Shown here: piece after piece, positions 1-64,000 of the stretch
How positions within the stretch are numbered: the stretch's first letter is position 1
Layout: every line of letters begins with the position of its first letter
Sequence record: PP456879.1
DNA length: 64,000 nucleotides
Direction: 5' to 3' (one strand)
Position numbers and translations under genes: made by a program
The notes under the pieces: generated by a model
The model's input: the letters and a program-made list of their open reading frames with translations, nothing else
Database searches by the model: none
What the model was told of the DNA's origin: nothing

Positions 1-532
1 TTAACTTACTGATTAGTTGAGCTTTCTCAGTCAGATACAGTTCAGCAAAATCAGGCTTATCATTAACAATCGACCACATGTTTGAAATGGAATCTAGTAA
101 CTTAAGAGATTGACCACTCCATGAAATGCGAGAAAGTCTTTCATGTTGTAAACTAATCCTAGTTTTACGATTACCTTCGTAAGTTACATTTGTTAGTTCA
201 GTTACTAAATTAACAACAGGGATTGAGAATAGTTTAGTTAGATCAGAAGCAGTTACAGCAGTATCCTCAATTACATCATGTAACCATGCTGCTTTATAAG
301 CAGCGTGAGATAGGTCGAATAATTGCGCCATCTCAGCTACTTGTAATAAATGATGCCAGTAAGGTTTTCCTGAACCATCTCGCAATTGACCAACAGCAGT
401 ATGTGCCGCAATGGCATATGATGCAGCCATTGCATTACCCGCATTGGAATATTTGCCATTACCTAGATGGTTAGTTAAGAGAATATTCTCTTTCCCTCCT
501 TCTAGAATATCGATAATTTCATTCATTAGCAT
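1..532 (-). CDS. HD-domain small alarmone hydrolase (Mesh1/SpoT-HD-like), 3' end runs off window
   Basis: Manual translation from ATG 532 (SD AGGA): MLMNEII...AH-TAVGQLRDGSGKPYWHHLLQV...AAWLHDVIEDT...LKLLDSISN, matching the AH..Q.R..G.PY..H / LHD..EDT / KL.D...N motifs. Absent from the ORF track because it has no stop in the window. Confidence 0.88.
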   Translation of the reverse strand, partial: MLMNEIIDILEGGKENILLTNHLGNGKYSNAGNAMAASYAIAAHTAVGQLRDGSGKPYWHHLLQVAEMAQLFDLSHAAYKAAWLHDVIEDTAVTASDLTKLFSIPVVNLVTELTNVTYEGNRKTRISLQHERLSRISWSGQSLKLLDSISNMWSIVNDKPDFAELYLTEKAQLISKL

Positions 533-562
533 AGCTATATTCCTATTTAAATTATTGGAAAC

Positions 563-997
563 CTAATATAGGTCTTCACTAAATAAATATTTAGTTACTA
601 ATCTATTTTCTAATTCAGCTCGATATAACTGATTATTATTCTTAGCGATAATTACTGCTTCTTCCCTAGAGTGGAAGTTTTCATACTGATCAATAAAACC
701 TTGTTCATGATCATCTCCTGCATATTCATGCAATACCTTAAGACCACCATACATTAGCTGTTGTTGAGTCATTATGATTGATGAATGCCTCGCTGCAATG
801 AAATAAACATCCTTCCATCTATTGCAGGCGGCAACTATCCTTAATTTCACATCGGGATGTTGTTCCCACCACCATAGACCAGTTTCCTCATTCCAATACC
901 TTTCTTTCATTTGAGTTTTTCTAAACTCACCTTGTATGTCTAAAAGTCTAAATGCCTCTTCTTTAGACATAGCTTGTAGAATAGGATACTTATCCAT
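563..997 (-). CDS. conserved phage hypothetical protein
   Basis: 144-aa ORF with SD AGGT; QGFIDQY..F..REEA..IA...LFSEDLY segment is a motif I recognise from uncharacterised phage proteins. Confidence 0.75.
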   Translation of the reverse strand: MDKYPILQAMSKEEAFRLLDIQGEFRKTQMKERYWNEETGLWWWEQHPDVKLRIVAACNRWKDVYFIAARHSSIIMTQQQLMYGGLKVLHEYAGDDHEQGFIDQYENFHSREEAVIIAKNNNQLYRAELENRLVTKYLFSEDLY

Positions 998-1026
998 TTA
1001 ATACAGATACCTAATTGCGAAATAGA

Positions 1027-1046
1027 AAGAGCCCCGAAGGGCTCTT
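1027..1046 (-). terminator. intrinsic terminator, UUCG loop
   Basis: AAGAGCCC-TTCG-GGGCTCTT on minus strand, followed by TCTATTT, directly after the 1048..1404 stop. Confidence 0.8.
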
Positions 1047-1047
1047 A

Positions 1048-1404
1048 TTATACAAGTAGCTTTTCAATAGTGAAGCTTGTCCAGACCATTGCCCTATAAC
1101 CAACACTCTCTTCAGTATAAGTGATATCATCAAACTTATTAGGTGGCATGAAACCACGTTGTGTACTAGCATCAGTCACAACAAGATTAGAATCTTTTAA
1201 AGTTTCATTTAGAGCCTTAAGTTTATCCTTACTAATTGATCCCTTAACATGGAACTTAAAATAAGCATAGCCTTTATGATTGATACGACAACTGTCAAGA
1301 ACAGTTTGTTTATCATTCATTTGACTCATCAGATCACTAATAACTGCATCATCTACAGGAGTATCATCATTGACAATATTGATTAATTCAATATAAGTTG
1401 GCAT
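1048..1404 (-). CDS. hypothetical protein
   Basis: 118-aa ORF, SD AAGGA, ends at a terminator. Confidence 0.75.
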   Translation of the reverse strand: MPTYIELINIVNDDTPVDDAVISDLMSQMNDKQTVLDSCRINHKGYAYFKFHVKGSISKDKLKALNETLKDSNLVVTDASTQRGFMPPNKFDDITYTEESVGYRAMVWTSFTIEKLLV

Positions 1405-1461
1405 TCTTTTTGTTTCCTTAATTAGATAAACTACATAAGATAATTTTTAATTGATATTCTA

Positions 1462-2361
1462 TTAAATTTTTAATAGGAGTCCACTGTGATTAAATGAGAT
1501 AATACAGTTATGTCCCATCATGGCAATATGATAAGATATTATATTATCACGTGTATCATTTGAAATCTTGTTCACCTTAAATTCATTCATGATCGCATTA
1601 TGAATGGCTAAGTCTTTTTCTCGATACTGCTTTGAGAAAAACATAATATCATTATGATTAATATTGATAGTATCCATTGTATTAAGAAAATCTTCAACAT
1701 CAAACTTTTTAATAGTTTCAGATTTTCCAACACAACGCTCGGTTTTATCAATTAATGAAAAACCAATAGTCCTAATTGGTTCATCCTTATTATGGAAGCT
1801 ATAATTGGTAATACTCATACCTACCAATAGTCCATTTTTATCTACATTAACTACTTTAGAATCAGTGTACTTATAAATATCATTGATTGCATAACCAGCT
1901 GAATATAATACATCTTTAAAATGACTAGTTACTTTATCAATAATAAAGTTTTGATAATCTGATTGATATAGTTTATCACTATATTCAAGCTTTTTGATAA
2001 TATCACTTAGTTCATGATACACATTAGTAAAACTATTCGAAAAATAATTATCTTTTATTCCTAACCTAGTTAACAGATCTAGCTGGATTTCTTTTTTAGA
2101 TAGTTTCGTAGAATTACTAAGTTTTTCAATGACGGATGTAATTGTACGTAGATCAATTGCTAGTGAAAGTGATTTAAAGATATTATTAATTGGTGTATCA
2201 GATAGCTTTGAAATAGCTATTAGTAGATTATCTAATTCATCATTAGTAATTTTCAGTTCTTTCACAATGTCATTATATTCAATTAGTTTACCATCAATAA
2301 TATTACAGATTAGAAGTTTATGTAATTCTTTAATAGTGGTATTAACTTGTAGATTATTCAT
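1462..2361 (-). CDS. hypothetical protein
   Basis: 299-aa ORF on the coding strand of the region. Confidence 0.75.
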
Positions 2362-2381
2362 TTTTTTACCTTTTAGTTAAT

Positions 2382-2819
2382 TTAAAATTTATTTACAGTT
2401 CTAAGAAAATATTCAGATGGATCGTCGAAGAAGACAATACTATCAACAACACTATTTTGTCGAGTACACCTTACTTTGATAAGATTATATTCTCTGAATT
2501 TATTAAGACCCCAAGCTTCTTTAGCACGATGGCGTAATCCACTACCAACAATAGCCCCATACCTAGTTTGTTCAACAAATAAATAAACATCCCAGCCATG
2601 ATGATTATCATGGTATTTTGCGTAGTATTTATTGTCTTTAGTTTTGTTTAAACTAAGACTATACCTTTCTGTCTGTAGTTGATTAATATTCGATTTAATC
2701 ATTTCATTTAATTTGGGTTCCACTATATGAATGACATCGCCAGCAGTAGTGGCCATTACCTTTAGTTTGTGATGCACGTTCGTAAGAACGTCCTCCCAAA
2801 TGTTAGTAACTACGTCCAT
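2382..2819 (-). CDS. hypothetical early protein
   Basis: 145-aa ORF, SD GAGG, directly downstream of TATATTAC at 2865. Confidence 0.75.
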   Translation of the reverse strand: MDVVTNIWEDVLTNVHHKLKVMATTAGDVIHIVEPKLNEMIKSNINQLQTERYSLSLNKTKDNKYYAKYHDNHHGWDVYLFVEQTRYGAIVGSGLRHRAKEAWGLNKFREYNLIKVRCTRQNSVVDSIVFFDDPSEYFLRTVNKF

Positions 2820-2864
2820 CTATTAAAACCTCGACACATTAATTTGATTTTGTAATACACACAT

Positions 2865-2890
2865 GTAATATATATCTCAAATAAAATTTA
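2865..2890 (-). promoter_or_regulatory. phiKZ-type early (vRNAP) promoter
   Basis: AAATTTTATTTGAGATA-TATATTAC on minus strand; TATATTAC is the established phiKZ early promoter core. Confidence 0.8.
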
Positions 2891-2918
2891 GTGCAATAGC
2901 CCTCCCCGAAGGGAGGGC
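2874..2918. repeat. 45-bp exact direct repeat, copy 1 (terminator plus promoter upstream element)
   Basis: atctcaaataaaatttagtgcaatagccctccccgaagggagggc is identical to 18990..19034. Confidence 0.9.
2899..2918 (-). terminator. intrinsic terminator, UUCG loop
   Basis: GCCCTCCC-TTCG-GGGAGGGC after the 2931 stop. Confidence 0.8.
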
Positions 2919-2930
2919 CATATGCTCTTA

Positions 2931-3260
2931 TTATCGATTAACTACACGATAATTATCAATAATAAACTCGATGTACTGTTCGACATCATGTAAGAAGCAG
3001 TTGTAACTATACCGATCAAGTTTATTTAAAGCTTCAGTTAGAACTGGTTCGATATAGATATTTATTTCAGCTATTGATGGAATCTCAACATACTTGTTTT
3101 CATATTCGGTAAGCTGCTCCTTTACCTTAGCCATTTGCTTTTTGTAAATGTATTCCATCGACCATTCTTTATAAATGGAACGTGCCCCATCAAAGAGATG
3201 GTAACCAAATGCAATACCACCAAGCACCAGAACACCAGTGGAAATAGTTGACATATTCAT
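2931..3260 (-). CDS. early membrane-anchored protein (N-terminal TM)
   Basis: 109 aa; ISTGVLVLGGIAFGYHLF hydrophobic segment; SD AAGGAG; monocistronic between the 3297 promoter and the 2899 terminator. Confidence 0.8.
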   Translation of the reverse strand: MNMSTISTGVLVLGGIAFGYHLFDGARSIYKEWSMEYIYKKQMAKVKEQLTEYENKYVEIPSIAEINIYIEPVLTEALNKLDRYSYNCFLHDVEQYIEFIIDNYRVVNR

Positions 3261-3296
3261 GACATATCTCCTTTTTTCAAGATTGAATTCACATTA

Positions 3297-3320
3297 GTAA
3301 TATACTGTTAAAATATGTTT
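3297..3320 (-). promoter_or_regulatory. phiKZ-type early promoter
   Basis: AAACATATTTTAACAG-TATATTAC. Confidence 0.78.
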
Positions 3321-3344
3321 GAATACAAAAAATAAAATATAAAG

Positions 3345-3360
3345 CCTCCCCGAAGGGAGG
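3345..3360 (-). terminator. intrinsic terminator, UUCG loop
   Basis: CCTCCC-TTCG-GGGAGG followed by CTTTATATTTT. Confidence 0.78.
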
Positions 3361-3388
3361 ACTTTATGGTGACTTTGTAAAAGACTTA

Positions 3389-3871
3389 TTATAGTTGAAA
3401 GTCTTTATCTTCTTCAATGATTTCATAACCTGGTAAATTAACTATATTTTTATTTAAACGAACTCGTTCATCTACTAGGTATTTAACTACTTTAAGTAAT
3501 TGACTTATCGACAGGTCATTATTTTCATCAGTATCTGATTTAAAAATACGACCACTGGTAGGTGAAGCATTCGTAAAACAAATACCTTCATTATCTTTAT
3601 AAATATCATAATACCATACGACATATGGATTATTGGTATTACTTATGACAAATACTAAAAACAGATCTTCATCATCACCTTGACCATTCAGGATCCCGAT
3701 ATTTTTTCGATGCGTTATACCACCTGTAATAACTAGGCCGTTGACATCATCACTGAATTTAAATATATCATACCCACCTTCAAGTTTACCATTTTCAAAA
3801 TACTGTAATAGCGCACCACCTACTACAGCACCCCATGAAAAGAAGTTATCTTTATTTAAATGCTCAACCAT
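3389..3871 (-). CDS. hypothetical protein (likely start MVEHLNK at 3871)
   Basis: SD AGAGGA precedes ATG 3871; the track extends the ORF to 3916. Confidence 0.72.
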   Translation of the reverse strand: MVEHLNKDNFFSWGAVVGGALLQYFENGKLEGGYDIFKFSDDVNGLVITGGITHRKNIGILNGQGDDEDLFLVFVISNTNNPYVVWYYDIYKDNEGICFTNASPTSGRIFKSDTDENNDLSISQLLKVVKYLVDERVRLNKNIVNLPGYEIIEEDKDFQL

Positions 3872-4012
3872 CTTAAAAATCCTCTTTAGGTTCAGTGATC
3901 CGAGAATAAAGAACAAACATATCAGTTAGGATATTTCTATCTAGAATGGTACGTGTAAGTAAGATTCCATATTGAAATATACCTGTAGTATACAAATTAT
4001 AAAACAACATAA

Positions 4013-4041
4013 AAAGAGAGAGGATAAATTCCTCTCTCTTT
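4013..4041 (-). terminator. intrinsic terminator
   Basis: AAAGAGAGAGGA-loop-TCCTCTCTCTTT followed by a T-rich tail. Confidence 0.75.
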
Positions 4042-4057
4042 ATGCAACTAAATAGTT

Positions 4058-4180
4058 TTATTCTTTTTGCTTTTCTTTAGCTTCACGTTTAGCTTTGAGT
4101 TCTGCATTATTAAGCCGCCAAGCAGCTTGCATAGTAGCTAGATTGACAAACTTAGGCTGTTGCTTATTTTTAACTTTCAT
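4058..4180 (-). CDS. small basic 40-aa protein (not in ORF track)
   Basis: MKVKNKQQPKFVNLATMQAAWRLNNAELKAKREAKEKQKE*; fills the gap before the 4013 terminator; weak SD TGGA. Confidence 0.6.
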   Translation of the reverse strand: MKVKNKQQPKFVNLATMQAAWRLNNAELKAKREAKEKQKE

Positions 4181-4251
4181 TTGCTAATTCCAAATTTATT
4201 TCAAATGGTTAATCTAAACTATTAAATTGCTTCATATTCTTCATGCATAAT

Positions 4252-4545
4252 TTAATCCTCAGTCAGCGTAGTATAATCTACATAAAGATCATTGAGTTGC
4301 TCTTTTAATGAAATATTTATTTTTAATTCATTAAGAGTAATCCTATTCCAATGTTTACGCGGATTACCACATAGCATACAACGAGACCTACCGCAGTTAA
4401 ACGGATTATGTTTACGCCATTTACCTTTAGCCTTTGCTGAAGGATTAGTGTCATTATAACGACTCTCGGCTAGTGAAACATAATAATTAACTATACGAGT
4501 ATTGTGATGACGATTAAGTTGTGCAGATAGTTTGTTGCTTGACAT
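4252..4545 (-). CDS. small basic protein with CxxxxCxxC-GNPRK motif
   Basis: CGRSRCMLCGNPRK; SD GGAG. Confidence 0.72.
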   Translation of the reverse strand: MSSNKLSAQLNRHHNTRIVNYYVSLAESRYNDTNPSAKAKGKWRKHNPFNCGRSRCMLCGNPRKHWNRITLNELKINISLKEQLNDLYVDYTTLTED

Positions 4546-4644
4546 ATTTATACTCCACCTTAATACCCCTACCCCAATATGGAGTAGGGTAAAGTATGTA
4601 GTAGAGTAAATTTAATACATTAACTTTTAACATTCTAAACTTCA

Positions 4645-5145
4645 TTAATTTTCCACAATATCCTGGATGGTACGTAGACTTTCTTGCATTGTCAGTAAGA
4701 AATTACGATAAGGTTCACTGGTGTCCAAAAAAGGTGGCATGTTTAACCTATTAGTAACCTCTTCTAGAAATTCTTTATACTTATAAAGATTAATAGTGAA
4801 TTTATTACAATCTGGATCAGTAGTAGTTGGGATAATATAATTACGAATAATGTAGTAAATATGAAAACTGCTACCATATTCAATTAAAGTATAAGGATTA
4901 TCATCAATGAATTTCTGTGCTTCTTTTCCTTTTAAGGCGAAATCTTCTCGTTCAACGATTTCATGAAGTAGCGGCCCTAAGAATTGCATTGGAATCACAC
5001 CATACATTTTAGTGAATTCCTTAATATCTTTATATGTTACTTTTGGATTAGGATATACCTCACGATTCCTACCAATATTTCTAACTAGATATAGTTTTTC
5101 TTTTGCTAAGATATTTTCGATGCATAGTTCATCTTTAAATAGCAT
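4645..5145 (-). CDS. hypothetical protein
   Basis: 166-aa ORF, SD AAGGA. Confidence 0.7.
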   Translation of the reverse strand: MLFKDELCIENILAKEKLYLVRNIGRNREVYPNPKVTYKDIKEFTKMYGVIPMQFLGPLLHEIVEREDFALKGKEAQKFIDDNPYTLIEYGSSFHIYYIIRNYIIPTTTDPDCNKFTINLYKYKEFLEEVTNRLNMPPFLDTSEPYRNFLLTMQESLRTIQDIVEN

Positions 5146-5194
5146 AAAATATTTTCCTTTTAATAAGATGGTATTAAACTTTTTTCTTTATTGA

Positions 5195-6028
5195 CTAATA
5201 TTTTCTTCGTTCGATATCCTGTAGTTTCGCGAATGTGTCGAGCTTGTATTGGTCAACAAAATGCCAGGCTAGATCGGTAAGTGTATAGATGTCCGGACGT
5301 TCGTATTTACCGAAGTCTGGTTTCTCACGACTCAATTGAAAATCGATGAACTGATCTAATATAGGGCAACGATCTATCAGATCCTGTTCAATAGACCCAA
5401 CCTTATCATTAACCAGTTCTTGGATACGTTTATAAAGGATAGGATCTGACAGAAGAGGCAGTAGGTCATGGAATACCATCGGCGGATGTTCCAGACTTTC
5501 ACGGACCCACATTGCAGCCAACAGAGGACGAAGAGAATAGAAGTATTTCTTCATCCGGATCTTCTCATCTGACAACCAACGCATTTTGGTTTGTTTGGCC
5601 ATCGAGATATAGTGCATGTAACTCGATTCAGGGATGAAGTGTTTTAGCGCAGCATCGCGGATTAACATGTAGTCCCGATCAACCTTACGGTAAACGATTG
5701 GGGAGTTTAGCCATTCCAAGAGAGTGGGGTTAGACTTGTAAGCAAGCTGAAGAGTCTTAGTGATACTCCAACCAGCCAGGTCTAGTTCTTTAGACACCAT
5801 CTCTTCAATAGTATCACGTGCTTCATTATCCACACGAACATAATGACTCGGATGATTAACATAAATGAAACGAACATCATAGTCACTATTGATAGAAGCA
5901 AAGCCCCATCCGCGACTACCGGACTCACAGGCATAGATGACTTTTACACCATACTTCTTCTCGATGCGATTAAGTTCAGTATCGATGATTGCGCGCATTT
6001 CGTCGCTAACTGGATGCCGTGGATCCAT
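5195..6028 (-). CDS. RlaP/YcgL-like predicted nucleotidyltransferase (Pol-beta superfamily)
   Basis: YACESGSRGWGFASINSDYDVRFIY (GS...DxD), LKSNP-like AYKSNPTLLEWLNSPIVY, KKYFYSLRPLLA. Confidence 0.88.
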   Translation of the reverse strand: MDPRHPVSDEMRAIIDTELNRIEKKYGVKVIYACESGSRGWGFASINSDYDVRFIYVNHPSHYVRVDNEARDTIEEMVSKELDLAGWSITKTLQLAYKSNPTLLEWLNSPIVYRKVDRDYMLIRDAALKHFIPESSYMHYISMAKQTKMRWLSDEKIRMKKYFYSLRPLLAAMWVRESLEHPPMVFHDLLPLLSDPILYKRIQELVNDKVGSIEQDLIDRCPILDQFIDFQLSREKPDFGKYERPDIYTLTDLAWHFVDQYKLDTFAKLQDIERRKY

Positions 6029-6435
6029 TATCCACCAACCTTTTCAAATTTGAGTTTTTCTTCTTTACCTGTGTCCAGATACATGAACATCGATGTACCC
6101 AGCAAGTTGTATACAAACCAACCTTTGCTCACAAGTTCCTCTTCGAATTTCGGTGGTGCCGATAGTTCGCATATAGCCTCGTACGGGATGACAATAGGCT
6201 CTTTCTCGGGCTTAGTAAGAATCAGTGCATGATCTGCAAGCTTCAACCATTGTTTGCGACTACTGATACCAAGACCAATACTAAACTCTTCACCTGGATC
6301 TTTTCCGTTAAAAAGGCTACAGCGAGTTTCTTTGGTTACTCTATTACCGGCGATACCGATCGTGAGAGGATCAGGAAAGACCCCCATCAGTTCAATAACC
6401 ATTTCAAGTTGACGCTTCAGTTCAGTGTTGTTCAT
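6028..6435 (-). CDS. hypothetical protein
   Basis: 135-aa ORF, TAATG-coupled to the nucleotidyltransferase. Confidence 0.72.
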   Translation of the reverse strand: MNNTELKRQLEMVIELMGVFPDPLTIGIAGNRVTKETRCSLFNGKDPGEEFSIGLGISSRKQWLKLADHALILTKPEKEPIVIPYEAICELSAPPKFEEELVSKGWFVYNLLGTSMFMYLDTGKEEKLKFEKVGG

Positions 6436-6543
6436 AGGACAAATTCCTTTGTATTGTATTTACGTACTACATCGGTCCACTAGGTAGGAGTCTGTGCATA
6501 GTAGTATTCGTTGAATATCCCAAATGAACCATAGGGAAATAAA

Positions 6544-6561
6544 GCCTCCCCAAAGGGAGGC
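6544..6561 (-). terminator. intrinsic terminator after thyA
   Basis: GCCTCCC-TTTG-GGGAGGC followed by TTTATTT. Confidence 0.8.
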
Positions 6562-6568
6562 ATTTATG

Positions 6569-6871
6569 TTAGACAGCAACTTTACCAGCAATGTGTGGAT
6601 GATATTCGTAGTTCTCGATAACAAAATCATCTACACCAATTTCCCGAATATCTTTACCAATAGCTTCTTGTTTGAAACGAATAGTTGGTAGAACTTTCGG
6701 TTCACGAGTTAATTGAAGATCAGTTTGTTCTTGGTGGTTAGAGTAAATATGTACATCGCCGCCAGTCCAGATAAACTCTTCAGCAATCATATTCATTTGG
6801 TTAGCCAGCATATGAGTAAGCAGACTATAGAACGTGATGTTAAAGGGTTTTCCTAAGAAAGTATCGACGCT
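6569..6871 (-). CDS. thyA: thymidylate synthase, exon 2
   Basis: From 6871: SVDTFLGKPFNITFYSLLTHMLA...WTGGDVHIYSNH...YEYHPHIAGKVAV*; in frame with track ORF 6569..6811. Confidence 0.93.
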   Translation of the reverse strand, partial: SVDTFLGKPFNITFYSLLTHMLANQMNMIAEEFIWTGGDVHIYSNHQEQTDLQLTREPKVLPTIRFKQEAIGKDIREIGVDDFVIENYEYHPHIAGKVAV

Positions 6872-7961
6872 CTCTTATGTTCACCCAGGGTCGTTAATCC
6901 TGAGCCGTTTACTTAAATGACTTTATAACCAGAATACTTTGGATTCTTGCTGTTAATTCGGTATGTTATTGTACCCTGTGATACTCCGAGAGCCTTAGCT
7001 GCATCGGCCTGGGATAAATAAACAACACCGTCCACTTCAAGTTTGTTTGAGTTAGTTGGCTTTATACTGCGTTTGTTATCCGCCAACTTTTTTCTGGTTT
7101 CTTCGGAATGTGTTTTACCGTAGAATGGATTACGTTCGCCTGTTCTCTGAGAAGCTATCTCCGACATCCTGGCTCTTGTCTCATCACTAGCTTTAATGCC
7201 AAGACGGTAAGTGTTACCCGTGTGTAACTCGGATAGAGCTACCTTAACTTCTTCTGTGTGAGTACGACCATACATCCCATTCTGCTCACCTGGTCGACCA
7301 TACTTTTCCTGACGAGCCTCGGCTCCAATCTCATCAAGTCTGATACGTATTGTATCACTCCGCTTCTCGATGATTTGTTCTTTGAGGTTATGCCTGGTTA
7401 AGTTATCACCACCCTTGGAGTGTCTACCAATATTAAGAAGGTTACCTTCTTCTTCATGCTTGGTTATCCACATCTGTTCGAGTGTAAATGCTGATTCCCG
7501 ACTTTCACAACGATAGTACTTTAACGAGAATCTTTCACCGTTATCGTATTCTTGTTGTAATGGGTAGTTATGGTGCTTGGAATTACTAAGGTCTCTGAAA
7601 TGTCGTTGAACGCGCTTAACTAAATCTCGCGCACTTCCGACATATACCTTTCCTTCTTTGGTGAATAGGCAATACACATAAGCTACGTCATTAATAACAC
7701 CCTCCTTATCTGGCGGAGTCATTAAGTAAACCGCTGCATGTCTCCATGCAGGACAGACTATATCACGATCTCTTAAAAAGAGACCCCTACCTTTTCGGAC
7801 CACTTGGTCCTACTCTACTCCCTTCCTCTTCTCAGAGTGGTTTCGATAGTCGTTAGGCATTTATGACCGTAGTCAATTTAGCACGGGATTGTCTCATAGA
7901 GAGTTTCCCCGTTTAGATAGGTTATTCGACTAGGATTGCTCCTAGAAGGCGCTAGTATTTA
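6872..7961 (-). mobile_element. self-splicing group I intron (T4 td-like) in thyA, 1090 nt
   Basis: Exon 1 ends in U (CAG CGU). The intron starts UAAAUACUAGCGC (P1 with U.G at the splice site) and ends ...GAACAUAAGAG (omega-G 6872). The core closely resembles T4 td: CTATCTAAACGGGGAAACTCTC..AGACAATCCCGTGCTAAATTG..ATAAATGCCTAACGACTATC..GATATAGTCTG..CTGCATGGAGACATGCAG..GATTAACGACC. P7 is GACTA/TAGTC (7847-7851, 7756-7760). Confidence 0.95.
6913..7722 (-). CDS. intron-encoded GIY-YIG homing endonuclease with NUMOD3 repeats and C-terminal HTH
   Basis: YVY-x9-YVG, R..H, E, LN catalytic motifs; NGMYGRTHTEE and NPFYGKTHSEETR (NUMOD3); YLSQADAAKALGVSQGTITYRI (HTH). First in-frame ATG downstream of the core is 7722; the track start (7803) lies inside the ribozyme core. 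Confidence 0.9.
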   Translation of the reverse strand: MTPPDKEGVINDVAYVYCLFTKEGKVYVGSARDLVKRVQRHFRDLSNSKHHNYPLQQEYDNGERFSLKYYRCESRESAFTLEQMWITKHEEEGNLLNIGRHSKGGDNLTRHNLKEQIIEKRSDTIRIRLDEIGAEARQEKYGRPGEQNGMYGRTHTEEVKVALSELHTGNTYRLGIKASDETRARMSEIASQRTGERNPFYGKTHSEETRKKLADNKRSIKPTNSNKLEVDGVVYLSQADAAKALGVSQGTITYRINSKNPKYSGYKVI

Positions 7962-9032
7962 ACGCTGGTAGAGCTGGCAGCTCAATGCACGTTTAGGAAC
8001 ACCAAGTTTATCCCACAGTGCGTGATCAGTTTCCGGTTGCGCACCTTCAAGGAAAATACGTTGAGCTTCAGTGTCGTTAAGTTTGACCCAGTCATACCGT
8101 TCTTCTAGCGTCAGTTCACGAGTCCAGAACTGAAAGAAGCTATGACATGGTGGGAGCGCCTGTTCATCAACGAGTTGCGGTGACCACGCACAAACGATGA
8201 TTCGACGGGAATCAGGGTTTGTCTTAAGTTGATCAATCACGTCTTGAATTTGATCAATACGACGTGTTACAACACAGCGGTCATTCTCCATACACGTACC
8301 AGGAATATCAACTACGAAGTTAAAGCCACGCTTCTCATAATCCACCCACTCATATTTAGGGATTACACGAGTGTCTTCAAGATCACGCCAAGTCTTACCG
8401 TAAACGGCACCTAGATCGCCCCCGATGAGTTTCAGAGGCTTAACTCCAAATAGCAATTTATATAGTCGTTTACCATATTCATATTTAATTAGTTCTGGTG
8501 TTACACTCTCATCGAAATCTATAGTAGATACTGCCAGCCATTGGCTAGTGTTAACACCAATTACATGCGTAGCATCAATATTAATGGTTGGATATTGATT
8601 CCAAAAGCTAGCTATCTCATCATCACTTAAAGAAGCTTCAAACTCATCTCTAGTTTGAATGATTACTTCATCATCTAAACAATGAAAATAAAGGGCAAAT
8701 GGGCCACCAACTTTCTTTAGAATAGCTGAGTCAAGCTCTTCTTGATTTAACTCACGATACATCGCGGTATTTGGTTTAACCCATTCATTCCAAATGCGTA
8801 CGCCATTTTCAATTAAATAATCTACACGAGTATCACCAGAAAGCATCCAGAACAATTCATGGATAACAGATGGAAGATGAATTTTCTTAGTAGTTACTAC
8901 GGGTAGAACGTTGTTACGTAAACTATAACGTTCTTGTTGACCAAACATGCTCTGAGTACCAGTACCAGTACGGTCACCTTTATGCACACCGTGTTCTTTA
9001 ACTAAACGAATTGAATTAAGATATTGTTCCAT
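7962..9032 (-). CDS. thyA: thymidylate synthase, exon 1 (with large insertions)
   Basis: DRTGTGT, PVVTTKKIHLPSVIHELFW, GDLGAVYG, NPDSRR, ALPPCH catalytic Cys, CQLYQR; the apparent TAA stop is the first intron triplet. Confidence 0.95.
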
Positions 9033-9232
9033 TACTTGATCCTCGGATTGTCTACTAGTCCACAGTTGAACCAGAGATGTTTATCATGGCGGCGATCATC
9101 ACTAATAGATACGATCGTACCCTTACCATCTTTAAAGTTAATAATCAATGCCCGAACTCGACCATGGGAGAGAGCATTGAAAATTTTGTACGACTTTACA
9201 CTGAATGCGATTCTTTCATCAAGACGATCCAT
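9032..9232 (-). CDS. hypothetical protein
   Basis: 66 aa, SD GAGG, TAATG-coupled to thyA. Confidence 0.65.
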   Translation of the reverse strand: MDRLDERIAFSVKSYKIFNALSHGRVRALIINFKDGKGTIVSISDDRRHDKHLWFNCGLVDNPRIK

Positions 9233-9259
9233 ATTTCATTCCTCTAACCTTACTGGTAA

Positions 9260-9553
9260 TCACAGATCAACCTCTATCCGTTTGTATTTGATATTAACTG
9301 GAATACCTAATTCATTTTTTACAAGATTAAATGAGTTTTTCGATGGAGTGTATGTAGCAACTATAACGGCTTGGCTATCAGCTACAACTACATCTCGCCA
9401 TTCCATGTGCATGTTATCGAAATCATCTTTACCCATAATCAAGTAATAAGACGTATCATTATGCGTAATGGTATTTTCAAACGGTCTAATTACAAAAGCA
9501 CTTAAACTAGACTGTATACGGTGTCCTACTTGTTCAAGTGTAACTGTATACAT
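9260..9553 (-). CDS. hypothetical protein
   Basis: 97 aa, SD GGAGG. Confidence 0.72.
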   Translation of the reverse strand: MYTVTLEQVGHRIQSSLSAFVIRPFENTITHNDTSYYLIMGKDDFDNMHMEWRDVVVADSQAVIVATYTPSKNSFNLVKNELGIPVNIKYKRIEVDL

Positions 9554-9574
9554 AAAACCTCCTAGACGGCATAC

Positions 9575-9593
9575 GGGAGTCCCGAAGGACCCC
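9575..9593 (-). terminator. probable terminator, UUCG loop
   Basis: GGGGTCC-TTCG-GGACTCCC with a one-base bulge. Confidence 0.55.
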
Positions 9594-9658
9594 CTAAGCG
9601 CAACTAACCAATCGGCCAGTATTTTGCCTATAATATTAGTCTATTAAAAGTATTTTTA

Positions 9659-10366
9659 TTACAGACCAATACGAGTCAAAATTTCAGCCCAACCTTTCTC
9701 TTTAGCATATCGCAATAGGCTATTTTCAATATGGGTTTCACTATAGACAATAGGCTCATGACCACCTTGTACATGATACATTGTTAATGGTTCCACCACA
9801 TGTTGACTAGACCAAGCATCGTATAAACGATCATTGATTTTAATCACCACATATACCATCAATTTATCGTCGATGTCAAGATCAATACCTGCTACAAATG
9901 CATTAACATTGGAACGCACTTGGTCAGCAGTTAGTTGCACTTGCAGCCCGCCATGTACTTCAAATTCGATATCACAGATATTCTTATTTAACCAAGTATA
10001 CACTGCCTGATTAGCATATGTCTCAATTGGATCACTACTACGTAAATCTATTAATGGGCCATATGTTTCTAATGATGAGACACTGGTATCAACTAAGTCA
10101 TTCAATGAGTATTCGGTACTAGAACAACTATCTAAAACACAGATAGTGTTATCCTCGATATGGATAGGTAATACCTTGAATACCACATTAGCAACATTAG
10201 GTAATGAGGTACCTGGTTCAGAACTATTGAATGGAGTATAAAATAATCGATCAGCCACTTCATTATCAATAGTTGATACATCCATTGGAACGAATCCATT
10301 AAGATCTTGTTTGATTACGTCATTGTGTCCAATTCCAGAAAAAGATAAATACATTTTCTCAGACAT
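9659..10366 (-). CDS. hypothetical protein
   Basis: 235-aa ORF. Confidence 0.75.
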   Translation of the reverse strand: MSEKMYLSFSGIGHNDVIKQDLNGFVPMDVSTIDNEVADRLFYTPFNSSEPGTSLPNVANVVFKVLPIHIEDNTICVLDSCSSTEYSLNDLVDTSVSSLETYGPLIDLRSSDPIETYANQAVYTWLNKNICDIEFEVHGGLQVQLTADQVRSNVNAFVAGIDLDIDDKLMVYVVIKINDRLYDAWSSQHVVEPLTMYHVQGGHEPIVYSETHIENSLLRYAKEKGWAEILTRIGL

Positions 10367-10374
10367 ATCCGTAC

Positions 10375-10632
10375 CTATTTATTTACACAGATTAGAGTAT
10401 GTTCTACTTTACTAGTACTAGAAGAAAAATAACGTAATAGAACACCATCACTGATTTTTACAGTCTCTACATTATTACGAATAGCACTTGCTTTAGCTAG
10501 TTTTTGAATGCGCTCAATCGCGCTAAAACAAGTAGCCATGTCAGAGAACTCAGCGGTTGACTGCGATGCACCATTGGCTTGATAACCAGCGATACTGATA
10601 CTACTAAAAAGAATTGCTAAAGTTGCATTCAT
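10375..10632 (-). CDS. small exported protein (signal peptide, Cys pair)
   Basis: MNATLAILFSSISIAGYQANGA signal-like N-terminus; two Cys (TCF, ICV). Confidence 0.65.
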   Translation of the reverse strand: MNATLAILFSSISIAGYQANGASQSTAEFSDMATCFSAIERIQKLAKASAIRNNVETVKISDGVLLRYFSSSTSKVEHTLICVNK

Positions 10633-11537
10633 TTCTTACCACCTTTAATAACAGTGAGTTTTGGTGTACCGGTAGGACGAGAAGGTTTATTAATAATAAC
10701 CTGCGAATTGGAAGAATTATTGAAATCCTCAACCATCTTATTTACATCATTGTCAAATGAATTAGATGTATTATCACCCGAGTCCACAGTTGATTCACTA
10801 ACCACATTTGAAATAGGGTAACTGAGGAGTTCCATCATAAGTACATTGATGTTATCCTGATAGTTTTCATTACGTGTACAATTAATAACCCGCTCACACC
10901 AATCCATAATTAATTCTGGTGCATTCTGTTTAATTACAGTTACCGCTACTCTAATATGTGCATCTAATTCTGGATTACTAAATTCAGTTACTCTGTTAAT
11001 GGCGCTTTCAATCATCTGATCATGCTCATTCTCAGATGTATTCCTTACAACTAACTTACCATTAGTGGTATCGGCTTTATTTTTAAAATTAACCTCAGTG
11101 ACATTACCTACGGTAGTTAATACTGGGTTTTTGTCAACTACATTATTAACAGTTCCTTCTAATGTTGCACGAATAGTATCTGCATTGAGATATCTATCTA
11201 CTAGTGGCATTTCAAAGAATGCGTTAGAATTATCATCAATAGGTGTAACTACACCCAATACTGCATAAAGAGGAAGTTTAATACTGACCCCAACTCCATT
11301 TACTGTTACATTGAAAGAGATATATTCGTCACTGATATAAAAATTCTTTGCACAGCGTGGATGGATATTGAAAGTGATAGTGTGATCTTCTTTCGCATGC
11401 TTTAGAGCTACCTCAGATAAATCAGGTACTAATTGAGTATGTGCTACAATTAGAATATCTCTGAAGTTATTCTCAAGAAACCAATCATAGGTAGCTCGAA
11501 GAATATGGCCAGTGAGTAATGATTTTACCTTTAGCAT
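10629..11537 (-). CDS. sspB: SspB-like ClpXP adaptor (stringent starvation protein B)
   Basis: LRATYDWFLEN..ILIVA..ITFNIHPRC..ISFNVTVNGV..IKLPLYAVLGV matches the SspB core; C-terminal RPTGTPKLTVIK resembles the ClpX-binding tail RGGRPALRVVK. Confidence 0.85.
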   Translation of the reverse strand: MLKVKSLLTGHILRATYDWFLENNFRDILIVAHTQLVPDLSEVALKHAKEDHTITFNIHPRCAKNFYISDEYISFNVTVNGVGVSIKLPLYAVLGVVTPIDDNSNAFFEMPLVDRYLNADTIRATLEGTVNNVVDKNPVLTTVGNVTEVNFKNKADTTNGKLVVRNTSENEHDQMIESAINRVTEFSNPELDAHIRVAVTVIKQNAPELIMDWCERVINCTRNENYQDNINVLMMELLSYPISNVVSESTVDSGDNTSNSFDNDVNKMVEDFNNSSNSQVIINKPSRPTGTPKLTVIKGGKK

Positions 11538-11559
11538 ATTTGTATTACCTTTAAATAAA

Positions 11560-12027
11560 TTATAGGAAGATATCTTCTACTGAGGGCACTATATTCTTTT
11601 CTTTTACAAGTTCAGTAGATTTGGTATAATGTGCATTAAATAGTTTCTTTAAATCTGCTTTTTCATATTTTACAGTATCTGCTAATTTCCAAATAGTAAG
11701 ACCTAGATGAATACTAACTGAATTAATATGTTTTACGCATAGATCAATTAATTTGTTAAACTCTTCTAATTCATTTTTAATCAACGTTGCATCTAAAGCT
11801 TGGTGCAAACGATTAGATAATTTAACTTTATCTTTGTCAATTGTAAAGTTATTTTCAATATCCTTAGCACTCATCGGTGGTTCAACTTTATACCACACAT
11901 TGGTTAGTTTACCGTCCACACGCGTCGTGATGGGATGTTTATAATCAGTCCAACTTCTATGTAGATTATGTTTATCATCAAGAACATCTACAGTAACTTT
12001 CTCATTACCTGTAAAGAATGGATACAT
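11560..12027 (-). CDS. hypothetical protein
   Basis: 155-aa ORF. Confidence 0.72.
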   Translation of the reverse strand: MYPFFTGNEKVTVDVLDDKHNLHRSWTDYKHPITTRVDGKLTNVWYKVEPPMSAKDIENNFTIDKDKVKLSNRLHQALDATLIKNELEEFNKLIDLCVKHINSVSIHLGLTIWKLADTVKYEKADLKKLFNAHYTKSTELVKEKNIVPSVEDIFL

Positions 12028-12200
12028 TAGGTTGCCTTTATTTTATCAATGAGTAATTTTAATAGTTCATCATTAGTTAAATTGTCTTTATTTTTAATAA
12101 TGTCTTTTAGTTTAAACATATTGAAAGTATACCACAACCACTTATGAATTATATAACAAATCACTATAACTAATAATAGTAGTGAATGTAATGCTAGCAT
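12027..12200 (-). CDS. small 57-aa membrane protein (not in ORF track)
   Basis: MLALHSLLLLVIVICYIIHKWLWYTFNMFKLKDIIKNKDNLTNDELLKLLIDKIKAT*; SD AGGT; TAATG-coupled to 11560..12027; first gene after the 12237 promoter. Confidence 0.7.
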   Translation of the reverse strand: MLALHSLLLLVIVICYIIHKWLWYTFNMFKLKDIIKNKDNLTNDELLKLLIDKIKAT

Positions 12201-12236
12201 TATAACTACCTATTTTGATATGACTTGACCAAATAT

Positions 12237-12261
12237 GTAATATAGATTTCAAAAAAAATTT
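12237..12261 (-). promoter_or_regulatory. phiKZ-type early promoter
   Basis: AAATTTTTTTTGAAATC-TATATTAC. Confidence 0.8.
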
Positions 12262-12271
12262 AATGCAATAA

Positions 12272-12293
12272 AGGAGAGCTAAATAGCTCTCCT
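12272..12293 (-). terminator. intrinsic terminator
   Basis: AGGAGAGCT-ATTT-AGCTCTCCT followed by TTATT. Confidence 0.75.
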
Positions 12294-12301
12294 ATTTATG
12301 C

Positions 12302-12592
12302 TTATTTATTTTTCTTTCTTGACTTATCTTTAATAACTAAGTCTAATGCTTCAAACATTTTAACAGCAGTTAAATGGTCGATAGAGTATGCCTTTTTACG
12401 TAAACGTCCAATAGCTACTGTATACTGGTATTCAGATAAACCATCACTCATATTGTCAATAATTGATAGTGCTTCTTTATAAAGCCTGTTACACTTTATC
12501 GTGTGTTTGATGGCATAATAACCCCAGTTAATTAAAGCCATCATTATAATCAGAAACAAAATACCTATAATTACTGTCATGATATCATTCAT
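12302..12592 (-). CDS. membrane-anchored protein, paralog A
   Basis: N-terminal TM VIIGILFLIIMMALINWGYY; shares YK...ID.M..G.S...Y..A with 12585..12902. Confidence 0.72.
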   Translation of the reverse strand: MNDIMTVIIGILFLIIMMALINWGYYAIKHTIKCNRLYKEALSIIDNMSDGLSEYQYTVAIGRLRKKAYSIDHLTAVKMFEALDLVIKDKSRKKNK

Positions 12593-12902
12593 TTGCTGTT
12601 TCCCTATTATTACATTTTAATATAATCAATGAGTTGATATCGTAAATAAAAGATGTAAAAATATGTTGATTTGTTATTTTAGATGATTCTTTATCTATAA
12701 TGTCTTGGACAGCATTTTGATAGAAAAAATAACTTATGCCATTGGGCATTTTATCTAATACATATCTAACCTTATAAACACCCATCCAGTGAATATAATG
12801 ATTTTTTATATTAATAATGAAAGTTACACATGTTGATATAGCCGTTAGTGTTATCATTGATATAACAAATACTTTATACATTTGCAACCCACAGATTCTC
12901 AT
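12585..12902 (-). CDS. membrane-anchored protein, paralog B
   Basis: N-terminal TM VFVISMITLTAISTCVTFII; motif YKVRYVLDKMPNGISYFFYQNAV. Confidence 0.7.
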   Translation of the reverse strand: MRICGLQMYKVFVISMITLTAISTCVTFIINIKNHYIHWMGVYKVRYVLDKMPNGISYFFYQNAVQDIIDKESSKITNQHIFTSFIYDINSLIILKCNNRETANE

Positions 12903-12915
12903 CTAGATGAAATAA

Positions 12916-12935
12916 ACCAGCCCCGAAGGGCTGGT
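12916..12935 (-). terminator. intrinsic terminator, UUCG loop
   Basis: ACCAGCCC-TTCG-GGGCTGGT followed by TTATTT. Confidence 0.8.
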
Positions 12936-12937
12936 AT

Positions 12938-13306
12938 TTATTTTACAACCACAGCTTTACCGTAGTTGTTATCCATACAGGTTTTAAATGATGTAACGTA
13001 TGCATCACGTGGGCTTTGTCTACGTGAATACACAACGTGCACCTCTTTAATTGCTGCTGGGAGAACATTGTAAAGAACGTTATCTTTGTTCTTCACGCCG
13101 TACCCTTTTAGGGATCGTAGGTTTTCTTCCCATTGTAAAATGGGTGTTTTACGCTGACGTGCTTCTGCTGTGGCATGTGCTATAAGTGCAACACCATTAC
13201 AGTAATTCTCGTCAACTACCAACGATGCAGCTAGTGGGTTTGATACGTATAACAACGTACTTAATACGGCCACTAACTTCATTACGTGTGTTAAACATTG
13301 CATCAC
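12938..13306 (-). CDS. exported protein with signal peptide
   Basis: MKLVAVLSTLLYVSNPLAA signal-like segment; Cys pair (YCNG, KTCM). Confidence 0.7.
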   Translation of the reverse strand: MMQCLTHVMKLVAVLSTLLYVSNPLAASLVVDENYCNGVALIAHATAEARQRKTPILQWEENLRSLKGYGVKNKDNVLYNVLPAAIKEVHVVYSRRQSPRDAYVTSFKTCMDNNYGKAVVVK

Positions 13307-13359
13307 GTTGTACCTAGGTTGCTAAGATCAGAATATAAAGCTACTAAAATAGCCTTAAA

Positions 13360-13959
13360 TCATTCTACAACCTTAACGTTACCATCTTCAATAACTAGAT
13401 CTTTACCTACAACATCGGCAAGATCTAACTTATCTTTTACTTCCAGTTTCTTGATACTGTGTACAAAACGGAATACAGATAGACGAAGAATTAGTTCTTC
13501 TGGTACATCAACAACATCAATAAAGTATTCTGATGGGTTGATATCACAATTGACATATTCCCAACTTTGTCTTAGTTCAGTTTCATTCTCAGTTACTTGT
13601 GCATCAAGAACTTCTTCAAAGTTAATATTGGCAATATTAGTATCATTATCATTCAGATAAGTAAATTGAAGACTAGCATTATTAATGAATTCTTCTTCAA
13701 CTACAGTTAGTGCACGTTGAGCGTGAATGGGTAGATGATATCGAATACACCCATTAATAATAACCTCATTTGCCTTTTCAATATAACGTTCTTCTTTGAA
13801 TTTTACATTAGATACGACGTAATCTAGGATTGCCTTGTAATATTCTTTATGATCTGGGTGGCTCTTTTCAATCCACTGTCGGCTACTTACGCTAATTTTT
13901 TTCTCGGCTAGAAAATCTCGGAATTTAGCACGATCGATATAAGCGGTACGTTTTTTCAT
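13360..13959 (-). CDS. hypothetical protein
   Basis: 199 aa, SD AGGA. Confidence 0.75.
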   Translation of the reverse strand: MKKRTAYIDRAKFRDFLAEKKISVSSRQWIEKSHPDHKEYYKAILDYVVSNVKFKEERYIEKANEVIINGCIRYHLPIHAQRALTVVEEEFINNASLQFTYLNDNDTNIANINFEEVLDAQVTENETELRQSWEYVNCDINPSEYFIDVVDVPEELILRLSVFRFVHSIKKLEVKDKLDLADVVGKDLVIEDGNVKVVE

Positions 13960-13971
13960 CAGTAGTTCCTA

Positions 13972-14487
13972 TTATTTAACATTTCTAGGTGTTAGTTCGA
14001 TATGTGAACAGATCACATAAGATGCACATGCCAGTACATCTAAACCATAATACTCATCATAATGGAAATATCCTCTGAGATTACCTTGTTTAGTAAAGGT
14101 GTATTCATCAGCTAAATCTAACTCGTTACTTGTCTCTAGCACATTGATTAATTTATCATATTCAACTTTTAGTGCTATATCAGTACAGATTATTTGCTTG
14201 ATATATTTATCAGAGTTTGGATCATTTTTATAATCTAAAGTATCAGTTAATACAGTGGTTAATGCTAGAATAACATAGTCATGGTAACTTTCCGGTTGTT
14301 TAATCTCACCTTCAGGTATTTCAATCCATTCCCAACCATGTCGTAATATATTTAGCATTACATGCCACTTACTGGTTTCATTACTAACCACAGCTATTGG
14401 TGAATCATTATAAGGTTTATACAAACCTGTTGTTTTTAAAAGATCTTTTTTAATAGCAGCTATATATAACGGGCGGTTTTCTGACAT
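13972..14487 (-). CDS. hypothetical protein
   Basis: 171-aa ORF. Confidence 0.72.
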   Translation of the reverse strand: MSENRPLYIAAIKKDLLKTTGLYKPYNDSPIAVVSNETSKWHVMLNILRHGWEWIEIPEGEIKQPESYHDYVILALTTVLTDTLDYKNDPNSDKYIKQIICTDIALKVEYDKLINVLETSNELDLADEYTFTKQGNLRGYFHYDEYYGLDVLACASYVICSHIELTPRNVK

Positions 14488-14496
14488 TTTTATAAC

Positions 14497-14826
14497 TCAC
14501 ATATATTTCAAATGTTTGCCAATTGGTCTGTTAGGGTTATACATATAACCACGACCTGCTGCTGCCCTAATTACTAATTTCTGCATATCTGTTAATTTTC
14601 TATAATTATCACCAATTAATTTAAGTATAATACTTTCTATAGAATCATTAGTTAATTCAGAAGGATCTGTTACTTTGAAATAATTATATACTAATTCTCT
14701 TTTAACTAGAAAATCAACTCTTCGTTTTTCTTTAATTCGTTTATAACGTTGCGATACATGGATAAATGAAAATAAAACAACTATCCAGAATAAGGTCAAA
14801 AGTAGGTACTCATCAACTACATTCAT
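14497..14826 (-). CDS. membrane-anchored hypothetical protein
   Basis: YLLLTLFWIVVLFSFIHV TM segment followed by a basic stretch. Confidence 0.7.
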   Translation of the reverse strand: MNVVDEYLLLTLFWIVVLFSFIHVSQRYKRIKEKRRVDFLVKRELVYNYFKVTDPSELTNDSIESIILKLIGDNYRKLTDMQKLVIRAAAGRGYMYNPNRPIGKHLKYM

Positions 14827-14828
14827 TT

Positions 14829-15152
14829 TTAATCCCTATCTTTTTTTTTCAAATTATCTTGTAACTCAACTAGTGTTCTGTTTAATAAACTAATTTGTTT
14901 CTGTTGTTCACATACAAGTTCACTTAACGTATTAATCTGTGCCTGTAGTTCTTTAGTATTAGTATCAATAACATCAAGAATATATTCTTTATTTTTCTTA
15001 GGCATTCTTTGCTTCCTCAACGTTAATTCACCAAACGGCAGAAAAGATGACTGGGCAGCCAACACTCTTTTAGAATGTCTTTTGCCCAGTCTTTTAAATG
15101 TCTTACGAAGTTTAATTGGTATAAGCATTAAATAATATCTCTTGATGCCCAT
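14829..15152 (-). CDS. hypothetical protein with C-terminal coiled coil
   Basis: heptad pattern LQAQINTLSELVCEQQKQISLLNRTLVELQ. Confidence 0.65.
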   Translation of the reverse strand: MGIKRYYLMLIPIKLRKTFKRLGKRHSKRVLAAQSSFLPFGELTLRKQRMPKKNKEYILDVIDTNTKELQAQINTLSELVCEQQKQISLLNRTLVELQDNLKKKDRD

Positions 15153-15562
15153 GTACCATCTACAGAGTCATTTACAAATGGTGCACGGTCACCAGGTATT
15201 ACTTGAGCCCATAAATCCACTTCAAGTAATATCCGACGACATGCATAAAAAGGCTCTACTTCTACCCTGTATGAATTATCTTTAGGATCAATATACACAG
15301 TAGCAACTAGCTTAGGCTGGGCTCTTCGCCATTTATCCCATACTTTAAGAATTACTTCGCCTTCCATTCTGGCTATACGTGGAGTTATCTTTACCTCACT
15401 AATGATTAGCCCATCTGGACCTACCACTCGTTTAGGGGATAGCCATTTATGATAACCAATATCATTAATCCCATTCTTTGAAAATACCGAGTCTTCAAGA
15501 TATCCTCTCACACCAGGGTATAACGGAACCATTGTAAGCATATGACACCTATAGTGATCCAT
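15128..15562 (-). CDS. hypothetical protein (beta-rich paralog family)
   Basis: 144 aa, overlaps both neighbours. Confidence 0.7.
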   Translation of the reverse strand: MDHYRCHMLTMVPLYPGVRGYLEDSVFSKNGINDIGYHKWLSPKRVVGPDGLIISEVKITPRIARMEGEVILKVWDKWRRAQPKLVATVYIDPKDNSYRVEVEPFYACRRILLEVDLWAQVIPGDRAPFVNDSVDGTWASRDII

Positions 15563-15947
15563 TGGATGCCCATAAAACTGAATAAGGATTTTGAGTTAAT
15601 TGGAATCTAATTGCAAAGTTTTCGATTTCCCAAAAACGATCAGTCTTATTCCACTCTAATTCCTTTTTCGCCAGATCAACATTAATTGTTGATATAATAC
15701 GATTACGCTCTTCTTCAAATACAGTAAACCTGACGATTGCTGGAAATAAGCAATCTCTTTCTTTATAAAAGTTTAGAGTATTCTTATCGATATAACCTGG
15801 TCCTGGAATAATTTCAAGGATATTAAAATCAGTCCATCCTAAGTCTGGTGTACCTAGATCAGGTAAATGTTTTAAAACCCCATTGCGTATAAAGGGTTTT
15901 CCATATTCTAGTGTGACCTCATGAAAAGAAGAACCATAGATTTTCAT
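15549..15947 (-). CDS. hypothetical protein (beta-rich paralog family)
   Basis: 132 aa; FTVFEEERNRIISTINVD resembles LKVWDKWRRAQPKLVATVYID of 15128..15562. Confidence 0.7.
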   Translation of the reverse strand: MKIYGSSFHEVTLEYGKPFIRNGVLKHLPDLGTPDLGWTDFNILEIIPGPGYIDKNTLNFYKERDCLFPAIVRFTVFEEERNRIISTINVDLAKKELEWNKTDRFWEIENFAIRFQLTQNPYSVLWASNGSL

Positions 15948-16107
15948 ACAACCACCGTGCGTTTTAATTCATAGGGTTAGTATGTTTAGTACCGTTTGAA
16001 TTTTATTTCATTACAGATGATCGCTTTGTTATATTTGGTGTTTGAATATTTTAGACTAGTTTCAATAAATGCTTTCTTTTTCATATATACACTTACGCAA
16101 AATAAAT

Positions 16108-16130
16108 AGGGACTCTCATTAAGAGTCCCT
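16108..16130 (-). terminator. intrinsic terminator
   Basis: AGGGACTCT-loop-AGAGTCCCT followed by ATTTATTTT. Confidence 0.75.
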
Positions 16131-16135
16131 TAATA

Positions 16136-16468
16136 TTAAACGAATAATAACTCCAGTACTAATACTGGAAATTTATGCCGATATTGTGGATGTACATACG
16201 TATGAAATTTATGTGTGCCTAAATGGAATTCAACGTACAGTACAATAAAATCTTTAGCTACATTTCGATCATGTACGTAAATAGTGAGTATTTCACCATC
16301 ATCATCTTTCTTACGTCCATAATCAAAATAGTAATTTTTGTTATCAGCTATCCCTTCAGCATTTAATTGAATGCCCCTTACATCAACAACATTTAAACTA
16401 GAATCTTCATTAAATAAAGATCTAGTGCTACCATGGTAAACCATTAATGGATCTAATTGAATCTGCAT
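16136..16468 (-). CDS. hypothetical protein
   Basis: 110 aa, SD GAGGA. Confidence 0.72.
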   Translation of the reverse strand: MQIQLDPLMVYHGSTRSLFNEDSSLNVVDVRGIQLNAEGIADNKNYYFDYGRKKDDDGEILTIYVHDRNVAKDFIVLYVEFHLGTHKFHTYVHPQYRHKFPVLVLELLFV

Positions 16469-16536
16469 GTGTTAGTCCTCTACTATGTAGTGAGGCACAT
16501 GCCTCACTTATATTGTTTTAATTTTCATATTAATGA

Positions 16537-16884
16537 TCAATTAAAGTTAACAGTGCTATAAGCTTTACCTAATGCTGTAAATAGTTCTTCATTAAGTTCA
16601 TCAAATTCTAACCAACCATTCATTTCACCTAAGATAGTTTTAACAATCGTAAGATTAACAATCTCAGAGCTAGGAATGATATCTCGAATTCTCTCATGGA
16701 AATTAACTACTTGTTGAATACTTACTTTAGTATCATTGACTGAGATATCATCATCAGTTAACTTATTAATAGCCATCATCGCTATACGTGAGAATAGATC
16801 AGTATGTTCTTCCTTAACAATTTCCCATGCTGCATTAAAGGAGTCAAGAACATCTAGATCATCAGAATTTAGTTGCTTTTGCAT
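16537..16884 (-). CDS. hypothetical protein
   Basis: 115 aa, SD GAGG. Confidence 0.72.
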   Translation of the reverse strand: MQKQLNSDDLDVLDSFNAAWEIVKEEHTDLFSRIAMMAINKLTDDDISVNDTKVSIQQVVNFHERIRDIIPSSEIVNLTIVKTILGEMNGWLEFDELNEELFTALGKAYSTVNFN

Positions 16885-16986
16885 TTTAACCTCTTAAACA
16901 TTATAACACATATACCCCACAACATAAGTCATGGAGTATATGCCTCGAAAGGTACGTAATAGAAATACTACTACATAGTATTGTAT

Positions 16987-17457
16987 TTACTCATTAATAA
17001 CAGATACTTTGTTATTCTCAGCTTTACTTTTAGCCGATAGCGCTAAATAGAGACAACTATACCAAGTGAAGTAGTCTCTTGGGAAATAGCCCTTTAAAAA
17101 AGTAGCCATATTTTTAGCACACGCTTTATTAATATTCTTATTAATGATTTTCCTCTCATTCATTATTTTACAAGCTAACAATGAATAATGTAGTTGATTA
17201 TTAGTACTTAGGTCTTCAAGGAATAGTTCTTTCACTGCTTGTGGCTTAGAACTTAGACACATTATAATTTCTTGAACAATATAGTCATTCGTCACTGAAT
17301 GAATAAGTTCAAGATAGAGTGAAAGATTAATCGAATACAGATCTTGTTTATTATTGAAAATGTATCCATTTCTATCTAATGTAACTAATTTCTTATATGT
17401 GGGTGACATCTTTTCATTAACTATTTTATAAAAAAGACTAATCACTAATTTAATCAT
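16987..17457 (-). CDS. hypothetical protein
   Basis: 156-aa ORF overlapping the upstream gene. Confidence 0.65.
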   Translation of the reverse strand: MIKLVISLFYKIVNEKMSPTYKKLVTLDRNGYIFNNKQDLYSINLSLYLELIHSVTNDYIVQEIIMCLSSKPQAVKELFLEDLSTNNQLHYSLLACKIMNERKIINKNINKACAKNMATFLKGYFPRDYFTWYSCLYLALSAKSKAENNKVSVINE

Positions 17458-18587
17458 TTTAATAAACTTCCATCTACTCTATAAAAACCATGGACATCAC
17501 GTTTACCATTTAGACTAGGTATCTCATATGGATCAGTTGATGGATTTATCAGTTTGATTTTGCATTTATCTAAACGATCACGCAAGCTGATATTACCAGA
17601 TAATGTTAAACCACGATACTGAATATCGACATTATCTAAATCAACAATGAGCGTACTAAGCTCCCCATTTGTTAAGTATGGTACCACAACCGAGTCAATT
17701 ACTTTTGCAATTGTTTTAGCTTCAATATGTATCCAGTTTCCAATATGATTAACAATCTCTGGAAACTTATCTAGATTTAATGTGATGCTATAGTCACACC
17801 TAATTTTGATAATTCCATTACTTGACCAATAATGCATTGCACTATTGATGCCACCTAGATGATTCTCCATAGGTGTGAACTTTAGCCGTCCATTGAAATC
17901 TATAAGCACTTTTGAGTTATCACACGCATCAACTATTCTTGACCGATACATAAACATATTAAGTAGTTTTCTATTGATGGCCACAGTTGTACCATTAGTT
18001 AGTTCAACTACGACGATATCACCATCTGCTTCATAAGACTCTACAATTAGAGTTATTGGGTTACTATCAAATTTGGAATTATCAGATAACCCATCCATCA
18101 CAATCTTGTAATTACTATTAACTGATTTAACTTGATCTATTAAAGATGGATCAATGAAATCCTTAGTGAGTGGTTTTGATGTGAAAATTACAGCCACATT
18201 TAGATCACTATTGATTGGTGTATTTAAAGGTAAGTATTGTTCATTAGAAAAATAGAATAATTTAAGATCTTCTATATCAGTTAGATTAATAATATCTAAT
18301 GAATTATTAGTTACTTTATACATGAATGAATCAAAATTTTGTTCAACAAAATAAATCATCCATGTCTTAGTTTCTTTGGTATAATAACCCCATGCTAAAC
18401 TTCGATCATGTAATTTACCAGATAGCATTCCTGTGAAGTAACCTGACAAAATATCAATTTTATCAACATCTACATTTTCTCTGATGTATTTATCATTTAG
18501 ATCAGCTATCTTTTGTTCTAATGTATCTACCTTTTTTGGTTTGTTAAAACTATCAATAACATTTTTTAAGTACTTAAACATAATCAT
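17454..18587 (-). CDS. hypothetical protein
   Basis: 377-aa ORF, SD AAGGT. Confidence 0.78.
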   Translation of the reverse strand: MIMFKYLKNVIDSFNKPKKVDTLEQKIADLNDKYIRENVDVDKIDILSGYFTGMLSGKLHDRSLAWGYYTKETKTWMIYFVEQNFDSFMYKVTNNSLDIINLTDIEDLKLFYFSNEQYLPLNTPINSDLNVAVIFTSKPLTKDFIDPSLIDQVKSVNSNYKIVMDGLSDNSKFDSNPITLIVESYEADGDIVVVELTNGTTVAINRKLLNMFMYRSRIVDACDNSKVLIDFNGRLKFTPMENHLGGINSAMHYWSSNGIIKIRCDYSITLNLDKFPEIVNHIGNWIHIEAKTIAKVIDSVVVPYLTNGELSTLIVDLDNVDIQYRGLTLSGNISLRDRLDKCKIKLINPSTDPYEIPSLNGKRDVHGFYRVDGSLLK

Positions 18588-18618
18588 AAATTACCTTTTG
18601 AGTATAAACACGGAATAA

Positions 18619-18638
18619 AAGCGGTGTACACACCGCTT
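18619..18638 (-). terminator. intrinsic terminator
   Basis: AAGCGGTG-TGTA-CACCGCTT followed by TTATT. Confidence 0.72.
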
Positions 18639-18936
18639 ATTGTTCAAATTTGATTTTGATATATCCACCACCAACATTAGGCTGCTTAGGTCTTAGCCAT
18701 CCTAGATTAAGATCCATATTCAAAACAAACGTATATGCTGTTACTCCATTTTCATCATCAACACTAATGGAGTGCCATCCATCATGATTTTGATCTTTAA
18801 GAGAATGGATTTTGGGATATAGTTGATTATGATTCAAATCAAATACTGTAACATCTCCAATTGATCTAATTGGATAACCGCGAGATCCTAAATGATGGGC
18901 TCCTCTGCGGTCCAGTGAAATAATAGCTTCGTTCAC
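18637..18936 (-). CDS. hypothetical early protein
   Basis: 99 aa, GTG start with SD GAGG, downstream of the variant promoter at 18981. Confidence 0.7.
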   Translation of the reverse strand: MNEAIISLDRRGAHHLGSRGYPIRSIGDVTVFDLNHNQLYPKIHSLKDQNHDGWHSISVDDENGVTAYTFVLNMDLNLGWLRPKQPNVGGGYIKIKFEQ

Positions 18937-18980
18937 GATAATTACCTCATGTAGATGTTTCCATTAGTATATGCTAATCT

Positions 18981-19005
18981 ATAATGTAGATCTCAAATAA
19001 AATTT
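18981..19005 (-). promoter_or_regulatory. variant early promoter
   Basis: AAATTTTATTTGAGATC-TACATTAT; upstream element identical to the 2865 promoter, core has two mismatches to TATATTAC. Confidence 0.5.
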
Positions 19006-19034
19006 AGTGCAATAGCCCTCCCCGAAGGGAGGGC
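18990..19034. repeat. 45-bp exact direct repeat, copy 2 (includes UUCG terminator 19015..19034)
   Basis: identical to 2874..2918. Confidence 0.9.
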
Positions 19035-19046
19035 TTTATGACAACA

Positions 19047-19277
19047 TTACCGCTTACTCATTATCGCAGCTAGTTCAACTTTAAATAATGCTTCTTCGAC
19101 TTTACGAGAAATAGCATTTATTTGAACACGTTTATTATTTTCACGATCTAATGCAATTGTATTTTTTCGTGTACAATAATCGTGTAAACCCAGTTGTCGC
19201 CTAACATAGAAAATAACAATTAATTTCAAAACACGAATATATCTCATAACGCGCTTGAACATTTTATAAATCCTCAA
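19047..19277 (-). CDS. small hypothetical protein, possible membrane anchor
   Basis: 76 aa; basic and hydrophobic N-terminus. Confidence 0.6.
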   Translation of the reverse strand: MRIYKMFKRVMRYIRVLKLIVIFYVRRQLGLHDYCTRKNTIALDRENNKRVQINAISRKVEEALFKVELAAIMSKR

Positions 19278-19281
19278 TAAT

Positions 19282-19473
19282 TTAAGGAATTGCTTTTAAA
19301 GCTTCTTCGCGTTCAGCTAAAAGCTTATCATATTGTATTTGTAATCGGTTAATTTCCGCACGAGTTAATTTTGTCTTAGCATTAGGTTTCAACTTATGGT
19401 TAATATCAACGGTAATACCATGGTACCTAAATAGAGCTTCCATTTTGGCTATTTTCTTTTCAATATCATCCAT
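19282..19473 (-). CDS. small hypothetical protein
   Basis: 63 aa with a helical, coiled-coil-like pattern. Confidence 0.65.
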   Translation of the reverse strand: MDDIEKKIAKMEALFRYHGITVDINHKLKPNAKTKLTRAEINRLQIQYDKLLAEREEALKAIP

Positions 19474-19503
19474 AGCTAAAATCCAAAAAAATAATAATGA
19501 CTA

Positions 19504-19523
19504 AGGGGACCAGAAGGTCCCCT
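19504..19523 (-). terminator. intrinsic terminator
   Basis: AGGGGACC-TTCT-GGTCCCCT. Confidence 0.7.
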
Positions 19524-19529
19524 ATATCG

Positions 19530-20006
19530 TTAGGCAGTAATAGCGCGGCGGAAGACTGAATCAAACTCTTCCTGGTATGCTTTAATCAGCTTTGCAGTTT
19601 CTTCACAAATGGTATTATTACCATAAAATGCATCTGCAAAAGATTCTTGCTTACGTACTTCACAACCGAATAGCTCAAGACCATTTTTTGCTAGCTCAAC
19701 TTTGAACTTAGCTAATTCGGTCATACCAATTGGTTTGGCCCGCCCTTCTTCGATACCATTTTCTTTTAGTTTAATATTATCACATACACTGCAATGACGA
19801 ACATCTTTTTGTTTGTTCTTACGGAAGTTAGGACTTGATTTAGTTTGTTTTGCAGCAATGTCCATAAAGGTTTCCCTAGAATTTTTACGAACCGCAGCTT
19901 CATGATTCTTTTTAGCTCGATTTTTCTGTTTCTTCTGAACCGGCTTCGGCTGTACACCCAGCATTGAACCAAGTTCACTCCAGGAAGAAATAGTATTGCG
20001 TGACAT
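19530..20006 (-). CDS. basic early protein with CxxC motif
   Basis: Lys/Arg-rich N-half, CSVC; SD AGGAG; follows the promoter at 20046. Confidence 0.78.
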   Translation of the reverse strand: MSRNTISSWSELGSMLGVQPKPVQKKQKNRAKKNHEAAVRKNSRETFMDIAAKQTKSSPNFRKNKQKDVRHCSVCDNIKLKENGIEEGRAKPIGMTELAKFKVELAKNGLELFGCEVRKQESFADAFYGNNTICEETAKLIKAYQEEFDSVFRRAITA

Positions 20007-20045
20007 GTATTAGAATCTCCTATATATGTTGATTATATCACATTT

Positions 20046-20069
20046 GTGATATACTGTTTAAAATGCTTT
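20046..20069 (-). promoter_or_regulatory. early promoter (TATATCAC variant)
   Basis: AAAGCATTTTAAACAG-TATATCAC, very similar to the 3297 promoter. Confidence 0.68.
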
Positions 20070-20096
20070 GAATGTATAAACCACTATGTTGGTCAA

Positions 20097-20333
20097 TCAT
20101 AGATAGAATGGTTCATGAATAACAACCCGATAACGAGTGTTATATTGGTTAATTGGAAACATATGAACAATCTTAAAATGCAGTTCAGCAACCAAATTAA
20201 AGAATTCAGCATGCATGTTATCAGTTGAAATATCAAATGAGATTGTATCATTAACTGCACAAAGTTCTGAATCAGATGCCTTTGTAATTTCAGTTAGCCG
20301 ACTGACAAACTTTTCTTGGTTAGGACTAAGCAT
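20097..20333 (-). CDS. hypothetical protein
   Basis: 78-aa ORF directly after dcd. Confidence 0.65.
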   Translation of the reverse strand: MLSPNQEKFVSRLTEITKASDSELCAVNDTISFDISTDNMHAEFFNLVAELHFKIVHMFPINQYNTRYRVVIHEPFYL

Positions 20334-20335
20334 TA

Positions 20336-20905
20336 TTAAAGTCTCGCTGTTGTGATACCAATTTGATTTTGATATTTACCATTACGTTTTGCATAACTAA
20401 CTTCACATGGGGCATCACCTCTAAAGAACATAAACTGAGCAATACCCATATCAGCATAAATTTTTAGAGGTAGTGTAGTGCAGTTTGCAATCTCAATAAC
20501 GACTTGTCCTTTGAAACCTGGTTCAATAGGAGTGACATTAACAATTGCACCTAGTCGTGCATAGGTTGATTTACCTGTGCAAATAGCTAGGACATCATCT
20601 GGAATATTAAACGATTCTACAGTATGACCAAGAATATAACTGTTAGGTGGAATAATACAATAATCACCAGTCCAATCTACTAAGAATCCATCACTAGGGT
20701 CTAATGGGTCAATAACTGCACTTGTTACATTAGAAAAGATCTTAAAATTACGGGCTAGCCTTACATCGTACCCATATGAACTAAGCCCATAACTAATAAT
20801 CTTTTTACCATCTTTTTCACGGACCTGGTGACCAATGAAATCCGTAATCATTGGTTCACGACCTTTAGATAAGTCAGTGATTGTTTTATCAGATAGAATA
20901 GCCAT
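20336..20905 (-). CDS. dcd: dCTP deaminase
   Basis: ISYGLSSYGYDVRL, CTGKSTYARLG, VTPIEPGFKGQVVIEIAN, Y..R.GKYQNQ.GIT.ARL. Confidence 0.96.
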   Translation of the reverse strand: MAILSDKTITDLSKGREPMITDFIGHQVREKDGKKIISYGLSSYGYDVRLARNFKIFSNVTSAVIDPLDPSDGFLVDWTGDYCIIPPNSYILGHTVESFNIPDDVLAICTGKSTYARLGAIVNVTPIEPGFKGQVVIEIANCTTLPLKIYADMGIAQFMFFRGDAPCEVSYAKRNGKYQNQIGITTARL

Positions 20906-20928
20906 TTTTAACTTTTCCTGTTAAGTAA

Positions 20929-21513
20929 TCATCCCCAGAATCGGGCGATGAAGTGAACACACTCCATCTTTTTAGTTTCTTCCAGGAACTTGAAATAACC
21001 ATCATCCACACCATTGCTCAAAAATAGCTGGCGATAGGTTTTTTCCGAAATGACTTCACCATTAACATCTTGATCGAACATCGTTGGCTTCTGATCATAA
21101 TCGAAGTTCCAGAGGTCTTCCATATTGAAGATCATTGTAAGTGGGTACCAACCATCTTCACTATAATAGGCGTACGGTGTTAGATTGTCCTGTTTGGAAT
21201 TGACAATTTGTGAAAGGCGACCTTCAAAGTTGTTCCATACTGGATGCGAGTCATCACTGACGAGTGTACCAAATCCACAGCCTTTAAGAGTCGGTCGACA
21301 GAATCGGTTGGTATACTCATTATTATCGGTTAACCAATCCCAAAGATAATAGCAACGGCTAAAGTTAAGAGCCTCGCATGTATGCATGTCAATGAATTTA
21401 AGTACACGTGCACCATCTGAAGAACGTGTGGAACGTTTGGTAACTACAGGGAAAACATCAATACCCATTTTAATCATCCATTTAACAGAATTTTTCTTGA
21501 CCAGGGATTTCAC
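20929..21513 (-). CDS. hypothetical protein
   Basis: 194-aa ORF. Confidence 0.72.
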   Translation of the reverse strand: MKSLVKKNSVKWMIKMGIDVFPVVTKRSTRSSDGARVLKFIDMHTCEALNFSRCYYLWDWLTDNNEYTNRFCRPTLKGCGFGTLVSDDSHPVWNNFEGRLSQIVNSKQDNLTPYAYYSEDGWYPLTMIFNMEDLWNFDYDQKPTMFDQDVNGEVISEKTYRQLFLSNGVDDGYFKFLEETKKMECVHFIARFWG

Positions 21514-21826
21514 CGTCCATAACCTCTAGTACCCAACGGCCAGTCATCAACTCACGTGCAACATCACATGCCGCCCCGCCAATCTTCTCAGCTACTTTGT
21601 CCAGCAGAATTGGATGATAGTTGTGATCACCCATTACTGCGAACTTGCTTTCCCGTTCTATTTCAGCAAGTAAATCAGTGTCAACCCATTCAACACGCCC
21701 ATCTGGATAGACAATATTAAGACCATACCACTTACAATAGTTTTCGATGGTTACAACTGGAATGCCATAAACACCTTTAAAACACAGCGGTAACTTACGA
21801 TCTGAGTAATGAATACGTTCAGTCAT
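21482..21826 (-). CDS. hypothetical protein
   Basis: 114 aa, overlaps neighbours (ATGA coupling). Confidence 0.72.
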   Translation of the reverse strand: MTERIHYSDRKLPLCFKGVYGIPVVTIENYCKWYGLNIVYPDGRVEWVDTDLLAEIERESKFAVMGDHNYHPILLDKVAEKIGGAACDVARELMTGRWVLEVMDGEIPGQEKFC

Positions 21827-22242
21827 TTGCCATTCACCAATTCAAAATAATTTTTTAGTAGATCTTCAGTTATTGGACGAGTATGTTCTTTAATCGATAA
21901 TTCCTTACTGTTCATTTCAATTTCATATTCAGAAATTTGAAATTGCTTATGTGGCACTGAACCATCTAACATAATGATCACATCTGCTAAGACTTGATCC
22001 ACTGCACATTGCAACAAATTATTAACTTGTTGATTATCAGTAAGTGAGTAATCATTGATGGCTTTATTACGAATGTCATATAGCCTTTTACTTAAAGGAG
22101 TATTACGTTCAATATGTTCTGTTCGCCACTCTTCTAAAATCTGTTCTGTACTTAGTTTGGATAATGACGATCCGCCAAGTTTCTTCCTAACTTCATTTTC
22201 TGAAAATGGTTTATCATGCCAGAATTGATGATCTTGTTTCAT
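21823..22242 (-). CDS. hypothetical protein
   Basis: 139 aa, SD AAGGA. Confidence 0.72.
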   Translation of the reverse strand: MKQDHQFWHDKPFSENEVRKKLGGSSLSKLSTEQILEEWRTEHIERNTPLSKRLYDIRNKAINDYSLTDNQQVNNLLQCAVDQVLADVIIMLDGSVPHKQFQISEYEIEMNSKELSIKEHTRPITEDLLKNYFELVNGK

Positions 22243-22254
22243 AGTGAATCCTTT

Positions 22255-22512
22255 TTATAATTTAGAAATAGGTTTTAATACCGTATCTTTTTCATTGAAT
22301 GGATTATAAACTTTATGCGGATTAATCATCTTTAGTTGCTCATTCTTTCTTTCTAAATAAGCATCTGATGGTTTAATTGTTTTAGTTTTCCAAAAGTCAT
22401 CGATTGGTTTTAACTTATCCATTTCTGACTGTTCGTTATCAAAAGGAGTTTCCCGATTTCTTAGTCGGGTCGAATTGAATAGGAGTCGTAAACTCCCGTC
22501 GTAATTCCTCAT
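22255..22512 (-). CDS. hypothetical protein
   Basis: 85-aa ORF; 5' end overlapped by a 54-aa ORF 22439..22603. Confidence 0.55.
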   Translation of the reverse strand: MRNYDGSLRLLFNSTRLRNRETPFDNEQSEMDKLKPIDDFWKTKTIKPSDAYLERKNEQLKMINPHKVYNPFNEKDTVLKPISKL

Positions 22513-22628
22513 CTAAATTCTTCTCTTGAATTAATTTAGGAAAATGTTTTCTAACTGTTTTAATTGAAGCTATTAAATTGGAATAGGCTTTTTCTATGGA
22601 CATTTTTATAACTCAAAATACATTATAA

Positions 22629-22652
22629 AGACAGTGGCTAAAACCACTGTCT
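22629..22652 (-). terminator. intrinsic terminator
   Basis: AGACAGTGG-loop-CCACTGTCT followed by TTAT. Confidence 0.7.
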
Positions 22653-22763
22653 AATTATTTCCCATAATGATCCACCTATAACTGCACTTAGAAAAAGCAT
22701 TTTGAATATGGGTGGTTCTTCTTGTTCATGTTGCATGTCTGATTTATTATTTTCGCTAGCCAT
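22638..22763 (-). CDS. 41-aa peptide with C-terminal hydrophobic segment (not in ORF track)
   Basis: MASENNKSDMQHEQEEPPIFKMLFLSAVIGGSLWEIIRQWF*; stop lies inside the terminator 22629..22652. Confidence 0.55.
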   Translation of the reverse strand: MASENNKSDMQHEQEEPPIFKMLFLSAVIGGSLWEIIRQWF

Positions 22764-22774
22764 TTTCTTTTACT

Positions 22775-23143
22775 CTAATGCCCACCATATTCTCTAATTT
22801 TCTCACCATCCCAAAACTCATAACCAGTCATATTGTGATTAAATGGCTTTATTTTAGTAAACCCACTACGATAGATCCAGAAATGACCAGTGCCTCTTTT
22901 TAAGCGGCACTTATACATTGCTTTTTTCTCATATTCCGTGGGAGGGCTAATTTCTAGAACTTCAAGTTCATCACCCCGTATACAGAATAGCGCTGGTGGA
23001 TGCTCACAGGATGCTTTCATACCGAGAACACCTGTTGACCAAACTGTATCACCTGGCTTAATAACAGTGATGTCATTTGATACAGGTATTACAGGAATTG
23101 CACACATATTAGATGCTCCAGAGTAATTACCTCCAAAGAGCAA
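22775..23143 (-). CDS. hypothetical protein (SH3-like beta pattern; true start probably MCAIP)
   Basis: IKPGDTVW...IRGDELEVLEI...YKCRL...FWIY. Confidence 0.62.
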   Translation of the reverse strand: MLFGGNYSGASNMCAIPVIPVSNDITVIKPGDTVWSTGVLGMKASCEHPPALFCIRGDELEVLEISPPTEYEKKAMYKCRLKRGTGHFWIYRSGFTKIKPFNHNMTGYEFWDGEKIREYGGH

Positions 23144-23234
23144 ACACTGATATATTCATAGTCTGCTCTTTAGTAATATTTAAGAAGTTGGAATACTCAT
23201 ACTGGAGATAAACTAATGTCCATTTATACTAATC

Positions 23235-23837
23235 TCATTGTGTATAATAATTCTTTTTGAGATTATCCATATCGTAAGAATCATGTTTGAACTCAAACTT
23301 CTTAGCTATCTCACTCGAAAAAGCTTGTTTACGTTTTTCTTCTTGTTCACGGATATCGTAAGGACCATTCTCTTTAACAAGATATTTTTTATACGGCCCA
23401 GTTCCTTGGATATATCCATCAGGAATAATGGTTGTGAGATATTTAGCCTCTACCAACCGGATGCACCGTCCATAACCAACTTCATTGGCATGACGAACTT
23501 GGATTAGTTGTCTATTCTTGGCAATACGTTCAGATATGCATGGGAAGTAAACCGGATCATCTCCTTTTTTACAGTTACCCATATCAACCTTTGCGTACAG
23601 AATTTTTCTATGATTGGCTTCGAAGAAAGCCCGAGCTTCACGAATACGTTGGGACCGAATAGCTTCCTTAGTTCTGACATTCTTTAGATGTGCAGGTTGT
23701 AAAAAAGGATTCATCTTTCGCACGTGACGTTGGATAAGTTTTGTCGTGTAATGAGGTGAATCATTAGCCATAGCCAGTAGGCTATTGTACATCTCAATCG
23801 ACATGATTACTTGCTGCGGGTCATTATTGCGCTGCAT
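23235..23837 (-). CDS. hypothetical protein
   Basis: 200 aa, SD GGAG. Confidence 0.75.
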   Translation of the reverse strand: MQRNNDPQQVIMSIEMYNSLLAMANDSPHYTTKLIQRHVRKMNPFLQPAHLKNVRTKEAIRSQRIREARAFFEANHRKILYAKVDMGNCKKGDDPVYFPCISERIAKNRQLIQVRHANEVGYGRCIRLVEAKYLTTIIPDGYIQGTGPYKKYLVKENGPYDIREQEEKRKQAFSSEIAKKFEFKHDSYDMDNLKKNYYTQ

Positions 23838-23944
23838 GCTGATCTCCGTATGTGAAATAATGCTTTACTTTAAGGTCATCAGGATTATAAATAACACGTT
23901 GGAATTCATGTTTCTTCGCTAGTTTAAAAGCAGCTTACTTTTCC

Positions 23945-25045
23945 TTAGAAACCTACACGACTTGCTTTGCGTGGGCTACTGCAAGAACTAGTATTCAATG
24001 CTTCAGCTAAAGTAAGATTATTACCGACAAACTCAACTGGATCTAGACCATTAGCTAAACGAGCTGCATTCGCTTGTTCAGCAGTAAGTGTTTTGAAGGT
24101 AAGAATATCGAAAGCACGGCCAGGTCGAACTAAAGCTTCATCAACATCACGAAGAGTCGGAAGATTAGTAGAAATGATAATCTTGGTCTTAGTAGATACT
24201 AGACCAGCTGTAGCATTTAATAGCCCTGACATATTACTATTACCATCTACACGTTTAGCCACCATTTTATCAGAGTCTTCTGTAATAATGAGTGAATTAT
24301 CCTCAACACCACGAATAAAATTAGTCAAACCGGCGTGGCCAAGTACATCATCTTGATCAGCTAGATACACATTACGATCATTATAACCACGAGCCCGAAT
24401 AATCTCATTGATATAATTAGACTTACCAGTACCAGGAGGACCAATCAATAGTAGAACATTAGATTCAGATGCAGCGAATTCAGTCCAGATTTCAGCTGGA
24501 GATCGATCTAGGAATGGATACATTTCCATCATATTTGGATTGTAGTTACGAACAGAAATAACTTCACTAAAGCTATATAGTTCATTATTTTGATAGTTAA
24601 CCCGAATTCTTTTAATACTAGGTGGACGAGTCTGATCAAATACTTCTTCAAAACGTAATTTAAATACTTTGATCAGTTCTTCATTGGAGTATAATCTAAA
24701 GTTCTGACTAGTGGTACCTTCCATTCCATTCATTAGGAAACCAATGATTCCTTCATCATCTAGTAATGCAAAACCACCACTAATTCTGAATGCTTTCAGA
24801 TTTAAAGGGCTTATAACTTCATCACATAGTTTGTAAATTTGTTCTTTGATGAATTCTTTTCTATCAACTCCAAAAGGATAGTGAATACGTAGATCTTCAC
24901 TATCTGAACTAATTCCCTGTTCATTAAGAGTATAGCGATATGCATTGGAAATTGCACGGCCATTATCAACCTCCATAGCAATGGAGATAAAACGATCAAT
25001 CCACTTCTGCTGGACTAACGTAAGTTTGCTATTACGATAATTCAT
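23945..25045 (-). CDS. AAA+ ATPase
   Basis: Walker A GPPGTGKS, Walker B IITEDSD, sensor-1 ISTN, DEALVRPGR arginine finger. Confidence 0.92.
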   Translation of the reverse strand: MNYRNSKLTLVQQKWIDRFISIAMEVDNGRAISNAYRYTLNEQGISSDSEDLRIHYPFGVDRKEFIKEQIYKLCDEVISPLNLKAFRISGGFALLDDEGIIGFLMNGMEGTTSQNFRLYSNEELIKVFKLRFEEVFDQTRPPSIKRIRVNYQNNELYSFSEVISVRNYNPNMMEMYPFLDRSPAEIWTEFAASESNVLLLIGPPGTGKSNYINEIIRARGYNDRNVYLADQDDVLGHAGLTNFIRGVEDNSLIITEDSDKMVAKRVDGNSNMSGLLNATAGLVSTKTKIIISTNLPTLRDVDEALVRPGRAFDILTFKTLTAEQANAARLANGLDPVEFVGNNLTLAEALNTSSCSSPRKASRVGF

Positions 25046-25088
25046 TTGATGTTCCTTTTCTAATTGATAATCTAATTTGAGACGATAT

Positions 25089-25114
25089 AAACCCTCCTAC
25101 TAAGAGGAGGGTTT
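25089..25114 (-). terminator. intrinsic terminator
   Basis: AAACCCTCCT-loop-AGGAGGGTTT. Confidence 0.72.
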
Positions 25115-25148
25115 ATTTTGGCTATTATAACTAATTCATTTGAGAAAA

Positions 25149-25802
25149 TTAATTATTATATTCATCCATCAATTCAGGTAGACGGCTATCTCTAGGATCT
25201 AAGATTTCAGACCAATCAATTGGCATATATGGCTCATCAGATTCATTTTTATTTAACCATTCTTCTAGTCTCTTTACATCATCGGACCAGTATAGGTTAT
25301 ACATAGTTGGCACATTTGCATCTAATGCCAACTGCCACGCTGTATTAGTACCACCACTAATTACAGAGGTTGGTGTCTTTTGTTCACCGTATGCAATAAT
25401 AGTTGAAACAGGTTCACGTAAAGTATGGCCATGAATTTGAAATACATTACGAGTATGTAGTTCAATACCTGTTCTACCTAAACCATTGAAACTTCCCCGA
25501 GCTGCACAGGCCATTGCCATAGCTGTGGGAATGGTATCAGTATATACGGAGGCATCATGAAACCACGCTAGATTCTCAATTCGTCTTCCAAGAAATCCAT
25601 TTCGAATAATGTAAATACGACTTTCTACTGTATCCCATTTATCAGACTGAATTGCACCATACCAACCAGCTCTATCTGATCCATATGCATCGCCTGATGA
25701 AATACCTATACCTAGATCAACAAATGTTCTTCCTGCGCGTATCATCAATTCTAGGGCCCATGTAGGGGCATAGCGACTACCGACAATAGCTGTCATTGCC
25801 AT
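25149..25802 (-). CDS. SLOG/DprA-like Rossmann-fold protein
   Basis: AIVGSR, ISSGDAYGSDRAG (SG.A.G.D), LHTRN..QI.G, SGGT..A..LA. Confidence 0.75.
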   Translation of the reverse strand: MAMTAIVGSRYAPTWALELMIRAGRTFVDLGIGISSGDAYGSDRAGWYGAIQSDKWDTVESRIYIIRNGFLGRRIENLAWFHDASVYTDTIPTAMAMACAARGSFNGLGRTGIELHTRNVFQIHGHTLREPVSTIIAYGEQKTPTSVISGGTNTAWQLALDANVPTMYNLYWSDDVKRLEEWLNKNESDEPYMPIDWSEILDPRDSRLPELMDEYNN

Positions 25803-26512
25803 TATCTAACCCTCATTAGAAGACGGATATCACCGTACTTAAGAACGGCATTTCGGACTTGATAAATAAAAGGTTTAAATTCTTTTCGCTGTTGATCAGC
25901 CGTGAGTGTATAAGTTACTTTGATAGGTTCATTAGGAACATTGCAGAAAGATAGATAACGCGATACTCGACGTAGATTACGTAGGTGATTCTTACCACAT
26001 TTAGGCCCGACTCGTTGTAACCGACCGTCGATAACCTTCCAATCATAATTAGCTTTAAGGTTTAGAGAATAAAAACTTTCAGTTAAATTCTTATAATACT
26101 GTAATTGTTTTTGAGAGATTTTATTAATTTTTGGTTCATCTGTTACAAGACGTGGGCTATACCGTGAATAGCAATCTGGTTCTGACATACGATCCCAGGA
26201 CATATAAGTATATAGACTCATATATACTGTTTTAGTAACTGGTTTAAGCTCACTCATACCTTTTAGAATAGCTTCACCACTAATCCATGCATCACAGCGT
26301 GGATCATCATCATAACTACTCCACCATTCTGGTTTCTTTTTCAGATCATCAGGAACACCATTATGGTAAGCAAATGGTTTTACATCCCAATAATTGCGAA
26401 TATCAAGTAGATATGCATAAAGATCATAATTCTGTGTTAGTTCAATATCTTCGATACCAATCCATTCATTATTTACTTTAGCTTGAGTTTCTAAATATAC
26501 ATAATCACCCAT
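25802..26512 (-). CDS. conserved phage hypothetical protein
   Basis: NYDLYAYLLDIRN...P...NGVPDD pattern seen in phage proteins; coupled to the SLOG gene. Confidence 0.72.
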   Translation of the reverse strand: MGDYVYLETQAKVNNEWIGIEDIELTQNYDLYAYLLDIRNYWDVKPFAYHNGVPDDLKKKPEWWSSYDDDPRCDAWISGEAILKGMSELKPVTKTVYMSLYTYMSWDRMSEPDCYSRYSPRLVTDEPKINKISQKQLQYYKNLTESFYSLNLKANYDWKVIDGRLQRVGPKCGKNHLRNLRRVSRYLSFCNVPNEPIKVTYTLTADQQRKEFKPFIYQVRNAVLKYGDIRLLMRVR

Positions 26513-26716
26513 TTTCTTTATTTCCTGTATTAGATTAATATAAATGTTTTATAACAACTATTTCAATATTGAATAACGTATTATTGGTTGTTTTAATTTA
26601 CTACTCAACCTGATAATGTGTAATACGTCTATCTATATATCTCTTTTCTCTGGTGAAGAGCATTAGCATTATTCCAAGGTAGAGTCCTTATTCTATTAAA
26701 CATATAAGTAAATAAT

Positions 26717-26738
26717 CCCTCCCCAATAAAGGGGAGGG
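26717..26738 (-). terminator. intrinsic terminator
   Basis: CCCTCCCC-TTTATT-GGGGAGGG. Confidence 0.72.
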
Positions 26739-26754
26739 TATATGTTATCTTAAT

Positions 26755-27156
26755 TCATGCTTTTGAAAGATCATATTTAATAGCTTCATCTTTCATAGGA
26801 GTTAATACAATAGTCACTTTTTCAAAACCATGTATATCCCTACCATTATAAGAAATATCAATACTCTCCCAATCCTGGTTAACTACTTCAGCATGAAGAA
26901 TATTTTTAATATTGATAGCATCTGTTTTATCAAACCATTTAAAAACCTTTGGGTTAAATACAAGTTCGAAAGTAGTTTGATATGGATAGCTTTTCTGTTT
27001 AACAAGCCTACTAGATGCTAGTGATGTATTCTCAATATTTCGAATAACATCAATCATTGCTTTACGGATAGTAAGTAATTTACTTTTCAGAACCAAATCA
27101 ATAAATGCTGGATCAGTTGTCATTACTTCTTTTACAGATGGAAATGTGATTTCCAT
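26755..27156 (-). CDS. hypothetical early protein
   Basis: 133 aa, SD GAGGA. Confidence 0.75.
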   Translation of the reverse strand: MEITFPSVKEVMTTDPAFIDLVLKSKLLTIRKAMIDVIRNIENTSLASSRLVKQKSYPYQTTFELVFNPKVFKWFDKTDAINIKNILHAEVVNQDWESIDISYNGRDIHGFEKVTIVLTPMKDEAIKYDLSKA

Positions 27157-27172
27157 AGCATCCTCTTATAGG

Positions 27173-27349
27173 TTAATTATTAAAAGATAAATCATAATCA
27201 CTTTGTCTGCGATTCGGATTAACAGGATCAGGATATTTTCCAGTTTTGATAACTTCTTTTATAGCTCTAAAATCACGTTCTAGAAAATCTAGTTTTTTAA
27301 CTAACTCTTTTTCTAATTCTTTATTGAGTAGTCTTCTTAATTTGCTCAT
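27173..27349 (-). CDS. 58-aa coiled-coil protein (not in ORF track)
   Basis: MSKLRRLLNKELEKELVKKLDFLERDFRAIKEVIKTGKYPDPVNPNRRQSDYDLSFNN*; overlaps the end of 27321..27716. Confidence 0.62.
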   Translation of the reverse strand: MSKLRRLLNKELEKELVKKLDFLERDFRAIKEVIKTGKYPDPVNPNRRQSDYDLSFNN

Positions 27350-27716
27350 CTACGTATACTCTCACAATGAACCAATTGATTAGGCCAAAACCTTTTGGTG
27401 TGATGGTAATGTCATCTTTATATCCATTTTTAGTGATTACATTACGTAATACTTTAATTGCTTCAGGTGGAATAAGATTAGCATTACCGGTAACACTATA
27501 CTCGAAATAATAACCTACACCTGGTAAATAACCTGATGCAATCTGGTTAGTACCTGTGATATTACTAACGTGTTGGAAGTCACTAAAAGCATTCTTGTAG
27601 AATAACAAAATATTAGGAATTACTTCATCCCTAATAGTAGAACTAGTAATGGCATCCGCCGATGGAAAATAAGGTACTAATTCATCTGTTACATTGGTGC
27701 TATTAATATCGGACAT
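27321..27716 (-). CDS. hypothetical early protein
   Basis: 131 aa, SD GAGGA, first gene after the 27763 promoter. Confidence 0.75.
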   Translation of the reverse strand: MSDINSTNVTDELVPYFPSADAITSSTIRDEVIPNILLFYKNAFSDFQHVSNITGTNQIASGYLPGVGYYFEYSVTGNANLIPPEAIKVLRNVITKNGYKDDITITPKGFGLINWFIVRVYVDEQIKKTTQ

Positions 27717-27762
27717 AATCTTTTCCTCATTATAAAAGGATAAATATCTTTATGGTAATCCT

Positions 27763-27786
27763 GTAATATAGATTTAAATTAATTTA
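27763..27786 (-). promoter_or_regulatory. phiKZ-type early promoter
   Basis: TAAATTAATTTAAATC-TATATTAC. Confidence 0.78.
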
Positions 27787-27799
27787 TAATGAATGGCAT

Positions 27800-27824
27800 A
27801 AAGGAGCCCCTGGTGGGCTCCTTT
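27800..27824. terminator. terminator-like hairpin
   Basis: AAAGGAGCCC-loop-GGGCTCCTTT; no annotated gene ends here on either strand. Confidence 0.6.
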
Positions 27825-27836
27825 AATGTAATAGGT

Positions 27837-28000
27837 CCGACCCCTATCTAGAGGTCGGTGAGTAGCAAGGCACCGTAGTTGGGGTTCGTGTCGTTCCTGA
27901 CGATACTTTAGTACCCCGGTTTATTTACGACTGGATCACCCCCTTAAAGTGCAGTGCGTTTTACGCAAACTGCCTTGCTCTATATCATTGCACTGTGCGT
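27837..28000. ncRNA. candidate structured non-coding RNA (multi-helix, possible pseudoknot)
   Basis: ORF-free, GC-enriched island. Helices: AGCAAGGCA 27864-72 / TGCCTTGCT 27971-79; AGTGCAGTG 27948-56 / CATTGCACT 27986-94; CCGACC..GGTCGG; GGGG..CCCC; GTGTCGT/ACGATAC; CCGGT/ACTGG; GCAGT-GCGT/ACGC-ACTGC. Confidence 0.5.
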
Positions 28001-28066
28001 ATTTTTATTCGTTAGCTAATCTTATGACTTAGAGTTATATTTACATACCCCTTAAGGAAAAATGCA

Positions 28067-30178
28067 ATGATAGACTCATTTAGGAAGCTAATGGGCTCGC
28101 TATCAATTACTGAAACTGATCAAGAAATTATCATCAGTGGTTTTGATGGTGCTGCATTCATTAGAGATATTAACAAGTATTGGCGAACCACTAAATTAGC
28201 TACGCAGTTATTTAACACGGTTAGTCGTCGTAGTATTTCATTTTATAAATTCTTTGCTCCTGAAATATATTACATGCTAGAAGCAGTAAAGAATTATAGA
28301 AGTAGATACATCTCTATTAAAACTGTTAATGCCATCCGTGAAGCAATGCTTCAATATACCTGGTTAAAAAATACTCGTCCTGTAGATACCAACTCTGTAC
28401 CAGGTAGACTCAATTTCAAGATGTTAGACAAATTGACATTTACACCAGATGAGTCTCAAAAAGCTTATTTTGAAAATTATAATTATCGAATTGACCAGTA
28501 TGGTTTACGTGGTGATATTGTTGCAGGTAAACCTGGTACTGGTAAGACATTCATGACGATGGCTATTGCTGAAATGGTTGAGTCGGATATCATTATAGTT
28601 GTTTGTGAAAAGAAGTCTATTGATCTAATATGGAAGCCATCTATTATTGAGATGTATAAGGAAAGACAAAAAGTATGGTCGACCATTGATGATAAAGCCT
28701 ACAACGGTCAAAGAATACTTATATCCCATTACCAGGCGCAAGATAAAATAATTGATCTATTAAGAAGCGGTATATTCAAAGGTAAGAACATTACGGTGAT
28801 TCTGGATGAATCACACAATATGAACGATCCTAATTCTGCACAATCTCTTAAGTTCCAGCAAATATGTTTTATGTCTAACTCTAATAACAGATTATTAGCG
28901 TCAGGTACCCCTGTTAAAGCACTTGGTTCTGAATTAGTAAGTGCATTAAGAGTATTAGACGATCTCTTCACCAATGAGGTTGAAGAACGTTTTAAGAAAG
29001 CATTTGGAAAAGAGACACAGAAAGGATTAGATATTGTCCAACATCGCTTTGGGTTAATTGCGTACGTCATTGAAAAGAAAGATACTGAGGTTTTACCACC
29101 GAGGATAAAAGCGTATCGTATCAAGATACCAAATGGATCACAGTATACTCTTAATGCCATTAAACGTGATTGTGAAGCTTTTATTAGAGAACGTGTAAAG
29201 TTCTATGCTGCGCGCCGACCAGAAGATGAGAAGTATTGGGCTAAACTAATGGCGATACACGAGAACTCTCTTAAGACCCAGGCGCAGAAAGATGGTTTCG
29301 CTCGCTATAAGAATTTGATTAAAATAATTCAGAAGAATCAAGACCCGCGATACATTGGTGAAGAAATTAAAGAATCTAACCAATATGAAAAAATGTTTAT
29401 AGAGCCAACTTTACCTCGTAATGAAATAGCTGCTTTTAGAGATATTAAATCAGTTATAAAATACGTTATGCTAAAGATACAAGGTGAATGTTTGGGAAGG
29501 GTTTTAGGTGCTAAACGCATTCAGTGCCATGTGGACATGGTACCGTATATTGACTGGGTTGGTATCACTGAATCAACTATGAAGAAAACGATTGCATTTA
29601 CATCGTTTGTTGAGGTTGTTGATACTGTTGATAAGTACACCAATAAATTAGGTATGCATCCGGCGGTGGTGTATGGTAAAACCAATGACAATTTACCTCA
29701 AATAATCAGTAGATTTGAGAAAGACCCTAAATTAAATCCATTGGTAGCTACATATGCTTCCCTTTCAACAGCGGTCCGTATGACGATGGCTGATACTATG
29801 GTGACAATTAATTCACCGTTTAGGCATTACATTCTAGAACAAGCTATTGCTCGAATTTACCGTAAAGGTCAGGATTCACAAACAGTCGTATATCAATGTA
29901 CTCTCGATACAGAAGATGAACCGAATATCTCAACAAGGTCAGATGACATTCTAAAATGGAGTCAGGCAATGGTTGAAGCTATTATGGGTATTAAATCTCC
30001 ATTTGAGATCACAGAGTCATTAGAAAGTTATGTTGATAAAAATAATAATTTTGATGAAAATAAAATCATTTATCAGATGCTAAAAGAATCATTTGAGAAG
30101 TATGATATCGCAATTGATTTTAATGACTTTGATACACGTATGTATAAACCATATCAGCCCGCATATATGCGGTTTTAA
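28067..30178 (+). CDS. SF2 (DEAD/SNF2-like) helicase, phiKZ gp203-like
   Basis: GKPGTGKT, ILDESH, ASGTP, STAVRMT, QAIARIYRKGQ; SD AAGGA. Confidence 0.9.
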   Translation: MIDSFRKLMGSLSITETDQEIIISGFDGAAFIRDINKYWRTTKLATQLFNTVSRRSISFYKFFAPEIYYMLEAVKNYRSRYISIKTVNAIREAMLQYTWLKNTRPVDTNSVPGRLNFKMLDKLTFTPDESQKAYFENYNYRIDQYGLRGDIVAGKPGTGKTFMTMAIAEMVESDIIIVVCEKKSIDLIWKPSIIEMYKERQKVWSTIDDKAYNGQRILISHYQAQDKIIDLLRSGIFKGKNITVILDESHNMNDPNSAQSLKFQQICFMSNSNNRLLASGTPVKALGSELVSALRVLDDLFTNEVEERFKKAFGKETQKGLDIVQHRFGLIAYVIEKKDTEVLPPRIKAYRIKIPNGSQYTLNAIKRDCEAFIRERVKFYAARRPEDEKYWAKLMAIHENSLKTQAQKDGFARYKNLIKIIQKNQDPRYIGEEIKESNQYEKMFIEPTLPRNEIAAFRDIKSVIKYVMLKIQGECLGRVLGAKRIQCHVDMVPYIDWVGITESTMKKTIAFTSFVEVVDTVDKYTNKLGMHPAVVYGKTNDNLPQIISRFEKDPKLNPLVATYASLSTAVRMTMADTMVTINSPFRHYILEQAIARIYRKGQDSQTVVYQCTLDTEDEPNISTRSDDILKWSQAMVEAIMGIKSPFEITESLESYVDKNNNFDENKIIYQMLKESFEKYDIAIDFNDFDTRMYKPYQPAYMRF

Positions 30179-30189
30179 AGGAGACAGAA

Positions 30190-30660
30190 ATGTCTGATCC
30201 ACATTCATCTAATACTGGTGAAGATCTTATTCTTGGGCCTGAAGCCACCAGTGAAGAAATGTATAATGCGATTTTAAGGTGGGTTGACAAAGTAACAACC
30301 ATCCTAGAATCTGGTGGTGGCCCTGGTCCAGGTCCTAGTACTGGTTTAAAACCAATTCTATTTCAAACTGGTACATTAAACCCAGGAGATGTAGTTACTT
30401 ATGATCTTTCCAAAGTTATTACTTCTATGGGTGATTATACTCTGGCTACAGCCATCGTTGATCTCAAGATTATCGACCCTGAAACTACTAGTCCTACTAG
30501 TGGTAAGCTTATTAGCGCTTCTGCTAGTATTGGTTGGGATCTCGATTCATCTACAGGGATTTTAAATATCCGTGGGTATAGCCTGTCTGTACCAATCACT
30601 TATTATATTCGAGTTGACTCACCTATTAAGACGGCTGATATTCCCGTGTATACCCCGTAA
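30190..30660 (+). CDS. probable virion structural protein
   Basis: SD AGGAG; GGGPGPGP linker followed by a beta-rich domain; in an operon with the helicase. Confidence 0.6.
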   Translation: MSDPHSSNTGEDLILGPEATSEEMYNAILRWVDKVTTILESGGGPGPGPSTGLKPILFQTGTLNPGDVVTYDLSKVITSMGDYTLATAIVDLKIIDPETTSPTSGKLISASASIGWDLDSSTGILNIRGYSLSVPITYYIRVDSPIKTADIPVYTP

Positions 30661-30670
30661 GGAGTGAGAA

Positions 30671-32620
30671 ATGCCTTCTATTGTCCCGTCGCAAGTGCCG
30701 GGTCCTGTGGCACTAAACTCTAAAGTTAAATTTAACTTTAGTTCAGATATTCAGAAGGTGTATTATACAGTGAGCCCGGAGTTACCTCCGGTGCTCTCTG
30801 AATACATTGCTTATGATGGTGACCCTGCAACAGGTGGTAGTCCATTTATTGCTGTTGTGCAAGATGGCACTGGTAATGTTCTTTATGATTGTAGTTTTCC
30901 AAAATTCTATAATTTAAACTATGATACTTACCAAATTCCGGCTAATACAACAAACCCTCAGGATTTATGGGGATGGGTAAGATATTTTTATAACGCTATT
31001 GGGTTTATTAGGAATGGCAGTAAGTACGAATCAACTGGAAAGAAATTCTTAGTAATCACAGATAGTAATCCTAGTGAACCTTATTCAGTCCTCAATACGT
31101 CAGGTAATGGTTTTAAAAAGATACTAGATACGGCTGCTCGTGTACAAGATTCTACCTATGATGTTTATTACCCAGAAATGATGGGTGGCACAGTAGACCT
31201 TACTTTAACAGATCTTAATAAGTATTATGCATGTATTCTATTCTCTACTAAAGATCATAATACTGGTGCATTAACTCCTGAAAGAGTGAGTCAGGCGACT
31301 ATTGATAATCTAGCTACTTGGCGTAAATCGGGTAATGGTATCTTTGTTATAACTGATTCTGCTTCAAGAGATTACATTAATATTGAAGATGCTAAAGAAA
31401 ATAATGGTAGTTTTGCATTTACCGCTAATAGACTAGCCTTTAATTTTGGTTCTTATTTCTCTGGTGTTGTTGATAGGTCAGATGTTCAATATACTGTAAA
31501 TCAGATGCTAAGCTGGTCACCAAAAGCTGCATCATCTGGTTTGTTTACAGGTATGAATAAATCTATTGGTAATGGTCAAGTAACTGACTTTGTTATCAAA
31601 GGTGATTCAAGTGAAAGTGAGATTAAGCTTGTTACTTTCCCAGCGTATAACAAAGAAGATATTCCTGAATTTACCTTCGATCATACTGGCGAGTACATTT
31701 ACAATTTTCTGTGTACGACATCTGAAAATCCTAATAAACCGTATGCTATTTCATTTAGATTCCAAGTTGGTGTAGATGATGGTATCTTTGTTGCACGTGA
31801 TAATGGCCAAGCTATTGATACTACTCAGATACTAACAGCTAAGCGTTATTTTGATCTTAATCTAGGTTACTCAAATGGTACTGACCATCAGGATTATCTA
31901 GGCGATATTCAAATAAATGGCTATTTAGTTGGATCATTCTTATTTAGTCAGGGCATTACTCAGTGGGATCTGATAACTCATGGATCAACTCTTTTAATCC
32001 ATGATAATGATCAGATACGTATTAACGTACGTGTACCTTATACTTACACAATGCAGCATCAAGTGGTACTTAGTTCAAAACCTGCTTCTCTTTATAATGA
32101 AGCATCCCTTATAGGTACAATGGCATGGGATGATTATAAAGGGATAAGTAAAGCTAAAATTTATGAATATATTAATCTTAGCATGACCAAGTATATGTAT
32201 CGTGTAGCGAATGCATATAAGAATAACATTAATATAAAACCAATAGTATTGACTGCATTACGCCGTACATTCCTTGGTGAGACATTAAATACAGCTAATG
32301 TATATGTTTATGATAATAACTCCACATGGGGTAAACTATCACAACGTGTCCAGAACGGACGACATGGTGATATTGTTATCTTTGCAGATACTTCTAAAGT
32401 TGTCCAGTATGATGAACTGGCTTCAACACCTGGCTGGTATGTAATGAAAGATCCAGGATTAGCTGATGTAACAGTAGCTAAACTAGTTCCATTCTTTGGA
32501 AATAACCGAGCTATTAAAAATAGGTTAAAGACTGGTGACATTCTTGATGAGACCACTGGTCAACCAATTTCTTTCCATGCTAATTGGAAAATAGAAAATG
32601 ATAAACTTGTAAAAGTTTAA
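30671..32620 (+). CDS. probable virion structural (tail-fibre/baseplate-associated) protein
   Basis: 649 aa, SD AAGGAG; beta-rich, with a central alpha/beta segment (LVITDS...ILFST...GNGIFVITD) of class I GATase-like pattern. Confidence 0.6.
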   Translation: MPSIVPSQVPGPVALNSKVKFNFSSDIQKVYYTVSPELPPVLSEYIAYDGDPATGGSPFIAVVQDGTGNVLYDCSFPKFYNLNYDTYQIPANTTNPQDLWGWVRYFYNAIGFIRNGSKYESTGKKFLVITDSNPSEPYSVLNTSGNGFKKILDTAARVQDSTYDVYYPEMMGGTVDLTLTDLNKYYACILFSTKDHNTGALTPERVSQATIDNLATWRKSGNGIFVITDSASRDYINIEDAKENNGSFAFTANRLAFNFGSYFSGVVDRSDVQYTVNQMLSWSPKAASSGLFTGMNKSIGNGQVTDFVIKGDSSESEIKLVTFPAYNKEDIPEFTFDHTGEYIYNFLCTTSENPNKPYAISFRFQVGVDDGIFVARDNGQAIDTTQILTAKRYFDLNLGYSNGTDHQDYLGDIQINGYLVGSFLFSQGITQWDLITHGSTLLIHDNDQIRINVRVPYTYTMQHQVVLSSKPASLYNEASLIGTMAWDDYKGISKAKIYEYINLSMTKYMYRVANAYKNNINIKPIVLTALRRTFLGETLNTANVYVYDNNSTWGKLSQRVQNGRHGDIVIFADTSKVVQYDELASTPGWYVMKDPGLADVTVAKLVPFFGNNRAIKNRLKTGDILDETTGQPISFHANWKIENDKLVKV

Positions 32621-32628
32621 CGGCATAA

Positions 32629-32649
32629 GCCCTCCCGCAATGGGAGGGC
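32629..32649. terminator. bidirectional terminator between convergent genes
   Basis: GCCCTCCC-GCAAT-GGGAGGGC with CATAA/TTATG extensions. Confidence 0.8.
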
Positions 32650-32660
32650 ATTATGTTGTT

Positions 32661-33320
32661 TTAACCACGCGTTATATTAAATAACCGTCTTTTCTGATCA
32701 AGTAATAAAATAGCGCTTGTGGTAATTTTAATGTTAAACCTACGTTTAGCTAAACTCTGAGCTACTAGTTCAATAGCATCAACTAGATCGATTGATTCTA
32801 TATCACCTGTATTTTTAGATTTACTAATTGGTTTACTAAGAATTTTCCATCCCTTAGTAAAATTACTAGCTGATGGCTTTTGACCTATCTTGCTACGAAA
32901 AAATAGTCCAACTAATTTACTAGCCAGTTCACGTGGATCATTAAAATCTGCTTCTGGTGAATGTAAGGTAATATTACTGTTTGCCAGGAATTCATGGTTC
33001 TCCGCACGATCCTCGATAGTTTTAGCACGTGGATCAAAATCCCAACAATTAACAGTTATATTTACGTCATTACCATTACGACGTAGATCAATACATCTAA
33101 CGAAATCAGTCATGTCAAACTTACGTTCAACATCACGCATGTCATTAGCAATCTTCTCTAATTCATCGTTATCAGTAATACCAACTTGCTTAGTAATATC
33201 AAAAGTCAAATCGGCTAAAACGGATTGAGGAAAACTGGTTGCGATCAGCAAACGCAGTACGATTTCTGGACGACTTTTTCTATATTTGTCGCCTGACATC
33301 TTCTCAAAGGTGTTAGTCAT
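32661..33320 (-). CDS. hypothetical protein
   Basis: 219-aa ORF. Confidence 0.75.
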   Translation of the reverse strand: MTNTFEKMSGDKYRKSRPEIVLRLLIATSFPQSVLADLTFDITKQVGITDNDELEKIANDMRDVERKFDMTDFVRCIDLRRNGNDVNITVNCWDFDPRAKTIEDRAENHEFLANSNITLHSPEADFNDPRELASKLVGLFFRSKIGQKPSASNFTKGWKILSKPISKSKNTGDIESIDLVDAIELVAQSLAKRRFNIKITTSAILLLDQKRRLFNITRG

Positions 33321-33339
33321 GATGGCTATCCCAAAAAGG

Positions 33340-33771
33340 TTAGTTCACACCATTTAAACGCTCCCAGTCATCTAGAGTTGCACGAGCATCAAATAGTGCG
33401 TTGTGAAGCATTTTAGAACCTTTTCCACTTAGCTCATGATTTAATTCAAATATAGTTGGTAACTCAACAACTTGTTTACCTTTACCCATATCCATAGCTT
33501 TACCAGTGTAAACCATATCGTTAACATGATTAGCTATAAAATGTAATCGAGCAAACTGACCAAGAAACTTGGCTAGTCTATCATGGAATTCTTCTAAAGA
33601 GATTGGTTCTTTTTGAAGAATAGGAATAACGTTTTCTTTAACCCATTCATCTTCAATATTGTCATATGGTAGAACTTCGTAGAATTCACAACGTCGATCT
33701 TCACTAACAATACCGAGTGAAATAAGAGTACCAGTAGGCGTATCAAATTCTGTATCAACAAAAAGTAACAT
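33340..33771 (-). CDS. DEDDh 3'-5' exoribonuclease (Rv2179c/RNase AS-like)
   Basis: LFVDTEF, LISLGIVSED, EFYEVL, WVKENVIPIL, HNALFDARA. Confidence 0.85.
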   Translation of the reverse strand: MLLFVDTEFDTPTGTLISLGIVSEDRRCEFYEVLPYDNIEDEWVKENVIPILQKEPISLEEFHDRLAKFLGQFARLHFIANHVNDMVYTGKAMDMGKGKQVVELPTIFELNHELSGKGSKMLHNALFDARATLDDWERLNGVN

Positions 33772-33861
33772 AGTAGTTTTCCTTATACGAAAGTCTTATC
33801 ATAACAATAATGCACTTACGTCAAAAAGAGAGAACCATGGCGGTTCTCTCCTATAAAAGTA

Positions 33862-34350
33862 TTAGACTTTTAGTCCACGAATATTGAAGATTATTTGACA
33901 AGCTGCAATTATTCTATTTCTAGAAATCTTTACAGGAATTTTATAGTGATTGAGTACAGCTTTAGGATTCTCAACACTCATCAATTCTTTAAGTAATTCG
34001 TCGCTAATTTTATTATGTGTCAGGACAAAGGTTGCGACATCGTGGTCCCAGCATCGTTTTATTGCACTACAAGCACGAATATACTTCTCAGCTAATTCGG
34101 GGCTAAAATCTAATGCTTCTAGCCATTTCTTACGACCAGCAGTGTAAATCACTCGTGTACGAGTATTCGATGGGACAGCTACAATGTAGCCTGTACCTGG
34201 TGTCCTACGCTCTTCAATAGGTCTGATATTCCAATCACCAATCGTCCTAATTAGTGTAGATAAATCATCATTAGCACCATAGTAGCCAATAGGTAAACCT
34301 AAACTTACTTGTGTATCTATTTGGTCTACAGTTTGATGTGTAATAACCAT
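33862..34350 (-). CDS. hypothetical protein
   Basis: 162-aa ORF followed by a hairpin at about 33825..33850. Confidence 0.72.
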   Translation of the reverse strand: MVITHQTVDQIDTQVSLGLPIGYYGANDDLSTLIRTIGDWNIRPIEERRTPGTGYIVAVPSNTRTRVIYTAGRKKWLEALDFSPELAEKYIRACSAIKRCWDHDVATFVLTHNKISDELLKELMSVENPKAVLNHYKIPVKISRNRIIAACQIIFNIRGLKV

Positions 34351-34459
34351 TGTAGTTCTCTTCCCAATAGGGTTTTATAAACTTCCACAAGACTAAACTC
34401 CATTATAGCCCTATCAGATTGGGTAATAAAACTTAATAAAAAAAAATATTAAACATAAA

Positions 34460-34481
34460 ACCCTCTCCCGAAGGAGAGGGT
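34460..34481 (-). terminator. intrinsic terminator, UUCG loop
   Basis: ACCCTCTCC-TTCG-GGAGAGGGT followed by TTTATGTTT. Confidence 0.82.
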
Positions 34482-34492
34482 AATATATAACT

Positions 34493-34855
34493 TTATCCAT
34501 ACATTACGAAAGGTACTTCGTAAACAATTAGATAAGTATACATCAGTTTAAAACCAATGTGTAACCACTGATCTTGATTAAATGTAATTTTATTATCACA
34601 TTTTAAATAATCAATAATGCAATGAGCAATTGCTTCAATAAGTCCTAAAACTAATGAACCAGTGATGAAATAAACTGCACCGCCATGCATAAAACTATGC
34701 GCGGGTAATACCCATTTCCAGTATAGCGAACCTAGTTCAGTAGTATGATTTTTAGCCTTTGCAATGAAATCATTTTGCAATGAAAAATCAAAGATGAAGT
34801 GTGCCACAATTAAACCAAAGAATAATGCCATTGAGCTGACACTGATTAATTCCAT
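34493..34855 (-). CDS. DUF3307-like integral membrane protein
   Basis: LIVAHFIFDFSLQ...AKAK, H...H, HCIIDYLK, DQWLH. Confidence 0.82.
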   Translation of the reverse strand: MELISVSSMALFFGLIVAHFIFDFSLQNDFIAKAKNHTTELGSLYWKWVLPAHSFMHGGAVYFITGSLVLGLIEAIAHCIIDYLKCDNKITFNQDQWLHIGFKLMYTYLIVYEVPFVMYG

Positions 34856-34866
34856 TTTATTTCCGC

Positions 34867-35268
34867 CTAGAAAGGTATCTCATCTTCAACAATGTGTGAA
34901 TAGTCGATATTATGTTTTTCACATAATTCTTTAAATTTATCTATTTTGGTTATAGCCTCTAATAGATCAGAATGTAATTTATTTTTATAATTCTTACCAA
35001 AATCAGCAGGGTCAAATACAGATTTATAGTAGGTATATATTTCAGAATATTCTTTCTTTAAAAGATCGATAACTACTGGATCATTGCCATCACCAAGATA
35101 ACTAATCAGATGACATAAATCATAGTTTTGACGGCGAGCTGCTTTTAAGATAAGTTCATTAATTTCAATTAATTCAGACTTATTACATCGCCTTCTTTTT
35201 ATATATCGAATGATTTTATTAAATATCATATTAAGTGATTCCCAACCATTGTAGATAACCACTATCAC
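34867..35268 (-). CDS. hypothetical protein
   Basis: 133-aa ORF; start uncertain. Confidence 0.65.
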   Translation of the reverse strand: MIVVIYNGWESLNMIFNKIIRYIKRRRCNKSELIEINELILKAARRQNYDLCHLISYLGDGNDPVVIDLLKKEYSEIYTYYKSVFDPADFGKNYKNKLHSDLLEAITKIDKFKELCEKHNIDYSHIVEDEIPF

Positions 35269-35605
35269 TTAATCCACGATAATAATCATCTTTATTTTTA
35301 CGTAAATAACAATAAACTATTTTACCCATTAATTGATAGTTAGCTTCATTATCAAAGGTAAATTCTTTTTCTAATCTATTATTACTATCCACTAATGAGA
35401 TTACTACATTACCGTAACGTACTGTTAATTTAACTGTACGAGTAGAGTCGGTATCATGAAAGATATAAGTCAACCCATAATTCAACTCATTATTTAATAC
35501 TTGAATACTAGTAGATCTATTAGATTTAATCTGAAGTGGATGCTCAACAATCGCCTTGAATGCTTTATTGCATAAGAGAATATTTTGTATTTTTAATGAA
35601 TCCAT
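35231..35605 (-). CDS. hypothetical protein
   Basis: 124 aa, SD AGGT. Confidence 0.7.
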   Translation of the reverse strand: MDSLKIQNILLCNKAFKAIVEHPLQIKSNRSTSIQVLNNELNYGLTYIFHDTDSTRTVKLTVRYGNVVISLVDSNNRLEKEFTFDNEANYQLMGKIVYCYLRKNKDDYYRGLSDSGYLQWLGIT

Positions 35606-35760
35606 GACATTACCTGACTTTGTATTTATAATTTACCTATATCAAATTAGAAGTAGGCAATAATGAGCTGACCCAGTAGTCTTCAATCTCAGCCTAATTG
35701 GATCAGTGTTTAGACTGAGATTGAATATTAAGCTGTAGTGGTACTTTAATCAATGATGTA

Positions 35761-36117
35761 TTATGGATTTCCGGCAAGCCAGCTTACTGCACATATTGCT
35801 GCCTCATCAAATTGATTCAATGAGAATTTGGTTATCCGAACAGCCTGTGCCATATTAAGAACTTTAAATTCACTATCACCAGACTCAATATGAGATATCA
35901 TGCCAAGATGATCATTGCTGGTATCATAAACTGCAATGCGGATATCCTTGCCTCTCTCAACCACATATGCAATAGATCGTTTTGTTACAGGGTTATCGAT
36001 GACATTAACTGTTTCACGCAATGTAGCGTCAATCCGGGATGCATTAATATGAATGCTAATTGCATTCAGCAAATGATGCTCAATCTGTCGCCCTGTTTCA
36101 AGAGTTAGAGAACCCAT
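35761..36117 (-). CDS. hypothetical protein
   Basis: 118 aa, SD AGGAG. Confidence 0.75.
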   Translation of the reverse strand: MGSLTLETGRQIEHHLLNAISIHINASRIDATLRETVNVIDNPVTKRSIAYVVERGKDIRIAVYDTSNDHLGMISHIESGDSEFKVLNMAQAVRITKFSLNQFDEAAICAVSWLAGNP

Positions 36118-36129
36118 TATAATCTCCTT

Positions 36130-36492
36130 TTAGAATCCAAGATAATCAAAGAATCCATGGTAATCGAATGTGCGTGTTGGGATACTTGTATCCGAAAAGA
36201 ACGTATTTATTTGTTTGGCTAATTCAGTGTAGTAATGTGAATTATATTTGTTGATCTTAGTAACCATCTTCTCATCAAAGAGATAGGTTACACGCATATT
36301 CAGTGGTTTAACTACATTGATCTCAATAACTACCTTACGAACCATATCCTCAGATAAGAGTATACACTTAGCGTCACATGGTGAAACCTCTATTTTAATA
36401 CCTACACAAGGCTTGAGGTTATCGTGATATTTCGTGAGTTCCTCTAATACAGCATCCATAGTTTGGATGAGCTTTATATTGGTGATGTTCAT
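36130..36492 (-). CDS. hypothetical protein
   Basis: 120 aa, TAATG-coupled. Confidence 0.72.
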   Translation of the reverse strand: MNITNIKLIQTMDAVLEELTKYHDNLKPCVGIKIEVSPCDAKCILLSEDMVRKVVIEINVVKPLNMRVTYLFDEKMVTKINKYNSHYYTELAKQINTFFSDTSIPTRTFDYHGFFDYLGF

Positions 36493-37229
36493 TACAGCCC
36501 CTCGTAAATATCCTTTCGTTTTGGATTGATGCCTGCAACCTTACCTTTATCATTATTGATGTAACAAAGGAATTCATCGCAAGTGGTGGTCTTTACAAAT
36601 GGGATAATTTGAATGAGTTCTAGTAAAGTATATTCTTTACCAAAGTATTTACACATTTGTGTAAGTTGACTACACACTACATTATAAAAGCCCCTAGTAT
36701 TTTGTAGTGTAAGATACTCACCATCAATCACTCTATCATTATTTACCATGTATACATCACGAATAGGATAAGTGTCTTTTAAGGGACCATTACCAAATTT
36801 GACACCATGTACCCCATTAGGTCCATTTAGTAAATAGTATCCAGTTGGTACTGACCAATAAGTAGTTCCTTTAAATCCCAATAGATGTCCATATGGTTCA
36901 TGATAATCGGATGTATAGCACTGATCATCCTCACAGATAACCTCCTGGTACATCGAGTATTCAACAGGTAGTTGTTTAGTTGGATCACTAGGGTGAACCA
37001 CCAATATTATTGAATTTTCTGGATAACTGGTCCAACCGCAACTACCCAGTTTGGATTGCTTATTGAAATTACATGGAGCAATTCGCGGAGTATGATTAGA
37101 GTAGAATAATGGTACTCCATAAAAAGCAAGTGGTTCGTAATTAACACTAGCTTTAGTATACATGCCAATACTAATCAGAAATACTGCACAGAATATACGC
37201 ATCGATAATTTAAACATCAGTGCATCCAC
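36492..37229 (-). CDS. exported Cys-rich protein
   Basis: Signal-like MRIFCAVFLISIGMYTKA; repeated C-x4/6-C hairpins (CEDDQC, CSQLTQMC, CDEFLC). Confidence 0.72.
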   Translation of the reverse strand: MDALMFKLSMRIFCAVFLISIGMYTKASVNYEPLAFYGVPLFYSNHTPRIAPCNFNKQSKLGSCGWTSYPENSIILVVHPSDPTKQLPVEYSMYQEVICEDDQCYTSDYHEPYGHLLGFKGTTYWSVPTGYYLLNGPNGVHGVKFGNGPLKDTYPIRDVYMVNNDRVIDGEYLTLQNTRGFYNVVCSQLTQMCKYFGKEYTLLELIQIIPFVKTTTCDEFLCYINNDKGKVAGINPKRKDIYEGL

Positions 37230-38001
37230 CCTCGGTTTCCTTAATTGCTAATTTTACTAATACACTTACCCATGCGCCTTCATCGAGTAGCCAACCAGCT
37301 GCACCCGTGCCATGCTCGGCAAATCCAAGACTATCTAAATAATGTAGCATGAATGTAGTCGGACCAAATCCATATTTCTTATCACATTCATTACGTTTAG
37401 AAATATTCCACCCTTGGCGATATATATCCAATACATCATCAATATACTGCAATTCTGCTTCTGGATGACCACAACCACACAGGTTTAATAATTTGCGTGT
37501 AATGGTATTGCATGTATCACTATATTCTTTTTCATTATAATCAATGAAAGTGCCTTCCCGTTTGAATAGTTGCTTATCGGATGTTAAATCATTAAAATGA
37601 CCAGGGTAATCTTGAGATGGAAGTGCACCTAGTGCCATTAGTATAATAACACGCGGATCTTTACGCTCAACTGATTCAATGAGTACTTTAAAGTTGAGTT
37701 CTCGTTGTACCACATTGTTATCAATGTTGATATTATTCAGAAGAATGTCCATAGCTTCTTGACCATGCCAACTACGGAGGTTAGGTTGATTATTAGTATA
37801 ACCAGTGATGGTCAATTGGTTAGCTGTGTTTGATTTACCAACAGTAACATGTAAGTAATAAGGGCATTGTTCTAATTTATCAGCAATACCAGTTGAAGAT
37901 TTGTTACCCTCAAGTAGTCCAACATCGCCATGACCGATATACAAACAGATACCTTCTGTAGAAGGTTGAGTAGTATAGTTAAAGTTCAAGGATTTAAACA
38001 T
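37210..38001 (-). CDS. hypothetical protein with conserved C-terminal CGCG..EHG..GWL domain
   Basis: LCGCGHPE...YLDSLGFAEHGTGAAGWLLDEG. Confidence 0.75.
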   Translation of the reverse strand: MFKSLNFNYTTQPSTEGICLYIGHGDVGLLEGNKSSTGIADKLEQCPYYLHVTVGKSNTANQLTITGYTNNQPNLRSWHGQEAMDILLNNINIDNNVVQRELNFKVLIESVERKDPRVIILMALGALPSQDYPGHFNDLTSDKQLFKREGTFIDYNEKEYSDTCNTITRKLLNLCGCGHPEAELQYIDDVLDIYRQGWNISKRNECDKKYGFGPTTFMLHYLDSLGFAEHGTGAAGWLLDEGAWVSVLVKLAIKETEGGCTDV

Positions 38002-38028
38002 ACTCTTTCCTCTATTATAAATGATTAG

Positions 38029-38469
38029 TTATTTACCGTTTATATAAAGATTAAATGGACATTGACACATGAATTCCGCATTTAGAATACTTTCAATATT
38101 GTAACTAATTGATTTATCAGTGATGATGTTGATATCTAAATACCACGTTTTAGTATTTTGAGTAACTAGTCTGTATTCAATGTCAATACTAAAGCCAGGT
38201 GCATCGACTGGGTCATTATCACCTTCATGCTGATAAATAAAGTGTGAAGATAATGTATATCTGGCTTTAATATATTCATCTGGTTTTATAACTTTTAAAG
38301 GGGCACTAATATGTGAAATAAAACCATGATAATTAAATTCTTTATCCCTAATGTCGATAACTTTAGGAGTAACCGATATATAGGCTGGCCATTGTGGTAA
38401 ATCTAGTTCACCATGTTTAGATTGGTCTTTATCAACAATATGGAAAGCTCTAACAATCCTATTAAACAT
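38029..38469 (-). CDS. hypothetical protein
   Basis: 146 aa, SD AAGGT. Confidence 0.7.
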   Translation of the reverse strand: MFNRIVRAFHIVDKDQSKHGELDLPQWPAYISVTPKVIDIRDKEFNYHGFISHISAPLKVIKPDEYIKARYTLSSHFIYQHEGDNDPVDAPGFSIDIEYRLVTQNTKTWYLDINIITDKSISYNIESILNAEFMCQCPFNLYINGK

Positions 38470-38502
38470 TTGATATACCTTTTAACAAAAAAATTATAAA
38501 GA

Positions 38503-38525
38503 AGAGTCCCCATAATGGGGACTCT
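38503..38525 (-). terminator. intrinsic terminator
   Basis: AGAGTCCCC-loop-GGGGACTCT followed by TCTTT. Confidence 0.75.
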
Positions 38526-38538
38526 ATTATATCGTGCT

Positions 38539-38790
38539 TTATTTTTTATCGCGACTAGATGGAGCTAGCTTATAGAACTTCCGGAACTTATTAATAGACA
38601 ATGTAAATGAATCTTCCCTACCATCTGGATAACCGAGATAAACATCACGTCGAGATAGTTTAATTAGCTTATGTGCAGTTGATACACCATTGCGCTCAAC
38701 TAGAAAAGTTCGACCAATATAAGCTTCTAGATTATCAAGCTCAGTTGCAGGAATATATTTAGATTCTTTCAGAGTCAGGGTAGTGCTCAT
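38539..38790 (-). CDS. hypothetical protein (SH3/Sm-like beta pattern)
   Basis: 83-aa ORF. Confidence 0.68.
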   Translation of the reverse strand: MSTTLTLKESKYIPATELDNLEAYIGRTFLVERNGVSTAHKLIKLSRRDVYLGYPDGREDSFTLSINKFRKFYKLAPSSRDKK

Positions 38791-38826
38791 TTAATTTCGT
38801 CACCAGTTACGAAGTAATAAATTGAT

Positions 38827-39885
38827 TTATTTCCAGAGTGTTTTACCAATTAGATCATTTTCTGTGATGAAACTATCTAATTGATGTCCATAGTAAAGTA
38901 AACTATGAATTTGTTGATTTAGACGTTCTTTATTTGAACCTAAGAACATCTTGTGCTTTTCACTATCAGGTAGCTGATCGTAAACTCGTTGGCAGTACTT
39001 CTGTGCCACAACCTTACCAGATGCAAGGAAACGATCATCACCTTCGAATAACTGAGGGATAATATTTTCATCAAGATACTTACTGATTTCAGCATCTAGA
39101 TCAAAATTAATAGTGTCATCGGTTGTTGCGACAGTATCTTCTTGCTGTTCATCATTCCATGGTATTTCATAACTTACACTATCATCAAACTGATCACTAG
39201 TTGTAGTTTTAGCTAGTTGTTCATCAAATGATGATTGTTTATTTTTCTGTTTATCACGCAGGAAAATAATTGATTCAACAATCTCATTAACAATGATGTC
39301 TAGATCGCGATTGGTATCTACAACAATTGAACTAGGTTGATTAATTAAGCGTCCATAACCTTCATCTACTTTATTAAAGTAACTGGAACCCTTAGACTCA
39401 TAATAGTCAAGACCTCGGTCGCGCATTTCAATTCGTTTTTTACGAACTTCTTCAGGAGCAGTTAAAAAGAAAGTAGCCGGTTCTGGAATAGAATGTAGTG
39501 TTCCTTGAAGAATATCCATAAATAGTTTTGATAGGTATGGATTAGTTTCTTCAAAAGGTACTACATTAAGAGCATAAGTAGATGCAATGAAACGTTCAGT
39601 GATAACGATTTTATCATCTTTTAAAGCAGGTCGAATAATGTTTTCTACATTAAGCATCCTACCTGCACTATGCATCAATACATCGAATTCTGGCGGACGA
39701 ACTTCATCTTTAAATTCTGGCCAAATTAACATTTGTCGAATCTTTTCCGATGTAGCTGTACCACCTGGTTCACGCATTGCTACTACATCGTAATTGCGCT
39801 TACGTAGTTCCTCAACAACCATCTTTGTAACAGTTGTTTTACCAACACCTTCAGTTCCTTCGATACATACAAATAAACCATTCAT
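38827..39885 (-). CDS. tmk: thymidylate kinase with C-terminal extension
   Basis: FVCIEGTEGVGKTT P-loop, REPGGT, VITERF, VDTNR; about 140 extra C-terminal residues. Confidence 0.92.
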   Translation of the reverse strand: MNGLFVCIEGTEGVGKTTVTKMVVEELRKRNYDVVAMREPGGTATSEKIRQMLIWPEFKDEVRPPEFDVLMHSAGRMLNVENIIRPALKDDKIVITERFIASTYALNVVPFEETNPYLSKLFMDILQGTLHSIPEPATFFLTAPEEVRKKRIEMRDRGLDYYESKGSSYFNKVDEGYGRLINQPSSIVVDTNRDLDIIVNEIVESIIFLRDKQKNKQSSFDEQLAKTTTSDQFDDSVSYEIPWNDEQQEDTVATTDDTINFDLDAEISKYLDENIIPQLFEGDDRFLASGKVVAQKYCQRVYDQLPDSEKHKMFLGSNKERLNQQIHSLLYYGHQLDSFITENDLIGKTLWK

Positions 39886-39887
39886 TA

Positions 39888-40217
39888 CTAATCCCTCATC
39901 TTAAGTTTAATTACTGCTTCAACATTATCTTCTAAATCTTGTTGCGATAATTCTAATGAAGCTCTATAACCTAAGCTATATAGAACATCAACTAATACAT
40001 CAATGCTTAAAGCTGGTAAATTAAACATTTTAATATTCTCACTAAGTTCATCAGAGATGCCTAGTTTAGTGAAAACATCATCAATCAATACTTTTTGAGA
40101 AATGGCTTTTTGACGGGCAGTTTGTACAATTGCAATAACTAGATTATATTTGATATTGTCAGAATGTGATTTTTTATTATCACCATGAACTTCTTTAAAT
40201 AAATTCTGATCCGCCAT
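39888..40217 (-). CDS. XRE/HigA-like helix-turn-helix protein
   Basis: LVIAIVQTARQKAISQ...LGIS...SIDVLVDVLYSLGYRASLEL resembles HigA-type HTH. Confidence 0.5.
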   Translation of the reverse strand: MADQNLFKEVHGDNKKSHSDNIKYNLVIAIVQTARQKAISQKVLIDDVFTKLGISDELSENIKMFNLPALSIDVLVDVLYSLGYRASLELSQQDLEDNVEAVIKLKMRD

Positions 40218-40336
40218 AATACTCAGTTCCTTAAATTATTAAAATGTACTATTTAGCCATTAAACTTTTTTAATATAAAAATGACCAGTGGGCAATGCAC
40301 CCACTGATCTTATTATATTGAAATAGCTAGTATATA

Positions 40337-40741
40337 TTAGCTATTGACATCTTCAAAGAAGCTGGCTACACTTTCAACAACGTCAGTCATAGCGCTACTC
40401 TTATATTTGGTATCTACAACTGTTACAAGAGCACCACTGCGATCAATGATACCAGAAACAGTTGCACCGCCTGCATTATAAGAATAACCAAGCTCAGCAA
40501 TGCTTTCATTTTCTTTCATGTACGGTGCGGCTTTTTCAGCAAATACATAACTTACAGCCGCTGCTAGTTGACCTGCACCTTCATGTACCTGCGCATACTG
40601 CTCGGCAGTAACGCCTGCTGGTTGAAGAACAACTTCTTCAAATAGACCGTCAGGGATCTCAAATACCCCGGCATCAGACATGCTTACTTTTTCATTTAGG
40701 TTGTGGGTTTCGATAAACTTCTTGGTGGTTTCGATGGACAT
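40337..40741 (-). CDS. conserved jumbo-phage hypothetical protein
   Basis: 134 aa, SD GAGAG, strongly biased codons; hairpin 40286..40306 downstream. Confidence 0.78.
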   Translation of the reverse strand: MSIETTKKFIETHNLNEKVSMSDAGVFEIPDGLFEEVVLQPAGVTAEQYAQVHEGAGQLAAAVSYVFAEKAAPYMKENESIAELGYSYNAGGATVSGIIDRSGALVTVVDTKYKSSAMTDVVESVASFFEDVNS

Positions 40742-40771
40742 TTTAGTACTCTCTCTATTTACGGTGGTGGT

Positions 40772-41065
40772 TTAATTTACATCTTTTATCACAAAGCAAC
40801 TACCATCATTAAAGACAACCTTAATTAGATTATCAGTTAATGGTCGTTTATATACAACACATTTTACATCGGGGAGTTTAACTACTTCTTTTAAAGCATC
40901 TGGCATACCAATTAGATTAATGGTAGTTAATACTTTATTCAGTGGGCCAAGATGTGAAGTCAGTTCTTGCGCTGACTTAATCAAATCTACCATTGTTTTG
41001 TCTTTATCTACCATGCTAGTTACTCGATTTGATATATGAAGTACATACGTCACCCAGGTCTTCAC
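40772..41065 (-). CDS. hypothetical protein
   Basis: 97 aa, GTG start overlapping the upstream gene. Confidence 0.6.
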   Translation of the reverse strand: MKTWVTYVLHISNRVTSMVDKDKTMVDLIKSAQELTSHLGPLNKVLTTINLIGMPDALKEVVKLPDVKCVVYKRPLTDNLIKVVFNDGSCFVIKDVN

Positions 41066-41570
41066 CAGAGTCGATCATCTCACGAGCATCACCGATGGGA
41101 GTACCAGGGTGCTCACGCTCGGTTGCTTTAGCCACGTGTTCAATTGCAACTGGAGACCATCGAGCGGCGACAGCCTCACATACACCGATCGAATTCACTC
41201 TACGGATCATATGTGCACCAGTATCAATTACACTGAAACTGAGTTCACTAATAATTTCCACTCCTTTTAGTTTATCGATACTATCAATAACCTGCGTACT
41301 AATTAGATAATTAGCTGTATCGTTATTATACGCAAGCACTAGTTTGAAACTCATTAGGGAGTTATCTTTATCGGTGTCCCCAGCGATTAACTCATGATTT
41401 GAAGTGAGTGTATAGATACAACTACTCTCCTGAGCAGTAATTGGTGATCCTGGTGAAGAACTATATACACTAGGTGCATTAGCTGTATTTAGTGCAAACT
41501 TATTTACAGTGGAATTAGCGCCAGGAACTTTATAACCAATAGGTCTGGCAGTGAAAATTACAACGCTCAT
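41016..41570 (-). CDS. hypothetical early protein
   Basis: 184 aa, SD GAGGA, first gene after the 41616 promoter. Confidence 0.75.
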   Translation of the reverse strand: MSVVIFTARPIGYKVPGANSTVNKFALNTANAPSVYSSSPGSPITAQESSCIYTLTSNHELIAGDTDKDNSLMSFKLVLAYNNDTANYLISTQVIDSIDKLKGVEIISELSFSVIDTGAHMIRRVNSIGVCEAVAARWSPVAIEHVAKATEREHPGTPIGDAREMIDSGEDLGDVCTSYIKSSN

Positions 41571-41615
41571 TGTGATTCCTCTTTACTAGATAGATGGTTT
41601 CCTAATTACACACTA

Positions 41616-41640
41616 GTAATATAAATCTCAAATTTTTTTT
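41616..41640 (-). promoter_or_regulatory. phiKZ-type early promoter
   Basis: AAAAAAAATTTGAGATT-TATATTAC. Confidence 0.8.
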
Positions 41641-41653
41641 AATACGAAATAAA

Positions 41654-41671
41654 GCCTCCCCGAAGGGAGGC
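41654..41671 (-). terminator. intrinsic terminator, UUCG loop
   Basis: GCCTCCC-TTCG-GGGAGGC followed by TTTATTT. Confidence 0.82.
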
Positions 41672-41678
41672 ATTTATG

Positions 41679-42371
41679 TCAATTACCACTATAGGTACCT
41701 TCAGTACCTTGTTCTTTACGTCTTACGAGGCGTTGATGAATTGCACTAAGAGCACGGTCCATTGAATTAATCACTACCTGATTCTCTTCACATGCAAATG
41801 GGCCTGCTTGATAACCTTCAAATAAATCTTTAACGATTTTAAGTAGACAGTCAGCAGTTAGGCCATTTACACCAACTTCTGGAACAAGTCCATTCTGCAT
41901 TAGGATAACACATTCAGTCAGATTATCACCAGGCATAGCAGCTGGGTTAGTCTGAGCATTATAACCAGTTACCACATAACGTTTAGTTGCACCTGATTTC
42001 TGATCAATACCACTTGCTTCAATATTTAGACCATTTTCATCAAAATGTTCATGGCCATAAATACCTTGCATAGTTACCCATCCACCATCTTCTTGATAAA
42101 TCCAATCTACCCCATTTACATGATAAGTATCACCTGGTTCAGGGTCAGTTGGAAGATCTTTAGTAGTGGTTAATGCACGGATACGCGCATATTCTTCAAT
42201 TGCAATTTGTACATCAGTTGCAGTAATTTTCTTCTCAGGTTCAGTAGCTTCATCTTGTTGAGACTTATCGCTACCTTCCTTTTGATCATTATCCATATCG
42301 GAAGAATCTACTGTACTTTTAGCTTCTTTACTTTCTAAGGAAGCTAACCACTCAAGATTAGGTTTAGACAT
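41679..42371 (-). CDS. tad1: fusion protein: acidic N-terminus, short W-rich motif, C-terminal Tad1-like cyclic-nucleotide sponge domain
   Basis: C-terminal ~115 aa (SGATKRYVV...MQNGLVPEVGVNGLTADCLLKIVKDLFEGYQAGPFACEEN...ALSAIHQRLVRRKEQGTEGT) follows the Tad1 pattern GGA..Y.I / FQ.G...E....G....LL.IV.D.L..FQAGPF...EN / AL.....R...R.....GT; SD GAGG before ATG 42371. Confidence 0.82.
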   Translation of the reverse strand: MSKPNLEWLASLESKEAKSTVDSSDMDNDQKEGSDKSQQDEATEPEKKITATDVQIAIEEYARIRALTTTKDLPTDPEPGDTYHVNGVDWIYQEDGGWVTMQGIYGHEHFDENGLNIEASGIDQKSGATKRYVVTGYNAQTNPAAMPGDNLTECVILMQNGLVPEVGVNGLTADCLLKIVKDLFEGYQAGPFACEENQVVINSMDRALSAIHQRLVRRKEQGTEGTYSGN

Positions 42372-42378
42372 ACTTACC

Positions 42379-42684
42379 TCAATAAATGAAACCACCAATG
42401 TAAAGTGACACTACTACATCGGCAACCCGAGGGTCTTGTGAATATTTAGATTTGACTAGTTTAATAAGTTCGGCTCGATTTTTAATGAAGCCTAGTTTCT
42501 TATTATCAATTTCTTCAGCTTTAATTAGGAAGTCATCTAACTTCTTCTTACTACCCAGTAAATTAATCACCATTTGATCAATAACTGCATTAGAATTTGA
42601 TAGTTTAGTTAATTCTTGTTCAAAAACTTCCTTACGTCCTTCTGATCCAATTAAAGCTAGACCGATCTTTTTAAGTAGAGACAT
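42379..42684 (-). CDS. hypothetical protein
   Basis: 101 aa, in the tail operon. Confidence 0.7.
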   Translation of the reverse strand: MSLLKKIGLALIGSEGRKEVFEQELTKLSNSNAVIDQMVINLLGSKKKLDDFLIKAEEIDNKKLGFIKNRAELIKLVKSKYSQDPRVADVVVSLYIGGFIY

Positions 42685-42742
42685 GTTAATTACCTATTAC
42701 ATTGGTTTAAGAATGGTTACAATAAATAACTATTCCAAGTAT

Positions 42743-51506
<8,764 letters not shown>

Positions 51507-51581
51507 ATTAAACTCCATTGACGATTAGTAAAGTATCATATCGTTGTTTAACTTAGTATTACCAAAATAGGAAAATAGAAA

Positions 51582-53234
51582 ATGAAGAAGGCATTAGTTC
51601 CTTTTAATATTTCTTTACTTATTCCCACTAAAGAACAATTAAAGTTCTTAGGTCAAGTAAAGAGTCATGAGATATTTGAAGGTTTAGGTGGTAACTTTCA
51701 TGAAGATGGTTTGTTCTCTGTTTCCATTTTTGGAAGAGTTGGATCAACTGATCGTGAGAGTTTATTTGGATATATTCATTTAGGTTTAGAACTTATCCAT
51801 CCAGCTGTATATCGAAACTTAATTAAATTAAAAGCTTTCTATGAAGAAATTATTCTTGGTAAGGCATTTGCAGTATTTGACGAATCTATTAAAGATTTTA
51901 TCCGCGCCGATGAACTAACTGGTAAAACTGGTTATACATTCTTTTTTGATAACTGGAAACGAATTGACTTTGGGTCCACTAAGTCAGGGGTTCGGCTATC
52001 AAGGTTACAATTAATCGAAAAATATAAAGATAACTGTATTTTTAAAGACATGCTTGTAACACCAGCCGCTTATCGTGATGCAGAGATTGATGAGAATAAT
52101 CGTGTTGAGATGGATGAGATCAATGAACACTATAGGTATCTATTAAATCAGTCGTTTGGTGTACCTGATAGCTTTGGACCAAATGATGACTTGAGTATCT
52201 ATGATCGCAAACGAGTAGCAATGCAAAACACCGTATTAGCTATTTATGAACATTATGAACGACTGCTATCCGGTAAACGTGGATACATTCAATCTAAATG
52301 GGCATCCCGTCGTATTGCCAATGGTACACGTAACGTCATTAGTTCGCTAGATACTAATGCTGCTGATCTTGATTCACCTAATCGACCAACATTCAAAGAT
52401 GCCGTAGTTGGCTTACATCAAGCAGCTCGTTCAGTTGCACCGCGTACAATCTTTGCACTAAGGCAAGGTGTAGTTGGTGAAGTGTTTGATACAGTTACTA
52501 ACACTGTACAGCTCATCAATAAGAAAACACTACGTTTAGAATGGGTCGATATCTCTAACGAAGATATGGATTTATGGGGAACTCCTGAAGGGCAAGAACA
52601 AATCATCAATGAGTTAGATGTCATTGAAAAACGTTCACGTGCAATTGAAATTGCTGATCATTATCTAGCCCTTATTTACGTTGATGATAAACAGAATTTT
52701 AAAATATTCCGCAACATCGATGAGTTACCTACTAATCTAAATAAGAAATTTGTTAGACCTATTACTTATGCCGAATTAGTTTACCTTAGTGGATTAAGTA
52801 TGTGGCGAACAAACTCAGCGTTTGTTACACGATATCCTGTAGAAAACTACAATAGCTCTATCCCCTGTAAGATGTATGTTAAAACAACCGTAGTGGGTGA
52901 ATTACGTTATCCGTTAAATGATCAATGGGAACGTGATGATACGTTGGAACCAGCCTTAGAATTCCCTGTGTTTGAATTAAATAAACCAGCCCAGTGGCAT
53001 GACTCAGTATCCATCTCTCCTTCTATTCTCGCGCCATTGGGGGCGGATTTTGACGGGGACACTGTATCATTTAACGCAGTTTATTCAGAGGAAGCTATCG
53101 CTGAAACAGATGCTTTCTTTAAGAAACGTATTGCATATATACATGCCGATGGTCGACTGGCATTTAGTGTTGGTGTCCATACACTCAATTTAACTCTTCG
53201 GTACATGACTGGGGAACCCAAACAAAGGGATTAA
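51582..53234 (+). CDS. rpoC: virion RNA polymerase beta-prime subunit part (phiKZ gp180-like)
   Basis: GLFSVSIFG, GYIHL, HPAVY, SGKRGYI..K...RR, RYP, catalytic GADFDGD. Confidence 0.93.
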   Translation: MKKALVPFNISLLIPTKEQLKFLGQVKSHEIFEGLGGNFHEDGLFSVSIFGRVGSTDRESLFGYIHLGLELIHPAVYRNLIKLKAFYEEIILGKAFAVFDESIKDFIRADELTGKTGYTFFFDNWKRIDFGSTKSGVRLSRLQLIEKYKDNCIFKDMLVTPAAYRDAEIDENNRVEMDEINEHYRYLLNQSFGVPDSFGPNDDLSIYDRKRVAMQNTVLAIYEHYERLLSGKRGYIQSKWASRRIANGTRNVISSLDTNAADLDSPNRPTFKDAVVGLHQAARSVAPRTIFALRQGVVGEVFDTVTNTVQLINKKTLRLEWVDISNEDMDLWGTPEGQEQIINELDVIEKRSRAIEIADHYLALIYVDDKQNFKIFRNIDELPTNLNKKFVRPITYAELVYLSGLSMWRTNSAFVTRYPVENYNSSIPCKMYVKTTVVGELRYPLNDQWERDDTLEPALEFPVFELNKPAQWHDSVSISPSILAPLGADFDGDTVSFNAVYSEEAIAETDAFFKKRIAYIHADGRLAFSVGVHTLNLTLRYMTGEPKQRD

Positions 53235-53236
53235 TC

Positions 53237-56200
53237 ATGCGCTTAAATATTACACAGTTTCTGAAAAATTATAGTGTACGCGAATATGCTAAACTTCAGT
53301 CACCTAAGTTGCATGCTCTAAATAAACTTGATCTACCTTTCGAATCCATTTATCAGTTCTTCGATGGTAATAATGCAGTAATGGGTCCTAGTCAAACAGA
53401 CCCATTATTCTCCAAACATCAAGGTAAAGTATATATTGAGCATGTTACTGATATGCTTACATTTGAAGGTAATCCACGTAGGACTTCAAATATCCCAGCA
53501 ACAATGATTCAAGAGTTTCGCCGCCAGAACCGTTTCTTTAAACCTTTACGCAGTGATACCGGTTTTAAATTATCAAACCAGAACATTTTGGTAATGAATT
53601 ATAATTTAATTAACCCTCAATGGAATTATATGGCTTCTTATAAAGCTACATGGTTCCGTTGGTCAAATGACATGCGTACATTCTGGAGTGGCGTAGCGGC
53701 TGCATGTGAACGTTTTCCTGGTTGGAACCAGTTCATTGATGTACACTTACCTGAGTTAGTTCCACCTCCTTCTTCTTTTAATAAACTACGAGGGGGTTTA
53801 ACTCAAGATCTAGCTAATCAATTCAATACACCTGATATTCTAAATATATTTGATTTAGTTCGCTGGGTTTCTGATGATCGTGAAAGTTCTTTCATGAATG
53901 TCATCGATGCTAAGTATTACGGTAACATTAATCTTTTATTCCGTGTACAAAGTTCATTCTTTGTTATTAACTTAGGGATGCTTGATCAATGGCGTCGTGA
54001 TCCAGAAATTAAAGATGATAAAGGTTATGATACCCAGCAAATAGCTAGGCGCCTTATTTCACTAGTATCAGCGATGGTTGAATATAACCAAGGTAATACT
54101 TCATTAATTAAAGAAGATACGCCTATCTTTAATGAAGATATTATTGTTGATGAAGAAACTCCGGTTAGTTATGAAGAAGGTGAAGCAGAAGAGGTTGAGG
54201 ATGTTGAGTCTAATAACGTTGAAGAAGAAGTAACTGAAGTTGATGTTATTGATGATGTTCAATTTGACCCAACCAACTTAACTAACTTAATTGATATTGG
54301 CGCAATTGAGGTAACATATACCCCACCACCAGAAAGTGATCTTGAGGTAACAAAGCTTATCATTGAAAAAGATCCACTGGAATCTTCACCTTCTCGCCAA
54401 ATTAAAGAAGAGAAGGAACTCATTGTAACAGATGTACCAGAAGATGAGTTATTCATCAATACTGAAGTTGATGAAGAAGATAAACTAATCGATGCCATTA
54501 GAGCTAAAGCATACGACATGTATCGCGTGAATATGATTTCTGCGAATACATTCGAGCAAGCTCAAGAAGATTCGATTATGTATCGTCGTCTACCTGATCC
54601 ATTTACCGATCCTAATGATGAATCAGTAGAACCTATGACGATCGCTGAGGCGATGGAATATCATCCAGATGATCTTAAGATTCCAGAAGACACCACTTTT
54701 GAAGATAAGCCAACCATTGTTGATAAATCAATGTTGGGTAGTAAGTTAAAAGCCATCCAACGCAAATACAACAAGGTCTTATTAAAGAAAGATATTTTAA
54801 ACAGTGTGTTATCTGTTCAGAAACAAGGCGTATCAGTAACTAATTACAAAATTGAAACTGTACGCGATTCTGGTAACCATTACCAAATCCACAAAGTTAC
54901 ATTAAAGCCTATTCGTGGTAGAAGTTCACAAGTAATGTTCCGTATCCCTGTCATTGATAATGACGGTAGGTTCATGTCTAATGGGGTAACATATCGCCAA
55001 CGTTTACAACGTGCTGATATTCCAATTCGTAAAGTTAATCCACGTAAAGTTGCATTGACCTCTTATTATAATAAGACCTTTGTGACCAGATCTGAACGTG
55101 CTGAAAACAACTTTGATAATTGGTTAATCAGAGCGATTACCAACCGTGCATTAGATGGAAGTGATATGTCTGTACATTCAGTTACCTATGCTGAATTAGA
55201 TCAATCCAACTATGTTCTACCAAGGGTGTACACTACTTTAGGAACAGCTTTTAAAGGCTTCCATAATCACCGTAATGTGTTCTATTTTAATTTCAAAGAT
55301 CGTAATGAATTCTTTGCAAAACAAGGATTACATATCGAAGATTATGAAACTGATGATTTGATAATGGTGGGGTTCAATGGCACTGATGCTATCTTGTTAG
55401 ATAAGAATTCCATCTTTTACATGAAAACAGGTAATGAGCTAGAACCTATTGGTACCATTACAGATATACTTGGCTTAGATCTAACCAAAGCGCCGTTAGA
55501 AGCTATTCTAATGTCAATTGGTGGTAAAGAGCTACCATTAGGTTTCATTTTAGCATATCACCATGGCTTAAACAATCTACTTAAGAAGTTGAATGTTAAT
55601 TATCAGCGTCATCAGCGTGGTACCAGGATTGTTGTCAATAGTACGGATTATACATTAGCGTTCGCTGATGAGATCCTAGTATTTGATCGAGCTGATTATA
55701 AAGCAATGCTTGTATTAAGTGGACTCAAACGTTATCATAAATCACTGCGGCGTTATTCTGTTTATGATTTCAATAAACGAGATGTTTACTTCAGGGTTCT
55801 TGAAGAAGCTGGATTAAGTAATAGATTTACACGTGATATTGATACACTCTTCTCAGCATGGGTCGATCCAATCACTGAGGGTCTACTCAAGGAGATGGGT
55901 GAACCAACTACTTTTGAAGGATTGCTTTATCGGTCTGTCGAGTTATTAACGAACGACTGGAGTCCAGCAGAAGTAGATGGTGCATATATGCGCTATCGTG
56001 GTTATGAGCGCATGGCAGGGGCTATTTTTAATGAACTCAATAGAGCGGTACGTGTATTTAATATGCGTAATGGTGGGTCAGTGCAAACTGTCGAGTTAGA
56101 TCCACACGTGATCTGGCGCAAGATTGTACAAGATCCGACAGTAGCCACTATTGAAGATTCTAACCCCATTGCAAATATCCGTGAACAAGAAGCGATGACT

Positions 56201-57592
56201 TATCGTGGAGATGGTGGGCGCGGTTCAACTTCAATGGTTGCACGTACACGTATTTACGGTGAAGCGGATGTTGGTGTGGTTAGTGAATCAACTGTTGACT
56301 CAGGTGACGTTGGCGTTATTGCTTACTTAGTACCTGATGCTAACTTTGTAAACATGCGTGGTGTTACGCGTATGTTTGATCCAAAGACAGATGGACCAGC
56401 TAGACTACTTTCAACTAGTGCACTGCTTGGTGTTGCAACCGAACATGATGACCCTAAGCGAATTAACTTTATCTCAATTCAGCAGCAGCAAGGTATTTAT
56501 GCTGATGGGTATACAGTTACACCAGTTCGTACAGGCTATGAACAAATCATAGCCCAAAGGACTAGTTCTATCTTTGCTGTAGCAGCAGAACAAGATGGTG
56601 AGGTTGTAGCTATTGATGAATATGGTATCCAAGTTAAATATGCCGATGGTAATGTATTTGGATATCAATTAGGTACAGTTCATGGCACAGCAGCTGGTGT
56701 TAACTATCCACACATTCTTGTTACCTCATTAAAGAAAGGTGATAAGTTTAAACGTGGAGATACTATCACATATAACAAACGTTATTTCTCTGAAGATAGG
56801 TATACGCCTGGGCAAGTATTATGGAAAGCCGGTTGTATGGCTGTTGTAGCATTTGATGATAACCTTGACACTTTAGAAGACGGTTCAGTTATTTCTGAAG
56901 ACCTAGCTAAAAGGTTAAATACTCAAACAACTGCAATCAAGAATATCGATGTTAGGTTTGATCAGACTATTCGAGATATGGTGAAAGTTGGGGATCATGT
57001 CGACTTAAATTCAATTCTATGTATAATTGAAGATCCTGAAACAGCTGCTCACTCACTATATGACGAGGCATCTATTGAGACATTACGCAAACTATCAGCA
57101 TATTCGCCACGTGCTAAGCTCGTAGGTACAGTATCAAAGATTGAATGCTTCTATCATGGTGAAATAGACGATATGACACCAAGTTTACAAGCATTAGCTA
57201 ATACGTCAGATAAACAACGCGCTGAACGAGCTAAATCATTGAAAGAACCTACTTTCACTGGACAAGTAGATGCTAACTATCGAGTGAAAGGACGAGCCTT
57301 AGAATATGACCACATGATTATTCGAGTGTATATCGATCATGATATCCCATGTGGTGTTGGAGATAAAGGCGTAGTAGCTAACCAGATGAAAACGGTATTC
57401 TCCCGTGTAATGACTGGACGTAATGAAACTGAAGATGGCCGTAATATTGATCTACTATTCGGTAATACATCGGTAGAAGAACGAATGGTTCTATCTCCTA
57501 AAATCATTGCTACAACAACTGGTATCTTGTGGGCAGCTGGAAAACATCTTGTAGCTGTATATAGAGGAAACACTAATGCAAAAGCTAAGTAA
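53237..57592 (+). CDS. rpoB: virion RNA polymerase beta subunit (phiKZ gp178-like)
   Basis: 1451 aa; SNGVTY..RLQR, DSGDVG, HDDPKR.NF...QQQ, LEDG.VIS, GVGDKG..ANQMKTV, ERM. Confidence 0.92.
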   Translation: MRLNITQFLKNYSVREYAKLQSPKLHALNKLDLPFESIYQFFDGNNAVMGPSQTDPLFSKHQGKVYIEHVTDMLTFEGNPRRTSNIPATMIQEFRRQNRFFKPLRSDTGFKLSNQNILVMNYNLINPQWNYMASYKATWFRWSNDMRTFWSGVAAACERFPGWNQFIDVHLPELVPPPSSFNKLRGGLTQDLANQFNTPDILNIFDLVRWVSDDRESSFMNVIDAKYYGNINLLFRVQSSFFVINLGMLDQWRRDPEIKDDKGYDTQQIARRLISLVSAMVEYNQGNTSLIKEDTPIFNEDIIVDEETPVSYEEGEAEEVEDVESNNVEEEVTEVDVIDDVQFDPTNLTNLIDIGAIEVTYTPPPESDLEVTKLIIEKDPLESSPSRQIKEEKELIVTDVPEDELFINTEVDEEDKLIDAIRAKAYDMYRVNMISANTFEQAQEDSIMYRRLPDPFTDPNDESVEPMTIAEAMEYHPDDLKIPEDTTFEDKPTIVDKSMLGSKLKAIQRKYNKVLLKKDILNSVLSVQKQGVSVTNYKIETVRDSGNHYQIHKVTLKPIRGRSSQVMFRIPVIDNDGRFMSNGVTYRQRLQRADIPIRKVNPRKVALTSYYNKTFVTRSERAENNFDNWLIRAITNRALDGSDMSVHSVTYAELDQSNYVLPRVYTTLGTAFKGFHNHRNVFYFNFKDRNEFFAKQGLHIEDYETDDLIMVGFNGTDAILLDKNSIFYMKTGNELEPIGTITDILGLDLTKAPLEAILMSIGGKELPLGFILAYHHGLNNLLKKLNVNYQRHQRGTRIVVNSTDYTLAFADEILVFDRADYKAMLVLSGLKRYHKSLRRYSVYDFNKRDVYFRVLEEAGLSNRFTRDIDTLFSAWVDPITEGLLKEMGEPTTFEGLLYRSVELLTNDWSPAEVDGAYMRYRGYERMAGAIFNELNRAVRVFNMRNGGSVQTVELDPHVIWRKIVQDPTVATIEDSNPIANIREQEAMTYRGDGGRGSTSMVARTRIYGEADVGVVSESTVDSGDVGVIAYLVPDANFVNMRGVTRMFDPKTDGPARLLSTSALLGVATEHDDPKRINFISIQQQQGIYADGYTVTPVRTGYEQIIAQRTSSIFAVAAEQDGEVVAIDEYGIQVKYADGNVFGYQLGTVHGTAAGVNYPHILVTSLKKGDKFKRGDTITYNKRYFSEDRYTPGQVLWKAGCMAVVAFDDNLDTLEDGSVISEDLAKRLNTQTTAIKNIDVRFDQTIRDMVKVGDHVDLNSILCIIEDPETAAHSLYDEASIETLRKLSAYSPRAKLVGTVSKIECFYHGEIDDMTPSLQALANTSDKQRAERAKSLKEPTFTGQVDANYRVKGRALEYDHMIIRVYIDHDIPCGVGDKGVVANQMKTVFSRVMTGRNETEDGRNIDLLFGNTSVEERMVLSPKIIATTTGILWAAGKHLVAVYRGNTNAKAK

Positions 57593-57773
57593 TAATGTAG
57601 CACATGGTCAGAACATTGCTGTTCTTCATGCTGCTGTTAAACTAGGTACTCAAGCAATTCTACAATCGCTTGGTGGCACCACCAGCTCCCCATCTCTGAA
57701 TGGGGAGTTTTTAACTGAGGCTGATATTGCAGCAGCTTTAAACGCTCGCTTAATGAAGAACCTCAATATCTAA
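57576..57773 (+). CDS. small 65-aa protein overlapping the end of the RNAP beta gene
   Basis: SD AGAGGA inside rpoB; exactly fills the gap before 57785. Confidence 0.6.
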   Translation: MQKLSNNVAHGQNIAVLHAAVKLGTQAILQSLGGTTSSPSLNGEFLTEADIAAALNARLMKNLNI

Positions 57774-57784
57774 GGAGTGTTAAA

Positions 57785-59344
57785 ATGTTCTGTAAAGAAA
57801 CCCAAGCTGCGATTGTTGGCTCAGCACGTAGTCTAACTGAGGATAACCTTGTTCTAGTTATCCCTAATGAAACATATCCCCTTGCGGTCTTTGCAGATGG
57901 TTTCAGTGTAGATGGCAACTCTAATAAAGTTGCCCTCTCTGAAGAGCTGGAAGCATCTGTAGAAGAGTTCTTCGAGGAAGCTAACCAAGAGCAACCTGTT
58001 AGTGTAGAAGAAGAGCAAGAAGCTCTGATTGCACATGTCTGCTCATCATTACAAAAGATCCAATTCAATACGCAGAATGTTATTTGCCCTGCAATTGAAT
58101 ATATGGTACGTGTTTTTAATGAGCGTCAAAGCATTAGTTGTCAACCAGATGTAAGCGCTACATTCTACCACTATAATGCAGTTCATAGTGATCCCCGCTT
58201 AACTGCACACGTTAGTACACGATACAATAATTTACAGCCGCTACCTGAGTATCGTACCTTTATTCTAGAATCAATTGATGCTAATGAAATTATTCGGTTA
58301 GTGTCAATGGGTAATCCGCATCTAGATCAAACTGAAGTTGAAGAATGGCTACTATCTATTCCTAATAGTGCCGCTGTTATTGAAGGTGTGTGGAATTCTA
58401 TCTTCAATGATGGTCGTCTTCTCATTCCAGGTGAACTTGAATATGTTGTGGGTAGGTCCTTCCCATTCACTGTTGATTCACTAGCTCTGGCTTACATGAT
58501 TTGCGGTCACTACATCGATAACCCGGTTGAAGTTATTGGCGAGAGTGATGTTGACCTAGAAACATGGTCACTAACTATTCGTAAACTACATGAGATGTTT
58601 GGATTCTATCTCAAGCGTGCTTATGAACGTCGTCAAGCTGATCGTGATGCAGGTCTACTCATCCTAGCCTCAGAAGCTAATAATGTAGTTGCTAATTCTC
58701 GTTGCAAAGTAATCATTAATGGTGATGTTGCACCTCAATTTGAATTAGCCGGTGGTGACATCCAAGCTATCCTTGGTGCAGCTGTAGCAGGTAGTAATAA
58801 CATTTACCTAGAACAGATTCTTAATAACTCAGAACAGTTTATTCAACGTTGGCTATCAGTATATCCGCTGATTAAACAATCGGCTATGGATAAAGGTTTA
58901 CGTAAACTACGCAATGACATTCATGAATCATTTATGGATGGTGTCATTAATACTGAACTTAAAGATCGCCATGTTAATGAACTCGAATATCGTATTAAAG
59001 AAGCAATGAGTACGATGACGACTGAAGATCTTAAGAATCCTTATATCACCTTTGGTAAACTTATCTGTAAAACATTCTTTACAGAAAATGTTTACTGGCA
59101 ATATCTGCTAGCAGTTGATGAATTTAGTCAAATGTATCCTGAGGCCACTCTACGTGAACTCAATACACAATCACTAATTTCACTAATGGCAGCATGGCTG
59201 TCTCAACAGATTAAAGTTGAGCGGTTCACTGGTGTTGTTGATCCTTATGCAAAACTACCAGTAAAAGAAGTTATTGAAACTGTAGAAGATGATAGCACTG
59301 AAACTTTAGATGATGTTGAAATCGAAGAAGAAGTTTCTAATTAA
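57785..59344 (+). CDS. virion structural protein (phiKZ gp177-like)
   Basis: 519 aa, SD AGGAG, acidic termini, synteny. Confidence 0.7.
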   Translation: MFCKETQAAIVGSARSLTEDNLVLVIPNETYPLAVFADGFSVDGNSNKVALSEELEASVEEFFEEANQEQPVSVEEEQEALIAHVCSSLQKIQFNTQNVICPAIEYMVRVFNERQSISCQPDVSATFYHYNAVHSDPRLTAHVSTRYNNLQPLPEYRTFILESIDANEIIRLVSMGNPHLDQTEVEEWLLSIPNSAAVIEGVWNSIFNDGRLLIPGELEYVVGRSFPFTVDSLALAYMICGHYIDNPVEVIGESDVDLETWSLTIRKLHEMFGFYLKRAYERRQADRDAGLLILASEANNVVANSRCKVIINGDVAPQFELAGGDIQAILGAAVAGSNNIYLEQILNNSEQFIQRWLSVYPLIKQSAMDKGLRKLRNDIHESFMDGVINTELKDRHVNELEYRIKEAMSTMTTEDLKNPYITFGKLICKTFFTENVYWQYLLAVDEFSQMYPEATLRELNTQSLISLMAAWLSQQIKVERFTGVVDPYAKLPVKEVIETVEDDSTETLDDVEIEEEVSN

Positions 59345-59491
59345 ATTATCTTAATGGTTAATAATCATTAAAACATGCAATCGATGATAAACTCCGGTAT
59401 TTGGAAGGATACCGGAGTAATACAGCGAATATTTAAAGGTGCATGATTTTGATTAAGTATTTTAATCTTTACATAAATGAACAATTAGGAC

Positions 59492-60220
59492 ATGATAATG
59501 GACGTACGTTCTCTTCGACGGGATCCAGAACGGGTCCACAGTCATCTAACTGATTTAGAAGATAATTCAGTAGTAACTAATGCCCCATGTAAAATACAGA
59601 TTCCAGAAAGATTTACAGGAAGACATCTAGCTGTTATTGGTAGTGAAGTATTCACTATTGGTATATTTCCTATTATTTTTAATGATGAATATTACGCAGT
59701 AAATAATACCATTGCAATGATGCGGATAAATCCAATCTCTACTGAACGCGTCCACATCAATGGTGAAGTTTATCTAGAATTTCATTTTGATAAAGGTAGT
59801 AAGATTTTCCAGAATACTTACTTAGTTGTTAATGATACATTAACTTACTATGTCTATGATGAGTTAATTAACAAAGGAAACTTCCCTTGGTATATTAACT
59901 ATTATGACAAAGCCAAATTATTTGAGACAGCTAATTTACACGCTGGTGTTAACCTTGGTGGATGGCCTACATTACAACTTATTATTTCAACCACTCAGCG
60001 TGCCTCGGATGATATATCACAACTATATCGACATGTGTTAACTAGACACAGTGATATCGTGGATAATCCACCAGTCGACGTACCATTCCGTTCAGTTATC
60101 TGGAATACTTCAGACACAACATCAAAACTCAATGGGGCTTATTTTGATCAAGGTATCACATCAGCACTTGTTAACCCATCTGAGTCAGTAGAGCTTATTG
60201 AAGAACTCCTCAGGACCTAA
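59492..60220 (+). CDS. virion structural protein (phiKZ gp176-like)
   Basis: 242 aa, SD AGGA, immediately upstream of the protease. Confidence 0.7.
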   Translation: MIMDVRSLRRDPERVHSHLTDLEDNSVVTNAPCKIQIPERFTGRHLAVIGSEVFTIGIFPIIFNDEYYAVNNTIAMMRINPISTERVHINGEVYLEFHFDKGSKIFQNTYLVVNDTLTYYVYDELINKGNFPWYINYYDKAKLFETANLHAGVNLGGWPTLQLIISTTQRASDDISQLYRHVLTRHSDIVDNPPVDVPFRSVIWNTSDTTSKLNGAYFDQGITSALVNPSESVELIEELLRT

Positions 60221-60231
60221 GGAGTTGCGTT

Positions 60232-61044
60232 ATGCAACCATATTCTAATTTTTCTGGTTTGCAACAGCGTACTAATAACCAAGTAGTTATCGGCAGTGAT
60301 ATGTTAGCCGGTACTAATAAAAAAGGTGTATTAGTACCTGATGCGGATGGTTACTATCTAACTCCACTAGGAGCTTATGGTACCCGAAATTCAGCTGGTA
60401 TGTTCTATGAAATGGCATCCGGCGTATCTATGTTTAATCCAGACTCACCTTTAATGCGCCGTGTTAAAAAGGGTGTTCTATTCATGGAATACAAACACCC
60501 TGAACCCTATCGTAAAGATGGCACACGGATGAATGAACATGAGTACCTAATGCGAATTCGTCAAATCGATGATGATCGTGTGTGTGCGCATATTAAGGAA
60601 CTTATTCTGGTTGATTCTACAGATGAGAAAGGTCTTCCTATTAAACTAGTACTTGGCAAATGCAAACCATACGGTCCTTTTGGTAAGTACTTCGAAGCAT
60701 CTATTACCAATCCTTCTCAGAATACTTATTGCTCGGTAAGGTCAATAACTCAAGATGATCCTATGCGCGGTATCAAATATACCCGTGAGATTTCAACTTG
60801 GGATATGGTTGGGGAAGGTGGTATTTACGGTGCTAATAAATGGAATTCCCCTGCATTAGAGAACTATGAAGATCAATTAATGGTTATCACGCCTGATACT
60901 CTATATCAGGTACAGCGTGAACGTGAACGTCAAATTAACATGGGTTTTGAATGTTCTGATATCACCAATGTGACAGATCTAGCGAAAAGTCTTGGCTGGG
61001 ATATTTCACCAGTTAAACATAGGCGACCTGGCTTCATGCGTTAA
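60232..61044 (+). CDS. prohead (head maturation) serine protease, phiKZ gp175-like
   Basis: 270 aa; EYKHP (H89) and YCSVRS (S168) candidate catalytic residues; ALE at 208-210 is a likely autocleavage site (S/A/G-X-E specificity). Confidence 0.88.
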   Translation: MQPYSNFSGLQQRTNNQVVIGSDMLAGTNKKGVLVPDADGYYLTPLGAYGTRNSAGMFYEMASGVSMFNPDSPLMRRVKKGVLFMEYKHPEPYRKDGTRMNEHEYLMRIRQIDDDRVCAHIKELILVDSTDEKGLPIKLVLGKCKPYGPFGKYFEASITNPSQNTYCSVRSITQDDPMRGIKYTREISTWDMVGEGGIYGANKWNSPALENYEDQLMVITPDTLYQVQRERERQINMGFECSDITNVTDLAKSLGWDISPVKHRRPGFMR

Positions 61045-61065
61045 AAATAAAAAAAAAGACATAAT

Positions 61066-61086
61066 GCCCTCCCGTAATGGGAGGGC
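61066..61086. terminator. bidirectional terminator between convergent genes
   Basis: GCCCTCCC-GTAAT-GGGAGGGC with CATAA/TTATG extensions. Confidence 0.8.
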
Positions 61087-61094
61087 TTATGCTG

Positions 61095-62231
<1,137 letters not shown>

Positions 62232-62241
62232 TTAAAAACTA

Positions 62242-63168
62242 CTATTTTTTATAAGCAATAAATTTTCCAATATGCTTGAATCCCTTACAACTAATAGTAA
62301 CTTTAATCGGATATTTAGCCTTCATTACATAAATTAACCTGGACATATTAAACGGCGCATAAAGTATAAAATCATTATCTACCATTTCTTTATGGAATGC
62401 ATTAATCTTATCTTGGACTAGTTTAATATAATCCTCATCATTAATAATACTTTGTTTATCTGAAATAACAATCTTATCTACAGTATCGCCTTCAGCACAT
62501 AGTCTTTCATATACCTCAGTACGGATAAATGTATTAACTGCGATATATGTATTTTCTGTTACTTGTGTAGCTTGTGCACTATAAATATCACTAATACAGT
62601 AATTAGGTTTATATGGACCAAATGGATCAATAATATCTTTAATAGATACACTCTTTTTTGGTAGAACATGGGGTGTTTCTAAAAATGAAACACTGTCATG
62701 TGCATCAATATCTAAATACTTATTGACTAGTGGGGCAACGCGGTTGAATGCCTCTTCATAGATAGCATACATGTAGCCACGGTAATCTGGTAAAGACGCA
62801 TAATAATTACGCTGAACAACAGTCTCGCAACTACTAACATAATTATAAAAAATATCTGCGTGCCTTAAAACATTATTAAATTCATCTACGCCTAGAATTG
62901 AACTAATCCAACTAACATCATTATCGTGGATAAATATAGCTAAACGAAGGTTTTGCCGTTTTGGATTAGTTTCATCTTGGAATGGATATGTTGTATATAG
63001 CTCAGTGATAGCTTGTTTAACTACATCAGGTGATTCATTGAAAAATTCTTTTGAGAATTGATCAATTGACATATTTTGTCTTTGCTGATATAGTTCATTA
63101 ATACGTGCTTCTACTTGCACAAGGAAGTTAATCTTTTTACTGATTTTAAGGCTATGTTCAGTATGCAT
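62242..63168 (-). CDS. hypothetical protein (likely start MHTEHS)
   Basis: long ORF on the coding strand. Confidence 0.7.
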   Translation of the reverse strand: MHTEHSLKISKKINFLVQVEARINELYQQRQNMSIDQFSKEFFNESPDVVKQAITELYTTYPFQDETNPKRQNLRLAIFIHDNDVSWISSILGVDEFNNVLRHADIFYNYVSSCETVVQRNYYASLPDYRGYMYAIYEEAFNRVAPLVNKYLDIDAHDSVSFLETPHVLPKKSVSIKDIIDPFGPYKPNYCISDIYSAQATQVTENTYIAVNTFIRTEVYERLCAEGDTVDKIVISDKQSIINDEDYIKLVQDKINAFHKEMVDNDFILYAPFNMSRLIYVMKAKYPIKVTISCKGFKHIGKFIAYKK

Positions 63169-63172
63169 TAAG

Positions 63173-63613
63173 TTATCTCTGTTTGATTGATTTAATAACA
63201 TCACAAACAATTTCAAACCATTCTTTTTCTTGAATGGTTAGGTTTGCTCCTGATAAAACTAATGGACCAAAACTTTTTGCTTTAAATAAAACGAATGGTC
63301 GACTATTAAGATTTAATAATAGGGTATCACGAAGGATATTGGTAAGTCCATCTACATATTGATACTTTAAACCATAGTCTAATTTATAATGGGAATTAAC
63401 CTCTGGTTGAAGAAAAGCCTTTTCTTTTTTACCAGTGATGAGATACATCCGAAGACCTTTGAATGAAAAGAAATTCTCATTATCAAGTGTGGTCTTCTTC
63501 TCTTTTCCATTAAACTGAAATAGATCAGGGAGCGGTGTATTACCGCTCTGATCTACAATGATGCTATCTACAGGATAATTATTTTGTACCCATGGGGTTT
63601 CTGGATTATTCAT
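63173..63613 (-). CDS. hypothetical protein (likely start MNNPETP)
   Basis: ATG 63613 overlaps the upstream stop. Confidence 0.65.
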   Translation of the reverse strand: MNNPETPWVQNNYPVDSIIVDQSGNTPLPDLFQFNGKEKKTTLDNENFFSFKGLRMYLITGKKEKAFLQPEVNSHYKLDYGLKYQYVDGLTNILRDTLLLNLNSRPFVLFKAKSFGPLVLSGANLTIQEKEWFEIVCDVIKSIKQR

Positions 63614-64000
63614 TTGAATTAGGCTCCACCCAATGAGGATCAGGTACAGGAACAATATGCACACTGTCCTCTAGTTTATCTCGAAGATTAGGATCATCAG
63701 TCCATTGTAGAGAAAGAGTGTATCTCTCCTCTTTAGGCCGTAGTAGTAGGAATCCACGTCTTAATGTATTCCAAGACATATTGGGCGATAGTAAACCACG
63801 CCTTTGTGTATTAGCCAATGAGGTAAGTTTCTTTTTATCCAATCCTACAAGGTTGACTGGATTATTTAAAAACTCTTCCCATAGCTTATCCCACTTCTCC
63901 TGGTTAATTCCTTCTTTCCAGAGAATATGCCTATACAGATGGGCCATTGTAGTTGTAGCTGGTTTTTGATTCTTAAAAATTTCACATTCTTCATAGGGGA
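63606..64000 (-). CDS. hypothetical protein, 5' end beyond window
   Basis: frame stays open from 63947 to the window edge (PYEECEIFKNQKPATTT-MAH...). Confidence 0.65.
   Translation of the reverse strand, partial: PYEECEIFKNQKPATTTMAHLYRHILWKEGINQEKWDKLWEEFLNNPVNLVGLDKKKLTSLANTQRRGLLSPNMSWNTLRRGFLLLRPKEERYTLSLQWTDDPNLRDKLEDSVHIVPVPDPHWVEPNSNE

Follow-up and report, generated by a model that had tools for sequence, protein, structure and literature searches.

The thyA gene of a phiKZ-like Pseudomonas phage is very probably split by a mobile group I intron of subgroup IA2 and of the T-even phage type, inserted directly after the catalytic-arginine codon (YQR|S). The window analyzed here is a stretch of 64,000 nucleotides from sequence record PP456879.1. 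Over the stretch compared, it is 100% identical to the Pseudomonas Phikzviruses KEN51 and PA02, and the KEN51 locus was used as its representative in comparisons. We observed the anatomy of the intron, empty insertion sites in related phages, conservation of its structure, and a population signature of its transfer. Coordinates of all features are given in Table 1.

Exon 1 alone matches positions 1 to 156 of the Pfam thymidylate synthase profile (Thymidylat_synt; E = 2.4e-52) and exon 2 matches positions 169 to 266 (E = 1.9e-32). The two abut in the profile, and all of the catalytic motifs PPCH, YQR, SxD, PFN, and HIYSNH lie in the exons. A preliminary description of this DNA had stated that the two fragments join in frame once the intervening sequence is removed, and it had proposed a survey of phiKZ relatives for intron-less thyA. 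Such alleles exist in Churi (gp074), PA7 (gp124), phiKZ (gp235), and Bobae, where the gene runs uninterrupted through ...CQLYQRSCDTFLGKPFN... at that point, and because of these natural alleles the intron ends at 6872 and 7961 are exact. The last codon of exon 1 is CGT (7964 to 7962), and its last bases, CAGCGU, provide the exon strand of P1. As the preliminary description had read it, exon GCGU and intron UA face UAGCGC in a 6-bp P1 that includes the pair U7962·G7952; the intron begins directly after U7962 with a U (7961) and ends with a G (6872). The prediction that annotation would call two broken genes also proved correct, in that GenBank records list two thymidylate synthase genes and a homing endonuclease, with the intron not annotated.

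Table 1. Features of the split thyA locus, with positions numbered along the window
Feature	Position	Strand	Description
thyA exon 1	7962..9032	-	357 codons, ends ...LSCQLYQR; ORF list, Pfam PF00303, alignment with intron-less alleles
Group I intron	6872..7961	-	1,090 nt, IA2-like; RF00028 match; precisely missing from Churi, PA7, phiKZ, and Bobae
thyA exon 2	6569..6871	-	100 codons plus stop, starts SVDTFLGKPFN; Pfam PF00303
Complete ribozyme core	7734..7961	-	Rfam alignment, fold, covariation against td, nrdD, RisingSun, and SL2
Internal guide UAGCGC	7954-7949	-	Within ribozyme core
P2	7945-7930	-	Within ribozyme core
P3/P4/P5/P6	about 7921-7860	-	Within ribozyme core
P7 5′ strand	7853-7846	-	Within ribozyme core
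P7.1	7837-7826	-	Within ribozyme core
P7.2	7810-7797	-	Within ribozyme core
P3 3′ strand	7791-7786	-	Within ribozyme core
P8	7785-7767	-	Within ribozyme core
P7 3′ strand	7761-7755	-	Within ribozyme core
P9	7751-7734	-	Within ribozyme core
P9.1 5′ strand	7716..7735	-	Contains ATG 7722-7720; duplex with 6900-6925
P9.1 3′ strand	6900..6925	-	Contains last codons and TAA stop of endonuclease ORF
P9.2 hairpin	6884..6904	-	Stem CUCAGG / CCUGGG, loop AUUAACGAC; fold −9.0 kcal/mol
3′ terminal segment	6872..6883	-	UGAACAUAAGAG; closes with terminal G (6872)
Homing endonuclease ORF	6913..7722	-	269 aa from ATG; predicted GIY-YIG, 2 NUMOD3, and I-TevI-type helix-turn-helix DNA-binding domain
Shine-Dalgarno-like motif AAGGAGG	7701..7707	-	Within first ORF codons; in-frame ATT 7695-7693 comes next, after a gap of 5 nt
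Co-conversion exon tract	7962..8361	-	Matches T2P at 100% identity in the 150-nt bins closest to the intron

By its sequence, the core is that of a subgroup IA2 intron of the T-even type. The preliminary description had named an Rfam search and the folding of P3 to P7 as checks on its reading. RF00028 aligned over the full model (positions 1 to 253) to 7971 to 7734 of the minus strand with 69.4 bits (E = 1.6e-15; gathering score, 50 bits), which is far beyond chance. The reading as a T-even (IA2)-type group I intron at YQR|S is supported. The minimum-energy fold of the core recovered the helices with z = −3.26 and was equaled by none of 200 shuffles. All pairs of P3, P4, P6, P7, P7.2, P8, P9, and P9.2 are standard in the window's intron, and compensatory changes were found in P3, P4, P6, P7, P7.2, and P9.2 in a MAFFT alignment of five sequences only (the window's intron, T4 td, T4 nrdD, RisingSun, and SL2). 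A hallmark of IA group I introns is a pair of additional helices, P7.1 and P7.2, located after P7 and before the 3′ strand of P3. In the Rfam alignment they show up here as an insertion of 52 nt in this position; they are homologous to P7.1 and P7.2 of td and nrdD, with a C-G to U-A change in P7.2 of SL2. Downstream, P9.1 forms an 18-bp helix that closes the endonuclease ORF (−21.4 kcal/mol; 0 of 1,000 shuffles reach that value). The loop of P9.2 is the same as in T4 td, and the stem changes in td and RisingSun are compensatory. The 3′ terminal segment UGAACAUAAGAG is homologous to UGAACAUAAUG of td and UGAACAUAUUG of RisingSun, each immediately 5′ of its 3′ splice site. For P10, inspection by eye of AGCGUC and the bases 5′ of G7952 gave only G·U and perhaps one pair more, none convincing.

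Located in P9.1, the ORF follows the complete core on its 3′ side and begins 240 nt from the 5′ splice site. Its predicted product matched Pfam PF01541 (E = 5.5e-9), PF07460 in two stretches (E = 1.6e-16), and PF20987 (E = 1.7e-12), as well as the I-TevI domain structures 1i3j (E = 1.4e-12), 1mk0, and 1ln0 in the PDB. Residues Y15, Y27, R37, H41, H50, E82, and N94 are invariant in an alignment with I-TevI and two other homologues; we take their I-TevI counterparts to be Y6, Y17, R27, H31, H40, E75, and N90. The zinc finger of the I-TevI linker is absent, and the Cys-rich segment of I-TevI aligns with the second NUMOD3 repeat of the thyA-intron endonuclease. Because this repeat replaces the zinc finger, the architecture is I-BmoI-like rather than strictly I-TevI-like. 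The ORF is intact in all 12 intron-plus records (98 to 100% identical), with every catalytic residue kept. Its start codon is uncertain: ATG 7722 is buried in P9.1 without a Shine-Dalgarno sequence, whereas a good Shine-Dalgarno-like motif precedes the in-frame ATT. This ATT stands at the position of the ATG of the RisingSun homologue, where the RisingSun 5′ part ends AAGGAGGTTGTTAT(G).

Among the known relatives compared, the T4 td intron interrupts the same gene and has the same IA2 core, with 47 of 51 positions (92%) identical in P3 to P6 and with identical P7 and J8/7; the P9.2 loop and terminal UGAACAUAA are also shared. The preliminary description had called the core nearly colinear with that of td, which holds for P3 to P6 and for the td-like 3′ tail but not for P7 to P9, which are only 65 to 68% identical to both td and nrdD. 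The ORF lies in P9.1 here but in P6 in td. I-TevI, encoded by td, belongs to the same family as the window's endonuclease (33% identity). Comparison with td confirmed that the T4 gene is split at FLG|LP, 21 nt downstream of the YQR|S site, as had been described. With its insertion point upstream of that of td and its ORF in a different loop, the window's intron was rejected as an orthologue of the T4 td intron. The T4 nrdD (sunY) intron, which encodes I-TevII, has the same layout, with the whole core first and the endonuclease ORF 3′ of P9, and its core is the best T4 DNA match to that of the window (69% over 197 nt). Rfam matches nrdD and the window's intron end to end because in both the whole core precedes the ORF; the T4 td and nrdB introns fall below the Rfam gathering threshold. 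The sunY intron differs in its host gene and in having an ORF that runs into the 3′ exon, whereas the window's ORF is followed by a P9.2 and tail resembling those of td.

Other thyA introns occupy the same position. Erwinia phage RisingSun (gp186 to gp188) and Vibrio phage phiKT1028 have thyA interrupted at the same R|S site by introns whose P1 guide and P2 are near-identical to those of the window and whose endonucleases are homologous (38 to 41% identity), and the RisingSun intron is 1,089 nt long compared to 1,090 nt here. Their ORFs, in contrast, are located in the P6 loop and start ~135 nt from the 5′ splice site. The same guide sequence combined with an ORF in different loops illustrates independent evolution of intron and endonuclease ORF. 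At the Rfam gathering threshold, no match was obtained in the RisingSun, Apostate, or SPbetaL1 loci. RisingSun falls below the threshold because an ORF in P6 breaks the model, and its intron was established by alignment rather than by Rfam. In Dickeya phage JA29 and Bacillus phage LY2, thyA is split by a homologous endonuclease, and the exon ends, on which the site assignment rests, fit the R|S site, so that it is apparently the same. The thy intron of Bacillus phage beta22, described by Bechhofer and colleagues in 1994, is said to lie at the same thyA R|S site as well. The I-BmoI substrate oligonucleotide printed in PMC3664794 suggests that the Bacillus mojavensis thyA intron interrupts the same gene at the same point, after the Arg codon and before the Ser codon of YQR|S, with the critical G-2 probably being the middle base of the Arg codon. 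The architecture of I-BmoI (GIY-YIG, NUMOD3 repeats, and helix-turn-helix, with no zinc finger) is shared with the window's endonuclease. The two systems differ in that the host here is a Gram-negative jumbo phage and the ribozyme is closest to T-even phage introns.

The preliminary description had further proposed that a T4-type ribozyme moved into a nucleus-forming jumbo phage. A T-even-type intron is indeed present in such a phage, but it is not the first group I intron there: two further RF00028 introns lie in RNA polymerase beta genes of the same genome, and an intron is known from PhiPA3 (PMC11620839). Like the window's intron, the PhiPA3 intron belongs to group I, carries a homing endonuclease, and resides in a nucleus-forming Pseudomonas jumbo phage; it is polymorphic among relatives and absent from phiKZ. 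Its product, gp210, is an HNH nicking enzyme associated with an RNA polymerase gene, for which a competitive effect has been shown (Birkholz et al. 2024, PMC11620839), whereas the window's intron combines a GIY-YIG enzyme with thyA.

New here, as read from the records compared, are the distribution of the intron (12 of 47 Phikzvirus records), its near identity within diverged exons (97.8 to 99.9% among phages that have diverged far more in exon 1), and the variable length of the co-converted exon tracts (about 45 nt up to the whole gene). KEN51-type phages, NK1, T2P, OMKO1, and Wadjak1 differ at 1 to 3 of the 1,090 intron positions, while their exon 1 sequences match over only 31 to 81% of each 150-nt bin. 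In Wadjak1, thyA is of the phiKZ type, and donor-type sequence is confined to about −43 to +30 around the intron (~75 nt of exon). The window's phage has a PA7-like backbone with donor-type sequence over nearly the whole thyA gene, and the exon tract next to its intron spans ~400 nt over which it departs from the otherwise identical intron-less Churi allele. Junctions read CAAAGA|UCUUGU in intron-less alleles versus CAGCGU|AGCGUC in intron-plus alleles, and because they differ there, the exon strand of P1 must arrive with the intron (obligatory co-conversion). Since exon tracts of such a range move with a near-identical intron, recent homing is indicated; that is, these comparisons indicate that the intron recently jumped between related Phikzviruses. 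A tblastn search for the donor with the 134-residue co-converted exon tract and the endonuclease, across 50,697 phage records, returned nothing ~80% to 90% identical other than in the intron-plus Phikzviruses. In IMG/VR, a scan returned a single locus at 69% identity, on a contig of 316,674 bp whose thyA is uninterrupted (YQRSVD), and no donor. A homologue of the endonuclease in Acinetobacter phage Apostate, considered as another intron-borne copy, is free-standing beside an unsplit thyA.

From this anatomy we infer splicing and endonuclease cleavage. The pre-mRNA would fold into the P1-P9 core, an external guanosine in P7 would attack after the U of the U·G pair of P1, and the released exon 1 would then attack after the terminal G at 6872. 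Joining of the exons would yield a single thymidylate synthase of 457 residues (...CQLYQRSVDTFLGKPFN...). The ORF looped out of P9.1 would give rise to a GIY-YIG homing endonuclease of the I-TevI/I-BmoI type. In a mixed infection, this enzyme is expected to cut an intron-less thyA allele near the insertion site, and repair off the intron-plus genome would copy the intron together with a variable length of flanking exon. The spliced junction was sought in public sequencing runs and was not seen in them. The sole RNA-library run with the window's allele, a sludge metatranscriptome, contains contigs of 100% identity that read through the 3′ junction without splicing; their depth is ~4, and they may derive from DNA. 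Two phiKZ infection RNA-seq runs contain intron-less phiKZ-type transcripts, and one more intron-plus run is DNA-like. These runs weigh neither for nor against splicing.

Failure to see spliced RNA in public runs would also fit a decayed relic that does not splice, with a broken thyA that is dispensable because host thyA supplies dTMP, and phage thyA may indeed be dispensable in the laboratory. We consider a relic very unlikely, however, given that the core is complete and above the Rfam cutoff, that its helices are all intact with variation between SL2 and the window either compensatory or in loops, that 11 phages isolated independently of one another keep both exons open and conserved, and that the catalytic motifs are present. 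It is also conceivable in principle that a free-standing homing endonuclease split the gene and that the two fragments form a two-piece enzyme with no splicing at the RNA level. There is a precedent in Aeromonas phage Aeh1, whose nrdA is split, and the annotation of two thymidylate synthase ORFs around an endonuclease gene has the same appearance. Yet exon 1 and the ORF are separated by a complete ribozyme, exon 2 does not open with a start codon (its first ATG would give only 80 of the 100 residues), and the break interrupts the active-site motif YQR|SxD, all of which makes a two-piece enzyme extremely improbable.

Mobility can be questioned separately from splicing. Phikzvirus genomes are mosaic at this locus anyway, with a gp236 homologue present or absent and a hypervariable exon 1, and ordinary homologous recombination between co-infecting Phikzviruses could have spread an intron that splices but is immobile along with its mosaic exons. 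We think this improbable. An immobile intron is difficult to reconcile with an endonuclease ORF preserved in every intron-plus record, and the recombinant tracts are centered on the insertion site, which the shortest of them (in Wadjak1) brackets tightly. Moreover, the nearest homologues of the endonuclease are all found in thyA of unrelated phages, at or apparently at the same site, as a site-specific homing enzyme predicts.

If the split in thyA is a mobile, splicing intron, as we favor, then the two thymidylate synthase fragments annotated in each of at least 11 sequenced Phikzviruses, among them OMKO1, a candidate for therapy, would really encode one enzyme of ~457 to 490 residues. More tentatively, the intron might be an actively homing element among nucleus-forming Phikzviruses, a possibility on which we would not yet rely. 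Were this true, a GIY-YIG endonuclease made in the cytoplasm would have to be imported into the nucleus that an intron-less relative forms in the same cell, and it may also serve there as an interference weapon like PhiPA3 gp210. The co-conversion tracts seen in nature would then be the first evidence from the field of a homing endonuclease reaching DNA inside a phage nucleus. T-even-type introns of T4 need translating ribosomes for efficient splicing in vivo; a ribozyme of this type would have to splice in a ribosome-free nucleus or only after export. Intron-plus phages (KEN51, PA02, or OMKO1) and intron-minus phiKZ form a natural, polymorphic pair in a single nucleus-forming genus, and the thyA intron would add to PhiPA3 gp210 a second system, whose enzyme is a GIY-YIG double-strand cutter. 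With it, entry of a homing endonuclease into a competitor's phage nucleus, the competitive advantage gained, and the place of group I splicing when transcription and translation are physically separated would become testable.

The window belongs to a Pseudomonas Phikzvirus and matches phages vB_Pae10145-KEN51 (KEN51) and PA02 at 100% identity across 6400-9100. Its two thymidylate synthase (thyA) fragments are exons of a single gene separated by a group I intron. Queried separately, exon 1 matched positions 1-156 of the Pfam family Thymidylat_synt (E = 2.4e-52) and exon 2 matched positions 169-266 (E = 1.9e-32). Compared with the Pfam model, the Phikzvirus enzyme also carries ~150 inserted residues (protein 2-306 corresponds to profile 1-156). 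A survey of phiKZ relatives for intron-minus alleles, proposed in the preliminary description, did recover them: the intron was absent from 35 of 47 Phikzvirus records holding thyA, including phiKZ (gp235), PA7, Churi, and Bobae, and present in 12, representing 11 phages (KEN51, PA02, NK1, T2P, U1B, U5, phi9_PA9, OMKO1, fMGyn-Pae01, SL2, and Wadjak 1). The empty alleles read ...CQLYQRSCDTFLGKPFN... unbroken, which places the intron precisely at the boundary of the Arg and Ser codons of the YQRS motif (the R|S site). The feature is genuine, and the limits 6872-7961 first proposed for it are exact, as are the in-frame join (...YQR + SVDTFLGKPFN), the U.G pair at the 5' splice site (U7962 with G7952), and the G that ends the intron (G6872). 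In GenBank records the locus appears as two thymidylate synthase fragments plus a homing endonuclease with no intron, the broken-gene annotation that had been foreseen.

Features of the interrupted thyA locus (window coordinates)
Feature	Position	Strand	Remarks
thyA exon 1	7962-9032	minus	ORF ending ...LSCQLYQR, stop codon immediately after
Intron between thyA pieces	6872-7961	minus	1090 nt
Ribozyme core	7961-7734	minus	intron 1-228; P1, P2, P3-P9
P9.1, 5' strand	7735-7716	minus	takes in first ORF codons
Homing endonuclease ORF	6913-7722	minus	269 aa from ATG
AAGGAGG (Shine-Dalgarno-like)	7707-7701	minus	perfect; five bases ahead of in-frame ATT
P9.1, 3' strand	6925-6900	minus	takes in last ORF codons and stop
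P9.2	6904-6884	minus	td-like, behind P9.1
thyA exon 2	6569-6871	minus	opens with SVDTFLGKPFN

The Rfam group I intron model RF00028 (gathering score, 50), with which a search had been suggested, matched the minus strand from 7971 to 7734 over the full length of the model (69.4 bits; E = 1.6e-15), the sole Rfam hit within the 64-kb window. Between P7 and the 3' strand of P3 lie 52 inserted nt that form P7.1 and P7.2, which characterize subgroup IA. We aligned five ORF-deleted cores (the window intron, its SL2 variant, T4 td, T4 nrdD, and the intron of Erwinia phage RisingSun). All pairs were standard in the window's P3, P4, P6, P7, P7.2, P8, P9, and P9.2, with compensatory double changes in P3 (A-U, C-G, G-C), P4, P6, P7 (U-A to C-G in RisingSun), P7.2 (C-G to U-A in SL2), and P9.2, where one conserved loop sits on three different stems. 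Folded alone, the core reached -73.7 kcal/mol (z = -3.26) and the same helices were recovered; a search of the intron for P10 gave no convincing pairing. The core had been called nearly colinear with td, which holds for P3-P6 (47/51 identical) and for P7 and J8/7 (identical) but not for P7-P9 as a whole, which shows no more than 65-68% identity to td and nrdD. The best T4 match across the whole core was the nrdD (sunY) intron (69% over 197 nt), which also aligns like the window intron in Rfam, with the ORF placed after P9, downstream of a complete core.

The intron ORF encodes a GIY-YIG domain, two NUMOD3 repeats, and an I-TevI DNA-binding domain, and matches solved I-TevI domain structures (1mk0, 1ln0, and 1i3j). 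Counterparts of Y6, Y17, R27, H31, H40, E75, and N90 (I-TevI numbering) are kept. A NUMOD3 repeat stands where I-TevI has its zinc finger, the I-BmoI arrangement. In the predicted fold the ORF is looped out of P9.1, a helix of ~18 bp (-21.4 kcal/mol) whose energy was reached by 0 of 1,000 shuffles; the td-like 3' tail UGAACAUAAGAG follows P9.2. The ATG at 7722 has no Shine-Dalgarno motif and is sequestered because the first ORF codons pair within P9.1. The RisingSun homologue reads AAGGAGG-TTGTT-ATG exactly where the window ORF has AAGGAGG and then ATT, which is in frame and occupies the place of the ancestral start codon. Here (7692-7707, minus strand), an out-of-frame ATG also comes 9 nt after the AAGGAGG and stops after two codons (ATG ACG TAG). 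This arrangement may serve to damp translation, or the start may just have decayed. Whichever start serves, endonuclease expression is likely to be low and regulated, by analogy with the T4 intron endonucleases (PMC2988022).

Thymidylate synthase genes interrupted by group I introns that carry GIY-YIG endonucleases are textbook cases (T4 td and Bacillus mojavensis thyA). The T4 td insertion does lie 21 nt downstream of the equivalent point, as had been noted, splitting ...YQRSVDVFLG|LPFN..., and QR|S corresponds to the site of the thy intron of Bacillus phage beta22. In the substrate oligonucleotide of PMC3664794, the B. mojavensis I-BmoI insertion site follows the critical G-2 by one base and precedes C-ATG-GCC-TTG-GGA by eight. 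This puts it at the Arg/Ser codon boundary, where the window intron also lies. The nearest endonuclease homologues (38-41% identity) are all within split thyA genes, in Erwinia phages RisingSun and Joad, Dickeya phage JA29, Vibrio phage phiKT1028, and Bacillus phage LY2. Of these, RisingSun and phiKT1028 share the R|S insertion site, and JA29 and LY2 apparently do too, judged from their exon ends. The RisingSun intron (1089 nt) has almost the same P1 guide and P2 and the same P9.2 and tail. Its ORF lies in P6, like those of td and phiKT1028, and begins ~135 nt past the 5' splice site. Thus, introns that are homologous and share an insertion site differ in the loop that holds their homologous endonuclease genes. 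A closer donor was not found in the phage collection or IMG/VR.

Within Phikzvirus, the intron is nearly identical between phages: 1089 of 1090 positions match the window copy in Wadjak 1, NK1, and T2P, 1087 of 1090 in OMKO1, and 1067 of 1091 in SL2. Exon 1 of these phages is of two very different types (31-81% matched bases per 150-nt bin; 87- to 93-nt length difference). The middle of exon 1 (8350-8800), which holds the ~150-residue insertion, is hypervariable between the two (31-71% per bin); flanks outside thyA are 99% identical. Wadjak 1 has phiKZ-type thyA with the intron-associated type only ~43 nt upstream and ~30 nt downstream of the intron, NK1 and T2P have a ~400-nt upstream tract in common with the window, and OMKO1 and SL2 are intermediate mosaics. 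Churi and Bobae have window-type exon 1 to about -400 and then phiKZ-like empty-site sequence. Flanks of the window phage are PA7/phiKZ-like (99% identity on both sides), with nearly all of thyA of the other type, and it has a gp236 homologue that other intron-plus phages lack. This 135-aa ORF (6028-6435, minus strand; no Pfam match), downstream of thyA, is present in the window phage, PA7, and phiKZ and absent in Churi, T2P, NK1, OMKO1, SL2, and Wadjak 1, a second presence/absence polymorphism adjoining the intron locus. At 5195-6028 (minus strand), a 277-aa PHIKZ237 homologue matches PF10127 (RlaP, RNA repair pathway DNA polymerase beta family nucleotidyltransferase; E = 5.3e-88).

Such tracts, which vary in length but all centre on the insertion site, are what homing with co-conversion classically leaves behind (PMC2988022). 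Empty alleles read CAAAGA|TCTTGT and intron-plus alleles CAGCGT|AGCGTC, so the P1 exon strand and terminal U must travel with the intron; judged from sequence, this would be the minimum co-converted tract required for function. In a related jumbo phage (L033, an IMG/VR contig), uninterrupted thyA already reads CAGCGT|TCGGTT (YQRSVD), and P1-compatible exon sequence therefore exists without the intron. From +7 on, empty and intron-plus alleles are identical for ~50 nt. G-2 and G+7, critical for I-BmoI (PMC3664794), are both kept in empty alleles, which thus look cleavable by the endonuclease, while the A at -2 of the intron/exon-2 junction would protect the intron-plus allele from cutting. From anatomy, conservation, and population pattern, we infer splicing, cleavage, and homing.

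No spliced thyA RNA was found in public sequencing runs. Low-depth, unspliced contigs from a sludge metatranscriptome (X15), covering 6855-7832 and 8451-8818, were 100% identical to the intron-plus allele, which places a Phikzvirus with the intron in that sample; these pieces may be DNA carry-over. KEN51 (PP456879.1) has two more RF00028 introns outside the window (235774-236002 and 249915-250235; 84-85 bits), each flanked by fragments annotated as "RNA polymerase beta subunit"; one adjoins an HNH endonuclease gene. RNA polymerase beta introns also occur in PA7 and Churi, both without the thyA intron, and Churi and Wadjak 1 each have one RF00028 match beyond what thyA status explains.

The preliminary description had a T4-type ribozyme entering a nucleus-forming jumbo phage. 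The T4-like group I intron in thyA stands, but an intron endonuclease in the nucleus-forming Pseudomonas phage PhiPA3 was already published (PMC11620839). Our literature search found no paper describing the Phikzvirus thyA intron. Evidence of recent homing among nucleus-forming phages, the placement of the ORF in P9.1, and a family of thyA introns that share the R|S site in different jumbo phages are additions of some value.

Follow-up and report, generated by a model that had tools for sequence, protein, structure and literature searches.

The stretch of DNA that we analysed (the window; 64,000 nucleotides) comes from Pseudomonas phage phiKZ and is read here in reverse complement, window position x corresponding to phiKZ coordinate 240834 - x. 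Within it, a 350-nt spacer separates PHIKZ204 (27321-27716, minus strand) from PHIKZ203, which encodes a DEAD/DEAH helicase and runs in the other direction (28067-30178, plus strand). The phiKZ records AF399011 and NC_004629 contain no annotated features within this spacer, and we found no open reading frame of at least 30 amino acids in it, in agreement with a first-pass annotation of the window that had described about 350 nt without an ORF between divergent genes. The spacer contains a GC island (51-55% versus a background of approximately 32%) and folds more stably than its dinucleotide shuffles on either strand, with z values of -4.95 for the minus strand and -4.37 for the plus strand and none of 200 shuffles equalling the native sequence. 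The predicted fold of the minus-strand RNA has an energy of -71.1 kcal/mol.

A scan of positions 27600-28200 against Rfam 15, proposed in the first-pass annotation as a check, gave no match at the gathering threshold. At E<=10, only unrelated families appeared at chance level, the top score being 20 bits against cut-offs of 41-75. The families tested included riboswitches, self-cleaving ribozymes, 6S RNA and known phage RNAs, none of which matched, and ARAGORN found no tRNA or tmRNA genes over the whole window. The element had been described as an unannotated, multi-helix phage non-coding RNA of no recognised class; it is conserved, and neither Rfam nor ARAGORN returned anything relevant, in keeping with that description. 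Our analysis places the following features in the spacer, and in phiKZ coordinates the small RNA lies on the plus strand at approximately 212,854-213,037.

27797-27980, minus strand: whole inferred small RNA, approximately 184 nt, its 5' end taken from the TATAG motif and its 3' end from the terminator
27980-27989, minus strand: promoter-like motif AATGATATAG, ending 1 nt before P1
27973-27979, minus strand: 5' strand of helix P1 (RNA AGCAAGG), pairing with 27864-27870
27952-27972, minus strand: hairpin P4 (RNA CAG-UUU-GCG-UAAAA-CGC-A-CUG), which covaries
27931-27947, minus strand: invariant core (RNA 5'-UUAAGGGGGUGAUCCAG-3'), complementary to the 16S rRNA 3' end CUGGAUCACCUCCUUA(A)
27874-27929, minus strand: P2/P3 domain, with CGUA/UACG (27926-27929 with 27874-27877) and GGGGU/ACCCC (27913-27917 with 27881-27885)
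27888-27906, minus strand: apical hairpin P3, with the loop CAGGA in phiKZ
27864-27870, minus strand: 3' strand of P1 (RNA CCUUGCU), which closes the molecule
27838-27859, minus strand: extra hairpin of the phiKZ type (RNA CCGACC-UCUAGAUAGG-GGUCGG), between P1 and the terminator
27797-27821, minus strand: intrinsic terminator, GGAGCCC-ACCAG-GGGCUCC followed by UUUAUG (hairpin 27803-27821, tail to 27797)

Our searches of phiKZ-like jumbo phages and of metagenomes yielded 48 homologues of this small RNA, 43 of which are distinct. Among the phages that carry it are Phikzvirus, PA1C-like phages, PhiPA3, Phabio, 201phi2-1, Viktualia and pPa_SNUABM_DT01, and further copies lie on many jumbo-phage contigs of 230-325 kb from IMG/VR and metagenomes. 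The phage pPa_SNUABM_DT01 is an isolated, Noxifer-related phage of P. aeruginosa that encodes both phiKZ-type RNA polymerases (PMC8541153). In distant blastn searches, the spacer matched in part, at 72-85% identity, to PA1C-like phages, PhiPA3, Phabio, 201phi2-1 and Viktualia, in which the intergenic DNA is otherwise unalignable with that of phiKZ, and the family was widened from this blastn set by pattern scans, an HMM and a covariance model. Among the matches listed by the loose pattern scans, most were chance matches, and a loose scan of bacterial genome contigs yielded no family member among the matches listed, of which there were at least 120. The model R1 matches the window at 27828-27984 on the minus strand with 32.8 bits (E 2.6e-7). 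The homologues have in common a TATAG or TATG by P1, the 5' hairpin P4, P2 around a GNRA-capped P3 and a terminator of the phiKZ type. We divided them into group A, the phiKZ-type phages, and group B, the Noxifer-like group. A weak model match of 18.7 bits was seen at 3142-3323 (minus strand) of the 136-kb contig L171 (IMGVR_UViG_2513237141_000003); this locus combines a canonical AAAGGAGGUGAUCCAGUG with a terminator that ends in a U tail, lacks a matching P1 and may be either a distant relative or an ordinary ribosome-binding site.

The loci of the distant blastn relatives follow a common plan, and all four Watson-Crick pairs could be seen by eye at one position of the closing helix. RNAalifold applied to plain MAFFT alignments missed P2/P3 or gave spurious pairing between the core and P1, and we therefore used hand-assigned helices and a covariance model, based on six sequences of group B and a structure drawn by hand, with which all members were aligned on the minus strand. 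The resulting alignment comprised 23 distinct sequences of group B. Of its pair cells, 92.9% were paired, versus 29-41% when the partners were slid by 1-3 columns, double changes were present in 26 of 37 pairs, the covariation score was 0.566 versus 0.06-0.09, and none of 500 shuffles reached any observed measure, although all of these statistics lean towards the proposed structure because the alignment was fitted to the model. A 15-sequence alignment gave the same covariation picture, and P1, P2, P4 and the terminator each have many independent compensatory variants that are visible also in the raw sequence. As grounds for giving up its RNA element, the first-pass annotation had named the absence of a discrete transcript together with a lack of conservation or compensatory change in related phages; conservation and compensatory change were both found.

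The individual helices bear out much of what had been drawn from the phiKZ sequence. A long-range 9-bp helix proposed at 27864-72/27971-79 is real and covaries as P1, reduced to the 7 bp between 27864-70 and 27973-79. The eight distinct P1 sequences of group A contain 61 Watson-Crick, 2 G.U and no A.C pairs, and in group B the helix is 100% paired, with 6 G.U and no A.C pairs. The proposed GCAG..CTGC hairpin at 27952-73 corresponds to P4 and also covaries: in group B this second helix is changed on both sides in 4 of 4 pairs, and group A has three distinct inner-stem sequences. Covariation in relatives likewise supports two more of the proposed hairpins, CCGACC/GGTCGG (27838-59) and GTGTCGT/ACGATAC (27888-27906), the latter inside GGGGT/ACCCC. 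The former is the extra hairpin of the phiKZ type, which has eight distinct stem sequences in nine phages, with 54 Watson-Crick, 5 G.U and no A.C pairs on the minus strand; it is not present in group B, and the phiKZ-type group also has a different P2 interior. The counterparts of P2b covary as GAUAC/GUAUC, GGUAC/GUACC, GUACUC/GAGUAC and CUAGCGA/UCGCUGG. Other parts of the proposed architecture were not confirmed. A second 9-bp helix (27948-56/27986-94) was seen in phiKZ only: in the seven other relatives of group A that we compared, the best complementarity is 4-8 nt in other registers. The pseudoknot that it was thought to create by crossing the long helix is not supported, and the 3' arm of the crossing helix would lie 5' of the putative start of transcription. 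The GGTGA/TCACC pairing lacks conservation, and the switch-like competition that had been described between a hairpin and the long helices is not confirmed, P4 and P1 being compatible if P1 has 7 bp. In the structure that is left, P4 and the bulged P2, with P3 at its tip, flank a linker of approximately 20-25 nt that is free of conserved helices.

We next consider which strand carries the RNA. A G.U pair on the true strand reads as A.C on the opposite strand, and in group B the ratio of G.U to A.C on the minus strand was 28:12 overall and 16:1 in P1 and the terminator, where the register is unambiguous. For the hand-assigned helices of group A, the ratio was 13:5. Some positions count against the minus strand: in the P2/P3 domain of phiKZ itself, two G.U pairs of the plus strand become A.C mismatches on the minus strand, and one inner P1 position reads better on the plus strand. 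Within the same domain, a U-A pair of phiKZ is replaced in the sequence SL2 by U.G, as read on the minus strand. An earlier impression that G.U wobbles favour the plus strand therefore holds for two pairs of phiKZ and is reversed by the balance across the family. Consistent with the family-wide counts, the minus-strand RNA is stabler than the plus-strand RNA in 21 of 26 members, by a mean margin of 6.3 kcal/mol, and a GNRA-capped P3 with a stem of at least 4 bp is found in 24 of the 43 distinct members on the minus strand and in none on the plus strand (the tetraloops seen are GGGA, GUGA, GAGA and GCGA).

The 3' end of the RNA has the same polarity. In every homologue, TTTATG stands 3' of the terminator hairpin on the minus strand. 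ONT-cappable-seq of 201phi2-1 mapped a 3' end at 229,201, where the terminator is strong in vivo (PMC11512511); this coordinate corresponds to position 1461 of our 201phi2-1 locus (L011), 8 nt past the hairpin, which is the exact end of the predicted minus-strand RNA. No minus-strand gene lies upstream in phiKZ or PA1C, so the transcription unit ended by the terminator is the RNA itself. On contig L007, two minus-strand units stand in tandem; each is preceded by a repeat of approximately 35 nt that ends in TATAG, and each has its own terminator. Together, the G.U/A.C counts, the GNRA loops, the terminator polarity and the 3' end of 201phi2-1 point to the minus strand as the RNA strand.

At the other end, transcription probably starts at or near G27980, the G of TATAG, as judged from the sequence. 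TATAG adjoins P1 in every group A member, including the 18 of 25 loci that were found through helicase homology alone, and group B has TATG at the same position, also adjoining P1. The core of phiKZ late promoters is T-3ATG+1, and these promoters are reported to need TATG strictly (PMC7598289); the phiKZ-type members carry TATAG and not the strict late-promoter TATG. Elsewhere in the window, AATGATATAG occurs at chance level and without enrichment, and its function as a promoter is therefore putative.

The orphan terminator hairpin that the first-pass annotation had noticed (27803-21) is real and has the standard phiKZ form, and in group B 11 of the 12 terminator pairs show double changes. The fallback reading attached to it, a minus-strand sRNA of about 200 nt that ends at this hairpin, is the one that the evidence favours, with a length of approximately 184 nt. 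A GC-rich hairpin directly followed by (T)TTATG is a common terminator form on both strands of the window (for example, at 3363, 4039, 6563, 12295, 19035, 32651, 41673 and 61087 on the plus strand and at 61064, 34459, 32628 and 4015 on the minus strand); phiKZ terminators in general appear to have this form, and the TATG inside this tail is also the late-promoter core.

Several smaller observations concern the terminator and its surroundings. In phage vB_PaM_W10-2 (L344), the terminator loop that aligns with window 27810-27814 reads CUGGU and the phiKZ loop ACCAG; the stem is identical, and one loop is the reverse complement of the other, that is, the hairpin loop is inverted. Used as a blastn query, the PA1C element matches three places in each PA1C-like genome (MK599315 and relatives) and five in HPP-Temi, and the shared terminator is a plausible candidate for the repeated part. 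On L007, a second short unit lies directly 3' of the small RNA (approximately 2941-3070, plus strand of the contig), with a near-identical upstream repeat of approximately 35 nt that ends in TATATAG, approximately 70 nt of unrelated sequence and a terminator with UCUUUUA; it looks like another small RNA gene in tandem. Between the phiKZ small RNA terminator and the start of gp204 lies an early-promoter-like TATATTAC (27764-27771, minus strand, within AAATCTATATTACAGG), and the same arrangement, the terminator followed by ..TCTATATTAC, is found in Phabio, HPP-Temi, L468, L471 and L474.

The genes around the unit differ between phages. In the phiKZ-type phages, it always lies within approximately 1.6 kb of the helicase start, co-directional with the helicase in PhiPA3 and L007 and pointing away from it in phiKZ, PA1C, HPP-Temi, Phabio, Viktualia and L050. 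In group B, the unit has no adjacent helicase and stands among unrelated co-directional genes, near paralogues of virion proteins and an NAD-dependent ligase. One possible explanation for the proximity to the helicase in the phiKZ-type phages is that the element acts in cis, either as a leader or attenuator of the minus-strand gene downstream (gp204 in phiKZ) or as a cis-antisense regulator of plus transcripts entering the helicase. The phiKZ small RNA does lie upstream of gp204 and in the same direction, and Putzeys et al. report many short '5'UTR-derived' phiKZ RNAs from premature termination. However, the gene downstream of the unit varies between phages, PA1C has no co-directional gene after it, and in phiKZ the early-promoter-like motif intervenes between the terminator and gp204. 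In addition, the orientation to the helicase flips, group B units are not near any helicase, and the homologous terminator of 201phi2-1 is strong. The unit thus has no fixed place and orientation before one kind of gene, and we consider action in cis improbable. A ribozyme-like or riboswitch-like element, as the first-pass annotation had suggested, finds neither a family match nor a conserved downstream gene.

The same gene arrangements bear on the plus strand, which the first-pass annotation had read as the 5' leader of the helicase: with the orientation flipping, and with the Noxifer-like group having no adjacent helicase, this assignment is not supported. Our own initial reading was similar, namely a plus-strand helicase leader or look-alike of the 16S 3' end, and was dropped on the strand tests (terminator, 3' end, stability, G.U/A.C and GNRA). 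In its fuller form, a functional plus strand would mimic the 16S 3' end (helix 45 and the anti-Shine-Dalgarno tail, GGAUCACCCCCUU) and act either as the leader of the helicase or as a decoy that draws off factors recognising the 16S tail. The plus-strand CAAGGCACCGUAG...CUGGAUCACCCCCUUA is indeed close to 16S CAAGGUAACCGUAG...UUGGAUCACCUCCUUA, the plus strand is also well folded, and phiKZ has the two G.U pairs on that strand. These points are set against the G.U/A.C counts of the whole family, the 24 to 0 distribution of GNRA loops, the terminator polarity, the mapped 201phi2-1 3' end, the tandem minus-strand units of L007 and the lack of a fixed orientation relative to the helicase; moreover, the CCCCC of the plus strand would be a damaged anti-Shine-Dalgarno sequence. 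A functional plus strand is therefore highly improbable. By contrast, the minus-strand unit has its own 3' intrinsic terminator, is non-coding and keeps its structure through compensatory change, and we conclude with high confidence that the spacer holds a stand-alone gene for a conserved, structured small non-coding RNA on the minus strand of the window.

The most conspicuous part of this RNA is a feature that the first-pass annotation had not mentioned. The sole long invariant block of the family, AGG(G/A)GGUGAUCCAG, is located between P4 and P2, and the consensus structure that covariation supports leaves it unpaired. Its sequence is complementary to the 16S 3' end (...GGUUGGAUCACCUCCUUA, taken from E. 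coli rrsH) and amounts to an extended Shine-Dalgarno sequence of 14-16 nt, and its conservation starts and stops where the complementarity to the 16S tail starts and stops. One base within it varies: most members have G, and Phabio, L332, L333, L467, L468, L470, L471, L474 and L481 have A. Because this base faces the U of CCUCC, A-U alternates with G.U, which is the pattern expected if pairing to this U is what is maintained. The predicted duplexes between the core and the 16S tail have 16-20 bp and energies of -26.6 to -35.8 kcal/mol, several-fold stronger than ordinary Shine-Dalgarno pairing. Apart from a single A-to-G difference, the core is also essentially identical to AAGGAGGTGATCCAGCC, the universal reverse primer for 16S genes.

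The invariance of the core is not an artefact of search patterns that contained it, because it holds also in sets that were fetched without it. A metagenome scan with patterns for the P1 flanks, in which the core was not used, returned 13 loci, and all 13 have the core; of 25 helicase loci collected by protein homology, 18 carry the unit no more than 3 kb upstream of the helicase. A query with a single helicase protein found phiKZ itself only. A sponge for RsmA/CsrA, another role that we considered, is unlikely, because the P3 loops are varied GNRA tetraloops with no conserved GGA and most cores read GGGGGUGA.

Complementarity to the 16S tail could also mark an ordinary ribosome-binding site, and we therefore looked for a start codon. 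None is present 4-13 nt downstream of the core in 36 of 39 members, which speaks against a small ORF behind it. The core thus has the Shine-Dalgarno complementarity of a true translation initiation region and lacks its start codon, making it a Shine-Dalgarno-like docking sequence without a translation start. When members were folded as single sequences, the mean unpaired probability was 0.44 for the core versus 0.37 for the whole RNA, and the G-run was often paired, as in the minimum-energy fold of phiKZ, in which it pairs with ACCCC. These folds count against an accessible core, and its putative accessibility is therefore that of the consensus structure.

On these grounds, we propose that the small RNA is a Shine-Dalgarno decoy without a start codon that would pair with the anti-Shine-Dalgarno sequence of host 30S subunits, a reading to which we give an even chance. 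A more specific version, slightly more tentative, is that it is a dedicated, structured anti-anti-Shine-Dalgarno RNA that would pair with the 3'-terminal 14-19 nt of host 16S rRNA and thereby reprogram, park or protect small subunits. Under this proposal, transcription would start at the TATAG or TATG motif and stop at the standard phiKZ terminator; in the covarying fold, P1 closes the RNA, and P4 and P2/P3 flank the linker that carries the core. The core would then pair with the anti-Shine-Dalgarno tail of free 30S subunits or of 70S ribosomes, much more strongly than any mRNA could. Because the small RNA has no start codon, the mRNA-docking site would be occupied without initiation, and the decoy would compete with mRNAs for docking, so that initiation dependent on Shine-Dalgarno sequences would be lowered or redirected. 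Alternatively, the small RNA may park 30S subunits or shield the 16S 3' end during infection; degradation of 30S subunits by RNase R reportedly begins at this end (PMC10901742). A decoy acting stoichiometrically would require very high abundance of the RNA.

It is also possible, with a lower probability than the decoy proposal, that the same minus-strand RNA uses its core to bind a protein or to seed pairing with another RNA, such as a phage or host mRNA with CCUCC or CCCCC, and that the likeness to Shine-Dalgarno sequences is coincidental or was inherited from an antisense copy of the 16S 3' end. Most members carry GGGGG and not the perfect GGAGG, a preference that would be unexpected if maximal pairing to 16S rRNA were the sole constraint. 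In phiKZ and PA1C only, a second stretch (CUACGGU-GCCUUG, window 27864-27878, minus strand) resembles the complement of 16S CUACGGUUACCUUG, just 5' of helix 45; 1 of 500 shuffles scores as high, and in PA1C the likeness reaches on to ACGACU. This second stretch may be a trace of an origin from an antisense rDNA fragment, which would hint at descent and not design, but it was not significant in the other nine members tested. As for another RNA target, ACCCCUUAAGGA in the leader of the helicase could pair with UUAAGGGG of the small RNA; this match is lost in HPP-Temi. A protein target has no known candidate. The coincidence of the core bounds with the complementarity to the accessible 16S tail, and the restriction of the variable position to A or G, both of which pair with U, argue instead for the 16S tail as the partner, and we favour the decoy proposal. 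The helicase 5' leader also contains a conserved ACCCCTTAAGGA (window 28047-28058, plus strand; approximately 1680-1691 in L002), which is altered in HPP-Temi. It includes the self-complementary CCTTAAGG, which overlaps the ribosome-binding site, and could also pair with UUAAGGGG.

In its proposed working principle, the small RNA is closest to Shine-Dalgarno sequences, anti-16S oligonucleotides and, by analogy, 6S RNA, and it belongs to none of these classes. Shine-Dalgarno sequences and synthetic anti-16S oligonucleotides share with it the 16S 3' target and the mode of pairing. Unlike the former, the small RNA has 14-19 nt of complementarity, far longer than a real Shine-Dalgarno sequence, and no start codon. 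Oligonucleotides complementary to the 16S 3' end reportedly block initiation (work attributed to Taniguchi and Weissmann in 1978 and to Jayaraman et al. in 1981); the small RNA differs from them in being natural, phage-encoded and part of a conserved folded RNA, and an initiation block by it is predicted from its sequence. 6S RNA mimics the nucleic-acid ligand of a large machine and thereby sequesters RNA polymerase. The likeness lies in a structured decoy that shows the docking signal of a cellular machine; the machine is a different one (the 30S subunit versus RNA polymerase), the two RNAs have no similarity in sequence or structure, and there is no Rfam match. OLE RNA resembles the 16S side and binds a ribosomal protein, whereas the small RNA is the complement of the 16S tail and has no homology to OLE. 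What the small RNA shares with OLE RNA and bS21, and with ribosome-associated non-coding RNAs, is a tie to the anti-Shine-Dalgarno region or the small subunit (PMC12054373).

Neither this locus nor its structure nor a complementarity to 16S rRNA is mentioned in the main texts of the papers that report transcriptomes and Grad-seq of phiKZ and 201phi2-1 (PMC10914365, PMC11512511 and PMC8545117), and the RNA candidates presented there sit elsewhere, upstream of gp221, gp302, p40, gp297/298 and gp182/gp277. The small RNA may be among the 17 phiKZ or 11 201phi2-1 candidates of their supplementary tables. It resembles the '5'UTR-derived' and intergenic RNAs that ONT-cappable-seq and Grad-seq found in these same phages, in which a start site is closely followed by a strong terminator. 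Our literature search found no description of a phage RNA complementary to 16S rRNA, or of the core sequence.

The gene accounts for the orphan terminator and the GC island of the spacer, in a genome that has been studied intensively, and its product founds a new structured RNA family, with clear covariation, that spans several jumbo-phage genera. phiKZ is the model nucleus-forming jumbo phage and a candidate for phage therapy, and, to our knowledge, the players known so far in its takeover of translation are proteins. The complementarity of the core to 16S rRNA gives a testable hypothesis of control over host ribosomes at the level of RNA. If this is true, the small RNA would be, as far as we know, the first natural trans-acting RNA shown to target the anti-Shine-Dalgarno sequence, and a ribosomal counterpart of 6S RNA. 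The strong terminators of the family and its compact, putative 30S-binding module could serve as parts for synthetic biology.

A second structured RNA was seen elsewhere in the window: positions 7734-7971 (minus strand) contain a group I intron, which matches the full length of the Rfam model RF00028 with 69.4 bits (E 1.6e-15).

Follow-up and report, generated by a model that had tools for sequence, protein, structure and literature searches.

The stretch of DNA analysed here (the window, 64,000 nucleotides of sequence record PP456879.1) contains gp184, a gene of the giant Pseudomonas phage phiKZ that encodes a head protein with a Tad1-type C-terminal half. The product encoded in the window is 100% identical to PHIKZ184 (NP_803750.1, deposited with 230 amino acids), and it matches residue for residue chain I, named 'gp184', of the phiKZ capsid structure (PDB code 8y6v). 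The annotated reference has PHIKZ184 at exactly this locus, labelled 'structural protein', and phrog_22140 matches gp184 over its full length. Over 4 kb around the gene, the identity to phiKZ and closely related phages is 99.9-100%. Translation starts at the ATG at position 42371, and a GAGG situated 5 nucleotides upstream overlaps the stop of the 101-residue gp183. A first-pass annotation of this DNA had numbered the protein over 239 amino acids, which is the product of a mechanical extension to a TTG in the longest open reading frame; the deposited protein has 230 residues, and its numbering is used here. The features of the locus are collected in Table 1.

Table 1. Features at and around the gp184 locus (positions in the window)
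Feature	Position	Strand	Description
PHIKZ184 (gp184)	41679..42371	(-)	230 aa + stop; leader, capsid wedge and Tad1-like sponge domain in one precursor
Acidic leader, residues 1-59	42195..42371	(-)	mostly predicted disordered; composition, S/A/G-x-E sites
Helix, then W-rich beta unit, residues 60-108	42048..42194	(-)	ends in G-H-E 106-108
Tad1-like sponge domain, residues 109-230	41682..42047	(-)	beta-sheet, then two helices, C-terminal lid motif
gp183, 101 aa	42379..42684	(-)	phrog_27341; stop overlaps gp184 ribosome-binding site
gp182, 664 aa, first gene of unit	42743..44737	(-)	baseplate spacer protein
Intrinsic-terminator-like hairpin	41654..41671	(-)	8 nt past the gp184 stop; seven-pair stem, six G-C; T-rich tail
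Terminator-like hairpin after gp181	44758..44785	(-)	twelve-pair stem; upstream bound of the gp182-gp184 unit
TATATTAC with AT-rich upstream element	41616..41623	(-)	in front of gp185; outside the gp184 unit
gp175 head maturation protease	60232..61044	(+)	identical to PHIKZ175; phrog_3014 at E 3e-90

The open reading frames confirm that gp184 is preceded by a gp182-like gene and the gene for a 101-residue protein. gp182 is the baseplate spacer (PMC13250141) and shares 64% identity with the gene at the same position in a related locus, L002. No homologue of gp183 was found at the same position in L002, where two unrelated small genes take its place; in the window, gp183 is translationally coupled to gp184. 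Two other jumbo-phage contigs show the order gp181-like gene, gp182-like gene, one or two small unrelated genes and Tad1 fusion, with a thymidylate kinase further along. gp184 is apparently co-transcribed with the baseplate genes gp182 and gp183, in what would be a unit bounded by two terminators and free of any early-promoter-like motif. The first-pass annotation had placed gp184 at the end of a tail operon; the gene does close a baseplate gene cluster, but its product is a protein of the head and not of the tail. The gp175 protease, the enzyme reported to process gp184, is encoded in the window as had been stated.

A copy of TATATTAC lies beyond the gp184 terminator, at 41616, as described earlier. 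As a promoter, TATATTAC was rejected by count, since the octamer occurs 8 times in the window and 7.3 copies are expected, and no confirmation of a TATATTAC consensus for phiKZ was found in the open literature. What supports a promoter is the extended context that some copies have in common: the copy at 41616 shares a longer upstream element with at least two others, those at 2865 and 12237, and at all three minus-strand sites this consists of an A/T run and then TTTGAGAT or TTTGAAAT upstream of the octamer. Each of the three copies is situated just past a terminator-like G+C hairpin, and the elements look like a terminator-promoter module placed between transcription units.

Elsewhere in the window, the HNH endonuclease PHIKZ179 is missing. 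In reference phiKZ, compared at L006 9821-10894, this gene separates gp178 and gp180, both of which encode subunits of the virion RNA polymerase. At this position the window falls about 1.4 kb short of the reference, and a 550-residue open reading frame (51582..53234, plus strand; 490 residues in the reference) directly abuts gp178 (53237..57592, plus strand).

The Tad1 domain and its ligand pockets

The likeness of the C-terminal part of gp184 to Tad1, on which the first-pass annotation was built, is borne out by single-sequence search, profile and fold. In a phmmer (HMMER) search against 177,635 sequences, residues 117-226 of gp184 matched six distinct solved Tad1 chains with E values of 2e-6 to 4e-6, which well exceeds what chance alone would produce. 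A profile made from 19 relatives and searched against the PDB found Tad1 at E values of 4e-12 to 7e-11, and otherwise only gp184 itself. The Foldseek comparison with Tad1 structures that had been suggested as a check was performed with an AlphaFold model, and the top 19 PDB matches are all Tad1 (E 5e-6 to 4e-4), with TMt values of 0.52-0.69 that reach at least 0.60 for 18 of the 19. The AGPF..EN motif is found at residues 189-197 and the C-terminal letters quoted in the annotation at residues 212-226, and HMMER aligns both with the same motifs in solved Tad1 chains. Residues from about 113 to 230 of gp184 are a genuine Tad1 domain.

The AlphaFold model of gp184 has a mean pLDDT of 66.5. Between residues 121 and 220 the values for blocks of ten residues are mostly 76-95, with a dip to 58 in block 161-170. 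The domain starts at about residue 109-113 and consists of strands 116-122, 129-135 and 153-158, followed by the long helices 173-189 and 195-221. Pfam and NCBIfam scans of gp184 and of its halves gave no significant family, and a local scan of gp184 against Pfam PF24729 (Acb2_Tad1_hairpin) gave no match even at an E value of 10. Precomputed matches to PF24729, marked as weak, exist for 15 of 19 relatives.

The pocket of CbTad1 that accommodates gcADPR and cyclic dinucleotides is formed by residues Phe-82, Asn-92, Arg-109 and Arg-113 (bioRxiv 10.1101/2023.11.15.567273). In the HMMER alignments these correspond to Tyr-187, Asn-197, Arg-214 and Arg-218 of gp184. Among 157 relatives, Asn-197 and Arg-214 are invariant and Arg-218 almost invariant; 153 carry an aromatic residue at position 187, and the other four a leucine. 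The cyclic-trinucleotide pocket involves Arg-90 and Thr-97 in CbTad1 and Arg-88 and Thr-95 in CmTad1 (bioRxiv 10.1101/2023.11.15.567273). Both residues are replaced in gp184, by Glu-195 and Asn-202, and the alignments with CbTad1 and with CmTad1 give the same positions. The arginine of this pocket is absent from all 20 phiKZ-like relatives and present in only 9 of 83 stand-alone relatives; judged by this residue, the trinucleotide pocket characterises a sub-group rather than the whole family. The residues at the interface of the CmTad1 hexamer, a trimer of dimers (Gln-98, Glu-99, Met-102, Trp-103 and Lys-106), correspond to Asp-205, Arg-206, Ser-209, Ala-210 and Gln-213, so that the clostridial interface residues are not kept in gp184, a comparison made by alignment, from which an oligomeric state cannot be derived.

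Because the residues of the first pocket are kept and Glu-195 and Asn-202 take the place of those of the second, gp184 is predicted to bind gcADPR or cyclic dinucleotides and not, in the canonical mode, cyclic trinucleotides. A cyclic-trinucleotide pocket of the type seen in clostridial Tad1 is probably absent. The first-pass annotation had envisaged a sponge for both gcADPR and the cyclic oligonucleotides of CBASS, including trinucleotides; the part concerning gcADPR and cyclic dinucleotides agrees with the conserved residues, but the replacement of both pocket residues makes trinucleotide binding doubtful. It has been reported that a cAAA-producing CBASS system still signals during infection by phiKZ with tad1 intact, and that a phiKZ nlp1 mutant is restricted by cAAA-producing CBASS and rescued by Acb2. 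The predicted loss of the trinucleotide pocket fits this persistence of cAAA-CBASS signalling. Sequestration of gcADPR and inhibition of Thoeris by the phiKZ Tad1 are asserted only by secondary sources that rely on Li et al. 2024, namely 10.1101/2025.11.23.690004 and PMC13282480; the bioRxiv version of Li et al. 2024 (Nature) contains no mention of phiKZ.

Leader, protease sites and capsid wedge

The first 59 residues of gp184 contain 15 acidic residues (D+E) and 7 basic ones (K+R). In the model the pLDDT is below 50 for residues 1-49, and a helix covers residues 51-62. The protein contains S/A/G-x-E sites, the type of site cleaved by the gp175 protease, at residues 11-13 (SLE), 14-16, 42-44 (ATE), 57-59 (AIE) and 106-108 (GHE), the last of which is situated in a low-confidence linker spanning residues 105-113. 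With 7 such sites observed and 4.6 +/- 1.8 in shuffled sequences, an enrichment by count was rejected. Two positions are conserved among the phiKZ-like relatives. A site within 25 residues before the domain is present in 20 of 20, where 0.44 are expected per sequence, a figure that is not a probability because the sequences are related; a site within the first 25 residues, near residue 12, is present in 19 of 20. The acidic leader with its SLE, ATE, AIE and GHE sites is therefore present as first described and conserved at two positions, but the sites are not enriched in number.

Between the leader and the domain, the model has three short Trp- and Tyr-rich strands at residues 82-100. This W-rich segment occurs in only 4 of 19 aligned sequences, the window protein and the proteins P0002, P0003 and P0004. 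The capsid structure 8y6v contains just 34 modelled residues of gp184, and a model of residues 1-108 matches all of them (100% identity, TMt 0.84). The ordered piece bound to the capsid therefore belongs to the N-terminal half and not to the sponge domain. As the modelled part is described as consisting mainly of beta-strands (PMC11297242), it is likely the W-rich unit, which would place the 34 residues within residues 60-108.

The W-rich segment had earlier been compared with the short repeats of virion fibre proteins. No fibre protein was matched: the structural search with the model of residues 1-108 returned only 8y6v chain I as a match, and the segment belongs to the half that carries the 34-residue wedge. 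Choline-binding and pacifastin-like hairpins appeared with E values of about 1 and were treated as noise. An N-terminal targeting signal common to the head proteins encoded in the window was looked for, and none was seen.

The S/A/G-x-E site at the junction is also kept in the relatives that have no W-rich wedge (15 of 19 aligned), which suggests that cleavage there releases the domain. G-H-E 106-108 is the candidate position for this release. If gp175 instead cut only within the leader, wedge and sponge would form one capsid-anchored chain, and a fragment of residues 60-230 would be injected after detaching. The modelled part of gp184 is shorter than the cleavage product (PMC11297242), which fits an extension beyond the wedge on either side and thus agrees with such a chain. 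We nevertheless consider this arrangement rather unlikely, since relatives that have no wedge also keep the G-x-E immediately ahead of the domain, and the C-termini are described as liberated by the protease (10.1101/2025.11.23.690004).

Delivery of the sponge and its dose

The processing, the capsid location and the injection of gp184 are already known. gp184 is a minor capsid protein in the vertex-binding complex under the vertices, where it occupies the space that separates gp86 from one capsid subunit, and the capsid map shows five such complexes per vertex (PMC11297242). Chain I of 8y6v carries the exact gp184 sequence, so that the protein is physically present in the capsid, as the proposal of a packaged sponge demands. 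For processing by gp175, the same study (PMC11297242) reports a verified cleavage site in gp184 and cites a 2012 proteolysis study. Injection was validated by western blot of the FLAG-tagged virion protein in cells in which translation was blocked by gentamicin (PMC10449902). AntiDefenseFinder calls a single anti-defence gene in phiKZ, namely Tad1 (PMC11724313). A transposon-mutagenesis preprint from 2025 names orf184 'tad1' and finds it dispensable; it also states a model in which the N-termini are wedged in the capsid, with C-termini that the head protease sets free and that are injected in the round that follows (10.1101/2025.11.23.690004). A review from 2026 describes Tad1 as injected by phiKZ and as blocking CBASS and Thoeris (PMC13282480). 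The combined picture of a packaged, matured and injected sponge that the first-pass annotation drew from the sequence is thus found in both of these sources; the interpretation is supported and essentially right, but it had already been published, and the case is a rediscovery.

Taken as a whole, the account in which gp184 is the Tad1 of phiKZ, made as a three-part precursor, matured, packaged and injected, is in our judgement very probable. The precursor enters the prohead, as shown by others, and is cut by gp175 at S/A/G-x-E sites; cleavage has been shown by others, and G-H-E 106-108 is the candidate for the exact site. A small W-rich beta piece from the N-terminal half would remain as a wedge under each vertex, between gp86 and the major capsid protein, a location shown by others, and the C-terminal 120-odd residues would exit the head together with the DNA when the next cell is infected, in keeping with the injection that others have shown. 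In the new cell, before any phage expression, the domain would bind gcADPR or cyclic dinucleotides through Tyr-187, Asn-197, Arg-214 and Arg-218, as predicted from the residue mapping; binding is reported by others. This binding would blunt Thoeris and CBASS signalling, probably without a clostridial-type pocket for cyclic trinucleotides, to judge from Glu-195 and Asn-202. For the exact cut and the ligand range, the basis is secondary citations together with the mapping of residues.

If gp184 is confined to the five sites per vertex, about 55-60 copies are estimated per virion, and the same number injected would correspond to about 0.1 micromolar in the cell. The affinity measured for one Tad1-gcADPR pair is 241 nM (bioRxiv 10.1101/2023.11.15.567273). 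The estimated concentration is not above this value, and therefore what is injected may, by itself, suffice to buffer only the earliest signals.

The low number of copies would also agree with a sponge whose main action comes late in infection from newly made protein, as uncleaved cytoplasmic precursor or as excess, and that holds down abortive-infection signals until lysis, with packaging of minor importance. The gene is situated in a unit with late-type structural genes, and the domain should fold and bind with or without removal of the leader. Thoeris and CBASS, however, signal early to mid infection, when a late product is absent, and the conserved protease site at the junction together with the demonstrated injection points to selection for delivery. 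We hold a mainly late action to be improbable, and the late-made and injected modes are not exclusive.

That gp184 is mainly a capsid cement of the vertex complex, with a structural or vestigial Tad1-like domain and no role in counter-defence, agrees with its being built into the vertex-binding complex, where it fills the gap between gp86 and a capsid subunit, and with the 34 ordered residues, which would leave the remainder as a flexible internal appendage, but it is very hard to reconcile with a gene that tolerates many transposon insertions and whose mutants compete normally (10.1101/2025.11.23.690004), with ligand-pocket residues that are invariant across relatives, with a domain that is kept in 19 of 19 aligned sequences when 15 of them have no wedge, and with the injection of the tagged protein.

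Injection as a matured virion protein sets gp184 apart from the Tad1 proteins of Clostridium prophages and Bacillus phages (7uav, 7uaw, 8smd and 8kbb-8kbh), which are made early from the genome. The domains are homologous and have the same fold, with the same residues in the gcADPR/cyclic-dinucleotide pocket and a similar C-terminal lid motif. gp184 alone has the 108-residue N-terminal leader and capsid wedge, and it differs further in the Glu-195 and Asn-202 that replace the Arg and Thr of the trinucleotide pocket and in the residues at the hexamer interface. Within phiKZ, gp93, gp95 and gp97 are, like gp184, precursors cut by gp175 that are in part bound to the capsid's inner surface and are ejected into the host. 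These three have in common a helical C-terminal domain of the PF12699 type, in contrast to the sponge domain of gp184 with its known ligand pocket.

The internal proteins of phage T4, such as IPI*, carry an N-terminal capsid-targeting sequence, are cut by the head protease, are injected and block host defence. The logic is the same as for gp184, with a targeting leader, maturation by the prohead protease and action before phage expression, although the sequences and folds are unrelated. IPI* binds and inhibits a restriction enzyme; for gp184, the predicted target of sequestration is a small-molecule signal. The anti-CBASS sponge Acb2 also acts by sequestering signals, and the Pfam element Acb2_Tad1_hairpin is common to Acb2 and Tad1-type relatives. 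No significant match in sequence or fold was found between gp184 and Acb2, and Acb2 binds cAAA, which gp184, given its replaced pocket residues, probably does not.

Tad1-like domains behind other N-terminal modules

The full-length gp184 protein was found in no genomes but those of Phikzvirus (47 records). Matches to the domain without the rest of the protein come from PhiPA3, where it occurs in two places, from Phabio and other related Pseudomonas jumbo phages, from Agrobacterium and Rhizobium phages of 150 kb and from many Bacillus phages. In each of NC_028999.1 (PhiPA3), PP968062.1 and OU343167.1, the C-terminal domain of gp184 has two separate matching places, and therefore these Pseudomonas jumbo phages may encode two Tad1-like genes.

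A word-index search with the C-terminal domain alone gave at least 7 candidates; a profile search was used instead, which gave 4,402 relatives at E <=0.001. Among these 4,402, the best 148 that do not belong to the phiKZ-like set include 54 with at least 60 amino acids N-terminal to the domain, and in these extended relatives the domain is always C-terminal. The first-pass annotation regarded Tad1 proteins as stand-alone, which does not hold for these 54. Another 13 relatives have instead a C-terminal extension of at least 40 amino acids.

In P0100, P0098, P0112, P0047, P0093, P0079 and P0136, the Tad1-like domain is at the end of proteins of 300-590 amino acids. The N terminus of 7 of the 54 extended relatives matches Pfam PhiKZ_MCP, at profile positions of about 143-270 of 635 and with E values down to 1e-24. 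The match of these fusions to phrog_3231 covers positions of about 223-355 of 746, and the matched region corresponds in gp120 to the linker and the first half of the insertion domain. One such fusion, on a 254-kb viral contig (L005 8001-9131), is situated among small genes and adjoins a gene for a cyclophilin-type isomerase. Other modules that precede the Tad1-like domain are phrog_8902 in P0067, phrog_11049 or phrog_872 in P0158 and Phage_gp49_66 (PF13876) in one further member of alignment A2. The phage that encodes P0012 has a separate gene of 373 amino acids (9902-11023 in L002 and L003) with a weak PhiKZ_MCP match and without a Tad1 domain, four genes downstream of its Tad1-like gene.

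Large phages may hang a C-terminal Tad1-type sponge on interchangeable N-terminal modules that target it to the virion, a reading that we put forward tentatively and rate at somewhat below even. The modules would be an acidic leader that contains protease sites in the phiKZ-like phages, this same leader together with the W-rich wedge in Phikzvirus, and a fragment of the major capsid protein comprising linker and insertion domain in others. No description of such a family-level pattern was found in the literature searched, which did not include the main Tad1 paper.

During the first minutes of infection a nucleus-forming phage produces no proteins of its own and must nonetheless survive signalling immunity, and a sponge that is injected with the DNA answers this puzzle. 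The answer had already been proposed and largely demonstrated for gp184, so the present finding adds confirmation and no discovery. Beyond the published findings, as far as these were found, the conserved and replaced pocket residues suggest that the phiKZ clade keeps the gcADPR/dinucleotide pocket and lacks the trinucleotide pocket. If this is true, gcADPR and cyclic dinucleotides would be the ligands for which the gp184 clade is specialised, with the trinucleotide pocket lost. That this domain also follows different N-terminal modules, fragments of a capsid protein among them, may be a new side observation, and if the swapping of modules is true, signal sponges that are packaged in advance would be common.
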